From an uncultured Alphaproteobacteria bacterium (GTDB taxonomy: Bacteria; Pseudomonadota; Alphaproteobacteria; HIMB59; GCA-002718135), in the NCBI GenBank assembly GCA_902587565.1, contig CACILT010000002.1:68884-132883 (forward strand): a stretch of DNA of 64,000 bases. Reading direction: 5' to 3'. Within the stretch, counting starts at the first letter, position 1, and every line of letters begins with the position of its first letter. The notes beneath the pieces were generated by a model, which was given only the letters and a program-made list of their open reading frames with translations, ran no database searches and had not been told where the DNA came from. The translations under genes were made by a program, and so were the position numbers. Shown in pieces: positions 1-64,000 of the stretch.

Positions 1-760
1 TTTCTGCAGCTTTAATACTTTCTGGGAATTTTTGGAAGCCTTCTGCAAATATAAGTGCTGCCTCCCTATAATTTTTTTCTAGAATATATAATTCTCCAAG
101 CCAATAATGTGCTGAACCCGATAATTGATTTTGAGGATTATCTGAAATAAACTGTTCAAATGAAGTTTTAGCATCCTGCCATTTTTTATCTCTTATATTA
201 TCAAAGGCTACCTGGAATTGATCTTCAGGTGATAAGACCTCTTCTTTTTCATTAGAATTTACCTCCTGGTCTTCAGATATAAGTTCTTCATTTGTATCAT
301 TTGTGTTTTTTGAAATATTTAATGTTCCAAGTGTATTTTCTGTTTCAGTATCACTTAAAGTATTGCTTTTAACTTCATTACTGTTTTGTGAAGCTTCATC
401 AGTATTTACTTCAATATTATTTAAAGGAACTGATTGTAAATTATTAATGACTAATTCTAAGTTTTCTAACTTATTAAAAATATCATCTAGTTGAAAATAC
501 AATTCCTCTAAGTTAGAGGTTAAATTTTTTATATCATTTTCAATATCATATATTCGCAAATCGATTGCAGAAAGGTTCTGAACAAAATCATTATTTGTGC
601 CACTTGATTGACTTGATGAATTTGAAAATACTTCTTTTGAAAGATCAGAAACTTCTCTCTGTAGTCTTTCTAGTTGCTGCGAAATAGTTAGGTCACTCTC
701 ATTAGAAAAAGCATAACTTGAATAAAATAATATTAAAATAGTAAGTATGTATCTAACCAT
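1..760 (-). CDS. cpoB: Tol-Pal system protein CpoB/YbgF, 3'-truncated by the window edge
   Basis: My own minus-strand translation from ATG at 760 gives MVRYILTILILFYSSYAFS (signal peptide), then a coiled coil (QQLERLQREV...). It ends in a TPR-like C-terminus (SGSAHYWLGELYILEKNYREAALIFAEGFQKFPES). The frame stays open to position 2. The gene sits directly downstream of pal. Confidence 0.75.
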   Translation of the reverse strand, partial: MVRYILTILILFYSSYAFSNESDLTISQQLERLQREVSDLSKEVFSNSSSQSSGTNNDFVQNLSAIDLRIYDIENDIKNLTSNLEELYFQLDDIFNKLENLELVINNLQSVPLNNIEVNTDEASQNSNEVKSNTLSDTETENTLGTLNISKNTNDTNEELISEDQEVNSNEKEEVLSPEDQFQVAFDNIRDKKWQDAKTSFEQFISDNPQNQLSGSAHYWLGELYILEKNYREAALIFAEGFQKFPESIKAAE

Positions 761-795
761 TCAAGGATTTTAATTTCTAAATAAGATAAAAATGT

Positions 796-817
796 GGCGC
801 TATATTTCTATAGCGCC
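796..817 (-). terminator. Stem-loop between pal and cpoB (9-bp stem GGCGCTATA, loop TTTC)
   Basis: Perfect inverted repeat ggcgctata-tttc-tatagcgcc. On the minus strand it is followed by ACATTTTTATC. It is GC-rich relative to its surroundings. Confidence 0.45.
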
Positions 818-837
818 TAGTATTAAGGAATAAATAA

Positions 838-1359
838 TTAATTAACTATGGTTACTGAACGTCTATTTTGAGCCCACGCTCCATCATTCGATCCCACAAC
901 AGCAGGTCTTTCTTTACCATAGCTAATAGTTGAAATTCTATCAGGATTTATTCCTAATCCAATTAAATAATTTTTAACAGCTTGAGCTCTTTTTTCACCA
1001 AGAGCTAGGTTATACTCTCTAGTTCCTCTTTCGTCACAGTGTCCTTCGATTGTAACTGAAACATCACTATTCTGCTTAAGCCATGCAACCTGATCTTGAA
1101 GTAACTCTAGAGCATCAGAATCTAAATCCGAGCTATCATATCCAAAAAATACTCTGTCACCAACATTAACAATTAGATCTTCTTGTGATCCTGAAACAAT
1201 ACCACTTCCAGCAGTTTCGGTTATTGTTCCCTCAGATGATACATCGCTGCTTGTACTATCTGAACCAGATCCTGAAGAATCAGCAGAGTCTTTTGGCGTT
1301 GTTGCACATGCGGCAACGAACAAAACCATAAATATAGAGATAAAAAACTTGTAAAACAT
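838..1359 (-). CDS. pal: Peptidoglycan-associated lipoprotein Pal (OmpA family)
   Basis: Lipobox FVAAC, an S/D-rich linker, and an OmpA-like C-terminus (GHCDERGTREYNLALGEKRA...NRR). Position is downstream of tolB. Confidence 0.9.
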   Translation of the reverse strand: MFYKFFISIFMVLFVAACATTPKDSADSSGSGSDSTSSDVSSEGTITETAGSGIVSGSQEDLIVNVGDRVFFGYDSSDLDSDALELLQDQVAWLKQNSDVSVTIEGHCDERGTREYNLALGEKRAQAVKNYLIGLGINPDRISTISYGKERPAVVGSNDGAWAQNRRSVTIVN

Positions 1360-1460
1360 AAATAAGCGCTCCCTTAATACTTTGTGTAGATATACTAAAT
1401 TATTGTGAGTTTCTTAACATTTTTTTTAAGATTTCGTATATTTTTTTGTATTATATCGAA

Positions 1461-2777
1461 TTAATGCATCAATGGCGACCATGCTGGATCAGATCCGCCT
1501 AAAGGAGTTATAACTTTTCTTTCATTAAAACCAGTCAAATCAATAGAATAAAGACTAGATTCCCCTCCTGATCCATCCTCAGCAGTCCTTTCTTCCTTAA
1601 AGTACATCAAAAATCTACCATTTGGAGCCCATGTTGGTCCTTCAACATGAAATGATTTTGCAATCATTCTTTCATTAGAGCCATCAATCTCCATAACGCC
1701 TATATAAAATTGTCCTCCCTGTTGTTTGGTAAAAGCTATCATATCACCTCTTGGCGACCAGACTGGTGTATAGTAGCTTCCTGCTTCTCTACTAATTCTT
1801 TTAACATTTTTTCCATTATTATCGCTTACATACAAATGTCTTCTTCCACTTCTATCTGAATTAAAAACTATTTTTTTACCATCTGGCGAAAAACTTGCAG
1901 ATACATCTATTGAAGAATTATTTGTTACTCTTTTTGAAATTCGAGTTTTTAAATCAAGAATATAAATTTCAGAATTACCAATTTCTGGGTCAGTGTAAGA
2001 CATGATGATTTTATTACCATCAGGTGAAAAACGTGGAGCAAATGTCATTCCTGGAAATTCCCCAACAATTTCTTGCTTACCAGTTTCAATATCAAAAATG
2101 TAAACTCTAGGATTATTTCTATTTACATATGACATGTATGTAATTTTTTGTGAATTAGGAGAAAACCTTGGAGTTAATACTAGATATGATCCATCTGTTA
2201 AAAAACGATGGTTTGATTGATCTTGATCCATTATTGCTAATCTTTTTTGTTTGTTTTCTTTTGGGCCAGTCTCAGCAACATAAACTATTCTTGTATCAAA
2301 GTATCCACCTTCACCAGTTATGTTTTTAAAAATGGAATCTGAAATAATATGAGCAACTCTTCTCCAATTTTTTTCACTAGTCTCATATTTTTTTCCCACT
2401 ATTTGCTTTTGTTGAAAAACATCAAACAATCTAAATTCTACAGATATTTTTCCATTGTTTTTTGAAATTTTTCCAGAAACTAAATGTTGAGCTTTTATTA
2501 ATTTCCAATCTTCAAAACGTGGTTTATTTGCCAATGATTCATTATCTTGAATAAATGATCTTTGATCAATAGGTAAAAAAAGCCCAGATCTTTCTAAGTT
2601 ATCAGAAATTACAGTTGAAATATTTTTTCCTACTTTAGTTAATTGTGAATTTTTTGAATATAACTCTGTCACAGCAATTGGAGTTGGCTTAACACTACCT
2701 TGTGTTAGAGTCACTTCTAACGAATTGACTTTATAACTAGAAAATAAAAAAAGGGTAATTAAAAAAACTTTTTTCAT
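1461..2777 (-). CDS. tolB: Tol-Pal system beta-propeller protein TolB
   Basis: 438 aa with a signal peptide and repeated FSPDG/WSP propeller motifs (PRFSPDGNKI, FSPDGKKIVF, PVWSPRGD, PTWAPNGR). Sits in tolA-tolB-pal order. Confidence 0.92.
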   Translation of the reverse strand: MKKVFLITLFLFSSYKVNSLEVTLTQGSVKPTPIAVTELYSKNSQLTKVGKNISTVISDNLERSGLFLPIDQRSFIQDNESLANKPRFEDWKLIKAQHLVSGKISKNNGKISVEFRLFDVFQQKQIVGKKYETSEKNWRRVAHIISDSIFKNITGEGGYFDTRIVYVAETGPKENKQKRLAIMDQDQSNHRFLTDGSYLVLTPRFSPNSQKITYMSYVNRNNPRVYIFDIETGKQEIVGEFPGMTFAPRFSPDGNKIIMSYTDPEIGNSEIYILDLKTRISKRVTNNSSIDVSASFSPDGKKIVFNSDRSGRRHLYVSDNNGKNVKRISREAGSYYTPVWSPRGDMIAFTKQQGGQFYIGVMEIDGSNERMIAKSFHVEGPTWAPNGRFLMYFKEERTAEDGSGGESSLYSIDLTGFNERKVITPLGGSDPAWSPLMH

Positions 2778-3847
2778 TAATATCCTTTCATAATACTATA
2801 ATCAAAAGTGATTGTAAGATTTTTCCATAAATTGTATTTGTCTTGTGGAAGTTTTAGCGGTGTACATTCTGGGTTTAAAAGAGTTCTCATTGCGCTATCT
2901 GTAATTGGTCCATAAAATGGATTAGTTTTAGCTATATTTGTGTCAACAATACGGACACTATTTGATGAAACTTTCATATTTTGTAATACTTTAGCTGAAA
3001 TTGTTACCTGCATTCCTCTTTCTATAACTGCACCTGCTGGAGCATTCCAACAAGAAGATAGTTGCTGCCTCAACATGTCTATTTCAGATATTGATAGCAT
3101 AATATTGTCATCAGTATCATCTGTACTTTTATTATCAACCTCTTCAACCTCTTCCTTAACTTCATTTTGAACGATATTTGTTTTTTCATTTCTTAAATCT
3201 TTAAGCATTGATGCTATGCTAAAATCTTTTTCAGGTTTCGGCTTTGGTTTAGATACGGTTTTAGCATTTTCCAACTTTGGTTTATCCTTTATGTTTGTTT
3301 CAACATCTAAATCTGATTTAACATTTTCATTGTTTATAATTTTTGGCTTTGGCTTGAGTTTTGGTTTGATTATGTCAGTTTTAATTGTTTCTACTTTTTT
3401 CTTAACCTCTAAAATTTCCTTTTCTTTGATAACTACTTTTTTTGTTTCCTTAACTTCTAAATTTGGAGTTTGTTTCATTTCCAAAACTGGTTGATTTGGA
3501 TTAGTTTTTTCTTCAATTTCAGTTTTATTTATTTCAACATTTTTTTTTACTTCTAATTGATCTGATGAATTAAATTTTTTTTGTTTAGTAACTGTTTCCT
3601 TATTTTTATTTTCTGGTTTTGCAGTATCAGATTTTTTCAAATTGGTATTTTCGTCAACATTAAGTATTTCAATAGGTATTACGTTTGGAACATAGATTTC
3701 TTTTGTAGAAAAAAAATTTGGTAAGCCGACCATAAACAAAAGGATAATTAAATGTATTAGTGTTGAAAAAATAACTCCTGATGTTTTAGGATTTAAATTT
3801 TCAAAAAAGTTTATAATTTTTAAACTATTATAGCTTATACGATCCAT
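2777..3847 (-). CDS. tolA: TolA-like protein (N-terminal TM anchor, K/E/P-rich linker, TolA/TonB-like C-terminal domain)
   Basis: TM helix near the N-terminus, a long low-complexity K/E/KPKPK region, and a globular C-terminus. Positioned between tolR and tolB. Confidence 0.7.
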   Translation of the reverse strand: MDRISYNSLKIINFFENLNPKTSGVIFSTLIHLIILLFMVGLPNFFSTKEIYVPNVIPIEILNVDENTNLKKSDTAKPENKNKETVTKQKKFNSSDQLEVKKNVEINKTEIEEKTNPNQPVLEMKQTPNLEVKETKKVVIKEKEILEVKKKVETIKTDIIKPKLKPKPKIINNENVKSDLDVETNIKDKPKLENAKTVSKPKPKPEKDFSIASMLKDLRNEKTNIVQNEVKEEVEEVDNKSTDDTDDNIMLSISEIDMLRQQLSSCWNAPAGAVIERGMQVTISAKVLQNMKVSSNSVRIVDTNIAKTNPFYGPITDSAMRTLLNPECTPLKLPQDKYNLWKNLTITFDYSIMKGY

Positions 3848-4276
3848 CTATTGCTCAAGATTTTGAGTAATTAATGCAACTTTAATATATCCTGCTGAAT
3901 TTATTATGGACATAATTTCCATAATCCTTCCATAAGCTACCACTCTATCACCTCGTATATAAATTCTTGCTTCTGTGTTTTGTTCAGTAATAGCGTTTAG
4001 TCGAGGAATCAAATTTTCTACTTCAACCTTTGATTCTCCAATGTAGACTTCACCGTCTAACTTAACTGTTATCTCAATTGGATCTTTTATATCAGTTAAT
4101 GCAGTAGCTTTAACCTTTGGTAAATCAACTTTAATTCCAACAGTTAGAAGAGGTGCGGTAACCATAAAAACAATTAGTAAAACAAGCATAACATCCACAA
4201 AAGGTGTGACGTTAATTTCACTCATTTGAGTGTACCTTTGCTTCTTTCGTTTGTTTAAATTATTTGAGGTAATCAA
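3848..4276 (-). CDS. tolR: TolR/ExbD family biopolymer transport protein
   Basis: 142 aa with the ExbD-type motif INVTPFVDVMLVLLIVFMV. Immediately downstream of tolQ. Confidence 0.88.
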   Translation of the reverse strand: MITSNNLNKRKKQRYTQMSEINVTPFVDVMLVLLIVFMVTAPLLTVGIKVDLPKVKATALTDIKDPIEITVKLDGEVYIGESKVEVENLIPRLNAITEQNTEARIYIRGDRVVAYGRIMEIMSIINSAGYIKVALITQNLEQ

Positions 4277-4277
4277 T

Positions 4278-4991
4278 TTATTTTTTCTCTAATTGTCTAA
4301 AAAAAATTGTTGAGAATTCATCCATAAAAGTTTCCAAGGATATAAAATATTTTGATAAGTCGTTTGAAATTTTATTGTACGCAACTACAGCAGGTATAGC
4401 CACAAAAAGACCTAATGCAGTTGCAAAAAGGGCCTCAGCAATTCCTGGTGCAACTACTGCTAAATTTGTATTTTGAGCTATTGCAATAGATTTAAAACTA
4501 TTCATTATACCCCAGACTGTTCCAAATAACCCAATAAAAGGTGCAGTGGATCCAGCGGTTGCGAGAAATGTTAAATTTCTTTCAACATTTTCACTTTCTT
4601 TATTAAAAACAACTGTCATTGATCTCATCATTCTATCTTTTAAAGAGTTAATATCAGGTGTGTCATTTTCAAACTGAGTTTTACTTTTTTTCCACTCTAA
4701 AATCGCGGCACAAAATAATTTTGATTTTGGATCTGTCTGATTAAAGTTTAAAGTTTCATATAAATCTTCAAATGAATTTCCAGACCAAAAAATATCTTCA
4801 AATTCTTTTTCAAGTTTTTTTAATTGTCTAATTCTTAAAATTTTTGAAATGATTACATTCCAAGAATATAAAGAGGCTAAAATTAAAATTATAATTACTG
4901 ATTTAACTACAAGATCAGCTTGCATAAATAACGCAAGCATTGAAAAATCTGGAGCTTCTGTCGATAAATTTGTACTATTAATATCTGCCAT
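4278..4991 (-). CDS. tolQ: TolQ/ExbB family proton-channel protein
   Basis: 237 aa with MotA/TolQ/ExbB motifs (GSTAPFIGLFGTVWGIMNSF, APGIAEALFATALGL). Confidence 0.9.
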   Translation of the reverse strand: MADINSTNLSTEAPDFSMLALFMQADLVVKSVIIILILASLYSWNVIISKILRIRQLKKLEKEFEDIFWSGNSFEDLYETLNFNQTDPKSKLFCAAILEWKKSKTQFENDTPDINSLKDRMMRSMTVVFNKESENVERNLTFLATAGSTAPFIGLFGTVWGIMNSFKSIAIAQNTNLAVVAPGIAEALFATALGLFVAIPAVVAYNKISNDLSKYFISLETFMDEFSTIFFRQLEKK

Positions 4992-4996
4992 AATAA

Positions 4997-5290
4997 TTAT
5001 TTTTTAATTTTTTCAAGATCGCTACTATGAACCATAACCCAAAACCCTGGTCTATTTTTCTCACATAATGCTATTACTGGTGTCTTACCCTCCTCTTTCG
5101 CAAGTTTTGCAGTATCATCCCACAAACTAATTGCTGTATGCTTTGCTCTTAGTTTACATTCTATAAATAAATCTTCATGAATTACATCAGCTCTTGTTAC
5201 TTTACCATTTCCCCCACTCAAAGGTGTCCTTTTCCCATTGAAATAATGCGCAACATCTCTTTCTCTTTTTTTCCAGGCTTTATCAGGCAT
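4997..5290 (-). CDS. Small conserved-looking protein with a PD-(D/E)xK-like nuclease signature, function unknown
   Basis: 97 aa. The segment ADVIHEDLFIECK fits a D...ExK nuclease core. It lies between yebC and tolQ, where ruvC/ruvAB/ybgC usually sit. Confidence 0.45.
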   Translation of the reverse strand: MPDKAWKKRERDVAHYFNGKRTPLSGGNGKVTRADVIHEDLFIECKLRAKHTAISLWDDTAKLAKEEGKTPVIALCEKNRPGFWVMVHSSDLEKIKK

Positions 5291-5304
5291 CTATATTCCT
5301 TTCA

Positions 5305-6054
5305 TTATGCTGTCAGTGAAGATAAAACATTATCATCAACTTCAAAATTTGATGATACAACTTGAACATCGTCATTGTCTTCTAAAACTTCAAGTAATTT
5401 AAATAGTTTGTCTGCTGTATCTTTTCCAATATTTATATTGTTTTTACTTTTCCAAACTAAATTTGCAGAGTTAGTCTGGCCATACTGTTTAATTAATTTA
5501 TCATTAAGTTCATGCAAATCATTTTGATCACAATATATTGAATATTCTGAATCATTAATTTCATAATCTTCACTATTATTTTCAACAAGAAATTCTAGAA
5601 GTTGATCTTCTTTTACTAAACTTTTATTAAGAGTAATATTCCCAAACCTATCGAAACCAAAACTAACACTTCCTGTTTCGCCCAAATTACCTCCATGTTT
5701 ACTAAAAGATGACCTAATCTCTGCAGCTGTTCTATTTTTATTATTTGTAAGTGCCTCAACTATTATTGCAATACCTTCGGGGCCATACCCCTCATATCTT
5801 ACTTCTTCATAATTGCTATCAGGATCATTCCCTTGACCTTTTTTAATTGCTCGCTCTATGTTATCTTTTGGCATATTCAGGGACTTTGCTGAAGCAATTG
5901 CAGATCTTAACCTAATATTACTTTCAATATCTTCACCACCGACTTTGACTGCAACAGATATTTCTCTTCCAAGTCTTGAAAATACCTTTGCTCTTTTTTT
6001 ATCTTGAGCACCTTTACGATGCATAATATTTTTAAATTTCGAGTGCCCTGCCAT
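5305..6054 (-). CDS. yebC: YebC/PmpR family DNA-binding regulator
   Basis: MAGHSKFKNIMHRKGAQDKKRAK...YEGYGPEGIAIIVEALTNNKNRTAAEIR is the canonical YebC sequence. Confidence 0.93.
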   Translation of the reverse strand: MAGHSKFKNIMHRKGAQDKKRAKVFSRLGREISVAVKVGGEDIESNIRLRSAIASAKSLNMPKDNIERAIKKGQGNDPDSNYEEVRYEGYGPEGIAIIVEALTNNKNRTAAEIRSSFSKHGGNLGETGSVSFGFDRFGNITLNKSLVKEDQLLEFLVENNSEDYEINDSEYSIYCDQNDLHELNDKLIKQYGQTNSANLVWKSKNNINIGKDTADKLFKLLEVLEDNDDVQVVSSNFEVDDNVLSSLTA

Positions 6055-6133
6055 TACGAGTAGATTTATAAATATTTAATCCGATGTTAGTAAAGATATA
6101 AAATATTAGATAAATGTGTCTAATATATGTAAA

Positions 6134-6925
6134 TTATGTCTCTTGAATTGGGGTGATATTTTTAGCTAAACCAGTATTAGTATCAATTTCTATTAAAGCC
6201 CCGCATACTGTTATGTTTTCAGTAGCAGGTGTAAATCTACCTTCAGCCCTATACCCTTTAACAAATCCATGGATTGGATTATTTATATCGAAACCAATTA
6301 TTGAATTGTAATCACCTGACATTCCAACATCTGTTTGATAAGCTGTTCCCTTAGGTAAAATAACACTGTCTGCAGTTGGGACATGAGTATGTGTACCTAA
6401 AACTGCTGAAACTTTTCCATCAACGTAATATCCAAATGCTTTTTTTTCAGAAGTTGCTTCACCATGCATATCAATGATTATCGCATCGCAGGTACCACCT
6501 AATTTCTCTTTTTGAAGAAATTCAATTATACTTTTAAAGGGGTCATCTAATGATAAATTCATAAATAATCTAAGCATTACTTGTACTACGATAATTTTTT
6601 TTCCATTTAAAAGTTCAAGCCTGTAATACCCTTTTCCAGGAACACCTTCAGGGTAATTCAAAGCTCTGATTATTTTGGGATTTTCTTCAATATAAGAAAG
6701 CATATCTCTTTGATCCCATGCATGATTCCCAAGTGTAAGTATATCCAATCCGCTAGAAAATAATTCTTCTGCATCCTTTTTTGAAAGTCCATAACCAGAA
6801 GTAGCATTCTCACCATTAGCAATAATCATGTCTGTATTGTATTGAGATTTAAGTGTTGGGATAATTTCTTTAATTTTTTTCCGTGAAGCCTTACCGACAA
6901 TATCACCTATAAAAAGAATTTTCAT
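6134..6925 (-). CDS. YmdB-family metallophosphoesterase
   Basis: MKILFIGDIVGK...ANGENATSGYG...TLGNHAWDQ...DMHGEATSEK...GTHTHVPTAD is the metallophosphoesterase motif set typical of the YmdB family. Confidence 0.8.
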   Translation of the reverse strand: MKILFIGDIVGKASRKKIKEIIPTLKSQYNTDMIIANGENATSGYGLSKKDAEELFSSGLDILTLGNHAWDQRDMLSYIEENPKIIRALNYPEGVPGKGYYRLELLNGKKIIVVQVMLRLFMNLSLDDPFKSIIEFLQKEKLGGTCDAIIIDMHGEATSEKKAFGYYVDGKVSAVLGTHTHVPTADSVILPKGTAYQTDVGMSGDYNSIIGFDINNPIHGFVKGYRAEGRFTPATENITVCGALIEIDTNTGLAKNITPIQET

Positions 6926-7503
6926 TGAAAACTATATAAATTTTTTTGAGTAATAACATAATCCACTTTAAAATCAAATTTGTCTATGGGTATGTAATCT
7001 AACTTTTGTTCTTCATATGCATAGGCTACAGAGATGAATCGATGATTAATTTTATTTAAATAAGCAAAAGTCTTGTCATAATACCCTCCACCATAACCTA
7101 ATCTATTTCCCTTATGATCAAAAGCTAAACAAGGGACAAAAATTAATTCAGGATTTAAAACTTTATTTTTATTTTGAGGCTCTGATATATTCATATGCCC
7201 TTTTACAAAATTCTCTTCTCTCTTAAATTGTTTAAAGATTAAATGACTATTTTTTTTTTCAATTACTGGAAGACATAAAATTTTATTTTCAATAAAGATA
7301 AGATTATTAAGCTCTTCTGTATTTATTTCTGAGTTTATAGAAATAAAGCTAGATATTATATTGATTTCTTGAAAGTTAATTTTTTCAAAAAGTTTATTAA
7401 ACAAAGATAAAGCAAAATGTGATGGATTATTATTATAAATCTTATCTCTTAAAATTTTTTGTTTTTTTCTGATAATTGATTTTTCATCTTTAATATTATT
7501 CAT
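6922..7503 (-). CDS. 5-formyltetrahydrofolate cyclo-ligase
   Basis: 193 aa with the C-terminal GYGGGYYDK motif and the IRKK..LR N-terminus typical of MTHFS. Confidence 0.8.
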   Translation of the reverse strand: MNNIKDEKSIIRKKQKILRDKIYNNNPSHFALSLFNKLFEKINFQEINIISSFISINSEINTEELNNLIFIENKILCLPVIEKKNSHLIFKQFKREENFVKGHMNISEPQNKNKVLNPELIFVPCLAFDHKGNRLGYGGGYYDKTFAYLNKINHRFISVAYAYEEQKLDYIPIDKFDFKVDYVITQKNLYSFQ

Positions 7504-7915
7504 AATAAGAATTCTTAATTATATCAATTAAGCCTTCTACTTTGTTATTTATTTCATCAAATTCTTTTTCTAAATTCAATTTTTCATCTTCTAGAATTTT
7601 TTTTTCATTTTGTAGTTTTAGTATTTTGTCTTTTAGTTCTAAGTTGTTCTTAAGATACTCTTCATTTTTTGCATCATTTATCTCTGAACTTCTTTGTATA
7701 TTTATTTTTTCAGAAAGCTCTGCTTGAAGCTCAATAGAGAGAAGTGATAACAATATAGTATCACTTATTTTTCCATTAGAATATTTTGGATTTTGTAATT
7801 TATTATCAATTCTTTCATTAATTAAATTAATTGAATCTATTATTTTTTTTTCATCTTTTTTTTCATATTCTAACGATATTTCTCTATTTAAAATTTTTGT
7901 CTTGTAAAAAGGCAT
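7496..7915 (-). CDS. zapA: ZapA-like cell-division protein (coiled-coil C-terminus)
   Basis: 139 aa. The N-terminus ILNREISLEYEKKDEKKIIDSINLINERID follows the ZapA pattern. It is adjacent to the 5-FCL gene, as in many proteobacteria. Confidence 0.5.
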   Translation of the reverse strand: MPFYKTKILNREISLEYEKKDEKKIIDSINLINERIDNKLQNPKYSNGKISDTILLSLLSIELQAELSEKINIQRSSEINDAKNEEYLKNNLELKDKILKLQNEKKILEDEKLNLEKEFDEINNKVEGLIDIIKNSYYE

Positions 7916-7917
7916 GG

Positions 7918-8106
7918 TTATTTCTTAATTAGAAGTTCCAATTCATCAATATACTCAGACATTTGTTTTCGTAAATTTTTAATTTCATTTTCAAGATTTT
8001 TAATTTTTTCTTTTTTGGAAATATGATGATCCCTAAAATCTTCTAGAGCTGATCTCAGATTATTTAAGTTTTTGCTGAGAACTGTAAATTTTTTTTGTAT
8101 TTCCAT
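7918..8106 (-). CDS. Small coiled-coil protein, unknown function
   Basis: 62 aa with heptad-like K/E/L-rich sequence. Tightly packed upstream of the zapA-like gene. Confidence 0.4.
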   Translation of the reverse strand: MEIQKKFTVLSKNLNNLRSALEDFRDHHISKKEKIKNLENEIKNLRKQMSEYIDELELLIKK

Positions 8107-8191
8107 TATAATTTTATAGTTTGTAATTTAACAATTGTCACTGTAATGAAACCATATTAAATAATTTTATATCAACCATAAAGGTAAGTAT

Positions 8192-10168
8192 TTGAATAAT
8201 TTAAATAATATCAACAATCTAAGACAATTATCAAATTGTATTAGATTTTTATCAATGGATGCAGTGGAAAAAGCAAAGTCCGGTCATCCTGGTATGCCCA
8301 TGGGTATGGCGGACATCGCAACAGTTCTGTATAAAAATCATTTAAAGTTTGATCCAAATGACCCAAGTTGGATTGATAGAGATAGATTAATTATTTCAAA
8401 TGGACATGGCTCAATGCTTTTATACTCCTGTTTGTATCTAACAGGATATAAAGACATTGATATAAATCAAATTAAAAATTTTAGACAATTACATAATAAA
8501 ACTGCAGGTCACCCAGAATATGGGATTGCAAAAGGAATAGAAACAACAACTGGGCCTTTGTCCCAAGGCTTAGCAAATGCAGTTGGAATGGCGTTAGCAG
8601 AAAAAAAATTATCAAATAATTATGGAGAAGAAGTAATCGATCATTTCACTTATGTTTTTGCTGGAGATGGTTGCTTAATGGAAGGTTTAAGTCATGAAGC
8701 GTGTAGTCTCGCAGGACATTTGAAATTAAATAAGCTTATAATGTTTTTCGATAATAATTCTATTTCTATAGATGGATCGACTGATCTTTCAGTTTCAGAC
8801 AATGTGAAAAAAAGATTTGAAGCTTATAATTGGAATATAATTGAAATAGATGGTCATAACTATAAAGAAATTGACCAAGCTATAGTTCAAGCAAAAGAAA
8901 GTGATGCTCCAACAATTATATCTTGTAAAACTAAAATTGGTTTCGGCTCTCCAAACAAAGAGGGTTCGGCTTCATCACATGGTTCTCCTCTTGGTGAAGA
9001 TGAAATTAGTTTAACAAGAAAAAAATTAGAATGGAATTATCCACCATTCGACATACCAAATGAATTGTTACATGAGTGGAGAAGTTTCTATAAAAGAAAT
9101 GAAGGATTAATAAATTTATGGTTATCAAAAAATAAAGAATTAGTTGAAAGTAAAAATTTTAAAGATAGTTATTATCAAAAAATTAATTCAAAACTTCCAG
9201 AAAAACTTAATGAATTAAAATTTGAACATTTTAATGACAAAACAAATTGTGCATCAAGAAAATCAAGTGAATTAACGTTAAACTTAATTTCAAACTATCA
9301 AAAAAATCTTATTGGGGGATCTGCTGATCTTACTGGATCAAATAACACTAAAGCAAAAGATATGAATGTAATAACATCTAATAATTATAACGGGAATTAT
9401 ATTCATTATGGTATCAGAGAACATGGAATGGCTGGAGTAATGAACGGTATAGCTTTACATAAAGGTTTAATTCCATATGGGGGAACATTTTTGGTATTTA
9501 CTGATTATTGCAGACCTGCAATTAGATTATCAGCTATCATGAACATACCTGTTATCTATGTTATGACACATGACTCAATAGGATTAGGAGAAGACGGACC
9601 GACCCATCAACCTGTTGAACATCTTGCATCTTTACGGGCGATACCAAATTTAACAGTCATCAGACCATGTGATATAATTGAAACTATAGAAGCTTGGGAA
9701 TGTGCTCTAAATAATACTGGGCCTACAATCTTAGTTTTAACAAGACAAAACCTGCCGATGTTACAAAAAGATAATCGAAAAGAAAATCTTGTTAATAAAG
9801 GGGCTTATAAAATTAGAGATTTTAAAGAATATGATGCAACAATTTTATCTTCTGGTTCTGAAGTAGAAATTGCTTGCTCTGCATCAAATAAACTTTTTGA
9901 AAACAATAATTTAAAGATCAGAGTTGTAAGCATGTCTTCATTTGAATTGTTTGAGAAAAATGATGATAGCTATAAATATGAAATTTTAGGCAATAAACCT
10001 ATTTTTGCTATTGAGGCTGGAGTAATAAATGGTTGGGAAAAATATATTAAAAATGAAAATTTTGTTGGTATGTCTACTTTTGGTGAAAGCGGCCCCTATA
10101 AAGATTTATATAAGCACTTTAAAATAACAGACGATTACTTAATTGAAAAAATTATTAAAAATTTATAA
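8192..10168 (+). CDS. tkt: Transketolase
   Basis: Motifs IRFLSMDAVEKAKSGHPGMPMGMAD, GDGCLMEGLSHEA and THDSIGLGEDGPTHQP. A TTG start is required to include the conserved N-terminus. Confidence 0.95.
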   Translation: MNNLNNINNLRQLSNCIRFLSMDAVEKAKSGHPGMPMGMADIATVLYKNHLKFDPNDPSWIDRDRLIISNGHGSMLLYSCLYLTGYKDIDINQIKNFRQLHNKTAGHPEYGIAKGIETTTGPLSQGLANAVGMALAEKKLSNNYGEEVIDHFTYVFAGDGCLMEGLSHEACSLAGHLKLNKLIMFFDNNSISIDGSTDLSVSDNVKKRFEAYNWNIIEIDGHNYKEIDQAIVQAKESDAPTIISCKTKIGFGSPNKEGSASSHGSPLGEDEISLTRKKLEWNYPPFDIPNELLHEWRSFYKRNEGLINLWLSKNKELVESKNFKDSYYQKINSKLPEKLNELKFEHFNDKTNCASRKSSELTLNLISNYQKNLIGGSADLTGSNNTKAKDMNVITSNNYNGNYIHYGIREHGMAGVMNGIALHKGLIPYGGTFLVFTDYCRPAIRLSAIMNIPVIYVMTHDSIGLGEDGPTHQPVEHLASLRAIPNLTVIRPCDIIETIEAWECALNNTGPTILVLTRQNLPMLQKDNRKENLVNKGAYKIRDFKEYDATILSSGSEVEIACSASNKLFENNNLKIRVVSMSSFELFEKNDDSYKYEILGNKPIFAIEAGVINGWEKYIKNENFVGMSTFGESGPYKDLYKHFKITDDYLIEKIIKNL

Positions 10169-10179
10169 GAGGGAGAAAA

Positions 10180-11184
10180 ATGAAAGTTGCTATAAATGGA
10201 TTTGGGAGAATTGGAAAACTTGTTTTTAGAGCTTTATTAGAAAAAAATCCTAAAGATATTAATATTGTTGCTATAAATGAGCTAGGTAGTGTTGAAAGTA
10301 GTGCTCACTTGCTAAAATATGACAGTGTGCATGGTATCCTTAAAGATGAGATTACATCAATTAAAAATGGATTAAAAATTGGAAAACATAAAATTAATTT
10401 TTATTCTGAAAGAGATCCAAATAATCTTCCTTGGAAATCTCTTAAAGTTGATGTTGTTCTTGAATGTAGTGGTGTTTTTACTTCAAAAGAAAAAGCAATT
10501 TCTCATTTAAATGCGGGGGCTAAAAAAGTTATTATTTCTGCACCAGCTTCAAATGTAGATGCTACAATAGTTCAAGGAGTAAATAACGATACTATTAAAA
10601 AAAATCATAATGTAATTTCAAACGGATCTTGCACTACTAACTGTCTTGCTCCTTTAGCTATGGTACTTGATGAAAAGTTAGGAATTGAAAGTGGTTTCAT
10701 GACAACAATACATAGTTACACTGGTGATCAAAGAACTGTTGATCAAACCCATTCTGACTTTAGAAGAGCAAGGGCTGCAGCTGAGTCAATGATTCCGACT
10801 TCTACAGGAGCGGCAAAAGCTTTGAGTCTAGTCTTACCAAAATTAAAAGGCAAACTTGATGGAACGGCAATTAGAGTACCTACTCCAAATGTCTCACTTA
10901 TAGATCTTACATTTTTAAGTAAGAAAAAAACTAGTCAAGAAAAAATTAATTCTATAGTTCTTCAAGCTTCAAAAACTAAAAAATTAAATGGAATTCTAAC
11001 AACAAACTCATTACCTCTAGTTTCAATTGATTTTAATCATAATTCAAGCAGTTCCGTATTTGATATGAGTCAAACACAAGTTGTCAAAGATAAATTCTGT
11101 AGAGTTTTATCCTGGTATGATAATGAATGGGGATTTTCAAATAGAATGGTAGATACTATGGTTGATCTTAAAAAATTTATTTAG
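10180..11184 (+). CDS. gap: Glyceraldehyde-3-phosphate dehydrogenase
   Basis: Motifs INGFGRIGK, SNGSCTTNCLAP and WYDNEWGFSNR. Confidence 0.95.
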   Translation: MKVAINGFGRIGKLVFRALLEKNPKDINIVAINELGSVESSAHLLKYDSVHGILKDEITSIKNGLKIGKHKINFYSERDPNNLPWKSLKVDVVLECSGVFTSKEKAISHLNAGAKKVIISAPASNVDATIVQGVNNDTIKKNHNVISNGSCTTNCLAPLAMVLDEKLGIESGFMTTIHSYTGDQRTVDQTHSDFRRARAAAESMIPTSTGAAKALSLVLPKLKGKLDGTAIRVPTPNVSLIDLTFLSKKKTSQEKINSIVLQASKTKKLNGILTTNSLPLVSIDFNHNSSSSVFDMSQTQVVKDKFCRVLSWYDNEWGFSNRMVDTMVDLKKFI

Positions 11185-11582
11185 TGCCTAGAAAAATTTG
11201 TTTTGCAGTATCGACACTAACACAAATTGAGACTTTAATAGAATTTCGAAAATCAAAGTTCAAAACTTCAATCATATTTATAAAATATTTTTTAATTAAA
11301 GGTTTTAAGATAGAGTGGCTTAGAACCTTAATAAACCATATTAAAAATAAATATAAGACACACAATATTAAGTTTTTTGTCGACTCAGGCTATGATCAAG
11401 GTCTTAGTATATTATTAACTCATGAAAATATTGATTATTTAAAATTAAAAAATAATAAAATTGTTTTAAATAAAATTAATCAAATTGCTAAAAAAAATAA
11501 GGTTTTATTAAATCCAACTTTTGATGTAGTAGATCTTACAAAAATTAAAAATATACAAAAAAAACTAAAGATAAAATTATGA
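11184..11582 (+). CDS. Hypothetical protein
   Basis: 132-aa ORF with a GTG start that fills the gap between gap and efp exactly. I recognise no motifs. Composition is host-like. Confidence 0.35.
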   Translation: MPRKICFAVSTLTQIETLIEFRKSKFKTSIIFIKYFLIKGFKIEWLRTLINHIKNKYKTHNIKFFVDSGYDQGLSILLTHENIDYLKLKNNKIVLNKINQIAKKNKVLLNPTFDVVDLTKIKNIQKKLKIKL

Positions 11583-12148
11583 AAATAGATGGAAATGAAA
11601 TTAAAGTTGGAAATATTTTAGAGATTAATAATAAACTTTGGAAAGTTTTGAAAACCCAGCATACTCAACCAGGAAAGGGTGGCGCCTACTTACAAGCTGA
11701 ACTTAAAGAAATAAGAGAAGGTACAAAAATGAATAGCAGGTTTAGATCTTCAGAAACAGTAGAAAGGGCTATCCTGGATGAAAAAGAATTTCAGTATCTT
11801 TATGAGGATAGTAATAATTTTATATTTATGGATAAACAAACCTATGAACAAATAGAACTTGGTTCAGACATATTAACTTCAGATCAATCAAAATTTTTAA
11901 TTGAGAATAGTGATGTTATAATTAATTTCTATAATGAAAAACCGGTTGGAATTGACTTGCCTGATACTGTAGAATTAACTGTCGTAGAAACTGAAGGTGT
12001 TGTAAAAGGTCAAACTGCTGCTTCATCATATAAACCAGCTACCTTGGAAAAAAATATTAAAACAGCTGTACCTCAATTTATTGCAGTTAATGATAAAATA
12101 ATAATAAGTACAATTGATGGTAGTTATATCGAAAAATCAAAAAATTAA
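11579..12148 (+). CDS. efp: Elongation factor P
   Basis: 189 aa with QHTQPGKGGAYLQAELK (the KPGKG-loop equivalent). Typical EF-P length and layout. Confidence 0.9.
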   Translation: MKIDGNEIKVGNILEINNKLWKVLKTQHTQPGKGGAYLQAELKEIREGTKMNSRFRSSETVERAILDEKEFQYLYEDSNNFIFMDKQTYEQIELGSDILTSDQSKFLIENSDVIINFYNEKPVGIDLPDTVELTVVETEGVVKGQTAASSYKPATLEKNIKTAVPQFIAVNDKIIISTIDGSYIEKSKN

Positions 12149-12924
12149 TGCAGCCTGCTGTAATTAATATCTTTGAAAAAGCAGTAAAAAAAGCTGGTAA
12201 GATATTATTAAGAGATTTTGGAGAATTAGAAAATCTACAAATACAATCAAAATCAGTTGGAGATTTTATAACCAATGCTGATATTAAAGTAGAAAAAACA
12301 CTCTTAGAAACACTAAAATATTATTATCCTGATTATACTTACATAACTGAAGAATCTGGTGAAATAAAAGGTGATGAAAATACCATTATAATTGATCCAA
12401 TTGATGGAACATCAAACTTTATTCATGGAATACCTCATGTTGGAATAATTATTGCTAAAATGACTAATAATGAAATCACAGATGGCGTGATTTACAATCC
12501 TATTTTAAATGAATTTTTTTGGAGCTCAAAAGGTAAAGGTGCATGGTGTAATAATAGTAGACTTAGAGTGTCAAACAGGCAAATTTTTTCTGATTGCCTG
12601 ATAGGTACTGGCCTTCCTTTTGGAGAAAGAATTTACAAAAACTATTTAAAGGAAATTGATGAAATACTAAAATCTTCTGCAGGCATAAGAAGGTTGGGAT
12701 CGGCAGGTTTAGATTTAGCATATGTCGCATCAGGTAAATTAGATGGTTTTTGGGAAAGTAATATTAATTTATGGGATATTTCAACAGGTGTACTTTTGGT
12801 TAAGGAGGCAGGTGGAAAAATATCTAAAATAGATGGATCTAATTGGGAGACTAATTGTCGAGAAATAATTGCATCTAACTATAAAATACATGATGAATTA
12901 GTACAAAAACTTTCTTTACTTTAA
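12148..12924 (+). CDS. suhB: Inositol monophosphatase family protein (SuhB-like)
   Basis: Motifs EESG, IIDPIDGTSNFIHG and WDISTGVLLVKEAGG. Confidence 0.88.
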   Translation: MQPAVINIFEKAVKKAGKILLRDFGELENLQIQSKSVGDFITNADIKVEKTLLETLKYYYPDYTYITEESGEIKGDENTIIIDPIDGTSNFIHGIPHVGIIIAKMTNNEITDGVIYNPILNEFFWSSKGKGAWCNNSRLRVSNRQIFSDCLIGTGLPFGERIYKNYLKEIDEILKSSAGIRRLGSAGLDLAYVASGKLDGFWESNINLWDISTGVLLVKEAGGKISKIDGSNWETNCREIIASNYKIHDELVQKLSLL

Positions 12925-12948
12925 AACCAATATAAATATAAGACATTC

Positions 12949-13176
12949 ATGAAAAAAGATATACACCCTAAATATCATGAGATTAACGTTCTTATGACTG
13001 ATGGTTCTACTTTTAAAACTAGGTCTACTTGGGGTAAAGAAGGCGATACTCTTAAATTAGAAATTGATCCTAAATCTCACCCAGCTTGGACTGGCGGTAA
13101 AGCTGGTCTTAATGAATCTGAAGGACAAGTAGCTAGATTCCAAAAAAGATTTAAAGGCCTAAAAATTAATAAATAA
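12949..13176 (+). CDS. rpmE: 50S ribosomal protein L31
   Basis: MKKDIHPKY...HPAWTG...RFQKRF. Confidence 0.92.
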
Positions 13177-13359
13177 TTATTTAAAAAACTTCTCAGCATT
13201 AAGTTTTAAATTTTCCTTTTTATTTATCTCACCCTCAACTCTTAGTATTTCAGTTTTAAGTTCTGAAATATAGTTTCGTAAATCCTCAACACTAAAATCA
13301 TCCAAATTTAATATCTTAACTGTCTTTTGCTTTTCATCAACTTCAAAAAAATCTGTCAT
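13177..13359 (-). CDS. DUF1192-like small coiled-coil protein
   Basis: 60 aa. LSVEDLRNYISELKTEILRVEGEINKK...AEKFFK matches the alphaproteobacterial DUF1192 pattern. Confidence 0.55.
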   Translation of the reverse strand: MTDFFEVDEKQKTVKILNLDDFSVEDLRNYISELKTEILRVEGEINKKENLKLNAEKFFK

Positions 13360-13385
13360 AGTTATATTTTATTATATATTATTTT

Positions 13386-13952
13386 TTGATTATATTATAT
13401 GAGCCAATTATGAAATATCCTTTGATGCCAAAAGCTACAGCAATATGGTTAGTAGAAAATACAGCTTTAACGTTTGATCAAATTGCTGAATTCTGTGGAT
13501 TACATGAATTGGAGGTTCAAGGAATAGCTGATGGAGAAGTTGCTGTTGGAATGAGAGGTTATGATCCAATTGATAATAATCAATTAACAAAAGAAGAAAT
13601 TGAAAGATGTGAAAAAGATAATGAAGCTCGTTTGAATCTTATCAAATCTGATGTAATTGAGGATTTACCACCAAGAAAGAAAGACACTAAATATACACCT
13701 CTTTCTTTAAGACAAGAAAAGCCATACGCTATATTGTGGCTTATCAAAAGATATCCAACGGAATTAAGTAGTTCTCAAATTGCAAAACTTACTGCGTCAA
13801 CGAAAAATACAGTAGAGGCTATAAGAAATGGTACCTACAGAGAGGCAGTTCTTGAGGCAAAGAGTCCAATGGACGTTGGTTTGTGTACTTATAAGGATCT
13901 CGAAAGAACTTTAAATAGAACTAGGACAAAAAAAGTAGACCAAGAAAATTAA
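13386..13952 (+). CDS. DUF1013 family protein (TrcR-like cell-cycle regulator family of alphaproteobacteria)
   Basis: The segment PLMPKATAIWLVENTALTFDQIAEFCGLHELEVQGIADGEVA is a typical DUF1013 N-terminus. The true start may be the internal MKYPLMPK. Confidence 0.7.
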   Translation: MIILYEPIMKYPLMPKATAIWLVENTALTFDQIAEFCGLHELEVQGIADGEVAVGMRGYDPIDNNQLTKEEIERCEKDNEARLNLIKSDVIEDLPPRKKDTKYTPLSLRQEKPYAILWLIKRYPTELSSSQIAKLTASTKNTVEAIRNGTYREAVLEAKSPMDVGLCTYKDLERTLNRTRTKKVDQEN

Positions 13953-14461
13953 TGATTTTTTATAACGTAATTTAGATAATAGAACATCAAGATTATCCAA
14001 AATAATACCATTGAAATAATAAAAATCTGAAAGTTATATATTTTTATAACTCCGATAGGCTCACCAAGATAATAGGTTAAAGGTCCTAAAACTCCACTTA
14101 AAATAATTCCTAAAATTTTATAACTTTTAAAAAAAGTAAAAATTTCATCAAAAAGAGTACTAAAACTAAACCATAAAATAATCATCCATAATGGCAAAGT
14201 ACCAAGTTTAGTAATAGTTTCAAAATTGTAAATTTGGAAATAAACTAATAAAGTATCAAAAAAATATCCTGGAACTGAAATCAAAAGTGAAATCTTAATA
14301 AATTTTTGTTTATTATGATTAAAATAAAAATAAGTTAGTAAGAAAATAATTCCAACCCAGATGCCCAACATAGAATTAGAAAATTTTGTTTCACCAAATA
14401 CACAGGCTAACCAAGTTAGTTGATAGCCAGTTAAGACTAAAAATACTTTTAGTTTTTGCAT
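13949..14461 (-). CDS. DUF2878-like integral membrane protein
   Basis: 170 aa with several TM helices. Located downstream of the CFA-synthase-like gene, the usual place for DUF2878. Confidence 0.5.
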   Translation of the reverse strand: MQKLKVFLVLTGYQLTWLACVFGETKFSNSMLGIWVGIIFLLTYFYFNHNKQKFIKISLLISVPGYFFDTLLVYFQIYNFETITKLGTLPLWMIILWFSFSTLFDEIFTFFKSYKILGIILSGVLGPLTYYLGEPIGVIKIYNFQIFIISMVLFWIILMFYYLNYVIKNH

Positions 14462-14463
14462 TT

Positions 14464-15657
14464 CTATTTTTGAATTAAGAAATGAGAAACGTCAGTAGAA
14501 CTATTTGAGAATCCTGTTTCACAATAAGAGAAATAAAATTCCCACATTCTTTTAAATTTAATATCAAAGCCAAACTTTGATAAATCATTCCAAGATTTTT
14601 GAAATTGTTTGTTCCACATTTTTAATGTCTTTGCGTAAGAACCGCCAAAACTTAATTTTTCAATACATTTTAACCCAACATGTTTTGCTGAATATTCAAA
14701 TTGTTTTTTAGTTGGAAGCATTCCACCAGGGAAAATATACTGTTGAATAAAATCAGGTCTGTTTTGATAATCTTTAGCTTTTTTTTCATCAATTGTTATA
14801 ACTTGTAGTGCAGCCATACCACCATCGTTGAGAGAATTACGAATTGTATCAAAGTAATTATGCCAGTATTTCTTGCCGACTGCTTCAAACATTTCAATTG
14901 AAACAATATTGGAATATTTTTTTTTGATATCTCTATAATCCGAAAATATAACAGATACTTTTTCAGACAAACCTTCATTTTGAATTTTTTCAGAGGCATA
15001 TTCGTATTGTTCCTTAGAAATAGTTATAGCATCAACTGAACAATTGTAATTTTTCGCTACAAATGATGAAAAGCCTCCCCATCCACATCCAATTTCTAAA
15101 GTTTTAGAATTTGAGTCTAATGATAAAGTTTCAGCAATTTTTCTATATTTGTTAAATTGTGCATCCGATAAATTGGTATTCTTATTATCAAAAAGAGCAG
15201 AAGAATAGGTCATGGTTTTATCTAACCACTTTTCGTAAAAATTATTTCCTAAATCATAATGATATTTAATATTTTTTTTACTCTGTGATTTTGAATTGTT
15301 ATTTAAAAAATGCTTTAATTTGGCAAAAGTAGCAAAAAACAGATTAGTATTTATACTTTGTAAAAAATAACTCTCATTTTTGTGAGAAAGTAGTAATAAA
15401 TTAGTTAAATCGGTGCTTGAAAAGTAACCATTCATATAGGCTTCTGCAAAACCTACAGAACCTTTTTTAAAAATTAAATTTAAAAAATTATAATTATGAA
15501 TTTTTATATTTGCAGATATATCCTCTTCTTTTCCGACAAAAACTCTCTCCTCGCCGGTTGGAAATTGAACTGTTAATTTTCCATATCGAATTTTAGATAA
15601 AAAGTTTACTAATAATTTTTCGACAGTTTTATCAAAATTTGTTTTAAAAAAATTCAT
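14464..15657 (-). CDS. cfa: Cyclopropane-fatty-acyl-phospholipid synthase family SAM-dependent methyltransferase
   Basis: YDLGNNFYEKWLDKTMTYSSALF, LEIGCGWGGF (SAM motif I) and a CMAS-like C-terminus. Confidence 0.85.
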   Translation of the reverse strand: MNFFKTNFDKTVEKLLVNFLSKIRYGKLTVQFPTGEERVFVGKEEDISANIKIHNYNFLNLIFKKGSVGFAEAYMNGYFSSTDLTNLLLLSHKNESYFLQSINTNLFFATFAKLKHFLNNNSKSQSKKNIKYHYDLGNNFYEKWLDKTMTYSSALFDNKNTNLSDAQFNKYRKIAETLSLDSNSKTLEIGCGWGGFSSFVAKNYNCSVDAITISKEQYEYASEKIQNEGLSEKVSVIFSDYRDIKKKYSNIVSIEMFEAVGKKYWHNYFDTIRNSLNDGGMAALQVITIDEKKAKDYQNRPDFIQQYIFPGGMLPTKKQFEYSAKHVGLKCIEKLSFGGSYAKTLKMWNKQFQKSWNDLSKFGFDIKFKRMWEFYFSYCETGFSNSSTDVSHFLIQK

Positions 15658-16431
15658 TTAAAAATTACCTTCAAAACTCACTGTATCATTTGGCTTCTTA
15701 TTTCGTGCATAATATTTACCACCTTTGTAAATTATTTTTAAAGCCTCATAAAGAATTCCAGCCATTACCTTGAAGCCTAAAAGAGGATTATAATATAAAA
15801 ATTTAAACATATTTTTTGAGTTAAAATCTATAAATTTGCCATGCTGTGTAGCTGTTAGAACTTTTTTATTATTTTTATCATAAAGATCAATGTTAATATT
15901 TATTTTATCTTTTTGCATTCGATTAAAAAATTTATAATTTGCCTCCATTTCTATGAATGGAGATACATAAAACTGCTTTGCACATTCATGAGATAATTTA
16001 AAATCTTCAAAATTTACATTTCCTTTAAAAATATAGGTATGTTGTTCATTAGTCGTATTTTTAACTTCATAGAAAATAGATATTAATTTTTTATCATCAT
16101 AACAATATATAATTGATAAGGGATCAAATACATATCCCAAAATTCTTGGAAAACATAATATCATTATATTAAGATGTTTATATTTAATATTAAATTTAGA
16201 GAGGGAATCTTTAACGAATGTCTTTATTGACCTTTTGTCTCTATATCCATGATCTTTTTCATAAATAGAAAAAAGATTAAAAGAGTTTAATGAAAAAAGT
16301 TTATAGTTTTTACTTAATTGATCAAGATTATCCAAATTAATAAAAAGACTTGGTACCTCATATTTCAATGTGTGTTTAAATGGAATAAATCTTTTATGAA
16401 TAATGCTAGATAATAGAATTTGAGAAATCAT
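15658..16431 (-). CDS. DUF1365 family protein
   Basis: H.R..P..H.F.Y-type N-terminus (IIHKRFIPFKHTLKYEVPSLFINLD). Conserved partner of the CFA-synthase-like and amine-oxidase-like genes. Confidence 0.7.
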   Translation of the reverse strand: MISQILLSSIIHKRFIPFKHTLKYEVPSLFINLDNLDQLSKNYKLFSLNSFNLFSIYEKDHGYRDKRSIKTFVKDSLSKFNIKYKHLNIMILCFPRILGYVFDPLSIIYCYDDKKLISIFYEVKNTTNEQHTYIFKGNVNFEDFKLSHECAKQFYVSPFIEMEANYKFFNRMQKDKININIDLYDKNNKKVLTATQHGKFIDFNSKNMFKFLYYNPLLGFKVMAGILYEALKIIYKGGKYYARNKKPNDTVSFEGNF

Positions 16432-17723
16432 TTAAAATTAATTTGCAATCTATTATAAAAATTTTTCTCTCTCTTCCAAGGTAAATCACAATTTAACAAT
16501 TTACAAATATAAGAAGATGATTGAATGCCGTCTTCATGAAAACCATATCCAAGGTAAGCCCCACAGAAAAAAGTATTATTCTTTCCTTGGATTTCCATAA
16601 CATTTTTTTGAGCTAAAATAGTATCGGTAGTATATATTGGATGATTAAATGATGTTTCGTTAATTATGTTTTTAGGCTTTTTATATGGATTAACAGTTAC
16701 AAAATAATTTTGTTTAGTTGGTAATTTTTGCAAGAAATTCATCCAATAAGTTAAAGTAAATTTAGAAGATGATGATTTATTTAAAAAATTCCAACTTGAC
16801 CAAGCAATTTTTGATTTAGGCATTAAAGAGTGATCGGAGTGAAGTATTGCGGAATTAGTTGAATATTTAAATTGTGAAAATATTTTTACTTCTTCTTCTG
16901 TTGGTTTTTCTAAAATATCCAATACTTGATTTGCATGGGTTGCAAATATTACCTTATGAAATTCTAATATATTATTTTTCTCATCTTCTATTTTAATTTT
17001 ATTATTTTCTCTAATAATTTTTTTAATTTTGAAATTTATTTCATACTCAAAAACATTTTTATTAATAATTTTTTTTATATATTCGTTACTACCGCCTTCT
17101 ACATATTTCCATTGAGGTCTTTTTTTTAAATTAAATAAAGCGTGATTTTTAAAAAAATTAATGAATGTTATGAGAGGAAAATTTTTTACATCACTTATAT
17201 TGCTTGACCATATAGATGATATCATAGGTAAAATATGATAATTTATTAGGTATGTTGAAAAATTATTAGTTTTTAAAAAATCATTTAAGGTTTTAGTTTG
17301 CTCTAAATCACTAACATTCAATCTATTACATAATATATAAAGTTTTCTTATTTCAAATAACATTTTAAAAAAATTAAAAGAAAACATATTTCTAAAATTA
17401 GCAAAAAGAGAAAATATATTTTTGCCACTATATTCAATTTGAGGATCTTGATTTGAGACGGCAAAAGACATATCTGAATTTTTACATTTCACATCAAGTA
17501 ATTTAAAAAAATTTGTTAAATCTGGATAATTATTTTCATTGAATACAATAAACCCTGTATCGACTGGGATTGTCTTTGTTGATTCTTCAACATAGATAGT
17601 TCTTGTATGTCCACCCAATCTATTATTTTTTTCAAATAAATAAACATCATATTTAGAAGATAAAAGGTAAGCTGCACTTATTCCTGAAATACCAGAACCA
17701 ATGATTGCTATTTTTTCTCTCAC
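16428..17723 (-). CDS. NAD(P)/FAD-binding amine-oxidase-like oxidoreductase
   Basis: Rossmann motif IAIIGSGISGISAAYLL...YLFEKNNRLGGHT. Confidence 0.8.
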   Translation of the reverse strand: MREKIAIIGSGISGISAAYLLSSKYDVYLFEKNNRLGGHTRTIYVEESTKTIPVDTGFIVFNENNYPDLTNFFKLLDVKCKNSDMSFAVSNQDPQIEYSGKNIFSLFANFRNMFSFNFFKMLFEIRKLYILCNRLNVSDLEQTKTLNDFLKTNNFSTYLINYHILPMISSIWSSNISDVKNFPLITFINFFKNHALFNLKKRPQWKYVEGGSNEYIKKIINKNVFEYEINFKIKKIIRENNKIKIEDEKNNILEFHKVIFATHANQVLDILEKPTEEEVKIFSQFKYSTNSAILHSDHSLMPKSKIAWSSWNFLNKSSSSKFTLTYWMNFLQKLPTKQNYFVTVNPYKKPKNIINETSFNHPIYTTDTILAQKNVMEIQGKNNTFFCGAYLGYGFHEDGIQSSSYICKLLNCDLPWKREKNFYNRLQINFK

Positions 17724-17724
17724 A

Positions 17725-19146
17725 TCAACTAATAGTTTTAAACGCTGATAGTGCTCTATTTCTTGTTTCTTTTAAATCTACAATTGGTGCTGGATATGAA
17801 GTACCAATCTCAAAATTATATTTCTTTTGATCCTCCATAGACATCTCCCAAGGATTATGAATATATTTTTTTGGAATATTATTCAACTCAGGAACAAATT
17901 CTTTTACATAATCACCATCTGGATCAAATTTTTGACCCTGCAATATTGGATTAAAAATTCTAAAATATGGACTTGCATCAGCACCACAACCAGAGATCCA
18001 TTGCCAACCTGCAGAATTAGACCCAACGTCAGCATCAACTAAAGTATCAAAAAACCACTCTTCTCCATTTTTCCAGTGTAACAATAAATTTTTTGTTAGA
18101 AACGAGCCTACAATCATTCTTACTCTATTATGCATCCAGCCTGTTTTATATAGTTGTCTCATTCCAGCATCAACAATTGGAATACCAGTTTTACCATTAT
18201 GCCATAATGATAAATTTTTAGCATTTTTAATCCATGGAAATTTATTAAATTTACTTTGTATTGGTTTATGAGTCATAGCTGGATAATGAAATAAAAGATT
18301 ATAAGAAAAATCTCTCCAACCAAGTTCAGCAAGAAATTTTTTTTTATTTTCAGGATCAATTTTTTTTTCAATATTTACGGTATCATAAACTTCTAAAGCA
18401 GATATTTCTCCAAAATGGAGATAAGGTGATAATTTTGAAGTTAAATCTTTATCGGGTCTATCTCTTCCAACTGAATAGTTATTTGCTTTTTGAGAAATAT
18501 ATTTTTTTAATTGTAATTTTGCATTACTTTCACCAGGTATCCAATATTTTTCAATTTTTTTGATCCATTGGTCTTTTTTGTTTGTTAGATTTAAATCTTG
18601 TATATTTATTTCATTTTTAAATTTTGAATTGGCGTAGCTTATTTTTATATTTTTAAATTTAACATCTTTTAGTTTTAGTAGTTCATCACAATGTCGCCAG
18701 TAAGGAGTAAATACTTTAAAAAAAGTGCCACTTTTATTTTTAATATTCCAAGGTTCATTTAAAAGATATCCATTGTGCGAGTCGCATTCTATTTTAGACG
18801 AAGTAACTATAGATTTAATTTTAGTATCTCTTTTAATTGAATATGGATCATATAGTCTATTCCAGGATACATATTTAACATTTGAATTCTTTAGTATTGA
18901 AGATATAATTTTCTCTGGATCACCAGCAAATATATTTAGTTTGCCATTATGTTTTTGTATTGAGTCATATAAACTAATTAAGGATTTTTCTAACCACCAT
19001 TTGGATGTGGATCCAATTCTTTGATTTAAATCAAAAATATAAATTGGAATTATCTGATCGACTTTTTTTGAAAGTGACAATAAAGATGGATTTTGTTGTA
19101 ATCGCAAATCTTGTCTAAACCAATGAATTCCATAAGTGGCTTCCAT
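17725..19146 (-). CDS. phrB: Deoxyribodipyrimidine photolyase / cryptochrome family protein
   Basis: Motifs WFRQDLRL, LSPYLHFGEIS, GWMHNRVRMIVGSFLTKNLL and DADVGSNSAGWQW. Confidence 0.92.
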   Translation of the reverse strand: MEATYGIHWFRQDLRLQQNPSLLSLSKKVDQIIPIYIFDLNQRIGSTSKWWLEKSLISLYDSIQKHNGKLNIFAGDPEKIISSILKNSNVKYVSWNRLYDPYSIKRDTKIKSIVTSSKIECDSHNGYLLNEPWNIKNKSGTFFKVFTPYWRHCDELLKLKDVKFKNIKISYANSKFKNEINIQDLNLTNKKDQWIKKIEKYWIPGESNAKLQLKKYISQKANNYSVGRDRPDKDLTSKLSPYLHFGEISALEVYDTVNIEKKIDPENKKKFLAELGWRDFSYNLLFHYPAMTHKPIQSKFNKFPWIKNAKNLSLWHNGKTGIPIVDAGMRQLYKTGWMHNRVRMIVGSFLTKNLLLHWKNGEEWFFDTLVDADVGSNSAGWQWISGCGADASPYFRIFNPILQGQKFDPDGDYVKEFVPELNNIPKKYIHNPWEMSMEDQKKYNFEIGTSYPAPIVDLKETRNRALSAFKTIS

Positions 19147-19192
19147 GAGTTTAAATTATGTTAATTTAGAATAAATTAAAGAGGTAAATCTA

Positions 19193-19387
19193 TTATTTAC
19201 TATGAGGAGGCATCTTTTTCTCTACGAACCAAACGTGTTTTTTTAACACAGGATCATATTTTTTCATTCGAAGCTTTTCAGCAACTTTCAATCCTTTTGT
19301 AGGTTTTCTTACAATATACTTAGTTCCTGTTTTTGGATTTTCTTCAGGTACTAGTTGTTTAAGAGCGAATGAGGTTTTTTTTGCCAT
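19193..19387 (-). CDS. rpmG: 50S ribosomal protein L33
   Basis: 64 aa and basic, with the KLRMKKYDPVLKKHVWFVEKK segment characteristic of L33. Confidence 0.75.
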   Translation of the reverse strand: MAKKTSFALKQLVPEENPKTGTKYIVRKPTKGLKVAEKLRMKKYDPVLKKHVWFVEKKMPPHSK

Positions 19388-19428
19388 GAAGTGTCTATAC
19401 AGAATAATTATATGAAATAAAGTATTAT

Positions 19429-20364
19429 TTATTCATAATCATAAATTGACTGCTTAATAAAACGGTTAAAATTTCCTCTTTTTTTATCAAGTTTAATTTG
19501 TTTATTTCTTTCAACTAAGTTTTTTTTCTTTTCTTCAGATATTTTATCAAAACAATTATGACAAGATACACCTGGATTATAATATTTAGAAAAAGTATCT
19601 TTATTACTAATGGGTAACCGACAAGCATGACAAAGTTTGTAAGTTCCATCTTTTAATTCGTTTTGCAAAGATACTCTTCCATCAAATACGAAACATTCAC
19701 CTTTCCACATTGAATTTTTTTTTGTAGTTTTTTCTAAATACTTTAGTATACCTCCATCTAACTGAGCAACATTTTTAAAACCCTTCATAATCATATATGA
19801 TGAAGCCTTTTCACACCTAATACCTCCAGTGCAAAACATAGCAATTTTTTTGTCTTTTGATTTATTTAATTTTTTTTGAACAAAAGATTTAAAGTCAGTG
19901 AAACTTTTAGTTTTTGGATTAATTGCTCCTTCAAAAGATCCTATTTTTACCTCAAATTCATTTCTTACATCAATCACAATAGTGTCTTTGTCTTTAATTA
20001 GTTTATTCCATTCATTGTATTTAACTTTTTTCCCAGATATTTTTGTAGGATCAGCAAATTTGGTTCTTAATGTGACTATTTCATTTTTATTTCTAATTTT
20101 AAGTTTTTGAAAAGGCATATATTTATATTTTGATCGTTTAAGATTAAGTTTCTCGAAGCTAAAATTTTCAAGATATAGAATGAAAGTATTTATGTTTTTC
20201 TCTATGCCAGCTATTGTTCCATTAATACCTTCATCAGCAATCAATATTGTACCTTTGATTTTATTAAATTTGCAAAAATCTTTAAGTTTAGTAATGATAT
20301 CATTTTTATCTTTAATTATTTTGAATTGATAAAAAGTAATTATAGAAAAGTACTTGTTGTTCAT
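19429..20364 (-). CDS. trhO: Rhodanese-domain protein of the UPF0176/TrhO family
   Basis: Rhodanese active-site loop FCTGGIRCEKAS and a C-terminal Cys cluster (CHACRLP...CHNC). Confidence 0.8.
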   Translation of the reverse strand: MNNKYFSIITFYQFKIIKDKNDIITKLKDFCKFNKIKGTILIADEGINGTIAGIEKNINTFILYLENFSFEKLNLKRSKYKYMPFQKLKIRNKNEIVTLRTKFADPTKISGKKVKYNEWNKLIKDKDTIVIDVRNEFEVKIGSFEGAINPKTKSFTDFKSFVQKKLNKSKDKKIAMFCTGGIRCEKASSYMIMKGFKNVAQLDGGILKYLEKTTKKNSMWKGECFVFDGRVSLQNELKDGTYKLCHACRLPISNKDTFSKYYNPGVSCHNCFDKISEEKKKNLVERNKQIKLDKKRGNFNRFIKQSIYDYE

Positions 20365-20397
20365 TTATCTAATTAATATAAAAAACTTAAAAAATTT

Positions 20398-21291
20398 ATG
20401 TCTAAAGAAACCATTAATATTGTTAAAAAGTTTCTCAATAGTTATTCTATAGAAACAACTCCAAATGTTTATGAAAAATATGGAAGCTTTTCTGAATTTC
20501 TTAATAAAAATCATGACATTTATATAACTTATTTACCAGATGAAAATTCAAAAAATGTTATTAGAACAGCAAAAAAATTAAAATTAGAAGGTTATGAGGT
20601 TATACCTCATTTACCTGCGAGAACTATTGTGAATAAAAATGACTTAGAAAAATATATAGGTGAACTTGCAAATGAATCTGGGTGTTCAAAAATGTTAATT
20701 ATTGGTGGTGGTGGAAATCAGGTTGGCGAAATCTCTTCTTCAATTGATGTTTTAAAAACAGATTTTCTTTCAAAATATAATTATCAATTTGTAGGAGTGG
20801 CTGGACATCCCGAAGGAAGCCCAGATATTTCAAATGAAAATTTAGATTTAGCAATCAAACAAAAGAATGATTTTGCAAAAAATGTTGATTTTAAAATGTA
20901 TTTAGCAACACAATTTTTTTTTGAAGCTAAATCTTTAATTGACTGGGAGAAACACTTAGTAAAAATTGGAAATAAATTACCAATTCATGCTGGGATACCA
21001 GGTCCAGCCTCTATTAAAACATTAATAAATTATGCAAGATCTTGTGGAATTGGAAATTCTCTAAGATTTATTACAAAACAGGCTTTTAATTTAACTAAGC
21101 TTGCAACATTGAACACTCCTGACAAATTAATTTATGATCTTGCTGAACATAGCGAAATAAACAAAGACTCTAAACTTGAAAAAATTCACTTCTACGCTTT
21201 TGGTGGTATGAAAAAAACCTCAGAGTGGTTAAATCAATTTAATAACTCAGATTTTTCTTATAATAATAAACAGAAATTCGAGTTAAATTAG
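20398..21291 (+). CDS. Methylenetetrahydrofolate reductase family protein
   Basis: IPHLPART..., LIIGGGG, GVAGHPEGSPDIS and YLATQFFFEA are MTHFR-like (PF02219 pattern). Confidence 0.65.
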   Translation: MSKETINIVKKFLNSYSIETTPNVYEKYGSFSEFLNKNHDIYITYLPDENSKNVIRTAKKLKLEGYEVIPHLPARTIVNKNDLEKYIGELANESGCSKMLIIGGGGNQVGEISSSIDVLKTDFLSKYNYQFVGVAGHPEGSPDISNENLDLAIKQKNDFAKNVDFKMYLATQFFFEAKSLIDWEKHLVKIGNKLPIHAGIPGPASIKTLINYARSCGIGNSLRFITKQAFNLTKLATLNTPDKLIYDLAEHSEINKDSKLEKIHFYAFGGMKKTSEWLNQFNNSDFSYNNKQKFELN

Positions 21292-21384
21292 CTTCTTCAC
21301 ATTTTTTTCATCTTTTAATGAAACAAAAGTTGTTTGAAATTAAAGTTAATCTATAAATTAAATATCTAATAATTAAGGAGTCTC

Positions 21385-23058
21385 GTGTCAGATATTGAAA
21401 TAGCAAGAAAAGCTAAAATGAAACCTATTATTGAAATTCTAAAGGGGCTTGATGTACCAGATACACCAGAAGCATTCAGTCCTATGGGCCGTCATATAGC
21501 AAAAATAAACTTGGAGTACATAGATTCACTTAATAAAAATAAAGATGGTAAACTGATTCTAGTCTCAGCAATAACTCCAACACCAGCAGGTGAAGGTAAA
21601 ACAACAACTTCTGTTGGATTAAGTGATGGCCTCAATAAATTAGGAAAGAAATCTATTGTTTGTTTAAGAGAGCCAAGTCTAGGACCATCATTCGGTATGA
21701 AAGGTGGAGCGGCTGGTGGAGGTTATGCTCAAGTAGTTCCAATGGAGCAAATTAATCTTCATTTTACTGGAGATTTTCATGCAATTACCTCAGCTCATAA
21801 TTTACTTTCTGCATTAATTGACAATCATATCTACTGGGGAAATAAATTGAATATTGATGTTAGAAGAGTTGTTTGGAAAAGAGTAATGGATATGAATGAC
21901 AGATCACTGAGATCTATTGTTGTTGATTTAGGAGGAGTTGCAAATGGATACCCTAGACAAGATGGCTTTGATATTACTGTTGCATCGGAGATAATGGCAA
22001 TTTTCTGTTTAGCAAAAGACTTAAAAGATCTGGAGGAAAGAATTGGAAATATAACTATTGCCTATACACGGGACAAAAAAGCTATTTATGCAAAAGATTT
22101 AAAAGCACAAGGCCCAATGACAGTATTATTAAAAGATGCCATTAGACCAAACATAACACAAACGTTAGAAAATAATCCTGCTATAATTCATGGTGGACCA
22201 TTTGCAAATATTGCCCATGGTTGTAATTCTGTTATTGCAACTAAAGCTAGTCTAAAATTAAGTGATTATGTTGTAACTGAAGCAGGCTTTGGAGCTGATT
22301 TAGGAGCAGAAAAATTTCTTGATATAAAATGTAGAAAATCAAAATTAAAACCTGATTGTGTGGTTTTAGTTGCTACAATTAGAGCACTAAAAATGCATGG
22401 AGATGTTTCTAAAGAAGACTTAAAAAATGAAAATGTAAATGCACTTAAAATTGGTTTAGTGAATTTAGAGAGACATATAAACAACATAAGAAAATTCGGA
22501 TTACCAGTAACTGTTGCAATTAATCATTTTGTTACAGATTCTAAAGCTGAAGTCGATGCCGTCCTAGATTTTTGTAAAACTCAAGGAGTCAAGGCTTCTA
22601 TGTGTACTCACTGGTCTGATGGTGGTGATGGTGCAACAGGATTAGCTCAAAATGTAATAGATATTTGTGAAGAAAGTAAAAATACATTTAAATTTTTATA
22701 TGAAGATGATTTAACTCTATTCAAAAAAATAGAAAAAATTGCACAAGAGATTTATCACGCAAGTGAAGTCGTCGCAGACACAAAGGTGCGTCAACAATTG
22801 AAGGATTTTGAAACTAAAGGATTTGGCAAATTGCCTGTTTGCATTGCAAAAACTCAATATAGTTTTTCAACTGACCCTAATTTAAAAGGTGCCCCTACTG
22901 GCCACGTTTTACCTGTTAGAGAAGTAAGATTATCATCGGGAGCAGAATTCATAGTGGTTGTCTGCGGTGATATTATGACCATGCCGGGTCTACCAAGTGT
23001 TCCTGCGGCAAATTCGATAAAGCTAAATGACCATGGAGAAATTGAAGGTCTTTTTTAA
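21385..23058 (+). CDS. fhs: Formate--tetrahydrofolate ligase
   Basis: [30 protein letters not shown] and [22 protein letters not shown] start with an AAGGAG Shine-Dalgarno sequence. Confidence 0.95.
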
Positions 23059-23078
23059 AACTGCTATAAAGAGCTATA

Positions 23079-24338
23079 ATGTTTAATACTAATAAATATT
23101 CATTTTTATCTATTGCTAGAAACGCTTTAAGTCATCATGAGAATTGGCAGAAGACGTGGAATAGTCCTGAACCAAAAAAAAGTTATGATGCAATAATAGT
23201 TGGTGGTGGTGGACACGGATTAACTACTGCTTACTATTTAGCAAAAAACCATGGAATAAATAATGTTGCAGTTATTGAAAAAGGTTGGATAGGTGGTGGA
23301 AATACAGGGCGAAATACGACTATAATTAGATCTAACTATTTATGGGATCAAAGTGCAGCTTTATATGAACACGCCTTAAAACTTTGGGAAGGAATGTCTC
23401 AAGAACTTAATTATAATGTAATGTTTTCTCAGAGAGGAGTTTTGAACGTTGCTCATAATCTTCATGATATAAGAGAATTAAAAAGACGGTGGCATGCAAA
23501 CAGACTAAATGATATCGATTGCGAGTGGCTTGATACAAAAAAATTAAAAGAATTTTGTCCCATAATTAATACATCCCCAAATATTAGATATCCTGTTTTG
23601 GGTGCAACACTTCAAAGAAGAGCTGGAACAGCTAGGCACGACGCAGTTGCTTGGGGTTACGCTAGAGGTGCTGATGAAATGGGTGTAGATATTATACAAA
23701 ATTGTGAAGTAACTGGTATCAACATAAAAAATGGAAATGTTACTGGGATTGAAACAACCAAAGGAACAATTAATTCAAATAAAATAGGTGTTGCCGCTGC
23801 AGGCCATACAAGTGTTATTGCTAATATGGCAGGTATAAAATTACCTCTTGAAAGCAAACCATTACAGGCTCTGGTATCAGAACCAGTAAAACCCATAATT
23901 GATACAGTTGTAATGTCGAATACAATTCATGCGTATGTATCTCAATCTGATAAAGGGGAATTAGTGATTGGGGCAGGGACAGATTCATATACTTCTTACA
24001 CCCAGAGAGGTGGCTTTAATATTGTTGAGGACACCTTAATGGCAATAATTGAGATGTTTCCAATATTTTCAAGAATGAAAATGCTTCGTCATTGGGGTGG
24101 AATCGTTGATATAAGTCCAGATGCTAGTCCTATTATAAGCAAAACTCATGTTAATGGATTATATTTTAATTGTGGTTGGGGAACAGGTGGTTTTAAAGCT
24201 ACACCCGGCTCTGGTTGGGTATTTGCTCACACCATAGCTAATGATCAAGCACATGAATTAAATGCTCCTTTTACAATAAATAGATTTTCTAGTGGTGAAT
24301 TAGTTGATGAACATGGTGCAGCAGCCGTAGCACATTAA
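23079..24338 (+). CDS. soxB: Sarcosine oxidase subunit beta
   Basis: [21 protein letters not shown]...[15 protein letters not shown]. Sits in soxBDAG order. Confidence 0.92.
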
Positions 24339-24341
24339 ATC

Positions 24342-24698
24342 ATGTTTTTAATAAATTGCCCATACTGTGGAGAAAGAGATCAAGCTGAATTTTCTTGTGG
24401 AGGTGAGGCACATATTGCAAGACCAAAAAATCCTCCTGAACTCTCTGATGATCAATGGGCAGAATATTTATTCTTGCGAAAGAATGAAAAAGGTATTCAT
24501 TATGAAAGATGGAACCATGAATATGGATGCAGACAATGGTTTAATTTAGCAAGAAATACTTCAACCGATGAAATTCTTGCAGTGTATAAGATGGGAGAAG
24601 CTCCTCCTAAATTAAAAGCAAATATTCCAACTACTCCCTCAGGTGAGCCAAATATTGGATCAGGAAATTTATCAACATCGAAAAAAGATAGATTTTAA
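24342..24698 (+). CDS. soxD: Sarcosine oxidase subunit delta
   Basis: MFLINCPYCGERDQAEFSCGGEAH...W.H..GC..WF is the zinc-ribbon SoxD signature. Confidence 0.9.
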   Translation: MFLINCPYCGERDQAEFSCGGEAHIARPKNPPELSDDQWAEYLFLRKNEKGIHYERWNHEYGCRQWFNLARNTSTDEILAVYKMGEAPPKLKANIPTTPSGEPNIGSGNLSTSKKDRF

Positions 24699-24706
24699 AA
24701 ATAAAC

Positions 24707-27697
24707 ATGCGATACAAAAATAATAAAAATCTCGAAAATAATAAGTCTGTTAGGTTCTATTTTGATAATAGAGAATATTTTGGATTTGAAGGTGACACCC
24801 TAGCTTCAGCGCTTCTTGCAAATGATGTTCACTTAGTTGGAAGAAGTTTTAAATATCATCGACCGCGGGGTATTTATACCGCAGGTAGTGAAGAACCTAA
24901 TGGAATAGTTCAGCTTGAGACTAAAGAATATACCGAACCTAATAGAAGAGTAACTGAAGTCCAGATATATGAGGGGTTAAAAGCTTTTAGTCAAAATAAT
25001 TGGCCGTCAGTGAAATTTGATGCAGGCGCTATCAATGATTTACTATCCCCATTTTTTCCTGCAGGGTTCTATTACAAGACCTTTATGTGGCCGCCAAAGT
25101 TTTGGAAGGCATATGAGTTTTTTATAAGACATGCTGCAGGACTTGGTAAATCTCCAAATAAAGATGATCCCCACAAATACGAACATTTTCATTATCATTG
25201 TGATGTTCTAGTTGTTGGAGCAGGAGTGAGTGGATTAATTTCAGCAGAAATTGCAGCGAATAAAAATTATAAAGTTTTACTAATTGAGCAAGAAGAGGAT
25301 CTAGGGGGTGAAATTTTATCTACAAAAAATCAAGACATTAAAATTGATAATTTACCAATTAATGAATGGAAAAACAAAATAGTTGATAAACTTTCTAAAA
25401 ATTCAAATGTAAAAATAGTTAAAAATACGACTTGTTTTGCATACTTGAATTATAATTTATTATTAGCAGTACAAGAAATTGATCCCGAAAAAGGTTTAAA
25501 TAAAAAAAATGATATCAGAGAAAGAATTTGGAAAATTAGATCTAAAAAAGTTATTCTAGCAACTGGTGCAATCGAACGCCCAATAATTTTTAATAATAAT
25601 GATAGGCCCGGCATTATGCTTTCTAACAGTGCAAAAAAATATTTAAATAAGTATGGAGTTGCACCTGGAAAAAATCTAGTTTTTTTTACAAACAATGATA
25701 GCGCTTATGAAACTGCAATAGATTATTTTGAACAGGGAATAAAGGTAGAGGCTATTGTTGATACTAGAGAAAATAGCGATGGTTATTTTCCAAAGAAAGC
25801 TGATGAATTAGGTATTACTATTATAAAAGGTTATGAAATCAGTGATACTGTTGGGAGATTAAAAATTAGAGAAGTTAAATTAAAAAAAATTACAACTAAA
25901 AACAATAATGAAAAGTCTTCTATTAATATTAAATGTGATCTTTTAGTAGTTGCTGGTGGTTGGACCCCTACTGTTCATTTATTTACTCAATCAAAAGGAA
26001 AACTCAAATTTAGAGATGTAGATGGAAGTTTTATTCCTAATGAAGTTTATCAAGATACATTGTGTGTCGGAAGTTGCAATGGTGATTATAATTTAAATGA
26101 AATATTAATAAAAACTCAAGAAGATACGTATAAATATTTAAATGATAATCTGCAAAATAAACTTAGTGAAGTAAATTACAAATCAGAAATTGTGAAACAA
26201 GGTAAACACGAAAATGTTTGGATTACATCAAAGAACAATATCTCAAGAACAAAAATGTTCGTAGATTTTCAAAATGATGTAACAGCAAAAGATATTAAAC
26301 TAGCTTTAAAAGAGGGTTTTCAATCCATTGAACATGTCAAACGATATACAACTACGGGAATGGCAACTGATCAAGGCAAGACCAGTAATGTCAATGCACT
26401 TGGAATAATATCAGAGTTAACAAATACTGAAATCTCTGAATTAGGCACAACAACATTTCGTTTACCTTATAAACCAGTGACATTTGGAGCAATTGCTGGG
26501 CGTCATGTTAAAGAATTTTTTGATCTAGAGAGAACAAGCCCAATGCATCAATGGCATATTGATAATAAAGCTTTATTTGAGGACGTAGGCCAATGGAAAA
26601 GAGCCTGGTATTATCCTCACAAGAATGAAAGTTTTCAATCTGCTTTAAATAGAGAGGTAAAAGCAACTAGAGATAGTCTAGGAATATTAGATGCATCAAC
26701 TCTTGGTAAAATAGATATTAAGGGTAGAGATGTAAGTGAATTTTTAAATAGAGTTTACACAAATTCATGGTCAAAATTAGAAATTGGAAAATGTCGATAT
26801 GGTGTAATGTTGGGCGACGACGGGATGGTCATTGATGATGGTGTAACAACTAGATTAGACGAGTATCATTATCTTATGTCAACAACTACAGGAAACGCAG
26901 CGTCAGTAATGTCAAAATTAGAAGATTGGTTGCAAACAGAATGGCCAGAATTAGAAGTATATTTAACATCAGTAACAGAAAACTATGGAACGATAAGCTT
27001 AAATGGCCCAAATTCAAAAAAATTAATGCAAAAACTAGTTCCAGATTTTGATTTTTCAAAAGAAAATTTTCCTCATATGAGTTTTAAGAATATTAATATT
27101 AACGGAATAAAATGTAGAGTCATGCGTATAAGTTTTACTGGGGAAATGTGTTATGAAATAAATGTTCCATCTGGCTATGCTAAAAATCTTTGGGAACTTT
27201 GTATACATAAAGGTAAAGAATTTAATATTACTCCATATGGAACTGAAGCGATGCATGTACTTCGTGCTGAAAAAGGATTTATCATTGTCGGTCAAGAAAC
27301 AGATGGATCAGTGACACCAATAGATCTGGATATGGACTGGATCGTTAGTAAGAAAAAATATGATTTTATTGGTAAAAGGGCATTATACAGAAGTGATACA
27401 ATTAAAAAAGATAGAAAACAATTGGTAGGATTAAAAACTAAAGATCCAAACAAAGTTCTTGAAGAGGGATCTCAATTGGTTGAAGAAATAACTGCTCTAC
27501 CTATGAAAATGGTTGGTCACGTGACCTCTAGTTACTATTCACCTAATTTAAAAAGTTCTTTTGCTTTAGCTTTAATTAAAGGTGGTCTTGAAAAAAAAGG
27601 AAGTGTTTTAATTGCTCCAATGGAAAATGAAAATATTGAAGTAGAAATAACTAGTCCAATATTTATTGATCCTGAAAATCAAAGGGTTAATCAATGA
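24707..27697 (+). CDS. soxA: Sarcosine oxidase subunit alpha
   Basis: 996 aa with GDTLASALLANDVHLVGRSFKYHRPRG, a Rossmann motif VLVVGAGVSGL and a C-terminal GcvT-like folate-binding domain. Confidence 0.93.
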   Translation: MRYKNNKNLENNKSVRFYFDNREYFGFEGDTLASALLANDVHLVGRSFKYHRPRGIYTAGSEEPNGIVQLETKEYTEPNRRVTEVQIYEGLKAFSQNNWPSVKFDAGAINDLLSPFFPAGFYYKTFMWPPKFWKAYEFFIRHAAGLGKSPNKDDPHKYEHFHYHCDVLVVGAGVSGLISAEIAANKNYKVLLIEQEEDLGGEILSTKNQDIKIDNLPINEWKNKIVDKLSKNSNVKIVKNTTCFAYLNYNLLLAVQEIDPEKGLNKKNDIRERIWKIRSKKVILATGAIERPIIFNNNDRPGIMLSNSAKKYLNKYGVAPGKNLVFFTNNDSAYETAIDYFEQGIKVEAIVDTRENSDGYFPKKADELGITIIKGYEISDTVGRLKIREVKLKKITTKNNNEKSSINIKCDLLVVAGGWTPTVHLFTQSKGKLKFRDVDGSFIPNEVYQDTLCVGSCNGDYNLNEILIKTQEDTYKYLNDNLQNKLSEVNYKSEIVKQGKHENVWITSKNNISRTKMFVDFQNDVTAKDIKLALKEGFQSIEHVKRYTTTGMATDQGKTSNVNALGIISELTNTEISELGTTTFRLPYKPVTFGAIAGRHVKEFFDLERTSPMHQWHIDNKALFEDVGQWKRAWYYPHKNESFQSALNREVKATRDSLGILDASTLGKIDIKGRDVSEFLNRVYTNSWSKLEIGKCRYGVMLGDDGMVIDDGVTTRLDEYHYLMSTTTGNAASVMSKLEDWLQTEWPELEVYLTSVTENYGTISLNGPNSKKLMQKLVPDFDFSKENFPHMSFKNININGIKCRVMRISFTGEMCYEINVPSGYAKNLWELCIHKGKEFNITPYGTEAMHVLRAEKGFIIVGQETDGSVTPIDLDMDWIVSKKKYDFIGKRALYRSDTIKKDRKQLVGLKTKDPNKVLEEGSQLVEEITALPMKMVGHVTSSYYSPNLKSSFALALIKGGLEKKGSVLIAPMENENIEVEITSPIFIDPENQRVNQ

Positions 27698-28269
27698 GTT
27701 TAACTTACAGTAATGTTTTGAATATAAATAAAAAAAATCACAATGGAGTAACAATAGAAGAAAGAGCTCTATCAGGTAAAATAAATATACGAGGTAAAAA
27801 TTCAGATAAAGAATTTATGAAAAATATAGGCTCAGTATTAAACCTGGTTTTACCAATTGAGCCAAATGTAAGAATTTTTAATAATAATATAAGTATTATG
27901 TGGCTTGGTCCTAATGAATGGTTAATCGAAACCCCAGAAAATGAGAAAGATGAAATTATTTCTCTATTAGAATCTAAACTCAATCCAGAAAAAACAGCAA
28001 TAACTGATATTTCATTTAATAAAACTGTTTTACGGATTGAAGGGGAAAAGGTATTTATTTTACTTTCTAAATTTCTTGTAGCAAACTTAGAAAAAATTTT
28101 GGAAACTAATTTTTCAGTAGCTCAAACAATATTTATAAAAATTCCAATACTTTTTATCAGAAATAATACTGACAACGAAGAGACTTCACTAGATTTACAT
28201 TTAAACAGATCACATGCAAAATATGTTTATGATTTATTAGTTGATGGTAGTAAAAATCTTAATATTTAA
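27694..28269 (+). CDS. soxG: Sarcosine oxidase subunit gamma
   Basis: 191 aa. The start overlaps the soxA stop. Has the GPNEWL motif (MWLGPNEWLIE). Confidence 0.85.
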   Translation: MSLTYSNVLNINKKNHNGVTIEERALSGKINIRGKNSDKEFMKNIGSVLNLVLPIEPNVRIFNNNISIMWLGPNEWLIETPENEKDEIISLLESKLNPEKTAITDISFNKTVLRIEGEKVFILLSKFLVANLEKILETNFSVAQTIFIKIPILFIRNNTDNEETSLDLHLNRSHAKYVYDLLVDGSKNLNI

Positions 28270-28723
28270 TTTATTTCTTATCTTAATTACTCTTAGCACA
28301 GTATTATCTAGTAAAACTATATTTGGAAATGCAAATGTAATCGATGGTGATACTATACATATTAATAAAAATAAAATAAGACTGCATGCTATTGATGCTC
28401 CTGAAATAAATCAAACATGTAATAAAAAAAGTAGAGTCTGGAATTGTGGTGTTGAATCAACAAAGTTCTTAAAAGAATTAATTGGTAATAATAAAATTGA
28501 ATGCATAACACAAGGTAAGGATCGATATAATAGATTTATTGGAATCTGCTACAAAGATAATTTAGATTTAAATAGTGAAATGGTTCTGAATGGATGGGCT
28601 ATAGCCTATCGATATTATTCAAAAGATTATGTTGAAGAAGAAGAAAAAGCTAAACAGGAGAAAAGAGGAATATGGATTGGAGATTTTGTAGAACCTTATT
28701 TATTTAGAAAAAAAAATAAGTAA
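28241..28723 (+). CDS. Secreted thermonuclease (staphylococcal nuclease, SNase) family protein
   Basis: Signal peptide followed by VIDGDTIHI...IRLHAIDAPE...GKDRYNRFIGICY...LNGWA, which is the SNase fold pattern. Confidence 0.8.
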   Translation: MMVVKILIFNLFLILITLSTVLSSKTIFGNANVIDGDTIHINKNKIRLHAIDAPEINQTCNKKSRVWNCGVESTKFLKELIGNNKIECITQGKDRYNRFIGICYKDNLDLNSEMVLNGWAIAYRYYSKDYVEEEEKAKQEKRGIWIGDFVEPYLFRKKNK

Positions 28724-29416
28724 TCAACCGTGATGTTGTAAATCTTTTAAATAAATTAAATCTTTTAGTTCCTTATCTTTTTTTTCAATTTCCATATCTT
28801 TATTTTCGATTGTTGTTTTTAATTTGTTTAATTCTTTTTTAAAATTAAGATTTTTTTCTTTAATTTGGTTAATTTCTGATTTTAATATTGAATTTTCAAT
28901 ATTTACTTCTTCTACATTTTCAGAAGATATAGAATTAGCTAATTCAGTTTGTAATTTAAGAACTAAATTTTCATACTTTGATAATTGTTTTTTTAATTCA
29001 GTAATTTGATTTTCAAGTGAAACTATTTGTTCAATATTTTGTGAATAATTTTCTTCAGAGTTATTCTCTAAATCTGAGATGTTGCTAAGGGATTGTTCAT
29101 AATCATTTTTGACAGTGTTAAACGATTTATTTAAATCATTTATTTCTTTGCGAAGATTTTTAATTTGATCATCTCTAAATTTTAACCTTTGATCTTTTTG
29201 GAATATTTCAAGTTTTAACTCTTCTATTTCAGTTCTTAAGCTTGATTCATCGACAACATTACTTGGAATGATTTCATCCAAAGGTTGTTTTTCTTCTGTT
29301 GTAAAATCTATAGAGGGTAAATAGAAAAAAATACCAATTATTGCCAGAATAAATATAATAAATAAATATCTGTTCCTTCTTCTTTTTCTTGCACGTGCCC
29401 CAACAAAACCTACCAT
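28724..29416 (-). CDS. Membrane-anchored coiled-coil protein, unknown function
   Basis: N-terminal RKRRRNRY followed by a TM helix, then about 170 aa of heptad-rich E/K/L/N sequence. Confidence 0.5.
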   Translation of the reverse strand: MVGFVGARARKRRRNRYLFIIFILAIIGIFFYLPSIDFTTEEKQPLDEIIPSNVVDESSLRTEIEELKLEIFQKDQRLKFRDDQIKNLRKEINDLNKSFNTVKNDYEQSLSNISDLENNSEENYSQNIEQIVSLENQITELKKQLSKYENLVLKLQTELANSISSENVEEVNIENSILKSEINQIKEKNLNFKKELNKLKTTIENKDMEIEKKDKELKDLIYLKDLQHHG

Positions 29417-29454
29417 AAGAGCTCTATAAGGCGCTAGTTATAAAAAATAAATAT

Positions 29455-30282
29455 TTAATTTTTGTTAAATTGTGGATCTAAGGAGTATGTTGTTAATCTA
29501 AGATATTCGGTAATTTGTTTGATATCTCCGATATTTTTTAAAGTTTCATATGAAATTAAAGATCCAAAATACATATAAATATTATCGCCAATTTTTCTTT
29601 TAAGTTCGTACATACATAAAGAGTATCTAAATGTTTGTCCGATTTTATTAGCAATGTGGTAAAGTTGACTATTTTGACCATCAAAAAAAATTGGTAACAC
29701 AGGGCTTTTAGTTTTAAGAACTAGTTTCGATACCCATTGTTTCCACTCACCATCGTCAGCTTTTGTATTTTTTAAGTTTTGTTTAGTTGCTATCGTTCCG
29801 GAAGGAAAAAGAACTAGAACACCTTCATTATGCAAAACTTTTTCAGCTTCTTTACGTGTATTAATGTTAGTTATTAGAGCTTCTCTATTTCCATTAAAAT
29901 CAATTGGTAATATTTTGTCTTTTACTGCCTCTGCTTGCCTTAAGACTTTATGTGTAACCATTTTATAATCTTGTCTTACTTTTGAAATTGCTGAACATAT
30001 GGATACACCATCAGCAACTCCAAAAGCATGATTTGCTATAACAATTAATTTTCCTTTTTTTGGAATGTAACTACCTTCTTTAAAATTAGTTATTAAAGTA
30101 AAATTTAATTTATCTACTGCATCATCCCAAAAAAGCTCAGCAGGTCTATTTTCAGATAAATATTCATCATATAATTTTTTTAATTTTAATTTTCCTGTTA
30201 ATAATTCAGTAATCTTAATAAATATTTGACCAATAAAATTTACTTCCGCTGTTGCAAATGTAAATACAATTTTATTTTTCAT
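29455..30282 (-). CDS. Lysophospholipid (PlsC-type) acyltransferase family protein
   Basis: HX4D motif NHAFGVADG and a later FPSGT motif. Confidence 0.65.
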   Translation of the reverse strand: MKNKIVFTFATAEVNFIGQIFIKITELLTGKLKLKKLYDEYLSENRPAELFWDDAVDKLNFTLITNFKEGSYIPKKGKLIVIANHAFGVADGVSICSAISKVRQDYKMVTHKVLRQAEAVKDKILPIDFNGNREALITNINTRKEAEKVLHNEGVLVLFPSGTIATKQNLKNTKADDGEWKQWVSKLVLKTKSPVLPIFFDGQNSQLYHIANKIGQTFRYSLCMYELKRKIGDNIYMYFGSLISYETLKNIGDIKQITEYLRLTTYSLDPQFNKN

Positions 30283-30328
30283 AATGAAAATAAATTAATT
30301 TAAATTAAATAAGTATTTTTCAAATATA

Positions 30329-31957
30329 TTACATGTTTGCATAATTTGGTCCCCCACTACCTTCAGGTACAACCCAATTTATGTTTTGTGATGGCTCTTT
30401 AATATCGCATGTTTTACAATGAATACAGTTTTGTGCATTAATTACAAATTTGGGATTTTGAGTATCTGTCTTATCAATCTCATATACACCAGCAGGACAA
30501 TATCTTTGAGATGGCTCATCATAAGCATCTAAAGTAAATTTTATTGGTAATTCCTTATCCTTTAATTGTAAATGCACTGGCTGATCAGCTTCATGATTAG
30601 TTCCAGTCAAATAAACAGAACTGGTTTTATCAAAAGTAAATATTCCATCATATTTTGGATAATCTATTTTTTTTGAATCTTTTGCTAGTTTTAAAGCTTC
30701 ATGATCAGCATGTTTATGTTTTAGTGTAAAAGGAAGCTTACCTCTAAATATTATTTGATCAATACCTGTAAATATTATTGCAGGTATTAGTCCCCAATTA
30801 AAACTAGGTTTTACATTCCTTGCTGCAAACAATTCTTTATAAACCCATGAACGTTTAAATTTATCTTCATATGCTGCAAGAGACACAGATTTACTTAAAT
30901 AATCATTAATTGTTTCAGCAGCTATAATTCCACTTTTCATTGCAGTATGTGAACCTTTAATCTTTGGCATATTTAAGGTGCCTGCATCGCATCCAACTAG
31001 TAATCCGCCCGGCATATACATTGTAGGTAAGCTTTGAATACCACCTTCAATAAGTGCCCTTGCTCCATAAGCAATACGTTTTCCATTAGTGAGAATTTTC
31101 TTAATTGCTGGATGGGTTTTAAATTTTTGAAATTCATCATAAGGTGATAAATAAGGATTTTTATAATCAAGACCAATTACATATCCTAAAAATATTTGTT
31201 TATTTTCAGCATGATAACAAAAACTGCCACCATAAGTTGCATTATCTAATGGCCATCCAGCAGTATGCATTACAAGACCTTCTTCATGCTGACTTTCATC
31301 TATTTCCCAAATTTCTTTAAACCCAATTCCGTATTGTTGTGGTGACTTATCTTTCGATAAATTATATTTTTTAATTAATTCTTTACCTAAATGACCTCTG
31401 CAACCCTCAGCAAATACTGTTACTTTAGCATTAATATTAATACCTGGTTCAAAACTATCTTTTTTGTTACCGTCTTTATCAATACCCATATCACCAGTTT
31501 GAACACCAACTACATGATCTTCATCTGAATATAAAATTTTAGATGCAGCAAATCCTGGAAAAATTTCTACTCCTAAACTTTCAGCCTCACTTGCAAGCCA
31601 TCTACATAAATTTGCAAGACTTATGATATAATTCTTATGATTTTTTTGAACACTAGGAAGAAGCCATGTAGGCCAATTTAATGAGCCTTTCTTAGATAAG
31701 AATAAAAACTTTTCTTTTGTTACTTTAGTTTTAATTGGTGAGTCTTTACTTCTCCAATCAGGTATTAATTCATCGAGTGCTCTTGTTTCAAAAACATTAC
31801 CACTTAAAATATGAGCACCTACCTCTGATCCCTTTTCTAATACACAAACATTAATTTCTGGGTTCAGCTGTTTTAGTTTAATTGCAGTTGAAAGGCCTGA
31901 TGGACCAGCACCTACAACAACAACATCATAGTACATTGACTCGCGTTCTACTTCCAT
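30329..31957 (-). CDS. Electron-transfer flavoprotein:ubiquinone oxidoreductase
   Basis: YDVVVVGAGPSGLS and a C-terminal 4Fe-4S motif (CIHCKTCDIKEP...NINWVVPEGSGGPNY). Confidence 0.93.
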   Translation of the reverse strand: MEVERESMYYDVVVVGAGPSGLSTAIKLKQLNPEINVCVLEKGSEVGAHILSGNVFETRALDELIPDWRSKDSPIKTKVTKEKFLFLSKKGSLNWPTWLLPSVQKNHKNYIISLANLCRWLASEAESLGVEIFPGFAASKILYSDEDHVVGVQTGDMGIDKDGNKKDSFEPGININAKVTVFAEGCRGHLGKELIKKYNLSKDKSPQQYGIGFKEIWEIDESQHEEGLVMHTAGWPLDNATYGGSFCYHAENKQIFLGYVIGLDYKNPYLSPYDEFQKFKTHPAIKKILTNGKRIAYGARALIEGGIQSLPTMYMPGGLLVGCDAGTLNMPKIKGSHTAMKSGIIAAETINDYLSKSVSLAAYEDKFKRSWVYKELFAARNVKPSFNWGLIPAIIFTGIDQIIFRGKLPFTLKHKHADHEALKLAKDSKKIDYPKYDGIFTFDKTSSVYLTGTNHEADQPVHLQLKDKELPIKFTLDAYDEPSQRYCPAGVYEIDKTDTQNPKFVINAQNCIHCKTCDIKEPSQNINWVVPEGSGGPNYANM

Positions 31958-31980
31958 TTTATTTATTGTAATAAATTAAT

Positions 31981-32934
31981 TTATTGTTGAATAGTATTTA
32001 ATTTATCTAGTTCAGAAGATAATTGAGGCAATGCCTCAAATAAATCAGCGTTTAATCCATAATCAGCAACATTAAATATTGGCGCTTCTTCATCTTTATT
32101 GATTGCAACAATTACCTTACTTTCTTTCATACCTGCTAAGTGCTGTATTGCACCAGAAATTCCGACGGCAATATACAAATCTGGAACAACTACTTTGCCA
32201 GTTTGCCCAACTTGATAATCATTAGAAACATAACCAGCATCTACAGCAGCACGAGAAGCACCAACTGCCGCATTAAGCTTATCTGCTATTTCATTTAAAA
32301 GTTTAAAATTTTCGGCGCTTTGTAATCCTCTGCCACCGGATATCACAACTCGAGCAGTACTTAACTCTGGTCTTTCAGATTGAGATTCTTCTCTATCTAA
32401 AAATTCAACACTGCCACTATCATTATCAAAAGAAATATTTTCGATCTGTTCTTTTCCACCGCTAGTTTCTACAGGATCAAACGATGTTGGTCTTACTGTT
32501 ACTACTTTAATCTTGTCGTTTGATTTAACTGTTGCAATAGCGTTACCAGCGTAAATTGGCCTCATAAAAGTATCGGAACTTATTATTTTTATAACATCAC
32601 TAACTTGTGCAGTATCTAGTTTAACGGCAATTCTAGGAAAAATATTTTTTCCAAATGTTGTCGCAGGTGCCATTATGTGGGAATAATTATTGGCTAAAGA
32701 TACAACGATAGGCTCAATATTTTCAGCAATTGGGTTTTTAAGTTTTTCATTATTGGCTAAATATACTTTTGAAACTTTTTCACATTTAGAGATATTTTTA
32801 GCTAGCTCTTCACATTCATAGCCTGTTACCAAAACATGGATATCTTGGTTTATTTGCGATGCTGCAGATATAGTATTTAAGGTTGATGATTTGATATCTA
32901 TATTATTATGTTCTGCTAATACTAATATTGTCAT
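31981..32934 (-). CDS. etfA: Electron transfer flavoprotein subunit alpha
   Basis: VISGGRG and [17 protein letters not shown]. Confidence 0.92.
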
Positions 32935-33680
32935 ATAACTTTTGCCTCATGTTTAAGTTTTTGAACCAGTTCTGCAACATCGCTTACCATAATTCCTTTT
33001 TGTCTGATAGGTGGTTCTTCTACTTTTATTTGTTCAATCCTAGGTTCTATATTTATACCAAGTGAAGATGCATCTTTTGTATCAATTGGTTTTTTCTTTG
33101 CTTTCATTATATTTGGTAAAGAGGCATATCTAGGTTCATTCAGTCGAAGATCACATGATGCTACAAATGGTATAGATACTTTTATTCTTTCTAAACCTTC
33201 ATCTATTTCTCTTGTAACGATTGCATTTTGCCCGTCAATTTCAATTTTAGATGCGAATGTGGCCTGAGGCCAATTAAGTAAAGCAGATGTCATTTGACCA
33301 GTTTGATTACAGTCATCATCAATTGCTTGTTTACCCATTAAAATAATTGATGGTTTTTCTTCTTCAGCCACTTTAGAAATTATTTTTGAAATAGCTAGAG
33401 GCTCTAGATCATTGTCTGTTTTAATATGTATACCCCTATCAGCTCCCATTGCTAATGCAGTTCGAATAGTTTCTTGAGCCTTATCATTACCTATAGAAAG
33501 AATTATAATTTCATCCGCTTTACCAGCTTCTTTTATTCGTAGAGCTTCCTCTACCGCATTTTCATCAGGCGGATTCATGGACATTTTTACATTATCTTTT
33601 TCTACTCCTGAACCATCAGCTTTAACCCTGATTTGAACATTATAATCTATGACTCTTTTTACGGTGACCAGTAACTTCAT
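32931..33680 (-). CDS. etfB: Electron transfer flavoprotein subunit beta
   Basis: [19 protein letters not shown]...[14 protein letters not shown]...[17 protein letters not shown]. Confidence 0.92.
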
Positions 33681-33681
33681 A

Positions 33682-36117
33682 CTATTGTTTTAGTTTTTCA
33701 TTTTCAGGATCATAAGGACTGTCTTCTATAACAGTAACATTATATTTTTTATCTAATATATCCATTTCTAATTTTTGACCAACGTTTGCAAATTGAGGTT
33801 CCACCATACCAATAGCTAATGATTTTTTCACTCTAAAACCATAGTTACCTCCTGTCGCACGACCTATAACTTTTCCATTATTATAAATTGGATTATTACC
33901 CAAAGCATCTGCATCTTCAACGTCATGAACCTCTAAAGTTACCATTTTGTTTTTAAAACCATTTTGCTGCCATTTAACTAGAGAATCTCTTCCAATAAAA
34001 TTCCCTTTGTTTAAATGCACAAATCTATCTAACCCAGACTCAAAAGCTGCGTATTCTATAGACATTTCAGTACCAACCAATTTGTATGTTTTTTCAACAC
34101 GTAAGCTTTCCATCGCTCTTATACCAAATGGTTTTAGTCCATGATCTTTTCCTGCTTCCATCAATTTATCAAAAATATGGTTTTGATATTCAATTGGATG
34201 ATGTAATTCCCATCCAAGTTCTCCTACAAAATTCATACGCATAGCAATACTAGGAGCTAAACCAACATTAATTTTTTTTGACGATAGCCAAGGGAAATTT
34301 TCATTAGATAAATCAGTCTTTGTAATTTTAGAGAGAATATCTCTTGATTTCGGTCCTGCTAAAACAAGAACGCCCATACTATTAGTTAAATTTTCATAAA
34401 TCACTGAACCATCTTTGGGCATCCATTTATGAATCCAATCATGATCTAATCGTTGAAAGGCTCCTGCTGAAACTAAATAAAAGCAATTTTCTTTTTCTTT
34501 TGCAATTGTGAATTCTGAGTGAACTCCTCCAGCAGTGTTTAGTGCATGACAAAGATTAACTCTTCCAGTTTTTTTAGGAATTTTGTTTGCAACTAAATAG
34601 TCTAGAAACTCCTCTGCACCAGGTCCTGAAATCCGGCATTTAGCAAAGGCAGTCATATCTAGAAGGCCCGCATTATCCTGAACATTTAAGCACTCGTTGC
34701 CAACATGCTCAAACCATTTTGATCTTCTAAATGACCAATCATCTTTTTGTAATTCTTTTGAAGGTGCAAACCAGTTAGCGCGTTCCCAACCAAACTTTTG
34801 ACCAAAAACTGCACCAAGATTTTTTAATCTATCATAACAAGGAGCTTGTCTTAATGGACGTCCCTCTTCTCTTTCTTCGTCAGGATAGTGTACTGTAAAG
34901 ACGTTCGCGTAAGCTTCTTCATTCTTTTTAATCAAATATGCCTCTGTAGCATAATCACCAAATCTTCTTGGATCTACACCTAACATATCAATTGTAGGTT
35001 CACCGCCCACTATCCACTCGGCAATTTGCCATCCAGCTCCACCAGCTGCAGTAATTCCAAAACTATGACCTTCATTTAACCAGAAATTTTTAAGTCCCCA
35101 TGCCGGTCCAACAATAGGACTTCCATCTGGTGTATAACAAATAGCACCATTGTAAACTTTCTTAACTCCAACTTCTCCAAAAATAGGAACACGGTGCATT
35201 GCTGATTCAATGTGAGGTTCTAAACGCTCTAGATCTTCTTGAAATAATTCGAATTCAGATTCTTTATCAGGTCCATCAACATAACAAACGGGAGCTCCTT
35301 TTTCATATGGCCCTAAAATCAATCCTCCTCTTTCTTCACGCATGTACCAAGAACTATCAGAATCTCTTAAGACTCCCATTTCAGGAAGTCCTTGTTCTTT
35401 TCTTTTTAATATTTCAGGATGATCATCGGTCACAATGTATTGATGTTCAACAGGTATAACTGGAATGTCAAGTCCGACCATCTTTCCAGTCTGTCTTGCA
35501 AAATTACCACTACATGACACTACATGCTCACATTCAATTGAGCCTTTATCAGTTTCTACAATCCATAAATCATCTTTATTTTTTTTAATTCCTATTACAG
35601 ATGTGTTTCTATAAATTTCCGCACCTTTATCTCTTGCGCCTTTTGCAAGTGCTTGAGTAAGGTCGGCAGGTTGAATATAGCCATCCTCAGGATGCTGAAT
35701 TGCACCTATCAAACCATCGGTATTACAAAGTGGCCAAATTTCTTTCACTTGTTCAGGAGTTAAAAACTTGACATCAACGCCAATAGTTTTTGCAACACCA
35801 GAATATTGATAATACTCATCCATTCTGTCTTGAGTAGTTGCTAAACGAATATTTGAAACGACACTAAAGCCTACTTTTTGACCGGTTTCTTCTTCAAGTG
35901 TTTTATATAATTTAACTGCATATTTATGTAATTGACCTACTGAGTAACTCATATTAAATAAAGGAAGAAGTCCCGCTGCGTGCCAGGTGGATCCTGATGT
36001 TAATTCTTTTCTTTCAACAAGAACTACATCTGACCATCCTTTTTTAGCTAAATGATAAAGTGTACTAACACCTACCGCTCCTCCACCTATTACAACAACT
36101 TTTGATTTTGATTTCAT
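33682..36117 (-). CDS. Dimethylglycine dehydrogenase-like flavoprotein (DAO domain plus GcvT folate-binding domain)
   Basis: 811 aa with [27 protein letters not shown] (covalent-FAD His context) and a C-terminal aminomethyltransferase domain. Adjacent to etfBA. Confidence 0.85.
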
Positions 36118-36171
36118 TATTACTATTTAATACTGTACTTCATTAATCATAATAAATAGAGTGGGTCAATC

Positions 36172-36795
36172 ATGAGATACTTTAAAAGAATAATTATAGG
36201 GGTTATTGTTAGTGCGTTAAGTTGTCTACCTCTTTATGCGACTGACTTAACAGTAAAAGATTTGTTTTTTGATGATTCAAAACCTTATCATTTGAAAATT
36301 ATAGACGTTATTCCAAATGAAGGAATCATTCAAATCGGTAAAGATGATGCAAAAAATACCATCATTGAATTTATGGATTACTTTTGTGGTTATTGTAAAA
36401 AAGTTCATCCTGAATTACTAGAAATCGTAAATGAAAGAGATGACACTCGTCTAATTTTTATTCAACATCCAGTTTTAAGTGAATCATCAAAATTATTAGC
36501 AAGCATGGTAATTGCAGCAAATATGCAAGATAAAGGTGTGGAGTTTCATAATGCTTTATTTGGTATTGATGGAAATTTAAATAACGCGAAGTTAAGTAAA
36601 ATCATTGAAAATCTGGAAATTAATGCAGCTAAGTTAAACATCGATATGACAAAAAAGTCAGTTACTAATATAGTTAATTTAAGTTCATTTTTAGCTAATG
36701 GATCTGGTGCAAGAGGAACACCTACTTTTTTTATTAATAATGAATTTGTCATTGGCTATATTGACAAAGATCGAATTAACAATCTATTAAACTGA
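36172..36795 (+). CDS. DsbA-family thiol:disulfide oxidoreductase
   Basis: Signal peptide, active site CGYC, and GTPTFFIN near the C-terminus. Confidence 0.8.
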   Translation: MRYFKRIIIGVIVSALSCLPLYATDLTVKDLFFDDSKPYHLKIIDVIPNEGIIQIGKDDAKNTIIEFMDYFCGYCKKVHPELLEIVNERDDTRLIFIQHPVLSESSKLLASMVIAANMQDKGVEFHNALFGIDGNLNNAKLSKIIENLEINAAKLNIDMTKKSVTNIVNLSSFLANGSGARGTPTFFINNEFVIGYIDKDRINNLLN

Positions 36796-36796
36796 A

Positions 36797-36822
36797 AAAG
36801 GCCTTATTGTAATAAGGCCTTT
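36797..36822. terminator. Bidirectional rho-independent terminator between convergent genes
   Basis: Perfect 12-bp palindromic arms aaaggccttatt-gt-aataaggccttt, flanked by A-runs and T-runs. Confidence 0.75.
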
Positions 36823-36839
36823 GTAAAAAATTATAAAAA

Positions 36840-38174
36840 TTATTTATCTACAACTTCCCTGGTATTAGCATTATGTGATTCAGTAAAAGGAATTGGCACA
36901 ACTTCTGCATCTACTGGTACACCAGGTGAGTCTGCATATATATCAGGTAGATGAACCTTGAATTTACGACCAAAATTTCCAATAGGAAAACCATTTTTAT
37001 TTAGAGTTCCATCAAATGGTACATAGCCCATAGCAATGTTTCTTCCTTGCTCAGGATGATACCAGGGAGATGTTATGAATCCACAAGGTTCATTGCCATC
37101 TTCTGAAACAAGCCAAAAATCAGGAGCATATTCTTCGATAGGTTTTCCACCTAAGCTTAATCCAACTAATTGAAGCTTGTATGGTTTTTTTCCATCTTTT
37201 AAATCTGCCTTCATCTTTTCAAGAACAGTCTTACCAACATAGTCAGAAGTTTTATTCCACTCACCTTTACCGGATAAAGACACTTGATAACCTAGATTAC
37301 ATTGAAAAGGATTGTGCTGATTATCCATATCTTGACCCCAAGATAGAATGCCCGCTTGTATTCTACGGTGATGGGCTGGAGCTATGACCATAAGATTATG
37401 TTTTTTTCCTGCTTCTAAAACAGCATTCCACATATCATCAGCATATTTCGTTGAGTCATATAAGTATATTTCAAATCCTGCTTCTCCAGAAAAACCAGTT
37501 TGTGAGATTATACAATCTCTTCCACCAACTTTAGCAGCAGCAAGTCCATAAAATGGCATTTCATCAACTTTAACTTGATCACCTATTAAATCATTCATCA
37601 AAGCGTGAGCTTTTGGCCCTTGAATTTGAACTGGGCTTACATCTATTTCATCAATATGGACATTAAATCTATTATCATGATTTACACCTTGCAAATACAA
37701 ACCAATATCTGAGTCAGATAGAGAAAACCAAAACTCATCTTTAGAAATTCTTAGAAGAATAGGATCGTTTAAAACACCCCCATATTGATTACAGAGAATT
37801 ACATATCTTCCTCTCATTGGAGATATTTTTGTTGCATCTCTTGTTATAACGTAATCAACAAAAGCCTCAGCATCAGGGCCTTTAACTTGAATTTGTCTTT
37901 CAACTGCAACATTCCACATAGTAACATGGTTTTTAATTGCCTCATACTCGACCATTGCTCCACCATCCTCTGGTTTTACGTAACCTCTTGGATGGTAAAT
38001 CCTATTATAAACTGTTGCTCTCCAACATCCCGCCTCCATTGACAAATGCCAATAAGGTGATTTTCTCACTCTAGTTGAAATAAGCATTTGAACAGGTGTA
38101 GGACCACTTTGTCTTAAATTGTAGGGAACCTTTCTGTCCGATTGATCCACCGACGTAGAATGTTTAATCATCAT
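36840..38174 (-). CDS. GcvT/DmdA-family aminomethyltransferase-like (THF-dependent demethylase-like) protein, substrate unknown
   Basis: 444 aa. The layout RKSPYW...TVYNRIYHPRGY...WNVAVERQIQVKGPDAEAF...ILCNQYGGVLNDPILLRISKDEFWFSLSDSD...VSPVQIQGPKA matches the GcvT fold. It resembles the DmdA N-terminal pattern as I remember it. Confidence 0.7.
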   Translation of the reverse strand: MMIKHSTSVDQSDRKVPYNLRQSGPTPVQMLISTRVRKSPYWHLSMEAGCWRATVYNRIYHPRGYVKPEDGGAMVEYEAIKNHVTMWNVAVERQIQVKGPDAEAFVDYVITRDATKISPMRGRYVILCNQYGGVLNDPILLRISKDEFWFSLSDSDIGLYLQGVNHDNRFNVHIDEIDVSPVQIQGPKAHALMNDLIGDQVKVDEMPFYGLAAAKVGGRDCIISQTGFSGEAGFEIYLYDSTKYADDMWNAVLEAGKKHNLMVIAPAHHRRIQAGILSWGQDMDNQHNPFQCNLGYQVSLSGKGEWNKTSDYVGKTVLEKMKADLKDGKKPYKLQLVGLSLGGKPIEEYAPDFWLVSEDGNEPCGFITSPWYHPEQGRNIAMGYVPFDGTLNKNGFPIGNFGRKFKVHLPDIYADSPGVPVDAEVVPIPFTESHNANTREVVDK

Positions 38175-38271
38175 AAACTCCTTAAATAAATATGCTATTT
38201 GTGTATTTAATCTTTAAATACTCTGCAATGATAAAATGTATGTGATGTAAAAAAAATGGTGGACCTTAATT

Positions 38272-38300
38272 CTGTCAAAATTTCGTCTTAGTTTTGACAG
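38272..38300. promoter_or_regulatory. Inverted repeat CTGTCAAAA-N11-TTTTGACAG in a divergent intergenic region
   Basis: Perfect 9-bp arms. It lies in the 148-bp spacer between the GcvT-like gene and the OmpA-like lipoprotein gene, 23 bp upstream of the latter's ATG. Confidence 0.35.
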
Positions 38301-38322
38301 CAAAATTTAATAATGGGTCTTT

Positions 38323-39231
38323 ATGAAATTTAAAAATTTAATATCAATTATCTCTATTCTAATTTTTTTAACGGGTTGCTCCGCTAGCTATAAAAAACTA
38401 TCTAAAATGGAAACTAATAAGCCAAGAAACTTTCAAGAACACTTATTGTCCGAATACAAAAAAAGAGCTACTTTTGAAGCAGAAGAGATGCATGATTGGA
38501 ATTCAGCAAAACTATATTCTGAAAAAGCTCTCAAGAGTTTAGAAACTGATGAAATATATCCTGAAGAAATTTCATATTGGAAATTGCCAAAAAAAAATAT
38601 TAAGGAAATAAGAACTGCATATGATAACCTTATGACAATTTATAATGATGCAAAAAAAATTGATCCTTTAAATTTAGCAAAAGCTATTTCATCATTAGAT
38701 TGTTGGTCAGAGCAACAGGAAGAAAATTGGCAAACATGGGATATTAATAGTTGCAAGAATGATTTCTTGAACGCCATGCATAATATTTATGAAAAAATAT
38801 CGACTCAGGAAAATGAGCAGGAAACTTCAAGTGAGAAAGACAATAATTTAGAAAAAGAAACGAAAAATGAAGTAACAATTGTTACTAAAAATGAAAATAA
38901 AGAATTACTTCAAATAATATATTTTGATTTTGATCGATTCAATTTATCTGAAGTAAGTAAAGACAAAATAAAAAAATTTTTAAATAATTATGGAAGTGTC
39001 ATTAGTGAGTATCTTGTCGTTGGACATACTGACACAAAAGGAACAAATAAATATAATTTATCATTATCAATTAAAAGAGCTGAGGTTGTAAAAGAAATTT
39101 TAATTAATTATGGTATCAAAGAAAATAGTATTAAAATATTAGGCAAAGGGGAAGAATCTTTAGCTGTAAATACTCCAGATGATACCAAACAACCGGCAAA
39201 TAGAAGAGTAGAAATAAAAAAAACAAATTAA
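38323..39231 (+). CDS. OmpA-family lipoprotein
   Basis: Lipobox LTGC and a C-terminal OmpA-like domain (YFDFDRFNLS...VVGHTDTKGTNKYNLSLSIKRAE...NRRVEI). Confidence 0.85.
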   Translation: MKFKNLISIISILIFLTGCSASYKKLSKMETNKPRNFQEHLLSEYKKRATFEAEEMHDWNSAKLYSEKALKSLETDEIYPEEISYWKLPKKNIKEIRTAYDNLMTIYNDAKKIDPLNLAKAISSLDCWSEQQEENWQTWDINSCKNDFLNAMHNIYEKISTQENEQETSSEKDNNLEKETKNEVTIVTKNENKELLQIIYFDFDRFNLSEVSKDKIKKFLNNYGSVISEYLVVGHTDTKGTNKYNLSLSIKRAEVVKEILINYGIKENSIKILGKGEESLAVNTPDDTKQPANRRVEIKKTN

Positions 39232-39271
39232 CTTTTGTTTACAATTATTTTGGTATATTGAGCTTTCTTCA

Positions 39272-39664
39272 ATGTATTCTAAAACAACAAAAAAAATAAA
39301 CATTACTGTAAAACCATATTATCTCGAAGATCAATCTGAGCCAGAAGATCAGCATTATGTATGGGCATATAAGGTAACGATTGATAATCAAGGTAACGAA
39401 AAAGTGCAACTTGTAAACAGGCACTGGAAAATTATTGATGCTAATGGCACATTACAAGAAGTTCGTGGAAAAGGTGTTGTAGGTGAACAACCTGTACTAA
39501 ATCCAGGTGAAAAATTTGAATATACAAGTGGGACGCCCTTAACTACTTCATCCGGTTTTATGGAAGGAACTTACGAGATGCAAAATGATAATGGTAACAC
39601 TTTTGATGTTCAGATACCTCAGTTTTCATTAGATACACCATTTGAAAATAACAAATTAAATTAA
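39272..39664 (+). CDS. apaG: ApaG protein
   Basis: 130 aa with YVWAYKVTIDNQGNEKVQLVNRHWKIIDANG...VRGKGVVGEQPVLNPGE. Confidence 0.9.
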   Translation: MYSKTTKKINITVKPYYLEDQSEPEDQHYVWAYKVTIDNQGNEKVQLVNRHWKIIDANGTLQEVRGKGVVGEQPVLNPGEKFEYTSGTPLTTSSGFMEGTYEMQNDNGNTFDVQIPQFSLDTPFENNKLN

Positions 39665-39677
39665 TTAAAAAAAAAGA

Positions 39678-41126
39678 ATGAGAGACTTTAGGTCGATATT
39701 GAACATAATCGGTTTACTAATATGTATTGAAGCATTGGCAATGCTTATACCAATGTGTTTTGATCTTTATTATGGTAATTATGAATGGTTACAGTTTTTT
39801 TATTCTAGTTTAATCACATTTTTTATAGGTATAATTTTATATTTTTCTTTTAGAAAAAAAAATATTAAGCTTGGAATTAGGCAGGCATTTTTATTAACAA
39901 TTTCATCTTGGTTAGTAATATCTCTTTTTGGTGCAATTCCATTTGTGTATTCATCATCTTCACTTTCTTATACAGATGCTTTTTTTGAGTCTGTAAGTGG
40001 AATTACTACAACCGGCGCAACTGTTATTAACAATTTAGAAAACTTATCAGAGGGTATATTAATTTGGAGGTCTCTTCTTCAATGGTTTGGAGGAATAGGA
40101 ATAATAGTTCTTGCAATGGCGATATTGCCAACTTTACAAATTGGTGGAATGCAGCTGCTACATATGGAACATGATGATCCTTATGAAAAAACAATTCCTA
40201 AAGTTAATCGGTTTGTGATTGAATTATTTTTACTTTACGTATTTTTATCAGTCATTTGTGCCTTTTTGTATTTTGTAAGTGGAATGAAGGGTTTTGATTC
40301 AGTTATTCATGCAATGACTACGATTTCAACTGGTGGATTTTCAAACTATAATGAATCTTTTTTAAATTTTAATTCTTTTCAAATTGAGATTATAAGTGTC
40401 TTTTTTATGCTGGTTGGCAGTTTGCCATTTGTCTTATATTTGCAATTTCTACACAATCAAAAAAAGTTAATTTTTAAAGACGATCAAATAAAATTATTCT
40501 TTCTAATTTTGTTTATAATTATTTTATTAACAACAATTTGGCTAACTACTAATCAATCTATAGATACAAAATCTGCTTTTAGAATTGCTTTATTCAATAT
40601 TACATCAATTTTAACAGGTACTGGCTATACAAGTAGTAACTTTTCTAACTGGGGAAGTTTTGGCATTGTAATAATGATGATTATTATGTTTGTTGGTGGA
40701 TGTGCAGGATCTACCACTGGTGGAATAAAAATATTTAGATTGCAAATTTTGTTTAGAGGAGCAATTACACAAATTAGAAAATTAACTCAGCCTCATGCAG
40801 TTATGGTTATGCGATTTAATAGCAAAACGGTTAATGAAAATACTTATAACTCAATCATGGGTTTCTTCTTTATGTATATATTTTTATTTATTTTATCAGC
40901 TGTAAGTTTGAGTTTATTCAATTTAGATTTTCTTACTGCATTTTCAGCAGCAGCCTCTGCAATATCAAACGTTGGTCCTGGATTAGGTGAAATAATTGGC
41001 CCAACTGGAAATTATTTTTTATTAGACAATGGAGCCAAATGGATATTATCTATAACAATGATAATTGGAAGGTTAGAAATTTTTACAGTACTAGTTCTAT
41101 TTTCAATGAATTTTTGGAGAAGTTAA
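39678..41126 (+). CDS. trkH: TrkH-family potassium uptake protein
   Basis: 482 aa and polytopic, with repeated selectivity-filter-like motifs (SGITTTGA, ISTGGFS, LTGTGYT, AISNVGPG). Confidence 0.9.
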   Translation: MRDFRSILNIIGLLICIEALAMLIPMCFDLYYGNYEWLQFFYSSLITFFIGIILYFSFRKKNIKLGIRQAFLLTISSWLVISLFGAIPFVYSSSSLSYTDAFFESVSGITTTGATVINNLENLSEGILIWRSLLQWFGGIGIIVLAMAILPTLQIGGMQLLHMEHDDPYEKTIPKVNRFVIELFLLYVFLSVICAFLYFVSGMKGFDSVIHAMTTISTGGFSNYNESFLNFNSFQIEIISVFFMLVGSLPFVLYLQFLHNQKKLIFKDDQIKLFFLILFIIILLTTIWLTTNQSIDTKSAFRIALFNITSILTGTGYTSSNFSNWGSFGIVIMMIIMFVGGCAGSTTGGIKIFRLQILFRGAITQIRKLTQPHAVMVMRFNSKTVNENTYNSIMGFFFMYIFLFILSAVSLSLFNLDFLTAFSAAASAISNVGPGLGEIIGPTGNYFLLDNGAKWILSITMIIGRLEIFTVLVLFSMNFWRS

Positions 41127-41695
41127 ATACTTATATAATCACTCATATAGATAGATAACTGTTTTTTAGTTTCTTTTATGTAATCCTTAATTGCAAAAAA
41201 TATTAAATTATTAATAATTATTTCACTTTCATTTAAAGAAATATATTTTTGAGATGTTGTAGATCTTGATGTTTCTACAATTGTATTAGCTTTTAAATAG
41301 TCACTACTGTCATAAATTTCATATTCAATTAAATAAAATAACTCATATTTAAAAATTGTTTTTTCTTGATATTTTTTTGCATCTGTATTTTTTATTTCAG
41401 TTTTAGTTATAGAAGAGTCCAAGATATTAATTACTAGTTTATTTTCATTTCCAAATTTTTTAATATTAACATTATGCCACTCAATGATTTTATCAATTGG
41501 TGAATTTGGAATTTGATCCTCTATGTTATTTTCAGAAAAAATTGAATTATATTTTTTGTTTATTTCGATTTCTTTAACATTTATTGATATTTCTTCAAAA
41601 TTAGAAATATCAATTTTAATAGGTTCTAATATCTCAACTGGTTGGCAAGATAAAATAATAAAAAATATGAGTATAAATTTATTTTTTAAGAACAT
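41123..41695 (-). CDS. Hypothetical lipoprotein
   Basis: 190 aa with lipobox ILSC. I recognise no other motifs. Confidence 0.45.
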   Translation of the reverse strand: MFLKNKFILIFFIILSCQPVEILEPIKIDISNFEEISINVKEIEINKKYNSIFSENNIEDQIPNSPIDKIIEWHNVNIKKFGNENKLVINILDSSITKTEIKNTDAKKYQEKTIFKYELFYLIEYEIYDSSDYLKANTIVETSRSTTSQKYISLNESEIIINNLIFFAIKDYIKETKKQLSIYMSDYISI

Positions 41696-42578
41696 AAATT
41701 AGTATGGCTTGTTGTATATACATTCTATTTTTAGCTTGCTGAAGCACTACAGAATTTTTTCCATCCAATATATCTGAAGTAACTTCTTGTCCTCTTTTAG
41801 CTGGCAGACAGTGCATAAAAATTACATTTTTTAATGCATTATCCATTAATTTTTTATTAACAGTAAAATTTTTAAAATACTTAATTTTGGTATTAGTATT
41901 TTTATCACCCATAGAAACCCATACATCTGTCATTATACAATGAGAATTCTTTGATGCTAAAATTGGATCAGAAAAATAACTTAGATTTTTATTTTTTAAT
42001 TTTAGAAATTCTTTTTTGTTATTTTTGAATATCTGTCGAGGTACCACTATGTTAAGCTTGAAATTGTAGATATTCTGAAGATGTATCAATGAACGTAAAA
42101 CATTATTATAATCACCTATCCACATGATTTGAATATTATTAAAATTTTTAAAATTTTCCTGTAATGTCAAAAAATCTCCAAGTATTTGACATGGGTGACT
42201 AAAATCAGTTAAGCCATTTATAATTGGAAGAACTTTTTGTTTGCTTAATTGTACTAGTTTTTTATGATCATTGTTTCTGATCATTATACAGTCAATAAAT
42301 TGACTTAATACATTGAGTACATCTTCAGCTTTTTCTCTTTTATTATCAAACCCAATATCTTTACTGTACAATTCTAAGACAGAACCACCTAATTTTTGCA
42401 TTCCTACATTAAAGCTTAGTCTAGTTCTTAGCGATTGCTTTTCAAAAATTAAACCTAGAGTTTTATTCTTACAAGATAAGGAATATTTTTTTGGGTTTTT
42501 TTTAATTTTTTTAGCGAGTGTAATTATTTCATCAATTTCTTTTTTTTTAAAATTATTAATATCAATAAAATGTTTCAT
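41679..42578 (-). CDS. argF: Ornithine carbamoyltransferase
   Basis: FEKQSLRTRLSF, HPCQILGD and HCLPAKRGQEV. Confidence 0.92.
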   Translation of the reverse strand: MKHFIDINNFKKKEIDEIITLAKKIKKNPKKYSLSCKNKTLGLIFEKQSLRTRLSFNVGMQKLGGSVLELYSKDIGFDNKREKAEDVLNVLSQFIDCIMIRNNDHKKLVQLSKQKVLPIINGLTDFSHPCQILGDFLTLQENFKNFNNIQIMWIGDYNNVLRSLIHLQNIYNFKLNIVVPRQIFKNNKKEFLKLKNKNLSYFSDPILASKNSHCIMTDVWVSMGDKNTNTKIKYFKNFTVNKKLMDNALKNVIFMHCLPAKRGQEVTSDILDGKNSVVLQQAKNRMYIQQAILIYVLKK

Positions 42579-43753
42579 CTTGATAATTCTTTCAAGCTTC
42601 TTTTAATTATAGAAATTGATTTATCAATCTCTTTATAAGATACAATAAGTGGTGGTGCTAGTCTTACTGTATTATCTGCAGCTGGTACATTAAGCAATTT
42701 ATTTTTTTTTAATTGTTCAGAAAAATCTATATTGCTAACTTTTGTTTTAATTCCTAATAAAAGTCCTGCTCCTCTAACCTCTAAAATAATATTAGATGTA
42801 TTCTCTATTTTTTTTAAATTTTTCCAAAAATATCTTGCTCTTTTATCAACTTTTGAAAGAAATGTTTTATTAGAGATAAGTTTTAAAACTTCTAAACCAA
42901 CACTCATAGCTAAAGGATTGCCGCCATATGTTGATCCATGACTGCCTTTAGTCATTGCAACACATGCTTTGTTTGTTGACATACAAGCTCCAAGAGGAAA
43001 ACCTGATCCTATACCTTTTGCTACAGACATAATATCAGGTTTTATTTTTGCCCATTCATGTGAGAATAATTTACCTGATCTTCCAAATCCACACTGAACT
43101 TCATCAAAAAAAAGTAAGATGTCATTTTGGTTACAGATTTTTCTTAATAATTTTAAGAAACTTAAATTAGCGGGACGAATGCCTCCTTCTCCTTGTATTG
43201 GTTCAATTATAATACCAGCTGTTTTTTTATTTATTGCCGATATTAATTTTTTTTCATTATTAAATTCAATTTGTTTAAAGCCTGTGAGCATAGGACCGAA
43301 GCCATTCGAATATTTTTTGTTTTTTTGTGCTGAGAGTGCTCCATAAGTTCTGCCGTGAAAAGCACCATCAAAAGTTATAATCTCTGTTTTTTTTGTTTTA
43401 TGATATGAGTGATATCCTCTGATTATTTTAATTCCACATTCAATAGATTCAGTTCCAGAATTAGTAAAAAAAACCTTATCAGCAAAAGATTTTTTACAAA
43501 GTAATTTTGCAAATTGTTCTTGTGTTTTAATTTTATATAAGTTTGATACATGCCAGAGTTGTTTCGACTGCTTATTCAGTGCCTCTATTAGTTTTGGATG
43601 ACAATGACCAAGAGAATTTACTGCTATTCCACTAGCAAAATCTAAATATTTTTTGTTTTGACTAGTATAAAGATAACATCCTTTTCCTTTTACAAATTCA
43701 AGAGTTTTATTGCCATAAGTTGGCATAACATTTGATAAAGGATTGCTAACCAT
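42575..43753 (-). CDS. argD: Acetylornithine aminotransferase
   Basis: Class-III aminotransferase motifs FTNSGTESIE, FFDEVQCGFGRSG and SVAKGIGSGFP (PLP Lys). Confidence 0.9.
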   Translation of the reverse strand: MVSNPLSNVMPTYGNKTLEFVKGKGCYLYTSQNKKYLDFASGIAVNSLGHCHPKLIEALNKQSKQLWHVSNLYKIKTQEQFAKLLCKKSFADKVFFTNSGTESIECGIKIIRGYHSYHKTKKTEIITFDGAFHGRTYGALSAQKNKKYSNGFGPMLTGFKQIEFNNEKKLISAINKKTAGIIIEPIQGEGGIRPANLSFLKLLRKICNQNDILLFFDEVQCGFGRSGKLFSHEWAKIKPDIMSVAKGIGSGFPLGACMSTNKACVAMTKGSHGSTYGGNPLAMSVGLEVLKLISNKTFLSKVDKRARYFWKNLKKIENTSNIILEVRGAGLLLGIKTKVSNIDFSEQLKKNKLLNVPAADNTVRLAPPLIVSYKEIDKSISIIKRSLKELSR

Positions 43754-43755
43754 AT

Positions 43756-44526
43756 TTAAAATTTTATTTTATATCCTTTGTAAAACATAAAATAGCATAT
43801 TAAAATTAATATAATATTAATAATTATTAAGAATATTGATCCATGAATTAACGAGCTATCGGAAATACCTGTAAAAGCATATCTGAAACCGTCGATATTA
43901 TAAAAGAATGGATTAAATGAAGATATTGTCTGCCAAAACTCCGGAAGTCTTGAAATTGAATAGAATGTTCCTGATAAAAAAGTAAGAGGTAAAACAATAA
44001 AGTTAGTTATACCTTGTTGCTGATCCCATTTGTCTGCCCAAATACCAACAATTGTTCCCAAAGTTCCCATCATTGTGCATCCCATCAATGTGAAAAATAA
44101 TAGTGCTGTATAAGAGTGGACATAAAGTGGCACAAATATCATAACTCCTAAAGTTGTTACTATACCGCAAACAATACCTCTACAAACTGAACCTATAATA
44201 AATCCAAACGCTAATTCCACATTGTTTAATGGAGCCATTAATATGTCTACAATATTACCTTGAAATTTTGATTGACCAATACTTGATGCTGAATTGGCAA
44301 AAGAGTTTTGAAGCATAGTCATCATTATCAAACCAGGTGCAATAAAATAAGGAAGATCAATACCATTTATTGAATTAACAGATCTACCAAGAGCTAGACT
44401 AAAAACAGCTAGAAATAATAAAGAGCTAATGGCTGGTCCTATCACAGTTTGTATTCCAACTTTTAAGAACCTAAATACCTCTTTTTTAACTAATGTAAGA
44501 AAACAAAGATAATTATAGTAAATCAT
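43756..44526 (-). CDS. ABC-2 type transporter permease
   Basis: 256 aa with six predicted TM segments and an ABC-2 (YadH-like) pattern. No ATPase gene is adjacent. Confidence 0.7.
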   Translation of the reverse strand: MIYYNYLCFLTLVKKEVFRFLKVGIQTVIGPAISSLLFLAVFSLALGRSVNSINGIDLPYFIAPGLIMMTMLQNSFANSASSIGQSKFQGNIVDILMAPLNNVELAFGFIIGSVCRGIVCGIVTTLGVMIFVPLYVHSYTALLFFTLMGCTMMGTLGTIVGIWADKWDQQQGITNFIVLPLTFLSGTFYSISRLPEFWQTISSFNPFFYNIDGFRYAFTGISDSSLIHGSIFLIIINIILILICYFMFYKGYKIKF

Positions 44527-44559
44527 ATTAGGAGTTTTCTTTTAATATATTTAAATTAT

Positions 44560-45045
44560 TTGTATATTAATTTAGTGGACGAAAAAAAACTCTTAAAATA
44601 CGCAGTTGATTACTTAAGTAAATACGATTCATCAAAGAATAATTTAGTTAGTGTACTTAAAAGAAAAATTTTAAGATTAAATGTATCAAATTTTGAGAAA
44701 AAAAAACTCATAGATATTATTGAAAGTATAATTTTAAAATTAGAAAAAAATAAATTTATTGATGATGATAGATATAGTTCAACAAAAATTCAATCTTTAT
44801 CAAATTCTGGAAGGTCTAAGAATTTTATTTTCAATTACTTGATAAAAAAAGGAGTGAGTAGATCTCAAATTCAAAATAATTTAAACTTAATGAAACAAGA
44901 TAATGAAAATTGGGAGTTAGAGTCAGCAAGAATATTTACTAAGAAAAAGAAGTTGTTAGAAAAAAATGAAAGCTATGAAAAAAAATTAGCAAAAATGGCA
45001 AGAGCTGGATTTAGTTATGATATATGTAAAAAAATATTAAGTTAA
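44560..45045 (+). CDS. recX: RecX-family regulatory protein
   Basis: 161 aa of three-helix repeats (YAVDYLSKYDSSKNNL...KFIDDDRYS...L.KKGVS) typical of RecX. TTG start. Confidence 0.65.
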   Translation: MYINLVDEKKLLKYAVDYLSKYDSSKNNLVSVLKRKILRLNVSNFEKKKLIDIIESIILKLEKNKFIDDDRYSSTKIQSLSNSGRSKNFIFNYLIKKGVSRSQIQNNLNLMKQDNENWELESARIFTKKKKLLEKNESYEKKLAKMARAGFSYDICKKILS

Positions 45046-46046
45046 TTTTCTTTGATATGAATCTTACCTTCTAATAATCTTGCAATTTGTTTGGTTGTTT
45101 CAAATCTTTCAAATGTAATTCTGATAATTGCAGTTAAAGGTGCTGCAAGAAGAACTCCAATAAACCCCCAAATCATTCCCCAGAAAATTAAGGATAAAAT
45201 AATCGTAATAGGATGTAATCCAAAACTCTCACCAAATATTTTAGGTTCTACAAAATTTCCTACTATTTGATGAATAATCGTAGGCAAAATTATTATTAAT
45301 ACAACTAGTGTTGGGTCGTTATATTGAAGGAAAGCAATTGGTAGTGGAAGTAAAACAGCAATTACAGAACCAATAACTGGAATAAAATTTAAAATAAAAG
45401 TTAAGCTGCCAAAAATGAAGGCTAATTCTAAACCTAAAAACCAATAAATTAATCCTGCAGCAATACCTGTAAAAGCTGATGTTAAAAATTTTGTAAATAT
45501 ATATTTTTTTACTAATCTAATAATGTCGTTCCACTCATCAGAGGTATTCTTAGGAGGAGTGCCAAGTAATAAAAAAAGTGTGATTATTACAACTAGGAGA
45601 AACTTTGAAATAAAATTCGCACTGTTACTTAATATAGTACCAGCCCAATTAGTAATGGGTAACTCTGCAATTGTATTTCTAATTGTTTCTCTATCAATAT
45701 CAATTTCAAATTGTTGAAGTTGTATTATGACCGCCTCAATCAAAATTATTACTTTTTGATTATAGTCATCTGCAGACTCCAAGAATGTAGCTACAGAAGA
45801 AACAATAAAAGGAACTATAATTGAGAATAAAAGAACAATTAAACAAATACTAATAAAAACTGCTATAAATCTATGTACTCGAAGATTTATAGTCTGAAAA
45901 TCAATTATTGGATCAATTAATATCCTTAAAAGAAGTGCTAAAACAAATGGAATCATTATAGGTTGAGAGAAATTTAAAATGAATGCAACAGCGATACTGG
46001 CCAATATAAAAAGAGAGCCAGAAATTACGCGATTATTTTCATTCAT
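45042..46046 (-). CDS. AI-2E family transporter (PerM-like)
   Basis: 334 aa and polytopic, with the conserved C-terminal segment FNFIPVIGSVIA...EPKIFG...LHPITIILSLIFWG. Confidence 0.8.
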   Translation of the reverse strand: MNENNRVISGSLFILASIAVAFILNFSQPIMIPFVLALLLRILIDPIIDFQTINLRVHRFIAVFISICLIVLLFSIIVPFIVSSVATFLESADDYNQKVIILIEAVIIQLQQFEIDIDRETIRNTIAELPITNWAGTILSNSANFISKFLLVVIITLFLLLGTPPKNTSDEWNDIIRLVKKYIFTKFLTSAFTGIAAGLIYWFLGLELAFIFGSLTFILNFIPVIGSVIAVLLPLPIAFLQYNDPTLVVLIIILPTIIHQIVGNFVEPKIFGESFGLHPITIILSLIFWGMIWGFIGVLLAAPLTAIIRITFERFETTKQIARLLEGKIHIKEN

Positions 46047-47182
46047 TATTTCTTAGTAGATTGAGGGTTAAAAATTTCTGTTTTTTCATCTGATAATTTT
46101 TCAACATAAAGTGATTGACTCGGAAAAGCAAAACCAGCTTCATTATTCTCAACTATTTCTATTATTTTGACAGCAAGGTTTTCTTTTATTTTTAAAAATT
46201 CTGCCCAATCATTCGTAACAGTAAATGTTTGTACTAGCATATCAATAGAACTATCAGAAAAACTATCTATTCTAACGTAGAAACTTGCATTTTGATTTTT
46301 TGCAAAGTTATCATCTTTTTCAATTAAATTATTTATCTGGTCTCTGATATTTTTTAATTGATCAATACTAGTTCTATATTCTAATCCAATTAGCCATCTT
46401 ATACGTCTGTGATGTCTTCTTGTGTAATTAGTTACAGACTGCTCTGCAAATTTATAATTTGGAACCATTACTGGAGTTGAATCAAATCTTCTAACAAGGG
46501 TTGATCTAAATCCAATTTGTTCAACAACTCCCTCTACTTCACCTGAAACTAATATAACATCACCAACAGTAAACCTCTTTTCCATTAGTATCATGATACC
46601 ACTAATTAAATTTTTAAATAAATCTTGAGCACCCAGTGCAACGGCTACACCAAATAAACCTAATCCTGCAATTACTGGTCCCACTCTTATTCCCCACAAT
46701 TCTAAAATTGCTACTGCTCCAAGAACAATAACAAGAATTTTTAAACCTTTAAGCGTCCAATCAACTAAAGGTTTTGAAATTTTTGACTCAAAGTTTTTTA
46801 TTACAAATGAAAACGGTATAATCAATTGATGCAATAGCCAGAATATAAAAATTGTAATTAATGATCTGTTTAGTAAATCTAAAAAATCTTGGTTGTTATC
46901 AGAAACATCTAAATATGAAGAAGCTATAAAAAAACCTAAAACGACAGGGAGAAATTTTAATGGCCCATCAAGTACTTCAATAACAGCGTCATCAATTTGA
47001 TTGGAAGTTTTTGAAACAATTCTTGATAATCGATTAAGAATAAATCTAGCTATAAGCCTTCTGAGTAAATAAAAAAGAAGGAAAATTACAAGGCTTACTA
47101 TGATATCTGTAGCATTTATGCCAAAAACACCGTTATTCCAAACATCAAAAAAAAGGTCTGTAAAGCTATTGAATGTTTCCAT
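46046..47182 (-). CDS. Mechanosensitive ion channel (MscS family)
   Basis: GVAVALGAQDLFKNLISGIMILMEKRFTVGDVI is the MscS TM3/beta-domain signature. Confidence 0.88.
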   Translation of the reverse strand: METFNSFTDLFFDVWNNGVFGINATDIIVSLVIFLLFYLLRRLIARFILNRLSRIVSKTSNQIDDAVIEVLDGPLKFLPVVLGFFIASSYLDVSDNNQDFLDLLNRSLITIFIFWLLHQLIIPFSFVIKNFESKISKPLVDWTLKGLKILVIVLGAVAILELWGIRVGPVIAGLGLFGVAVALGAQDLFKNLISGIMILMEKRFTVGDVILVSGEVEGVVEQIGFRSTLVRRFDSTPVMVPNYKFAEQSVTNYTRRHHRRIRWLIGLEYRTSIDQLKNIRDQINNLIEKDDNFAKNQNASFYVRIDSFSDSSIDMLVQTFTVTNDWAEFLKIKENLAVKIIEIVENNEAGFAFPSQSLYVEKLSDEKTEIFNPQSTKK

Positions 47183-47208
47183 AAGCGATATATTTATTAC
47201 TCACTAAC

Positions 47209-47745
47209 ATGAATTTAAAATTTTTACTTGTTTTTTTGATTATGCTTAACTTAAAGAATACATTATTAGCTAATGAGACAGTGAATTTATTCGATTTTTC
47301 ATTTGAAGATATAGACGGTAATCAAGTAAATTTAGAGAAGTTTGATGGTAAGCCAATTTTAATAGTGAACACAGCTTCTAGGTGTGGTTTCACTCCTCAG
47401 TATGCTGACCTCCAAAATTTATTTTTGAACTATAAAAATAGCGATTTAACAATAATAGCTACAACAAGTAATTCCTTCAATCAAGAGTACCTAGATACCG
47501 AGGATATTAAACAAATTTGTTTAGTTAATTACGGGGTAGGTTTTGTTACTTCTTCACCAATGGATGTGAAAGGAAGCAATGCTCATCCAATTTATGCATG
47601 GATTGAGGAGGAGTATAACGAAAAACCAAAGTGGAATTTTTACAAATATTTATTTGATAGAAATGGACAGCTTATTAATTCTTGGTCTTCTATGACAAAG
47701 CCAGACAGTTTGAAAATTACTAATCAGATTGATCGTTTAATCTAA
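47209..47745 (+). CDS. Glutathione peroxidase
   Basis: ILIVNTASRCGFTPQYADLQNLF and KWNFYKYLFDRNGQ. Confidence 0.88.
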   Translation: MNLKFLLVFLIMLNLKNTLLANETVNLFDFSFEDIDGNQVNLEKFDGKPILIVNTASRCGFTPQYADLQNLFLNYKNSDLTIIATTSNSFNQEYLDTEDIKQICLVNYGVGFVTSSPMDVKGSNAHPIYAWIEEEYNEKPKWNFYKYLFDRNGQLINSWSSMTKPDSLKITNQIDRLI

Positions 47746-47752
47746 AAAAAAA

Positions 47753-47770
47753 GGGCAAATAAATTTGCCC
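47753..47770. terminator. Bidirectional terminator hairpin between gpx and groEL
   Basis: Stem gggcaaa / tttgccc, with an A-run upstream and CTTTCTTT downstream. Confidence 0.7.
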
Positions 47771-47792
47771 CTTTCTTTAAGTTTTTTTATAA

Positions 47793-49478
<1,686 letters not shown>

Positions 49479-49481
49479 TTA

Positions 49482-49787
49482 CTATTTCTTTTTTTTACCT
49501 GAAGTTATAATTCCCATGATGTCAGACTCTTTCATTATTAAAAAATCATCACCATTCATTTTTACCTCAGTACCAGACCATTTTCCAAAAAGTATTTTAT
49601 CGCCTTTTTTGACATCCAACGGTACCAGTTTTCCTGTTTCATCTCTTGCTCCAGAACCAACTTCTAATACTTCACCTTCCATTGGTTTTTCTTGGGCAGT
49701 ATCAGGGATAATTATTCCCCCTGCTGTTTTTTGATCAGAGTCTACTCTTTTGACTAAGACTCTGTCATGTAAAGGTCTAAAATTCAT
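49482..49787 (-). CDS. groS: Co-chaperonin GroES
   Basis: [14 protein letters not shown]...[15 protein letters not shown]. Confidence 0.97.
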
Positions 49788-49829
49788 ATTTCCTCTTTTG
49801 TTAACTAATTGAAATTAAATAATTTTTTA

Positions 49830-49856
49830 TTAGCACTCTCATTATGAGAGTGCTAG
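49830..49856 (-). promoter_or_regulatory. CIRCE element (HrcA operator) upstream of groES-groEL
   Basis: TTAGCACTC-N9-GAGTGCTAG matches the consensus TTAGCACTC-N9-GAGTGCTAA at 17 of 18 positions. It lies 43 bp upstream of the groES start. Confidence 0.9.
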
Positions 49857-49929
49857 TTATTTAAGCATTATTAAAGTCTATTCAAGAAGAAAACAAAAAA
49901 AAATTCGAATTAGCCAAAGTTATGATATT

Positions 49930-50964
49930 TTGAAAAAAATGGTATTTTTTAGTGTTTTTTTTAGAACTCTTGGTTTTTTGAGCGCTTTATTAATTTTTAT
50001 AATAATTATTAATTTGTTACTTAATATTTCGAATGAACTAGAAAAAAAACAGTTTGTAATGACTGAGGGTATAGCTAGTTCAAATAACATTATAGCTAAT
50101 ATTAATTTAAATGGGCCAATTTTTAATAATAATAACAGCAATGTATTAGGAAATAATCTTTACGATTACATCAATCCCTCGCAAGTAAAATCTTATTTAG
50201 ATGAATTAAAAGAATTAAAAATCAAGGCTCTAATTATAAACATTAATTCTCCAGGTGGAACAGTAAGTGCTACTGCTGAATTAGAAAAAATTATTCATGA
50301 TTTTAAAGAACACACTAATACTAAAGTATATTTTTTTACAAAAGAGATTTTAGCATCTGGAGGATACTGGGTTGCAACCACAGCTGATAAAATATTTGCT
50401 TCATATGGATCTATTATAGGTAGTATAGGAGTAAGTGGACCAAGTTGGTTCTACTATAATACACCGACAAGTCTATCTTCAGGAATCTTTGGCCAAGCAA
50501 TTGAGACTAAAGAAGGAATAGAAGTTTTTAACCAGAATGCTGGAGAAGGCAAAGATTTGTTTAATCCATTTAGACGACCTAGAACTGATGAAATCAAACA
50601 CTTACAAAGTATTGTTGATGATGTTTATAATGACTTTATAACAAAAGTTTCAAAAAATCGTAAAATTGAAATTTCAAATTTAAAAAATGATATTGGAGCT
50701 TTAATCTACAGTAGCAATCAGGCAAAAAATAATTTTTTAATTGACGATATCTTGAATTACGAAACACTTATCGAATTAATAATAGAGGAAAATAAATTTG
50801 AAGATTACAAAATTTATGAAAATAGAGTAAGCAATTCAATTCTATCAAATTTATTAGTTAAGTACGAAGATCAAAGTAATAATGAATATTCACATGAAAA
50901 AATTTGCAGAAATTTAGAAACTAATATTAATGTTGTAATTCCAGTTTATTTAAAAGATTGTTGA
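49930..50964 (+). CDS. sppA: Signal peptide peptidase SppA (S49 family, 36K type)
   Basis: ININSPGGTVSA and LASGGYWVATTADKIFA. Confidence 0.82.
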   Translation: MKKMVFFSVFFRTLGFLSALLIFIIIINLLLNISNELEKKQFVMTEGIASSNNIIANINLNGPIFNNNNSNVLGNNLYDYINPSQVKSYLDELKELKIKALIININSPGGTVSATAELEKIIHDFKEHTNTKVYFFTKEILASGGYWVATTADKIFASYGSIIGSIGVSGPSWFYYNTPTSLSSGIFGQAIETKEGIEVFNQNAGEGKDLFNPFRRPRTDEIKHLQSIVDDVYNDFITKVSKNRKIEISNLKNDIGALIYSSNQAKNNFLIDDILNYETLIELIIEENKFEDYKIYENRVSNSILSNLLVKYEDQSNNEYSHEKICRNLETNINVVIPVYLKDC

Positions 50965-50965
50965 T

Positions 50966-51988
50966 TTATATTATGTTACTTAGTTCCTGAATTTTAACAA
51001 TTAGATTTTTATAGTAATTGCTTTGTGATAAAACATTATTGTGAATATATTTCTTAGCTAAATTAGAATGATTTTCAACATCAACTGTGTCAGAAACAAT
51101 TTTATTATGCTTAAGATTATTGATTAGAGATAAATTTAAATATCTGTCTTCAAGAATTTTTTCATTATCTTTAAAAGATGGTGTAATCTCAAAAATTTCA
51201 GTTCCAGGTTTACAAAAAATTATATTTGCTAAATTAGATCCATGTGGAGCAATAATCTTTTCAGCATTTGAAAAGATCTCTATTTGCTCATCTATTTCAT
51301 ATAATTGAGGATTAATAACCTTATATCCCTTGTCTCTCAAAATCGTTACTACATCACCTTCATTAATAACTTTTCTGTAATTAGAATCTTCTCTAGTTAC
51401 ATAGATTTTTTTGCTAGTTTCTATACTAGTATTTGGATTTATGAATTCTTTTAATATTTTAATAGAATCATTCAAACTTAAAAACTGAGGAAAATCAGAA
51501 TCAATAAAATGATAAAAATCATCGTCTAGAAATAAAAATGTAAATTCAATATTTAGAGATTTCAGAATAGTTCCAATAAAGTTTCTATATTTGTTTGATG
51601 AGTTTCTATGAATTGCTAGTTTTAGATTTGTTTTTTTATTAAAGAAAATCCTTGGAAGAAATTGTAGTAAATTTGAATAATAATTATTACCCGCATTTGA
51701 TCCTAGAACATACAAATCTTTAAACTTTTTTAATGAATTCTTATTATTTTTAAAATTATCAAAAAATTTTTGCGAATAAAAATGAGAGATATTGTTAAGA
51801 TCTCTTGTAAATAAAGATGAAAATGTCTCATTATTTTCAGTAATTGGAAAATAGTAAAATGAATCAGAAAAAAAATTGCTTTTAAGTATATTACAATTAA
51901 TTGATAAATTACTGAAATTTGCATTAAAAAATAGATTTGATAAACGAGTATCGTTTTTTATTTTGTTAGATTTAATATCAACTATCAT
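50966..51988 (-). CDS. Glycosyltransferase family 61 / DUF563 protein
   Basis: C-terminal HGSNLANIIFCKPGTEIFEI matches the DUF563 pattern HGAGLTN..F..PGT..IE. Confidence 0.6.
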   Translation of the reverse strand: MIVDIKSNKIKNDTRLSNLFFNANFSNLSINCNILKSNFFSDSFYYFPITENNETFSSLFTRDLNNISHFYSQKFFDNFKNNKNSLKKFKDLYVLGSNAGNNYYSNLLQFLPRIFFNKKTNLKLAIHRNSSNKYRNFIGTILKSLNIEFTFLFLDDDFYHFIDSDFPQFLSLNDSIKILKEFINPNTSIETSKKIYVTREDSNYRKVINEGDVVTILRDKGYKVINPQLYEIDEQIEIFSNAEKIIAPHGSNLANIIFCKPGTEIFEITPSFKDNEKILEDRYLNLSLINNLKHNKIVSDTVDVENHSNLAKKYIHNNVLSQSNYYKNLIVKIQELSNII

Positions 51989-52044
51989 TTAATTAACTTT
52001 ACTAATACAGATTTTTCAAAATTTATATAATAACATTTAATTTT

Positions 52045-52121
52045 TGGCGCGCCTGAGAAGAGTCGAACTCCTAACCTTATGATCCGTAGTCATACGCTCT
52101 ATCCAATTGAGCTACAGGCGC
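52045..52121 (-). tRNA. tRNA-Arg (anticodon ACG)
   Basis: The reverse complement is GCGCCTGTAGCTCAATTGGATAGAGCGTATGACTACGGATCATAAGGTTAGGAGTTCGACTCTTCTCAGGCGCGCCA. It folds as a cloverleaf with anticodon stem TATGA/TCATA and loop CTACGGA. CCA is encoded. Confidence 0.9.
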
Positions 52122-52151
52122 TTATAATATTATACACTTTATATAAAACGT

Positions 52152-52739
52152 ATGCTACTTTATAAAAAAATTAGTATGCGAATTGTAATAGCTATCATTT
52201 TAATTATAATTTTTAGCCAAGTAAGTAATGCAGATATTGGTAAAGAAACTGGTCTAGAAATTCCAAGGTATGTATCTTTAAAATCTAATGATGCAAATAT
52301 TCGTGTTGGCCCAAGTAAGAATTATCCTATTGAAATTAAATTTATAAAAAAAAATTACCCCCTAAAAATATTAGAAGAGTATGAAGATTGGAGAAAAGTA
52401 GAAGATTTTCAGAAAAATTTTGGATGGATTCATAAAAGTTTAATATCCGGTATCAGAACAGGCATTATTTTATCAAATGAAAATAAAACTATAAAATTAT
52501 TAAACACTTTAAACGGTAATGTTATTGGAGAAATAGGAATGGGAAATATTGTTTTTTTAGAAAAATGTAAAATTGATCTGTGCCAAGTGTCATTTGGAAA
52601 TCACAGAGGTTGGATAGATAAAAAACATATTTGGGGTATTAAAGAAAAAGAAACAATTAAAATTAGTTTTTTTCAAAGATTTGAAGATTTATATTGGAAG
52701 AGTATTAATTCTCTAAACAAAATTCAAAAGGGATTTTAA
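52152..52739 (+). CDS. Secreted tandem bacterial SH3-domain protein (DUF1058-like)
   Basis: Signal peptide followed by RYVSLKSNDANIRVGPSKNYPIEIKF...PLKILEEYEDWRKVEDFQKNFGWIHKSL, plus a second SH3b-like repeat. Confidence 0.7.
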   Translation: MLLYKKISMRIVIAIILIIIFSQVSNADIGKETGLEIPRYVSLKSNDANIRVGPSKNYPIEIKFIKKNYPLKILEEYEDWRKVEDFQKNFGWIHKSLISGIRTGIILSNENKTIKLLNTLNGNVIGEIGMGNIVFLEKCKIDLCQVSFGNHRGWIDKKHIWGIKEKETIKISFFQRFEDLYWKSINSLNKIQKGF

Positions 52740-52740
52740 A

Positions 52741-52787
52741 TTTGGCTGGGGCGGTAGGATTCGAACCTACGAATGCCGACTCCAAAA
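52741..52787. repeat. Distal att repeat: orphan copy of tRNA-Gln nt 32-76 plus 2 nt
   Basis: tttggctggggcggtaggattcgaacctacgaatgccgactccaaaa, compared by eye, is identical to 58439..58485. No tRNA 5' half follows it. Confidence 0.92.
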
Positions 52788-52852
52788 GTCTGTGTAACAC
52801 CCTTGAATCGTAGATAAACATTAGCATTCCTTGAATAATTTTTCATTAAAAA

Positions 52853-52881
52853 TTGCCGCGAAGTGAATCCAAAGTGCCGCC
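52853..52881. promoter_or_regulatory. Two TGCCGC-core motifs (TTGCCGCG, GTGCCGCC) 21 bp apart near the distal end; candidate integrase arm-type sites
   Basis: The same GC-rich core, in the same orientation, recurs twice at 58388..58406 next to the other att copy. Confidence 0.35.
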
Positions 52882-53012
52882 AGATTTATAGCTCTATTTG
52901 CTATCTCATTATCCCATTTTGTTAGGATAGATTCATGCATGTTACTACGTTAACAGATAGGTCAAAGGTAAGCGGTTTTGATTCTGTACGGGCAAATTTG
53001 GAATCTTAAACG

Positions 53013-53189
53013 CTATGTTTTAGGGGGTAGGTCGCCATCGCTCCGCGATGATTGTTCATCATTTTTCTTTTTTTTAGGTTGACTTTTTTTAGGCTCGCTA
53101 CCGCTCGCCTTTTTTCTTTTGTAGTGATTGTATGCTTCTTGCCGCGTGATTGGTGCAACAAGATCAGCAATGGTTTTGAGTCTGGTCAT
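53013..53189 (-). CDS. Small basic hypothetical protein (58 aa), last ORF of the element
   Basis: My own translation is MTRLKTIADLVAPITRQEAYNHYKRKKASGSEPKKSQPKKKKNDEQSSRSDGDLPPKT. It falls below the 60-aa cutoff of the ORF track. It is co-oriented with the other island genes. Confidence 0.35.
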   Translation of the reverse strand: MTRLKTIADLVAPITRQEAYNHYKRKKASGSEPKKSQPKKKKNDEQSSRSDGDLPPKT

Positions 53190-53340
53190 AATGTTGTGGT
53201 ACTTATAAAATTAGTTTAATCTCATTAGTGCCCCTACCCTAGCCCCTACCACACCTATATACAGAATTAACATCCATATAATGCTAGTAAAGGCTAAGTT
53301 AGGCACGAACGAACACTCGCTCAAACGCATGGATAAGACA

Positions 53341-53691
53341 TTATAGCGAATGACGTTGAGGTGTATGTGGTTGATGTAATTGTTTTGTTTTATCTTCCAC
53401 AAATTCTCTTATAGCTCTCTTACCCCTAGCTCTACGTGATATCTCTTGAACCGCGCTATAGTAGCCGCAGATGTAGGTCCACTTAGCAACAGACTTTCTA
53501 TCCTTGTCTGCACATATCTCTACTTTAGGTTTTGCTTTCACCAGCGGTTGCATAAGCTCTAGGTGCTCGTGAGCGTATTCTATATCTGATGGTAGCCATG
53601 AATTAACCTCATCAAATAATTTAGATAAAAATTTCTCATCTTTTTTAGAGAGAGAAAACGTATCTGGTTTATTGTTATGTATCCTTCCCAT
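53341..53691 (-). CDS. Hypothetical protein (116 aa), island accessory gene
   Basis: ATG preceded by AAGGAG with a 7-nt spacer. It overlaps the upstream ORF by 17 nt. I recognise no motifs. Confidence 0.55.
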   Translation of the reverse strand: MGRIHNNKPDTFSLSKKDEKFLSKLFDEVNSWLPSDIEYAHEHLELMQPLVKAKPKVEICADKDRKSVAKWTYICGYYSAVQEISRRARGKRAIREFVEDKTKQLHQPHTPQRHSL

Positions 53692-54040
53692 AGTATCTCC
53701 TTTTCCTTGGGTGTTGTTTTGGATTCAAAAATTCCAACTGAGGAATCTTTGCGCTTTCCTCCCGATACTCAGCACGCAATAGTTGCTGAAATTCTTCTGC
53801 TGACTCACAATCAAAGAACACGGTAACCGCACCATAATTATTAATGCCAAAGAAATGTTTACGACCACTCCTCTCGCAATATTCACGGACCAAGTTCATC
53901 CAATCGCCAACAAGCAGACCCGTAACACAATGATAAGCCATGGCACGCTGACCATCCCACTCACTTTCTGTTACTAGTAGTGCTTCATATTCATTCTCGA
54001 ATATCTCTATTGTTTTTTTAGTTATTTTTTTCTTCTTCAT
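53675..54040 (-). CDS. Hypothetical protein (121 aa from the internal ATG), island accessory gene
   Basis: The ATG at 54040 is preceded by AGGAG, which overlaps the primase TAG stop (TAGGAGAATTATG). The longer 132-aa version in the ORF track would overlap the primase gene. I recognise no motifs. Confidence 0.55.
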   Translation of the reverse strand: MKKKKITKKTIEIFENEYEALLVTESEWDGQRAMAYHCVTGLLVGDWMNLVREYCERSGRKHFFGINNYGAVTVFFDCESAEEFQQLLRAEYREESAKIPQLEFLNPKQHPRKRRYYGKDT

Positions 54041-54047
54041 AATTCTC

Positions 54048-56126
54048 CTAATATGGATCTTCTGGTGTTTCACTTACGAATGGAACATGCGCTTTGCTAG
54101 CTAGTGTGCCGTTGCCTTCTGTGTGCAATTCAACATCTGCCGCTAAGTCTGTTGCAGATGTAGCATCCCCAACTTCAAATTTATAACGCATGTGTGCTCT
54201 CATGTAAGTGATCTCGGAACACGTAACCCAATAATCAATATTACGTATCGCCTTGTAGCGTTTACGATTGGTTTTTTTATTTCCTATTATTGATACGGGT
54301 TGATTGTTCCATATTGGTTTAGCACCAATATTCTCTAACCATCGATGGATAGTCATCTCATCAAATCTGTCATACCTTGGCCGCTGTTTATTATCAGCGC
54401 GTTGATCATCCAAGTAACGTAAATGATTTAATATATCCCTCGTGTTAACTATATCTCTATCAAAGACACCAGACCGCTGTTTTAACAAGTCATCTAATTC
54501 TTTAAATGCTTGTGGTCTAGCAATCTGGATTAGTTCTTCTCTTGATGTAGTGTTAATCGGTTCGTTAGGATTGAATGAAGGACTTATCTCTCTATTCTTA
54601 TAATAATTATAAAAATGTTTTATAACTTCATCATTCTCAACGTCTGCCCATAACTTATTAAAATAATCTGGATCATCTTTTAAAAGTTGTTCTCTTGTTA
54701 TTCTAATAATTACAAAAGCTATACGTCTATCTGAACTCTCTGGTTTAATAGGTATATGCTTATTAGAAGATGCCCATAATCTAAAGTGCCCTTTATGATT
54801 AATAGTATCAACATACTTCTGTTCAATCGGATGCATGTCCTCGGTAATAAGTTCCTTTAGCTTATCTAGCTTCTGACCATTACCCGCGCCGCTGATATCA
54901 ATCTCATTACAAAATATGACGTAGCATGATTTCATAAATGATCTGTATTTATCAACTAGGTTGTCTGTATGAACCCAAGCGCAATTATGTTTGCCATAAC
55001 ACTTGTTTAAGAAATGAAACATTAATGTTTTGCCAACACCTTGTGCTGAAGAAAATATCCATGCAAAAGTTCTATTGCGTTCTGGATATTGAAAATCAAA
55101 AGATAATGTATCCTCTAAATATGCAAATGTTGCTTCGTCACCAGCACATAAAACATGCTTCATATGATTTCTAATATTAGCAATCAAATTCATGTCTACG
55201 TTTACAACGGGTGCTATGTAGTTAGGCCTAAACGTATTTAAAAATGTTAATGAACCATCTCTAATGATTTCATCATCACTTGGCCAATAAGCCGTACCAT
55301 CAACACACTCAATCCCTTGCTCATGTAGATATGCAACGGGGGTAACGCGTAGTCTAGTTCTATTCCTTTTATAAAGCAGATTTATATTCTGCTCTTTCAT
55401 CATCTTACGATTGTCTCTATCCCAATAGAGTTTCAAAGAGTCTATGATGTAGACTAAACGTTTACGGGCGATGTCATCATCTATATTTTCCCAACCACTT
55501 CTCTTGTCTGGTGCTTTAGCATTTTCAATTAGCTTACTAATGTTAATGCCATCTGGTATTTCATCAGCGAAATCCCAACCAATAGGAAGTGTATTAGGTA
55601 GATCAATAACACGTGCTTTTACGCCGTATTCCTCATCTAAATGCCACGCTATTTCTTCGGCAGCATCTACTCCGCCTTTATCAGCATCTGGTGCAATAAC
55701 CACGTCTGTAAATCCGCGTAACACGGACCAATCTGTCTTGCGCCAATTCTTACAACCTCCAGACCATGTAGTACAAAATGCATCTGGAAAATATGCTTGC
55801 ATAGCATCAGCAACTTTTTCGCCTTCACCAAATCTAATTTGATGATCTTGGTCTAGCTTCTGTAGCTTGTCTGCGTGAAGCGGCGGGCAATTCTTTATAT
55901 GCTTAGTAACGTTTACAAATTTGTTACCATCATATGAAAATTGGAATATTCTTTTGCTACCATCTTTATTAATATGACGTATCACACCTTTAATGGTCCA
56001 ACCCTCTATAGTTTTGTAGAGCCAATATTTTTTATTATAACGATCTATATCGAATAATTTTAAATATGACGTATCATCATCTGGAAATGGATGCGTATTA
56101 TATTTTTTTAAACATTCAGCAGACAT
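54048..56126 (-). CDS. Toprim-domain DNA primase fused to a P-loop (SF3/D5-like or VirE-like) helicase
   Basis: Toprim motifs are GEGEKVAD and VVIAPDADKGG. Walker A is SSAQGVGKT and Walker B is VIFCNEID. At 692 aa it is typical of satellite, plasmid and phage replicases. Confidence 0.8.
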   Translation of the reverse strand: MSAECLKKYNTHPFPDDDTSYLKLFDIDRYNKKYWLYKTIEGWTIKGVIRHINKDGSKRIFQFSYDGNKFVNVTKHIKNCPPLHADKLQKLDQDHQIRFGEGEKVADAMQAYFPDAFCTTWSGGCKNWRKTDWSVLRGFTDVVIAPDADKGGVDAAEEIAWHLDEEYGVKARVIDLPNTLPIGWDFADEIPDGINISKLIENAKAPDKRSGWENIDDDIARKRLVYIIDSLKLYWDRDNRKMMKEQNINLLYKRNRTRLRVTPVAYLHEQGIECVDGTAYWPSDDEIIRDGSLTFLNTFRPNYIAPVVNVDMNLIANIRNHMKHVLCAGDEATFAYLEDTLSFDFQYPERNRTFAWIFSSAQGVGKTLMFHFLNKCYGKHNCAWVHTDNLVDKYRSFMKSCYVIFCNEIDISGAGNGQKLDKLKELITEDMHPIEQKYVDTINHKGHFRLWASSNKHIPIKPESSDRRIAFVIIRITREQLLKDDPDYFNKLWADVENDEVIKHFYNYYKNREISPSFNPNEPINTTSREELIQIARPQAFKELDDLLKQRSGVFDRDIVNTRDILNHLRYLDDQRADNKQRPRYDRFDEMTIHRWLENIGAKPIWNNQPVSIIGNKKTNRKRYKAIRNIDYWVTCSEITYMRAHMRYKFEVGDATSATDLAADVELHTEGNGTLASKAHVPFVSETPEDPY

Positions 56127-56458
56127 TAGAATAACCTCCTTTTAAAGAAAGCGCCTAACTCTTGCTGATCACAGCAACCGCTCAGACATCTATAGACAAC
56201 AACGTCTCTATATCTTCCGTGTTCGTCTTTATGTTTATTTGAAACAACCTCATTAATAACGAAACTATAATTTTTATCGTTATTTTTATGATTGTGTGAG
56301 AGTGGACAGCGGCAGATGTAGCCACCATCTTTTTTCTTATGATCTGGCAGATGCTTCATATGATCATCTAGGCCAAACCATTTATTATTTTTAGTAGATG
56401 TGTTATTATTATTTCTACTAAAACTTCTATTTAGTTTCGACATAATCGTTAATCCCAT
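56126..56458 (-). CDS. Stand-alone primase-type zinc-finger protein (CHC2-like)
   Basis: YICRCPLSHNHKNNDKNYSFVI resembles the CPxHxDxxPSLxI zinc finger of primases. A second Cys pair is present (RCLSGCC). Its stop overlaps the primase ATG (TAATG). Confidence 0.55.
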   Translation of the reverse strand: MGLTIMSKLNRSFSRNNNNTSTKNNKWFGLDDHMKHLPDHKKKDGGYICRCPLSHNHKNNDKNYSFVINEVVSNKHKDEHGRYRDVVVYRCLSGCCDQQELGAFFKRRLF

Positions 56459-56496
56459 GCTCCGTTACCAGCGGGGCATTTTCTTTTTACAAGAAA

Positions 56497-56679
56497 TTAT
56501 TTTTTGTTTTTGTCCTCCAAATATTCTTGAACCTTTTGCAGATCATAACGGACCGCTGATCTTGGACCAGATACCTTATAATAAGGAATGCCATCATCTT
56601 TCATGCGGTTTCTACGTAGTGTGTGAACACTTACGTTGAGTCTGTCTGCTAGTGTGTTTTCATCAACTAGTCTGTTCAT
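56497..56679 (-). CDS. AlpA/excisionase-family helix-turn-helix protein
   Basis: 60 aa. LADRLNVSVHTLRRNRMKDDGIPYYKVSGPRSAVRYDLQKVQEYL is the pattern of the MerR-like excisionase/AlpA HTH. Confidence 0.7.
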   Translation of the reverse strand: MNRLVDENTLADRLNVSVHTLRRNRMKDDGIPYYKVSGPRSAVRYDLQKVQEYLEDKNKK

Positions 56680-56718
56680 TTTATTTTTCCTTCAACAACA
56701 ATGGTAAGTTAAGTTTTA

Positions 56719-56744
56719 ATCACGTGATACTCACATCACATGAT
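56719..56744. promoter_or_regulatory. Tandem near-palindromic boxes ATCACGTGAT and ATCACATGAT (16 bp centre to centre) upstream of the alpA-like gene
   Basis: Read directly from the sequence. They lie 40-65 bp upstream of the ATG at 56679, on the transcribed side. Confidence 0.45.
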
Positions 56745-56995
56745 GTTACTTTCTACTTTCGGCTTTCTCTATGATCGGGATTTATTTTTTTTGTCTACGT
56801 GAGTTATAATTCCAAAAGTTTCTCACTAATGCTTTAGTTGCTAAAGCTGATTAATAATTAATTACGATTCAAAATATTGCAATAAAAAATATTATCTTTT
56901 TTTTATGGGATAAAAATATTTCACAAAATAAAACCAAACAATCCAGATGCGTTACTTGTGTTACCTCGTGTTACTTGGGCCAAGTTACAAGTAAC
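56745..56995. other. Putative replication origin: GTTACYT iterons bracketing an AT-rich tract
   Basis: GTTACTT at 56745, 56951 and 56970; GTTACCT at 56960; palindrome GTTACAAGTAAC at 56984..56995. These flank a strongly AT-rich stretch at about 56850..56940. Confidence 0.4.
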
Positions 56996-57156
56996 ATAGA
57001 GTATCTTTTTAGGCACGCGGCACAAGGATCACCGCTAATTATTATTCCTATAGGGCTCTTTCGAAGAGCTTCCAATTTGTACGGGCCTACACAATGTCTG
57101 CACATCTTCGCCGTGTAGTTTTTCCTTTTATCTTCTCTCGTTTTTTTCTTGTGCAC
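56971..57156 (-). CDS. Possible small zinc-ribbon protein (CxxC...CxxC)
   Basis: 61 aa with a GTG start, CRHC and CAAC 24 residues apart, and a basic N-terminus. No clear RBS, so coding status is uncertain. Confidence 0.3.
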   Translation of the reverse strand: MHKKKTREDKRKNYTAKMCRHCVGPYKLEALRKSPIGIIISGDPCAACLKRYSMLLVTWPK

Positions 57157-57365
57157 GGGTTACACGCCTTTCTTTTAAAACTTTAATGGGATCAACTTAG
57201 AGTCAGCGTAATAAAAAAAAGTTTTGAAGGGATGTGCGGCCGTGCAAGTGTGCAACAGCCGCAACATTATTTAATAATTTAAAAGAAATACCAATGGATG
57301 ATATAAATTAATCCAACCCACCAGATAATATTTCCCGCCAACCAACAAATGAAACCAAACATAAA

Positions 57366-58373
57366 TCATGCCCTCGTTTTCATTTTCTTTGCTAAGTGCT
57401 TAGCTTGAATATGAGTATAGCGTTTTAATGATGCCAGACTCGACCAGCCACCTTGTGCAGATAGTTCAGCAATAGACCAATCACTTTCTGCTAGATCAGT
57501 AGCACCTTGATGGCGTAATCTATGAAAAGTAAATACACCTTCAAGTTCGGCAGCTCTCAGCACCTTGCGCCAATAAGAATTGAAGCCGTTAACATTACAT
57601 GGAAAAAATCTACCATCAGTTGACCTAGGTAGAGACCTCAACGTTGCTATTGCTAACGGACTTAGACCAATCTCTCTTGGCTTTTTAGTTTTGGTAATGT
57701 TTATGCGTGCAGTTGCTTGCTCCCAGTTAACGTCTTGCCACTTCAGCCGCAAGAGCTCGCCCCTTCTGCAAAGTGTTTCTCTTGCAACAATTACAATCTC
57801 TTTCATAAAATATAGATTGCTCTTTGCACAAACCACCAACAGCTTCCGCCATTCTTCCCTAGTAAGTATACGATCAATCGGCGGTGGTTCAGCAGGCATT
57901 TTTATTGTGCCTACAGGGTTAACAGTAATTGGAATATTATGCTCAGCTTTAACTTTATTGATAGCTCTAGAGAACATCATCAGATACTTTTTTACAGTAG
58001 CATTTGACCTACCCTCTTCCTCTAGCTCATGATCCCTAAACTTAGCTAATACACTACCCGTGATGTCGGATAGATACATATTGCCAATCGGTTTTTTTGA
58101 CAAATGATCAATTAAGTATTTCTCTTTCTTATGATCAGTTGAATTTAGAACTAGGTATTTTTCATAATAAATATTTAATACCTCTTTCAGTTTAATATCA
58201 GATAATCTTTCTGCTTCTTGTACACGTCTATATGTACCCGTTTCTATTTGAGCTTCTGTTTTATAGGCCCACGCAGATGCATCTGACTTCTTCCAAAATG
58301 ACTTAACGACTCGTATACCTTTCTTACGAACATGCGCTTGCCACTTTTTATAATGCTTATTAATTGTAGCCAT
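57366..58373 (-). CDS. int: Tyrosine recombinase / phage-type integrase
   Basis: 335 aa. Box I context is CRRGELLRLKWQDV, HRLRHQGATDL supplies H-x-x-R, and the catalytic Tyr sits in LKRYTHI. It lies immediately downstream of the intact tRNA-Gln. Confidence 0.92.
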   Translation of the reverse strand: MATINKHYKKWQAHVRKKGIRVVKSFWKKSDASAWAYKTEAQIETGTYRRVQEAERLSDIKLKEVLNIYYEKYLVLNSTDHKKEKYLIDHLSKKPIGNMYLSDITGSVLAKFRDHELEEEGRSNATVKKYLMMFSRAINKVKAEHNIPITVNPVGTIKMPAEPPPIDRILTREEWRKLLVVCAKSNLYFMKEIVIVARETLCRRGELLRLKWQDVNWEQATARINITKTKKPREIGLSPLAIATLRSLPRSTDGRFFPCNVNGFNSYWRKVLRAAELEGVFTFHRLRHQGATDLAESDWSIAELSAQGGWSSLASLKRYTHIQAKHLAKKMKTRA

Positions 58374-58387
58374 TTCTTCCTTTCTAA

Positions 58388-58406
58388 GTGCCGCGTATGT
58401 GCCGCG
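58388..58406. promoter_or_regulatory. Direct repeat GTGCCGCG-N3-GTGCCGCG between int and the att core; candidate arm-type integrase sites or int operator
   Basis: Two identical octamers with 11-bp periodicity, 15 bp upstream of the int ATG and 33 bp from the att core. Related copies lie at 52853..52881. Confidence 0.4.
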
Positions 58407-58438
58407 AACACGTTCAATTCAGAATGCTACTATGATTT

Positions 58439-58485
58439 TTTGGCTGGGGCGGTAGGATTCGAACCTACGAATGCCGACTCCAAAA
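58439..58485. repeat. Proximal att repeat (inside the tRNA-Gln gene)
   Basis: Identical to 52741..52787. Confidence 0.92.
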
Positions 58486-58515
58486 ACCGGTGCCTTACCG
58501 CTTGGCGACGCCCCA
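58441..58515 (-). tRNA. tRNA-Gln (anticodon UUG)
   Basis: The reverse complement is TGGGGCGTCGCCAAGCGGTAAGGCACCGGTTTTTGGAGTCGGCATTCGTAGGTTCGAATCCTACCGCCCCAGCCA. It has the U1-A72 pair and G73 typical of bacterial tRNA-Gln and the anticodon loop TTTTGGA. It resembles E. coli tRNA-Gln. Confidence 0.9.
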
Positions 58516-58677
58516 AATTAAGATTACTCTCTAGTATTTAGCACAAAATAAGTCAAATTCTTCAAGTGCGACAATACCATAAATAAAGATAAAACCTATA
58601 AAAAGTGTTTTGAGCTAATTAAAGATAGTTTCAAAAAAGGGCATTTACATTTTTAAAGCTAAACCTATTTAATTTTT

Positions 58678-59367
58678 ATGCGAAAATTAATTACTTTCAT
58701 CTCCTTAGTATTTATTTTAATATCCATCACTAAGGCTAATGCTAACACAGAAAAATTATACGAAAGACTTGTTAATGATTGGTCAACTATTTTCCCTGAC
58801 GGAAATAGGAATGCAGCAGGACCAAGATTTTTTAAATATATTTTAGATCAAAACTTAGAATATGAAGAGTTCATACAATTTAACAAGTTATACTGTGCTG
58901 TTTCAGGTTCTCTAATTCCTCCAGATGCTCAACCAGATGAAATTTTTCTTACTAATTTAGAAAATGATGAAAGAATTTGTGGTCAATATTATAAATGTTG
59001 TTGGCCTTGCTTATGCGATGTAATGAAATATTCAGAAACAAAAAAAATTAAATTTGATTTTAAAGATCAATCAAAAGAAATTTACACAATCGTTATCGAC
59101 AATCCATGTAATAAAAATGATTTTCCCGAACTTGTTAATAGAGATTATTTTTGTGAGGGTAATAAATTAAATAAAGAGTATACATACTCTGTAGATAACA
59201 AACTGGTTATTGGTGTATTGCATAATGCAAATATATGTAATGCCTACGATATTGATTACATAAAAAATGATCAGATAACTGGCCCTATGTGCGAAGCTAG
59301 AAATAGCATGCCTCTTGAGGAACTTAATTTTGGAATGGGTGACATTTTTATTAGGTTGGCAAATTGA
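58678..59367 (+). CDS. Secreted Cys-rich protein, unknown function
   Basis: Signal peptide. The segment YCAVSGSLI...CGQYYKCCWPCLCD is loosely reminiscent of YHS/TRASH-type metal-binding motifs, but that is speculative. Confidence 0.5.
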   Translation: MRKLITFISLVFILISITKANANTEKLYERLVNDWSTIFPDGNRNAAGPRFFKYILDQNLEYEEFIQFNKLYCAVSGSLIPPDAQPDEIFLTNLENDERICGQYYKCCWPCLCDVMKYSETKKIKFDFKDQSKEIYTIVIDNPCNKNDFPELVNRDYFCEGNKLNKEYTYSVDNKLVIGVLHNANICNAYDIDYIKNDQITGPMCEARNSMPLEELNFGMGDIFIRLAN

Positions 59368-60794
59368 AAATACTTGAAATGAGTAAGTTAGTTTTTATTT
59401 TTATCATATTAATATCCAGTATGGCTAAGGCAGAATTTTTTTCTAATATTTCAAATATAATAGAAAATAATAACGATCGATTAAGTTATGGAGTTTCAGT
59501 AACTGACTTTAATAAAGATGGAAACTATGAATTTATTGTTACAGGTTTTGGCTACTCTAATCTTGCTCTTAGTTATAAAAATGGAAAACTAATTAATACA
59601 ATACAAAATGATTTATTCCTTGATAAAAGTAGAAGAACTATCGGTGTATCAGCTTGCGATATAGATCAGGATGGTTTTGAAGAAATTTACTTCTTAAATA
59701 CTGATACGTACGCAGGAGAAAAAAAATACTCTGATAGATTGCTTGATAATAACAAAAAAATTTTAGATTATTTTGAGCTTGAAAAAAATTCAAAGAATTT
59801 AAATTTAACGGCAGGCAGATCAGTTGTTTGTGTAGACAGAAATGGATCAGGTAAATACGGTATATATGTTGCCAATTATGGAGGTCCTACTAGATTTTAT
59901 GAAATTAAAGAAAATGAAGTTGAAGATTTAGCACCAATTCTAGGGATTGACCAAATTACTGGAGGAAGAGCTGTAATTTCAGGTCATATAATTTCTGATA
60001 ATATGGATATATTTGCAGCTAATGAGCGGGGGCCAAATTTTTTATATAAAAATATCAATGGTAATTTTAAGGATATTGCAATTGAAAAAAATGTCCAAGA
60101 TACTTTTCAAAATGGTCGCGGAACAGCATTAACGGATTTTTTATATAGAGGGCAACTTGATATCGTAACTAGTAATTGGGAAGGTTATCATCGTATTTTT
60201 GTAAAACAAAAAGAGTCTTTTCTTGATATGTCATCATTAGAATTCAGAGCGCCAAGTAGAATACGAACAGTTATATCGGCTGATTTTGATAATGATGGTT
60301 ATGATGAAATTTTTTTAAATAATATTGGTCAACCAAACAAACTCTTTCGTATTCTTGACGAAGGAGTCTTAGAAGAAATTAAATTAGATGCAGCACTTGA
60401 AGAAAAAGGTCTAGGAACTGGTGCAGCTGTTGCTGATATTGATAGAGATGGAATTTTAGAATTACTTATTTCGCATGGTGAATCTGGAGCTCAACCACTT
60501 AGTTTATTTAAGGCAAATGTTTCAAATAGTAATTATATTAGAATCGAACCTCTAAATATTTTTGGTGCTCCAGCTAGAGGTGCAACTGTTACCTTACATA
60601 CGAATTTAAGAAATCATGCCAAGACTATTGATGCTGGGTCAGGATATTTATGTCAAATGGAACCAGTAGCTCATTACGGTTTACGTGAAGGTGAAATCAT
60701 TAAAAATATAACAATCAAATGGACGAATGGTACAATTGATAGTTATGAAATTAATGATATAAATAATACATTCGAATTTAAACAAGGAATATAA
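59364..60794 (+). CDS. FG-GAP/VCBS repeat protein with ASPIC/UnbV-like C-terminus (CRTAC1-like)
   Basis: Repeated D.D.DG motifs (TDFNKDGNYE, CDIDQDGFEE, ADFDNDGYDE, ADIDRDGILE) and a C-terminal GA.V.L......ID.GSGYLCQMEPVAHYGL segment. Confidence 0.75.
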   Translation: MKILEMSKLVFIFIILISSMAKAEFFSNISNIIENNNDRLSYGVSVTDFNKDGNYEFIVTGFGYSNLALSYKNGKLINTIQNDLFLDKSRRTIGVSACDIDQDGFEEIYFLNTDTYAGEKKYSDRLLDNNKKILDYFELEKNSKNLNLTAGRSVVCVDRNGSGKYGIYVANYGGPTRFYEIKENEVEDLAPILGIDQITGGRAVISGHIISDNMDIFAANERGPNFLYKNINGNFKDIAIEKNVQDTFQNGRGTALTDFLYRGQLDIVTSNWEGYHRIFVKQKESFLDMSSLEFRAPSRIRTVISADFDNDGYDEIFLNNIGQPNKLFRILDEGVLEEIKLDAALEEKGLGTGAAVADIDRDGILELLISHGESGAQPLSLFKANVSNSNYIRIEPLNIFGAPARGATVTLHTNLRNHAKTIDAGSGYLCQMEPVAHYGLREGEIIKNITIKWTNGTIDSYEINDINNTFEFKQGI

Positions 60795-60798
60795 TTTA

Positions 60799-61257
60799 AT
60801 GTCTGTTGTTGAAACATTAAAAAAACCAGCTCCACGTTTTCATTGGAAATGTAAACATACATGGAGAAGAAGTGCTAAAAATACTGCTTGGTGTTTGCTA
60901 GGATGTAGTATTGGTGATTTTGGAACTATACTTTATTTTCAATTAACTGGTATTCCTTGGCCTACTCTTTATATTATGATCCTAGCAATCATTAATGGTA
61001 TTATTACTAGCATCATTTTAGAGACGGTCGTTTTATCCAGACAAATGATTATCAGCAAAGCTTTTAAAACAGCCATAGGAATGAGTTTAATTTCAATGGT
61101 GTCTATGGAAATAGCTATGAATGCAGTGGACTGGATCATTATGGGTGGCGCTAAACTTGTATGGTGGGTAATACCTATAATGCTTCTTGCAGGCTTTATA
61201 ACGCCGTGGCCATATAATTATTACAGATTAAAAAAATATAATATTGCCTGTCATTAA
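60799..61257 (+). CDS. DUF4396-like membrane protein
   Basis: 152 aa. WCLLGCSIGDFGT resembles the DUF4396 signature. About four TM helices. Confidence 0.55.
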   Translation: MSVVETLKKPAPRFHWKCKHTWRRSAKNTAWCLLGCSIGDFGTILYFQLTGIPWPTLYIMILAIINGIITSIILETVVLSRQMIISKAFKTAIGMSLISMVSMEIAMNAVDWIIMGGAKLVWWVIPIMLLAGFITPWPYNYYRLKKYNIACH

Positions 61258-61305
61258 TTAAATTAATTCACAAACGAATATTGAAATTAGTTTAAACAAA
61301 CATAT

Positions 61306-61779
61306 TTGAATTTAATGATTAGAATATTACTTACATTATTATTTATTAGTTCTGGTGTATTTGCTGCTGCAAGTTCAGACGATAGTAGCTCAACTATGTC
61401 TGCAGGTGAACAAGTTATTAAGCTTTATGATAAAGCGTACGAATTAGTCTATTACAAGAAGTTTGATAAATCGATCAAATTGCTTGAAAAAATGGCTAAG
61501 CGTAAAGATCTTGGTGATAAAAAAGCCGATGTGTATAATTTGCTTGGATTTAGTTATAGAAAACATAGTGAGCCAAATTTAGACAAAGCTTTCGATGCAT
61601 ATCAAATTGCTTTAGAAGCAAATCCTGAACATTTAGGAGCACACGAATATCTAGGTGAACTTTACATCAAACTTGGAAAGATGAATAAAGCAAATGAAAT
61701 GTTGTTAAAGTTAGAAACTTTAGCTGGAACTAATTCTATGGAATATAGAAAATTAAAATCAGCAATTGATAATTCATAA
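61306..61779 (+). CDS. Secreted TPR-repeat protein
   Basis: Signal peptide plus TPR-like repeats (YNLLGFSYRK...AFDAYQIALEANPEHLGAHEYLGELYIKLGKMNKA). Confidence 0.65.
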   Translation: MNLMIRILLTLLFISSGVFAAASSDDSSSTMSAGEQVIKLYDKAYELVYYKKFDKSIKLLEKMAKRKDLGDKKADVYNLLGFSYRKHSEPNLDKAFDAYQIALEANPEHLGAHEYLGELYIKLGKMNKANEMLLKLETLAGTNSMEYRKLKSAIDNS

Positions 61780-61786
61780 CTAGTAC

Positions 61787-61810
61787 AATTGCTCTTTATG
61801 AAGAGCAATT
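61787..61810 (+). terminator. Hairpin downstream of the TPR gene
   Basis: Stem aattgctctt, loop tatg, stem aagagcaatt (10 bp). The T-tract is weak. Confidence 0.45.
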
Positions 61811-61816
61811 TGACCT

Positions 61817-62245
61817 ATGATAATTTATACTCTTAATTTTTTATTAGCAGTCTTAATAGGATCTATGATTTTTTTTATGGCTGTTGTCTCACCCTCAGTC
61901 TTTGCCACTTTAAGTACAAATGCTAGCAGTAAATTGTTAAGAACAATTTTTCCTCGAATGTTTTTATTTGGATTTATAATAGCCATTTTATCTTTATTCC
62001 TTTGTTATATTTCGAGTAATATTTTAAATTCTATTTTATTAATAATAGTGGCAATGAGTTTTATTATTAATCGAAATTATTTAACACCTAAAATTAATGA
62101 TTTTAGAGATAAAGAATTAGAAGGTGATAAAAAAGCATCTTCAAATTTTAAATATATGCATTTGCTTTCAGTTTTATTATTTGTATTGAATTTTATTATT
62201 TTAATTGGGATCGTGATTAATAATTACTTTAATTATAATTTATAA
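61817..62245 (+). CDS. Small integral membrane protein (DUF4149/TMEM205-like)
   Basis: 142 aa with four TM helices. The family assignment is tentative. Confidence 0.45.
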   Translation: MIIYTLNFLLAVLIGSMIFFMAVVSPSVFATLSTNASSKLLRTIFPRMFLFGFIIAILSLFLCYISSNILNSILLIIVAMSFIINRNYLTPKINDFRDKELEGDKKASSNFKYMHLLSVLLFVLNFIILIGIVINNYFNYNL

Positions 62246-62886
62246 ACTTTGTCCTGTCCCACAGGATAAATACTCAAATTATTGTTACCTAAAACATCAC
62301 TTATTTGTTTAGAATGGATATCCAATCCACCCGTTAAAATTCCAAAACTTGGTAAAATGAATATTTTTTCATTGTGCACAAAAGATGTTTTAAAAATAGT
62401 TTTCCCTCTGTGTGAAATTTTTACTTTTGGATGATAGTGACCACAAATTTGAAATGAAGATGTTTTAATAGGCATGTGTGTAAACAAAAATTTATCAATT
62501 TTATAATTTGTACAATATTTAAAACCTTCAATTTGTATATTTTTATCATGATTACCTTTGATCCATATGAAATCAGTATTATCCATATATTGACTAAGAT
62601 TTTTATGATCTTGATCTTTTAAACTCAAAGTAGAAAAAACATCGTGTAATAAATCACCAACTATAATTAAATTACTTGGTTTAATCTTATCTAAACTGAT
62701 AAAAAGTTCGTTTAATATTTCTTTAGTATCATACGGAGGTAAAAATTGTTTATTCTTTGCATAACTAATAGATTTGCCAAGATGTAAATCTGCTACAATT
62801 AATGTCTTTAATCTTTTCCAATAAAGAGATTTATTTGGATATGCATAAAATTCTTCATTACCAAAGTTAATTAATTGATAGTACAT
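62233..62886 (-). CDS. pdeM: Ligase-associated DNA damage response endonuclease PdeM (metallophosphoesterase)
   Basis: ADLHLGK, GDLLHD, GNHD and GHYHP. Directly downstream of the Lhr-like helicase gene. Confidence 0.75.
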   Translation of the reverse strand: MYYQLINFGNEEFYAYPNKSLYWKRLKTLIVADLHLGKSISYAKNKQFLPPYDTKEILNELFISLDKIKPSNLIIVGDLLHDVFSTLSLKDQDHKNLSQYMDNTDFIWIKGNHDKNIQIEGFKYCTNYKIDKFLFTHMPIKTSSFQICGHYHPKVKISHRGKTIFKTSFVHNEKIFILPSFGILTGGLDIHSKQISDVLGNNNLSIYPVGQDKVYKL

Positions 62887-64000
62887 TAGCCTCTTTTAAT
62901 ATTTCATTTTCTAAATCCTCTAAAATATATTCATCAGTTTCCTTTTTTGATAAATTTTCTTTATTTATCTCAAGAATAATCGGAACAGCCAAAGGTGAGA
63001 TACTTGTGAGTTTTTTTAATATAATTTTTTTATCAATTTTTTTTAAGATTTCTCTAAGTCTATCATAATCAATCATATTCTTTTTTGCGTCTTCATATGA
63101 TGATTGTAGAAGAATGTGATCTGGTTCATTTTTTTTGAGAACTGTATAAATTAGATCAGAACTAAATAAAACTTGCTTCCCCGTTTTTTCCATCCCTGGC
63201 AACCTTCTTTCTATTAAACAAGATATAATTGCATTATCTCTAAACAATCTTTTGACTATTGAAGTTTCTTCAAGATAATTATCTAAATGTTTATCTAACA
63301 ATCCTAAATTTAGAATTGTTTTAATTTCTTTAACTTCTTTTAAAGACCATAAAACAATAGCATAATCATTTGCAACAAAACCTAGAGGTTTACAGTTAAA
63401 TTCCTTAAAGCCTCTGAGCAATAAAAAACCTAATGTTTGATTGGCATGCCATCCTGCAAAAGTGTAGATAACAGTATAAAAATTTTTTTTTCGAGGGAAT
63501 TGTTCAACTAGATATTCATTTTTTTTAGGAATTTTAGATATATTTTTTTGTCTTTTTAACCATTCAGTAATTTGCTCTGGATATGAATCCCACATATTAC
63601 TTTTCGCCAATAAAGCCCTAACTGAGTTAGCCAAATTTGTTGATAATGGCATTCTGCCTCCAGAGTATGATGGTATTTTTGAAATTAAAGATTTACTTCT
63701 TTTAACTTGTACTAAATTATTTTTCATTGATTGAAATTCTAGTACTTGACCGGCAAATATAAATGAATCACCTTGAGAAAGATTTTGAATAAAAACTTCT
63801 TCTATATTCCCTAATGTTTTTGTTCCAAGTTTTATTTTTAACATCGGATTTTCAATTATTGTTCCAACATTCATGCGGTATTTTCTTGTTTCTCTTCTAT
63901 TTACTAGCTTATAAATATTTTTATTTTCTCTCAATTGGAAGATTCTCTTAAATTGATCATAATTTTTTAAAACATATCCGCCATCTTGTATGAGATTAAT
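62867..64000 (-). CDS. lhr: Lhr-like DEXH-box helicase, C-terminal (DEAD-associated) part; the 5' end lies beyond the window
   Basis: The frame stays open upstream of the listed TTG out to position 64000 (INLIQDGGYVLKNYDQFKRIFQL...). YRMNVGTI and the winged-helix-like C-terminus are typical of Lhr family proteins. Confidence 0.7.
   Translation of the reverse strand: MNLIQDGGYVLKNYDQFKRIFQLRENKNIYKLVNRRETRKYRMNVGTIIENPMLKIKLGTKTLGNIEEVFIQNLSQGDSFIFAGQVLEFQSMKNNLVQVKRSKSLISKIPSYSGGRMPLSTNLANSVRALLAKSNMWDSYPEQITEWLKRQKNISKIPKKNEYLVEQFPRKKNFYTVIYTFAGWHANQTLGFLLLRGFKEFNCKPLGFVANDYAIVLWSLKEVKEIKTILNLGLLDKHLDNYLEETSIVKRLFRDNAIISCLIERRLPGMEKTGKQVLFSSDLIYTVLKKNEPDHILLQSSYEDAKKNMIDYDRLREILKKIDKKIILKKLTSISPLAVPIILEINKENLSKKETDEYILEDLENEILKEANVLSIN

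Follow-up and report, generated by a model that had tools for sequence, protein, structure and literature searches.

Structure of the locus

In the 64-kb stretch of DNA analysed here (the window), a tRNA-Gln(UUG) gene is found at 58441-58515 on the minus strand by both ARAGORN and Rfam (RF00005, 59.6 bits). It adjoins a segment that carries genes for a tyrosine integrase, an AlpA/excisionase-like protein, a CHC2-type zinc-finger protein and a replicase, as well as small accessory open reading frames. The segment is bracketed by an identical 47-nt direct repeat, located at 52741-52787 and 58439-58485 with a repeat finder applied to the window. The span reported by the finder is 52741-52794 and 58439-58492 with a spacing of 5698, the copies diverging from position 48 (G vs A). 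The element unit is 5,698 bp and consists of 5,651 bp of bracketed DNA and one 47-bp core.

The repeat corresponds to tRNA-Gln(UUG) from nucleotide 31 of 75 (linear numbering) through the CCA end plus 2 nt, and its start coincides with canonical position 32, where the anticodon loop begins. A perfect, tRNA-derived 47-mer with one further copy in 64 kb lies far outside what chance would produce. The copy at 52741-52787 (minus strand) begins 1 nt past the stop codon of an SH3-domain gene (52152-52739, PF06347), and no tRNA 5′ half is found next to it. The copy at 58439-58485 (minus strand) forms the 3′ part of the intact tRNA gene; a gap of 65 nt separates the 3′ end of this tRNA from the integrase gene (57366-58373, minus strand). 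Repeats of a tRNA 3′ segment on both flanks, with an intact tRNA at one end, are the generic signature of tRNA-targeting integrative elements. A previous sequence-only reading of this DNA had described perfect 47-bp repeats from tRNA-Gln with an SH3-side copy devoid of a 5′ half, a tyrosine integrase adjoining the intact tRNA and a repeat start at the anticodon loop; repeat finder, ARAGORN and Rfam agree on the first, a PF00589 gene is present next to the tRNA, and the assignment to canonical tRNA position 32 confirms the third.

The GC content is 0.34-0.43 inside the element versus 0.25-0.29 in the flanks, and the shift occurs exactly at the repeat boundaries. Alignments to 30 related genomes end at 52787 and restart at ∼58439, and the interior DNA between the repeats has no counterpart in the relatives.

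Host and empty chromosomal sites

The flanks are 89-94% identical to Pelagibacteraceae single-cell genomes, and by this similarity the host is SAR11 (Pelagibacteraceae), as had been surmised. The insertion site in tRNA-Gln lies between the SH3-domain gene and a gene encoding 229 amino acids. Empty sites, which the earlier reading had proposed as a check, are present in 20 of the 30 single-cell genomes of SAR11 relatives that were informative, where the SH3 gene is followed 6-10 nt on by an intact tRNA-Gln gene. Removal of the element from the window in silico gives a sequence that aligns to locus L002 with no gaps across the junction (285/302 identical), a reconstruction of attB.

The element entered by tyrosine-integrase recombination between attP and the 3′ part of tRNA-Gln(UUG). 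The insertion rebuilt an intact tRNA-Gln gene, now functional, from a host 5′ part and an element-supplied 3′ part (the attR core, 58439-58485), and displaced the host 3′ half to the SH3 gene side (the attL core, 52741-52787). The attL core sits where the empty-site genomes have their intact tRNA-Gln.

Circular copies of the element

Four metagenome contigs are circular permutations of the element: L034, L035 and L036 (∼99% identical) and L050 (∼91%). In all four the termini overlap head to tail by 77-170 bp, and an attP junction joins the right end of the element, the 47-bp core and the left end; self-closing short-read contigs of this type fit a monomer circle or a concatemer alike. The permuted contig L034, 99.1% identical, originates from Tara sample SAMEA2621085 (station 70, 5 m) and is the one of the four known to come from a 0-0.22 µm filter, a fraction that holds membrane vesicles as well as capsids. 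Among relatives of the element, L038 and L042 are from Tara virome project PRJEB4419 and L041 is a head-to-tail contig of 1.5 units. The 90%-identity cluster of the primase comprises 75 member sequences. No family members are present in IMG/VR, a collection assumed here probably to under-represent elements that lack viral hallmark genes.

The element excises and also occurs, with attP, in closed-circle or head-to-tail form, including in the <0.22 µm virome. The circular junction that had been suggested as a test is found in all four permuted contigs, and together with intact open reading frames and purifying selection (see below) it upholds the view that the insertion is recent and possibly still excisable.

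A single integrated copy of exactly this element has been seen, all other copies being free or circular, and several single-cell-genome contigs (L028, L032 and L033) break at the locus. Both observations would fit an assembly artefact, whereby a free circle that shares 47 bp with the tRNA was joined to the chromosome. However, the largest k-mers in common use for assembly exceed 47 bp, and with such k-mers both junctions would need spanning reads. The geometry is also exactly that produced by integrase recombination, with the intact tRNA by the integrase gene and the displaced half at the far end. Moreover, the same attL/attR architecture and arm sites are found in eight independent genomes with derivatives, and a relative is integrated beside a tRNA-Leu gene in a 62.6-kb contig. 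An artefactual junction is highly improbable, and integration, excision and activity of the element are well supported.

Integrase and putative arm-type sites

The tyrosine integrase is 335 amino acids in length and matches PF00589 (E 1e-24, 87.6 bits) and PHROG_1 (E 3e-57). The catalytic R (CRRGEL), HRLRH, W (GGW) and Y (RYTHI) can be aligned with structure 4a8e, a recombinase of the XerA type. There are 14 synonymous differences and 1 non-synonymous difference between the integrase genes of the element and L034.

Putative arm-type integrase sites are present at both ends of the element. The integrase-proximal arm (58387-58406, plus strand) consists of two direct repeats, AGTGCCGCG and TGTGCCGCG, which are 11 nt apart and 33-52 nt from the core. 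The distal arm (52853-52881, plus strand) contains TTGCCGCG at 52853-52860 and AGTGCCGCC at 52873-52881. The motifs GTGCCGC and TGCCGCG have 5-6 occurrences in the 64 kb versus 0.3-0.45 expected, four or five of them inside the element. In variant L050 the distal motif is GTGACCA/GTGATTCC and the proximal arm has two copies of AGTGACCA, and the integrase N-terminus of this variant also differs. Motif enrichment and covariation with the integrase N-terminus both point to these repeats as candidate arm-type sites.

Replication module and putative origin

The replicase gene (54048-56126, minus strand) encodes a fusion protein in which a TOPRIM primase at the N-terminus is followed by a helicase of the DUF5906/VapE type (SF3-like). 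It matches PF19263 (56.9 bits, cut-off 27.6), PF05272 and PHROG primase families; its profile also matches PDB 6k9c/6k9e 'Primase' (E 2.5e-18). The TOPRIM motifs EGE and PD.D and the Walker A motif GxGK (within SAQGVGKT) are invariant in 12 homologues, and the gene differs from that of L034 by 13 synonymous and 0 non-synonymous changes. A CHC2-type zinc-finger protein is encoded at 56126-56443 (minus strand) and displays the motif CPLxHNHxNxDxxxSF...CLSGCC, which is conserved among members of the family, together with a weak match to the PHROG_47 primase family. The stop codon of this open reading frame and the start codon of the primase gene share nucleotides in the sequence TAATG, and the open reading frame has the same position in all relatives. 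The protein is probably the zinc-binding domain of the primase in the form of a separate open reading frame.

A gene for an AlpA/excisionase-like helix-turn-helix protein, here of 60 amino acids (56497-56679, minus strand), immediately precedes the zinc-finger and primase genes, as it does in every relative. This protein matches PHROG_66, 'excisionase and transcriptional regulator' (E 1e-5), TIGR01764 (E 3e-3) and PF12728 (E 3e-4, 21.4 bits, below the gathering score of 27), the matches behind the AlpA assignment being sub-threshold.

Between the integrase and alpA genes is a conserved non-coding region of 686 bp (56680-57365, minus strand), putatively an origin, an operator-promoter or both, which includes an AT-rich tract as well as an array of GTAAC repeats. 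Positions 56860-57065 are 80% identical to L048, versus 70% across the whole elements. The array itself (56949-56997, minus strand) is iteron-like and consists of one inverted pair and three direct copies of GTAAC/GTTAC with a spacing of ∼10 nt. The density of 5 copies in 49 nt was reached in 0 of 2000 first-order Markov simulations, and the array is kept in L050, L048 and L037/L047, with 9 copies in the last. It probably represents an origin of replication. An open reading frame of 61 amino acids at 56971-57156 (orf61) displays frame-breaking gaps and has 3 synonymous versus 5 non-synonymous differences in L050; it is probably not coding.

Accessory open reading frames and absent functions

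Three small open reading frames lie on the minus strand between the replicase gene and the distal arm. The accessory gene orf121 (53675-54040) has 13 synonymous and 5 non-synonymous differences relative to L050 and a 40% identical homologue in L037; it has no family match, and its AlphaFold2 model (pLDDT 56) gave no Foldseek match at E < 0.3. The accessory gene orf116 (53341-53691) encodes a predicted all-helical protein with only a handful of homologues, a weak PADLOC match to PDC-M35B (E 8e-4) and an AlphaFold2 pLDDT of 53; it differs from its L034 counterpart at 5 synonymous and 0 non-synonymous positions. The coding status of orf58, a small basic open reading frame at 53013-53189, is doubtful: there is a gene call in L034-L036, the family search gave no match, and 0 synonymous and 3 non-synonymous differences are found relative to L050 and L045. 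Substitution patterns show that the genes of the element are under purifying selection.

No structural or packaging (capsid, terminase) or conjugation/transfer genes were detected in the element with any of the libraries used, Pfam, PHROGs and NCBIfam included. Searches of the element for a pac/cos site or a small-terminase homologue were negative, and it has no DNA similarity to cultured phages beyond the tRNA.

The small size and the absence of structural genes, along with integrase-less remnants at the same site in other SAR11 genomes, might suggest a fixed, decaying and immobile remnant of an old prophage or genomic island. But all open reading frames are intact with synonymous-biased divergence, the displaced tRNA half is perfect here versus 1-5 mismatches in the remnants, the site is empty in most relatives, and ∼99% identical circular copies with attP occur in several independent metagenomes. 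The outcome that the sequence-only reading had named as contrary to its view, the 5.7 kb in all relatives with degenerate repeats, is not what is seen, with 20/30 sites empty and a perfect repeat. Empty sites and attP contigs effectively refute a fixed remnant, whose probability is close to nil.

Relationship to known mobile elements

VEIMEs are marine virion-encapsidated integrative mobile elements of under 5 to 16.8 kb (Eppley et al., 2022, PNAS, PMC9618062). Besides a tyrosine integrase they have AlpA or an excisionase and a primase/helicase, capsid genes being absent; they occur integrated in genomes of Pelagibacter and other bacterioplankton as well as in virus-sized particles, and are packaged as concatemers (PMC9618062). 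The element described here shares the gene set and host group. It is integrated in a bacterioplankton genome and has no major capsid gene by Pfam, PHROGs and NCBIfam, and near-identical DNA (L034) was recovered from virus-sized particles of a <0.22 µm virome, a filter that does not distinguish capsid from vesicle. VEIMEs are defined by concatemeric long reads from purified virions, whereas the element is known from short-read contigs and genomes, and the likeness is to published descriptions, not to VEIME sequences. Because the word "tRNA" has 0 occurrences in the main text of the VEIME study, att-site anatomy of the present kind is outside its coverage (PMC9618062). The earlier remark that SAR11 carries very few mobile elements is dated, and novelty is lower than was then assumed because satellites in Pelagibacter were reported in 2022 (PMC9618062).

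PICMIs of Vibrionaceae are phage-inducible chromosomal minimalist islands with strict dependence on a helper phage (Barcia-Cruz et al., 2024, PMC10803314). The element has the same gene order, i.e., int, a gap or small gene, alpA, one small gene, a DUF5906 primase and variable accessory genes by the att site, and the same minimal gene content, capsid-remodelling genes being absent from both. PICMI115 matches it in gene order and in size (∼5.7 kb). The SatelliteFinder model of PICMIs calls for an integrase (PF00589, PF00239 or PF07508), AlpA (PF05930 or PF12728) and a DUF3987 or DUF5906 primase (PMC10803314). The integrase (PF00589, 87.6 bits) and primase (PF19263, 56.9 bits) of the element agree with the model, and its PF12728 match is at 21.4 bits, below the gathering score of 27. 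PICMIs, however, sit next to fis in Vibrionaceae and the element in tRNA-Gln of SAR11, so it is PICMI-like in design but not a PICMI. In addition, iolg, which overlaps int and is needed for excision in many PICMIs, is absent, and helper dependence is proven for PICMI and inferred for the element, the likeness between the two being one of gene order and domains.

Tycheposons of Prochlorococcus carry integrase (a tyrosine or serine recombinase), excisionase and primase/helicase hallmark genes and are detected in viral-fraction metagenomes (Hackl et al., bioRxiv 10.1101/2020.12.28.424599). The element resembles them in its tyrosine recombinase, tRNA-gene integration that leaves partial-tRNA repeats and hallmark gene types, and also in having a streamlined oligotrophic marine host in which an island forms at the tRNA through repeated integration and the degenerate remnants left there. 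Tycheposons are typically larger (similar to 10-20 kb PICIs) and carry cargo operons or terS/major-capsid-protein genes, and the element has neither; the class is defined by shared hallmark gene profiles in Prochlorococcus that form one linked gene-sharing cluster, whereas the host here is SAR11 and the comparison is by description.

P4, a satellite that uses tRNA-type att sites, and the classical PICIs share with the element an integrase, an AlpA-type regulator, a primase-helicase replicase and, in the reading favoured here, parasitism of helper capsids. They differ in size (∼10-15 kb) and in having dedicated repressors and capsid-size redirection and/or packaging genes; no dedicated repressor and no sid/psu/delta, cpm or terS gene was detected in the 5.7-kb element with Pfam and PHROGs.

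By these comparisons the element is probably an active VEIME/PICMI-like marine phage satellite, a further case of a described class rather than a new one. A considerably less likely alternative is a plasmid-like integrative and self-replicating element, comparable to a cargo-less tycheposon, that excises on its own signals, e.g., stress, and spreads by vesicles or free DNA with no helper phage. The element does encode all that is needed for integration, excision and replication and nothing that touches capsid or terminase; no pac/cos site or phage similarity was found, and remnants with cargo collect at the tRNA-Gln site, much as in tycheposon islands. Vesicles can go through a 0.22 µm filter, VEIME-like concatemers are found in vesicle fractions too (PMC9618062), and tycheposons with the same hallmark set occur in both vesicles and capsids (bioRxiv 10.1101/2020.12.28.424599). 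In the sole study that separated the fractions, however, concatemeric elements of this type numbered 2,000 in the tailed-phage fraction versus 63 in the vesicle fraction (PMC9618062), and PICMI, the closest experimentally studied architecture, is strictly helper-dependent (PMC10803314). A 5.7-kb unit that is widespread, as the 75-member primase cluster indicates, yet devoid of transfer functions also needs an efficient vehicle.

Proposed life cycle

We consider it likely that the locus represents an active, site-specific and self-replicating integrative element of the marine phage-satellite type (VEIME/PICMI-like), resident in a SAR11 chromosome. In the proposed cycle, the integrase N-terminal domain would bind the paired arm-type repeats (GTGCCGCG) that flank the core on either side, and the AlpA/Xis-like protein would turn on excision and the downstream zinc-finger/primase operon. 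The split DnaG-like primase (CHC2 open reading frame plus TOPRIM-SF3 helicase) may then copy the circle from the GTAAC array and AT-rich region. Because the element is without capsid, terminase and conjugation genes, its replicated concatemers would enter the capsids of a helper pelagiphage, by analogy with VEIMEs and PICMIs. Six or seven units would make 34-40 kb, which is about the size of a podovirus genome. The delivered element would reintegrate into tRNA-Gln of the new cell. The two or three orphan open reading frames between primase and attP could constitute a variable accessory slot, with possible roles in phage interference or defence.

No bacterial clade is more abundant in the surface ocean than SAR11, for which we know of no established genetic system. 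The locus provides a fully delimited, evidently active SAR11 mobile element with exact attB, attP, attL and attR, in addition to candidate arm sites, a candidate origin and a compact 5.7-kb split-primase replicon. With it the VEIME/PICMI class gains a member whose anatomy is resolved, and no new class is opened. The element may serve as a starting point for studies of helper-satellite interactions in SAR11, for estimating from attP, attB and attL reads in metagenomes how often it is excised and how often the site is occupied, and possibly for integration or shuttle vectors.

Cassette-bearing remnants at tRNA-Gln

The part that might reach further concerns remnants at the same site. About a quarter of the related SAR11 genomes have integrase-less cassettes of 0.55-2.5 kb with host-like GC at this tRNA-Gln gene. 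They carry one or a few cargo genes each, which encode methyltransferase-like, sulfotransferase-like or secreted proteins or, in one case, an LRR protein. It is conceivable, albeit doubtful, that satellite integrases mobilize these cassettes in trans and that helper capsids ferry them. If so, the satellite family would be an integron-like engine of gene exchange that builds a SAR11 flexible genomic island. The flanks of each cassette retain a tRNA-Gln half as well as the two arm regions, in which arm-type repeats occur in pairs, and in four cassettes the integrase-proximal arm is identical to that of the circulating satellite variant L050.

Insertion into tRNA-Gln(UUG)

An intact tRNA-Gln(UUG) gene, detected with ARAGORN and Rfam, lies at 58441-58515 on the minus strand. 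A repeat finder applied to the 64-kb window detects direct-repeat copies spaced 5,698 nt apart: positions 52741-52787 and 58439-58485 are identical over 47 nt and diverge from position 48 on. In 5′-to-3′ numbering of the tRNA, the repeat extends from the very start of the anticodon loop to the CCA end plus two bases. The copy at 52741-52787 starts one base past the stop codon of an SH3-domain gene (52152-52739; PF06347/PF08239) and has no tRNA 5′ half behind it. Perfect tRNA-Gln repeats that bound the element and begin at the anticodon loop, as a sequence-only reading of this DNA had described, are thus present. The GC content between the repeats is 0.34-0.43 vs 0.25-0.29 in both flanks.

Two other compositional features occur in the window. 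A rise in GC to 0.38-0.43 at 47793-49460 was rejected as a second island of foreign DNA because it coincides with the GroEL (Cpn60) gene. The stretch at ∼49800-52000 has a very low GC content (0.20-0.25) and may be part of a flexible region; it holds a glycosyltransferase family 61 gene (50966-51988) a short distance upstream of tRNA-Arg(ACG) and the SH3 gene.

Homologous loci were fetched with the SH3 protein from 33 species-representative genomes, all SAR11-type single-cell genomes (GORG 'AG-'; one is labelled Pelagibacteraceae). The flanks are 89-94% identical to the window, and each alignment ends at 52787 and restarts at ∼58439. The empty site that the earlier reading proposed to look for in relatives was found in 20 of the 30 loci long enough to include it: the SH3 gene is followed, 6-10 nt past its stop codon, by a complete tRNA-Gln. 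When 52788-58485 is removed from the window, the remainder aligns with one such locus (L002) as a single ungapped block over the junction, 285/302 positions being identical. The empty sites and the ungapped alignment identify 52741-52787 as the displaced 3′ half of the host gene (attL); the functional tRNA-Gln now has a 3′ half that the element brought in (attR). Contigs of three of the single-cell genomes (L028, L032 and L033) end inside or just after the SH3 gene, which fits a break in assembly where the DNA of this tRNA-Gln hotspot is variable or repeated.

Circular forms and age of the element

Exact-sequence look-up of the 692-amino-acid primase retrieved three metagenome contigs (L034-L036) of 5,798-5,863 bp. 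Compared with a doubled 5,698-bp unit they are circularly permuted and 98.7-99.1% identical end to end, with head-to-tail overlaps of 77-170 bp between their ends. The attP junction, i.e., the right end of the element, the 47-bp core and the left end, is present in them. The fourth contig, L050, is likewise circular and represents a variant of ∼91% identity with the core unchanged. The circular junction, whose detection had been suggested as a check, is therefore present in all four contigs. L034 comes from Tara Oceans sample SAMEA2621085, which is described in a paper using the sample as station 70, 5 m, 0-0.22 µm filter. Integration into tRNA-Gln is site-specific, an attP form exists and this form occurs in a <0.22 µm sample; these three points are established. 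The lineage is common, as the 90%-identity cluster of the primase has 75 member sequences.

The open reading frames show no indel between integrated and circular copies. Synonymous and non-synonymous differences number 14 and 1 in the integrase, 13 and 0 in the primase, and 5 and 0 in orf116; the genes of the element are under purifying selection. The displaced tRNA half is perfect, vs 1-5 mismatches in older remnants at the site, which argues for recent integration. These findings, with the attP contigs, agree with the earlier view of a recent and possibly still excisable element with intact reading frames. A remnant or an assembly artefact is a very improbable explanation of the locus.

Genes of the element

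All genes of the element are on the minus strand. A tyrosine integrase gene (57366-58373; PF00589, PHROG_1) sits beside the intact tRNA, as had been noted, and its catalytic R, HxxR, W and Y residues align with a XerA-type structure. Among phages, the closest integrases (∼31% identity) belong to Ralstonia and Pseudomonas phages rather than to pelagiphages. A 60-amino-acid helix-turn-helix (HTH), alpA-like protein (56497-56679) gives a sub-threshold match to HTH_17 and matches TIGR01764 and PHROG_66, 'excisionase and transcriptional regulator'. It is followed by a 105-amino-acid zinc-finger protein (56126-56443) whose DnaG-type CHC2 motif, CPLSHNH...SF...CLSGCC, is kept in relatives, and by the 692-amino-acid replicase (54048-56126). 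The TOPRIM motifs EGE and PD.D are invariant in the latter, which also has a Walker A motif of the form GxGK (in the window copy, SAQGVGKT); its helicase domain, of the DUF5906/VapE type, matches PDB 'Primase' chains 6k9c/6k9e (E 2.5e-18). The zinc-finger stop codon overlaps the primase start codon in the sequence TAATG (56124-56128), which points to a split primase whose zinc-binding and TOPRIM-helicase parts are translationally coupled.

Three accessory reading frames, orf121 (53675-54040), orf116 (53341-53691) and the doubtful orf58 (53013-53189), belong to no family. Pfam, PHROGs, NCBIfam and PADLOC give no match except one weak PADLOC match, and two homologue searches return near-identical proteins only. 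For orf116, an exhaustive search of representatives yields six weak relatives with no credible family match; an ankyrin-repeat protein among these is probably spurious. AlphaFold2 models of the accessory frames are unusable (pLDDT 53 and 56) and give no Foldseek match at E < 0.3. Capsid, portal, terminase, relaxase and secretion genes were not detected in the element.

Putative arm-type sites

The heptamers GTGCCGC/TGCCGCG occur 5-6 times in the 64-kb window vs 0.3-0.45 expected, and four or five of the occurrences are inside the element. Two direct repeats are on the integrase side, 33-52 nt from the core (58387-58406), and two are on the far side, 66-94 nt from the core (52853-52881). At these positions the circular variant L050 has GTGACCA/GTGATTCC in place of the element's repeats. 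The integrases of the window and L050 differ at 22 amino acids, and eight of these differences lie within the first 23 residues (58305-58373). Arm repeats (GTGCCGCG in the window, GTGACCA in L050) and integrase residues 1-23 vary together between variants that are otherwise ∼90% identical. Such covariation would be expected if the repeats are arm-type sites recognised by an arm-binding domain at the integrase N-terminus. It suggests that arm specificity co-evolves rapidly on a constant tRNA-Gln core.

The non-coding region between int and alpA

A 686 bp non-coding region separates int from alpA (56680-57365). A 61-amino-acid open reading frame in this gap was ruled out as a gene by frame-breaking gaps in L050. 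Within 49 nt (56949-56997) GTAAC/GTTAC is found five times, as one inverted pair and three direct copies ∼10 nt apart, and an AT-rich tract follows. This density was reached in 0 of 2,000 first-order Markov simulations. The array is at the same place in L050 and in the relatives L048 and L037/L047, with nine copies in L037/L047. The 206 nt around it are 80% identical to L048 vs 70% element-wide, and the int-alpA region is conserved between lineages whose primases are merely 63-66% identical. The array is a candidate origin and/or operator; for the region as a whole, a regulatory RNA is a further possibility. With a permissive threshold, Rfam detects no RNA family in the element besides the tRNA, this region included, and a scan for sigma-70 promoters and terminators is at background level.

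Relatives sharing the replication module

A primase profile search yielded 41 further metagenome loci. The alpA, zinc-finger and primase module is kept, with primase identities of 37-66% among the contigs compared; integrases have been exchanged (28-49% identity) and genes past the primase are variable. Some relatives have a neighbouring tRNA, namely tRNA-Leu(CAA), once in a 62.6-kb contig, tRNA-Arg(CCT) or tRNA-Gln (L051:5125-5209, L059:3149-3233, L066:7450-7523 and L070:5976-6050). The tRNA-Gln core is not present in the more distant primase relatives; these relatives employ other att sites. In L051, L059 and L070 a full-length tRNA turns its 5′ end toward the element, unlike in the window. 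This orientation may reflect 5′-side targeting, which has been reported for some pelagiphages, or else a longer core.

Several contigs are circular relatives of 6.3-11.9 kb. Larger circles with additional genes on the opposite strand are L064 and L040. The 11.9-kb L064 encodes an Mrr-type restriction endonuclease (3414-4307; PF04471, E 2e-35) that is likely to be defence cargo; six extra genes of L040 (6546-9555) have no family match. The relatives L038 and L042 bear the code of the Tara virome project, PRJEB4419. A SPAdes contig, L041 (1-10055), consists of 1.5 head-to-tail units of 6,714 bp with 99.7% self-identity over 3,341 bp. Either concatemeric DNA or an assembly path running round a circle of mixed variants could account for this structure.

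Known systems and mode of spread

VEIMEs are marine satellites of <5 to 16.8 kb that carry an integrase, AlpA or excisionase and a primase/helicase but no capsid genes; concatemers are packaged in phage particles, and integrated copies are found in Pelagibacter genomes (PMC9618062). Given these integrated copies, the earlier statement that mobile elements are exceptional in SAR11 no longer holds. The element has the features of a generic integrative element and the testable features of VEIMEs; the main text of that paper (PMC9618062) makes no mention of tRNA. PICMIs of Vibrionaceae consist of int, alpA, one small gene, a DUF5906 or DUF3987 primase and a short accessory slot, and their helper-phage dependence is experimental (PMC10803314). 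The element shares this minimal design and gene order; PICMIs, however, sit by fis in Vibrionaceae and the element does not, so it is PICMI-like but not a PICMI. It resembles the tycheposons of Prochlorococcus in tRNA targeting, hallmark genes and island-building remnants, and differs from P4 and PICIs in lacking their capsid-redirection genes. Known pelagiphages integrate at tRNA-Cys, tRNA-Leu and tRNA-Arg, tRNA-Gln being unmentioned (bioRxiv 10.1101/410191). The locus is a well-resolved addition to an already described class of marine satellites.

The element is probably of the phage-satellite type. In such a cycle the integrase would bind the arm-type sites, the AlpA/Xis protein would control excision and activate the replication operon, the split primase-helicase would replicate the element from the GTAAC/AT-rich region, and concatemers would be packaged in the capsid of a helper pelagiphage. 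The main rival, spread by vesicles or as DNA with no helper phage, is rather unlikely; in its favour, the searches revealed neither a pac site nor a small terminase nor a helper, and 0.22 µm filters also let vesicles through. When the entire element was compared with 50,697 phage genomes by sensitive blastn, the sole matches were tRNA-Gln genes in unrelated phages of Pseudomonas and Xanthomonas, which gives no clue to a pac/cos site or a helper. Neither the primase protein nor a profile of 12 primase sequences matches any IMG/VR viral contig, and the exact attP junction and a conserved intergenic 24-mer likewise have no match there. This absence is uninformative, as the collection probably leaves out elements that have no viral hallmark genes.

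Integrase-less inserts at the tRNA-Gln site

In 8 of the 30 related SAR11 genomes the tRNA-Gln site is occupied by integrase-less inserts of 0.55-2.5 kb (L001:860-1501, L009:10592-11991, L016:10592-11655, L017:10580-12050, L024:10592-11648, L025:3146-6834, L027:881-1565 and L029:9640-11308), two of which are in tandem in L025. They have a host-like GC content (0.22-0.31) and are bounded by a partial tRNA-Gln 3′ half with 0-5 mismatches and an intact tRNA. The cargo comprises 1-3 genes, which by eye, from translations only, are methyltransferase-, sulfotransferase- or LRR-like or encode a secreted protein (247 amino acids).

Both ends of the inserts retain paired 'GTGnCnnn' repeats, whose distances from the core match those in the full element. 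The integrase-proximal 50 nt beside the L050 core (2147-2191) recur at the right ends of the inserts in L009, L024, L025 and L027; the match is identical in L009 and has 2-4 mismatches in L024, the second L025 insert (L025b) and L027. In L009 it runs on for ∼70 nt, to the integrase ribosome-binding site. Because they share this arm, the inserts appear to derive from L050-type elements by deletion or replacement, with the att arms retained, and they might be mobilisable in trans. Such cargo inserts with conserved att arms at tRNA-Gln represent the most promising lead from the locus.

Follow-up and report, generated by a model that had tools for sequence, protein, structure and literature searches.

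Among the elements described so far, the closest to the locus analysed here include the VEIMEs of marine bacterioplankton, particularly Pelagibacter modules 2, 6 and 8 (Eppley et al. 2022, PMC9618062). In Pelagibacter, these virion-encapsidated integrative mobile elements sit beside tRNAs, combine 'conserved unknown' genes with a primase and a tyrosine recombinase, and are packaged as concatemers without capsid genes of their own (PMC9618062; PMC11876622). The element found in the window (the whole 64,000-nt stretch of DNA that was analysed) is likewise a small, tRNA-adjacent integrative element in a SAR11-like genome, with a tyrosine integrase, an AlpA-like HTH protein, a primase/helicase, many genes without homologues, and circular or concatemer junctions in virus-size-fraction metagenomes. 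Like a VEIME, it combines an integrase with an integrated bacterial copy (a 5,698-bp insert in tRNA-Gln between 54-nt att repeats), and Pfam and PHROGs reveal no capsid, structural or terminase genes among its eight ORFs. VEIMEs differ in being known as encapsidated concatemers, whereas the evidence here consists of assembly junctions and one contig of 1.5 copies; in addition, no published module was matched to the element, and the published work describes no conserved module of primase, A and B (A and B being ORF1 and ORF2 below).

The PICMIs (phage-inducible chromosomal minimalist islands) of Vibrionaceae (Barcia-Cruz et al. 2024, PMC10803314) are similar in size (6.1 kb versus 5.7 kb here), in gene order (int, small ORF, alpA, small ORF, DUF5906-type primase, unknown gene or genes, att) and in having neither capsid remodelling nor terS genes. 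All components of the SatelliteFinder PICMI model (int, AlpA and a DUF3987/DUF5906 primase) are present, the AlpA match lying below the cut-off (HTH_17, 3e-4). However, PICMIs reside at fis in Vibrionaceae rather than at tRNA-Gln(UUG) in a SAR11-like host, and their prim-att interval is a variable defence hotspot (up2), whereas all relatives of the present element carry a conserved, coupled gene pair there. P4-like satellites and Gram-negative PICIs share the tRNA-integrating tyrosine integrase, the AlpA-type regulator and a P4-alpha-like primase-helicase, but the present element lacks psu, delta, sid, cos-linked genes, terS, rpp and capsid genes and is half their size or less. Tycheposons of Prochlorococcus (Hackl et al.; bioRxiv 10.1101/2020.12.28.424599) likewise carry, at a tRNA, a tyrosine recombinase together with a replication module of primase/helicase type, in a marine oligotroph with a streamlined genome; they are larger and carry variable metabolic cargo, for which there is essentially no space here.

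The tRNA-Gln element and its occurrence in viromes

The element spans positions 52741-58492 and is bordered by direct repeats spaced 5698 nt apart, with a 47-nt att core common to both (52741-52787), and is accompanied by a jump in GC content. The genome is AT-rich (21-30% GC), and the host is an AT-rich marine bacterium that is SAR11-like. The genes are arranged in the order int, a 61-aa CxxC ORF, an AlpA/Xis-like HTH gene, a primase zinc-finger protein, a DUF5906/VapE primase-helicase, and ORF1-ORF2-ORF3 (Table 1); the three ORFs that the sequence-only reading had placed after the primase-helicase were recovered there on the minus strand. The separate zinc-finger protein, which is kept at 44-61% in all relatives, is likely the zinc-binding domain of the primase. 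The primase-helicase gene has a dN/dS of 0.19, and homologues of it (P0007-20) are found on contigs of their own, 5.4-6.7 kb long. No match to terS, rpp, cpm, sid, psu or delta was obtained with the element's ORFs or with the A and B proteins of its relatives. Within the region, Rfam reported nothing beyond two tRNAs, a scan for sigma-70 promoters did not rise above shuffled sequence, and no metatranscriptome run contained the sequence.

The same element, at 99% identity, was assembled as a circle or concatemer from Tara Oceans viromes. Contig L003 has a 127-nt terminal overlap and a unit of 5698 bp that is 99.3% identical to the element, and in it positions 52741 and 58485 meet in an overlap of 47 nt; L004 also shows a circular/concatemer junction, and in L013, a contig from a relative, 1.5 copies stand in tandem. 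The back-joint from 58438 to 52741, which goes back 5698 nt, was present in three of four read runs (X2-X4), and read depth was 10-130 over the element versus 0-3.8 over the left host flank. In assemblies, circles and concatemers look alike, and so do capsids and vesicles. L003, L007, L009, L014 and L016 derive from Tara <0.22 um viromes (PRJEB4419), a size fraction that suggests packaging of the element in virions. Because a 99% identical circle or concatemer occurs in these viromes, and given its anatomy, the element is a VEIME/PICMI-like marine phage satellite, which bears out the earlier description of a satellite-like tRNA island. No helper phage or phage sequence matching the element was found by blastn of the non-coding region against GenBank phages or by motif scans of IMG/VR. 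The exact-motif matches in IMG/VR (seven for an invariant 18-mer and one for a conserved 20-mer) are due to chance, their flanks all being unrelated.

Table 1. Features of the element and its borders in window coordinates, with the support for each.
Feature	Position	Strand	Support or remarks
attL, displaced 3' part of tRNA-Gln	52741-52794		direct repeat of 58439-58492
att-proximal non-coding arm, conserved blocks	52795-53012		83-87% to L009 vs ~70% over genes
ORF3, 58 aa, pI 10.1, no RBS	53013-53189	-	open in 7 variants
antisense terminator-like hairpin 1, second small stem, T-run 53062-53075	53036-53075	+	scan match
invariant 43-nt block inside ORF3	53078-53120		variant alignment
conserved intergenic block between ORF2 and ORF3	53190-53340		~97% to L009, ~80% to L006
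ORF2, family B1, 116 aa, pI 9.4	53341-53691	-	homologues P0004-6; 21 metagenome loci
ORF1, family A1, 121 aa, pI 7.7	53675-54040	-	homologues P0001-3; 8 diverged members aligned
primase-helicase (Toprim-like N-terminus + DUF5906/VapE helicase), 692 aa	54048-56126	-	Pfam 3.9e-15; PHROG DNA primase 1.2e-21
separate zinc-finger protein, 105-110 aa	56126-56458	-	weak PHROG primase N-terminus match 0.005
AlpA/Xis-like HTH protein, 60 aa	56497-56679	-	HTH_17 3e-4 (below Pfam cut-off); PHROG excisionase/regulator 1e-5
tyrosine integrase, 335 aa	57366-58373	-	Phage_integrase 1.1e-24; phrog_1 2.6e-57
tRNA-Gln(UUG), integration target; attR core 58439-58492	58441-58515	-	ARAGORN, Rfam, repeat

The gene pair behind the primase

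ORF1 and ORF2 each have an AGGAG ribosome-binding site and overlap by 17 nt (53675-53691), as had been described from the sequence. ORF1 starts 7 nt past the primase stop codon, which lies within its ribosome-binding site (sequence TAGGAGaattATG, in which the TAG is the primase stop; that of ORF2 is AAGGAGatactATG), and in relatives the primase stop overlaps the start codon of A. Translation of the two genes is coupled, both between them and with the primase, and because ORF1 begins so close to the primase stop, the pair has no promoter of its own. The ATG start of ORF1 gives 121 aa, and a 132-aa GTG extension to 54073 lacks homologue support. With dN/dS values of 0.11-0.23 (ORF1) and 0.14 (ORF2), both genes are under purifying selection equal to that on the primase. 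ORF1 is predicted to be an alpha/beta protein (beta-alpha-beta-beta-alpha), and eight diverged members share the invariant residues D29, H37, G41, W47, Y54, R60, F64, N67, F76, D77 and E83, while ORF2 is predicted to be all-alpha, with three helices of which the C-terminal one is basic. AF2 models from shallow alignments reached a pLDDT of 49.7 for ORF1 and 52.6 for ORF2.

The sequence-only reading took the position behind the primase for an accessory slot carrying helper-hijacking functions or cargo. The three ORFs are conserved in related elements and are neither disrupted nor matched by housekeeping phage proteins. The idea of an accessory slot is not supported by the comparison of about 17 diverged lineages (primase identities 25-100%), in which a small, overlapping A-B pair always lies behind the primase. 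Homologues of ORF1 and ORF2 are confined to related elements of 5-7 kb, and an exhaustive HMMER search with ORF2 returned just seven small homologues in 1.84 billion representatives. Searches anchored on B1 gave 21 loci, and the primase lies directly upstream in 18 of the 19 with upstream sequence, an order that holds down to primase identities of 25-38%; one locus, L029, has an A1-B1 pair without a primase. In each of the eight lineages anchored on the primase, a small ORF A overlaps the ORF B that comes next. The A-B pair is a family-specific core module and not a variable cargo slot. Within this framework the A position holds at least two unrelated protein types, profile similarity being absent between A1 and the A2/A3 families, and comparison of B1 with B2 (hhalign, P 0.01-0.05) is only suggestive of homology, so that what looks like a single conserved B gene may instead be a pair of alternative cassettes. 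Mosaicism is seen between L002 and L024, with ORF1 65% and ORF2 96% identical.

No recognisable motif had been noticed in the three ORFs, and this holds against the databases: Pfam, PHROGs, PADLOC and NCBIfam yielded nothing significant for them or for 10-12 diverged relatives. No Terminase_* or PHROG packaging match was obtained for members of B1 or B2, and Foldseek found no TerS with a low-confidence model; its best hit against PDB and BFVD, using models of pLDDT 50-53, had E=0.16, with none below 0.1. A resemblance of ORF1 to ferredoxin-like folds and IS608 TnpA was not significant, PDB sequence profiles built from 3- to 12-member alignments returned only noise, matches to DARPin/ankyrin and IbpA proved to be one-helix similarities, and the long matches from the exhaustive search (e.g., P0026) were ankyrin-repeat false positives. 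Relatives were not found in IMG/VR with single proteins and profiles, or in GTDB representative genomes with primase and B1 profiles.

ORF3 and the conserved DNA downstream of ORF2

ORF3 is a real small basic protein, its frame, start and stop being kept in seven variants that differ by in-frame indels of one codon and of four codons. Its 25 N-terminal codons show synonymous Leu switches (TTA to or from CTT/CTC) and conservative replacements, and variable columns are distributed 23/17/30 over the three codon positions. These observations argue against the alternative that ORF3 is no functional protein gene and that its open frame is a by-product of a conserved non-coding region, made up of antisense terminators, perhaps an antisense RNA, or repeats that bind protein. 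The 3' two-thirds of ORF3 overlap conserved nucleotide-level signals (the invariant DNA block and antisense terminator-like hairpins), which the sequence-only reading had overlooked. In favour of the alternative, which we regard as unlikely, the dN/dS is 0.48 with an unusually low dS (0.36 versus 1.3-1.7 in neighbouring genes), the 43-nt block is invariant even at third codon positions, a Shine-Dalgarno sequence is absent, the Lys-rich middle of the protein is the complement of T-runs, and the hairpin motif is kept while the stems differ.

The 43-nt block reads, on the plus strand, GTTGAC T7 A GGCTCGC-TACC-GCTCGCC T6 C T4, and contains a direct repeat (GCGAGC-N4-GCGAGC, minus strand), equally readable as an imperfect antisense hairpin followed by a T-run. 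It is identical in the window, L009, L025 and L026 and has at most one change (A to C) in L022, L023 and L024, the last of which keeps it although its flanks diverge; at the equivalent place L036 has a perfect TACC-loop hairpin and a T-run. Nearby, hairpin 1 (CATCGC-TCC-GCGATG, 53036-53050) belongs to a class of stem-GGA-stem hairpins, 11 of which were observed between the B stop and int in 15 elements versus 0.18 in shuffles; this enrichment is the valid test, since the counts of paired bases are circular, instances having been selected for pairing. Two distinct tRNA-derived sites account for three of the 11 hairpins (one site, shared by L015 and L024, is counted twice), and nine non-tRNA sites are left, the window copy included. 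The GGA is always on the gene-sense strand and the T-tails on the antisense strand. The hairpin region of the window is itself a weak copy, not thermodynamically unusual (z -0.85).

In the intergenic block between ORF2 and ORF3, GCCCCTAC occurs twice (53230-37 and 53242-49), and a core (53244-53312) is common to the window and the distant element L006, whose ORF-B is only 22% identical. This non-coding DNA immediately behind B shows much stronger conservation than the genes do, and it accompanies B and C (ORF3) even with a different integrase (L024); given the mosaicism, this conservation could reflect recent recombination.

Possible functions of the distal genes

The data show that ORF1-ORF3 are genuine, conserved genes in a syntenic arrangement, that the element has a circular form and that known domains are absent, whereas all functions that we propose for A, B and C (ORF1-ORF3) are ones that we infer. 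The best explanation, to which we give an even chance, is that A, B and the primase form a replication or packaging DNA-handling module of a VEIME/PICMI-like satellite. ORF1 and ORF2 close the alpA/xis - Zn-finger - primase-helicase operon as its last two cistrons; B is the partner that always goes with the primase, and A one that can be exchanged and has two or more unrelated forms. The small, basic, predicted all-helical B protein would act with the primase-helicase on the conserved DNA just downstream (53078-53340), a putative origin-like or packaging-recognition region, through which the element would be amplified and loaded as concatemers into helper capsids, while A may supply specificity or adaptation. 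The antisense terminator-like hairpins in the ORF3 gene probably shield the element against transcription entering from outside, or terminate an antisense RNA. Against such a module stand the lack of homology or structural support for any biochemical function (AF2 pLDDT 50-53), the dispensability for transfer of the prim-flanking genes up1 and up2 of PICMI115 (up2 being a defence gene), and the A1-B1 pair of L029 that lacks a primase. A more detailed version, which is very doubtful, would make primase, A, B, the invariant block and the hairpins a hitherto undescribed, self-contained module generating concatemers of the 5.7-kb element for headful packaging by a pelagiphage, with no terminase or capsid of its own. 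Here B might serve as a pac or ori adaptor by binding the GCGAGC-N4-GCGAGC / GTAGGGGC repeats, and A1 might be a new, small enzyme of ferredoxin fold whose invariant residues include D29, H37, Y54, D77 and E83; in a related scenario, a regulatory RNA resembling P4 CI would be marked by the antisense terminators.

In SaPIs and PICIs, genes for packaging interference lie distally, in the position that ORF1 and ORF2 occupy here. It is conceivable, if rather unlikely, that the pair contacts a pelagiphage component (small terminase, portal, capsid or late regulator) and redirects packaging to the satellite or tunes helper gene expression, in the manner of Rpp/Ppi/TerS-type proteins of PICIs and SaPIs or Delta/Psu/Sid of P4. 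The element encodes neither terS nor capsid proteins and still occurs in the virus fraction, the swapping of A between unrelated types while B stays is what adaptation to different helpers would produce, and a conserved motif at the extreme C-terminus of B (..NKGI or PQRHSL) suggests a docking peptide. However, the proteins resemble no TerS, Rpp, Ppi, Sid, Psu or Delta family and match no PHROG at E<0.1, tblastn with ORF1 and ORF2 found no homologue in GenBank phages, and coupling to the primase operon suggests early, replication-linked expression, by analogy with the early alpA-up1-prim regulon of PICMI. Quite improbable is a novel toxin-antitoxin or anti-phage defence pair, for which the model is the PICMI prim-att hotspot, where up2 of PICMI115 protects against non-helper phages (PMC10803314). 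Two small, adjacent genes (121 and 116 aa, 17-nt overlap) are a trait of type II toxin-antitoxin systems, one product is near-neutral and the other basic, and alternative A and B families exist; membership of a toxin-antitoxin superfamily and an autonomous, autoregulated operon were not found, nor was a promoter of the pair's own or a known toxin or antitoxin domain. The weak partial match of ORF2 to the PADLOC candidate PDC-M35B (8e-4, 40 aa) recurs in only two of 12 members and is attributed to chance, and A1 members match no defence model. Such cargo, which the sequence-only reading had envisaged, also lacks the expected hotspot-type variability, the architecture being the same throughout the lineages compared; B1 never occurs outside these elements, and defence and toxin-antitoxin models match no family-wide set of members.

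SAR11 bacteria rank with the ocean's most abundant cells, and viromes have revealed small satellites of their phages, with functions that to our knowledge are unexplored. For five of the eight genes of the present element the role is evident (integrase, Xis/AlpA, primase zinc finger, primase-helicase and possibly the CxxC protein), so that satellite functions can be encoded only in the ORF1/ORF2 pair, in ORF3 and in the adjoining conserved DNA. Candidate functions there are helper sensing, concatemer formation, and packaging recognition or interference. Assigning the pair to the core and not to the cargo limits where a minimal hijacking mechanism has to be sought, and it yields two new protein families and one DNA motif.

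The three small ORFs and their products

The three ORFs distal to the primase-helicase gene, their sizes, the 17-nt overlap of ORF1 with ORF2 and the AGGAG sites of these two, all noted in the sequence-only reading, were confirmed from the window sequence. ORF1 starts in the context cca-tat-TAG-GAG-aatt-ATG, where the stop of the upstream gene forms part of the AGGAG ribosome-binding site, and the start region of ORF2 reads AAGGAGatactATG; inspection of the ORF3 start region showed no Shine-Dalgarno sequence. The run of lysine codons at the ORF1 N-terminus varies in length, a 3-nt deletion in most metagenome contigs giving 120 aa rather than 121.

Features of the element and its surroundings (window coordinates)
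Feature	Position	Strand	Remark
tRNA-Arg (ACG)	52045-52121		neighbour of element
Host gene	52152-52739	+	195 aa
Left direct repeat	52741-52794		54 nt
GGTAAGCGGTTTTGATTCTGT	52965-52995	+	tRNA-Gln-like
ORF3	53013-53189	-	58 aa
43-nt block	53078-53120		in ORF3
Second hairpin	53092-53109		imperfect, TACC loop
Post-ORF2 block	about 53190-53315		intergenic
Octamer pair	53230-53249		12 nt apart
ORF2	53341-53691	-	116 aa
ORF1	53675-54040	-	121 aa from ATG
Lysine-codon run	54030-54035		in ORF1
Zinc-finger gene	56126-56458	-	
CxxC ORF	56971-57156	-	61 aa, GTG start
Stretch after integrase stop	57278-57367		~90 nt, non-coding
Right direct repeat	58439-58492		54 nt

For both ORF1 and ORF2, ENA metagenomes contain a few homologues, with dN/dS values (0.11-0.23 and 0.14, respectively) that compare with 0.19 for the primase. 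ORF3 is most likely translated, since its frame is open in seven variants, its indels (of one codon and of four codons) are in-frame, and synonymous Leu switches occur among the variants in the N-terminal half. The rival explanation for ORF3 is a non-coding region whose frame merely happens to stay open; its low dS (only 0.36) and dN/dS of 0.48 point to extra constraint at the nucleotide level.

Searches of Pfam, PHROGs, PADLOC and NCBIfam with the window proteins and diverged members gave no recognisable function, so the earlier remark that ORF1-ORF3 carry no recognised motif still stands, and PDB sequence profiles gave no match. The AlphaFold models, built on shallow alignments, are poor for both ORF1 (pLDDT 49.7; beta-alpha-beta-beta-alpha core) and ORF2 (pLDDT 52.6; three helices, the last long and basic), and Foldseek with these models returned nothing below E=0.16. 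The ORF1 family (pI 7.7 for ORF1) has invariant residues D29, H37, G41, W47, Y54, R60, F64, N67, F76, D77 and E83. ORF2 (pI 9.4) is basic at its N-terminus and carries the conserved motif D-x-L-x-L-M-Q-x-L-V-K-A-x-P-x-F-E-I-T...G-[YF]-[YF]-S-A-[IV]-Q; the peptide at its extreme C-terminus is also conserved.

Anatomy and mobility of the element

The island is bordered by direct repeats spaced 5,698 nt apart, the right copy being the 3' part of tRNA-Gln(UUG), and has a GC content of 35-43% versus 21-30% outside. Its genes are all co-oriented and encode, in this order, a tyrosine integrase (int), a CxxC protein, a 60-aa AlpA/Xis-like HTH protein (xis), a zinc-finger protein, a 692-aa protein with Toprim-like and DUF5906/VapE primase-helicase regions, and ORF1, ORF2 and ORF3. 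Because the genes from the HTH gene through ORF2 overlap or are separated by gaps of at most 38 nt, this stretch probably forms one operon. The basic CxxC ORF between int and xis has two CxxC pairs, is conserved in relatives (87% in contig L022, 73% in L024), and occupies the slot of 'iolg', the gene after the integrase that is needed for excision of PICMI, the minimalist phage satellites of vibrios. The primase zinc-finger is apparently a separate protein of 105-110 aa, with its stop codon overlapping the start of the primase-helicase; it is kept at 44-61% in all relatives, and in L027 and L028 is part of a longer protein (265-281 aa).

Primase homologues were found on stand-alone contigs of 5.4-6.7 kb. 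Contig L003 (5,825 bp), from a Tara run of project PRJEB4419 (viromes <0.22 um), has a 127-nt terminal overlap and thus represents a unit of 5,698 bp; its identity to the window element is 99.3%, and a single 47-nt core connects 52741 with 58485 in it. When run contigs were mapped on the window, the joint from 58438 back to 52741 (a return of 5698) was present in three of four seawater runs, and depth in seawater runs was 10-130 over the element versus 0-3.8 over the left host flank. A relative, L013, was assembled as 1.5 tandem copies. Neither capsid nor terminase genes were detected in the element with Pfam and PHROGs. The element is mobile and present in the virus-size fraction. Its anatomy matches that of the marine VEIME satellites (virion-encapsidated integrative mobile elements) reported for Pelagibacter (PMC9618062; PMC11876622), and its organisation matches PICMI (PMC10803314); encapsidation of the element here is putative. 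Elements of this kind have been described before, and uncharacterised genes are to be expected in them.

The attachment (att) site of the window element and of L009 lies in tRNA-Gln. Stretches of 56-59 nt in L006 (6025-6080), L014 (432-487) and L016 (33-91) are 86-88% identical to the window tRNA-Arg (52041-52099), and these relatives therefore appear to use tRNA-Arg as att site; this genome thus has two target tRNAs for one element family, at a distance of 6 kb from each other.

The slot behind the primase

All eight primase-anchored lineages (primase identity 37-100%) carry, after the primase, a small ORF A (99-150 aa; ORF1 in the window) and an overlapping ORF B (116-279 aa; ORF2). All-against-all comparison gave the families A1 (window, L002, L009, L006), A2/A3, B1 (window, L009, L006) and B2. 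Profile comparison found no similarity between A1 and A2/A3; B1 and B2 have a common motif region, but hhalign P is only 0.01-0.05. Two types occur in the A position: the alpha/beta A1 type and an unrelated, charged one of 78-104 aa, whose start codon overlaps the primase stop. HMMER, run exhaustively with the ORF2 profile against 1.84 billion representatives, returned only seven small homologues (P0004, P0021-24, P0027, P0030); long matches were rejected as ankyrin-repeat false positives. Scanning JGI metagenomes with the B1 profile yielded 21 loci, 19 of them with enough upstream sequence. In 18 of these 19 a DUF5906 primase immediately precedes B1, with primase identities as low as 25-38%, on contigs of 5.2-7.4 kb that also contain int, xis and the zinc-finger gene. 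In the remaining one, L029, A1-B1 stands beside an unrelated 643-aa ORF, and the contig may be a chimeric assembly or else an element that has decayed or been rearranged; this ORF (383-2314, - strand) is autotransporter-like and opposite in strand to the pair, on a contig without primase. Relatives were not found in GenBank phages, IMG/VR or GTDB representative genomes. Judged by these occurrences, this primase lineage has B as its constant partner and A as an exchangeable one, and the earlier framing of the position as an accessory slot is not borne out. L002 and L024 are mosaics, with 65% identity to the window in the ORF1 homologue and 96-97% in the overlapping ORF2 homologue, which indicates a recombination breakpoint at the ORF1/ORF2 junction.

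Conserved DNA and interpretation

The window and L009 are ~70% identical over genes versus ~97% over the post-ORF2 block, which is also ~80% identical in L006, though the L006 B protein is only 22% identical. The 43-nt block in ORF3 does not vary among six variants and differs by one substitution in L022, L023 and L024; L024 retains it despite divergent flanks and an integrase different from that of the window element. Proteins may bind at the invariant repeats, which are putative ori or pac sites. The octamer GCCCCTAC (gene strand GTAGGGGC) occurs twice in the post-ORF2 block, and the pair recurs in L006 and L007 in the int-xis intergenic region. For the stretch that follows the integrase stop, identity is 81-83% in L006, L012 and L014, and L015 matches a longer stretch (57279-57483, 71%) extending into the integrase gene 3' end, versus only 45-66% identity for the proteins of these four; the stretch may act in cis or in regulation within the int-to-xis control region. 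Visual inspection suggests a likeness of GGTAAGCGGTTTTGATTCTGT to the D-arm and anticodon arm of a tRNA-Gln(UUG), in opposite orientation to the resident tRNA; it is kept in L009, L022 and L036, and ARAGORN and Rfam made no tRNA call there.

A count of stem-GGA-stem hairpins from the B stop to the int start in 15 elements gave 11, versus 0.18 in shuffles. Three of the 11 matches represent two distinct sites resembling the tRNA-Ser anticodon arm in the att core (one common to L015 and L024). The nine non-tRNA sites (window, L009, L022, L036, L041, and two each in L024 and L042) all have GGA on the gene-sense strand with an A-rich tract ahead; on the complementary strand the hairpin precedes a T-run in every case, as in an intrinsic terminator, and this terminator-like structure is directed from the att side into the element. 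The second window hairpin is also followed by a T-run, and its counterpart at the corresponding position in L036 is perfect. Since the window hairpins are thermodynamically unremarkable (z -0.85) and pair counts are circular, the instances having been selected for pairing, the support is comparative only. The hairpins can be read as putative insulators against read-in from the host gene, or as an antisense RNA 3' end. The coding direction of this host gene, whose end lies 2 nt ahead of the att core, is towards the element. Transcripts reading through from it would run antisense to ORF1-ORF3, a possible reason for the antisense terminator-like hairpins.

Best supported is a reading in which ORF1 and ORF2 form a conserved core module of a minimal satellite of the VEIME/PICMI-like kind and are coupled to the primase-helicase, with which they are expressed. 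B would act with the primase on the adjacent conserved DNA, in replication-origin or packaging recognition, and A would be an exchangeable specificity partner. Rival explanations are that the two proteins are helper-directed protein-protein hijack factors, a possible role already named in the sequence-only reading, or, by analogy with PICMI, a novel defence or toxin-antitoxin pair. The PICMI prim-att locus is a variable defence hotspot, with up2 a defence gene (PMC10803314), whereas the window-element family has a constant B and an exchangeable A behind the primase. That the primase, A, B and the conserved DNA together make up a new minimal concatemer and packaging-recognition module seems improbable. 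The novelty lies in the definition of two protein families linked to this lineage of primases, in their being core genes, and in the signals of conserved DNA and hairpins.
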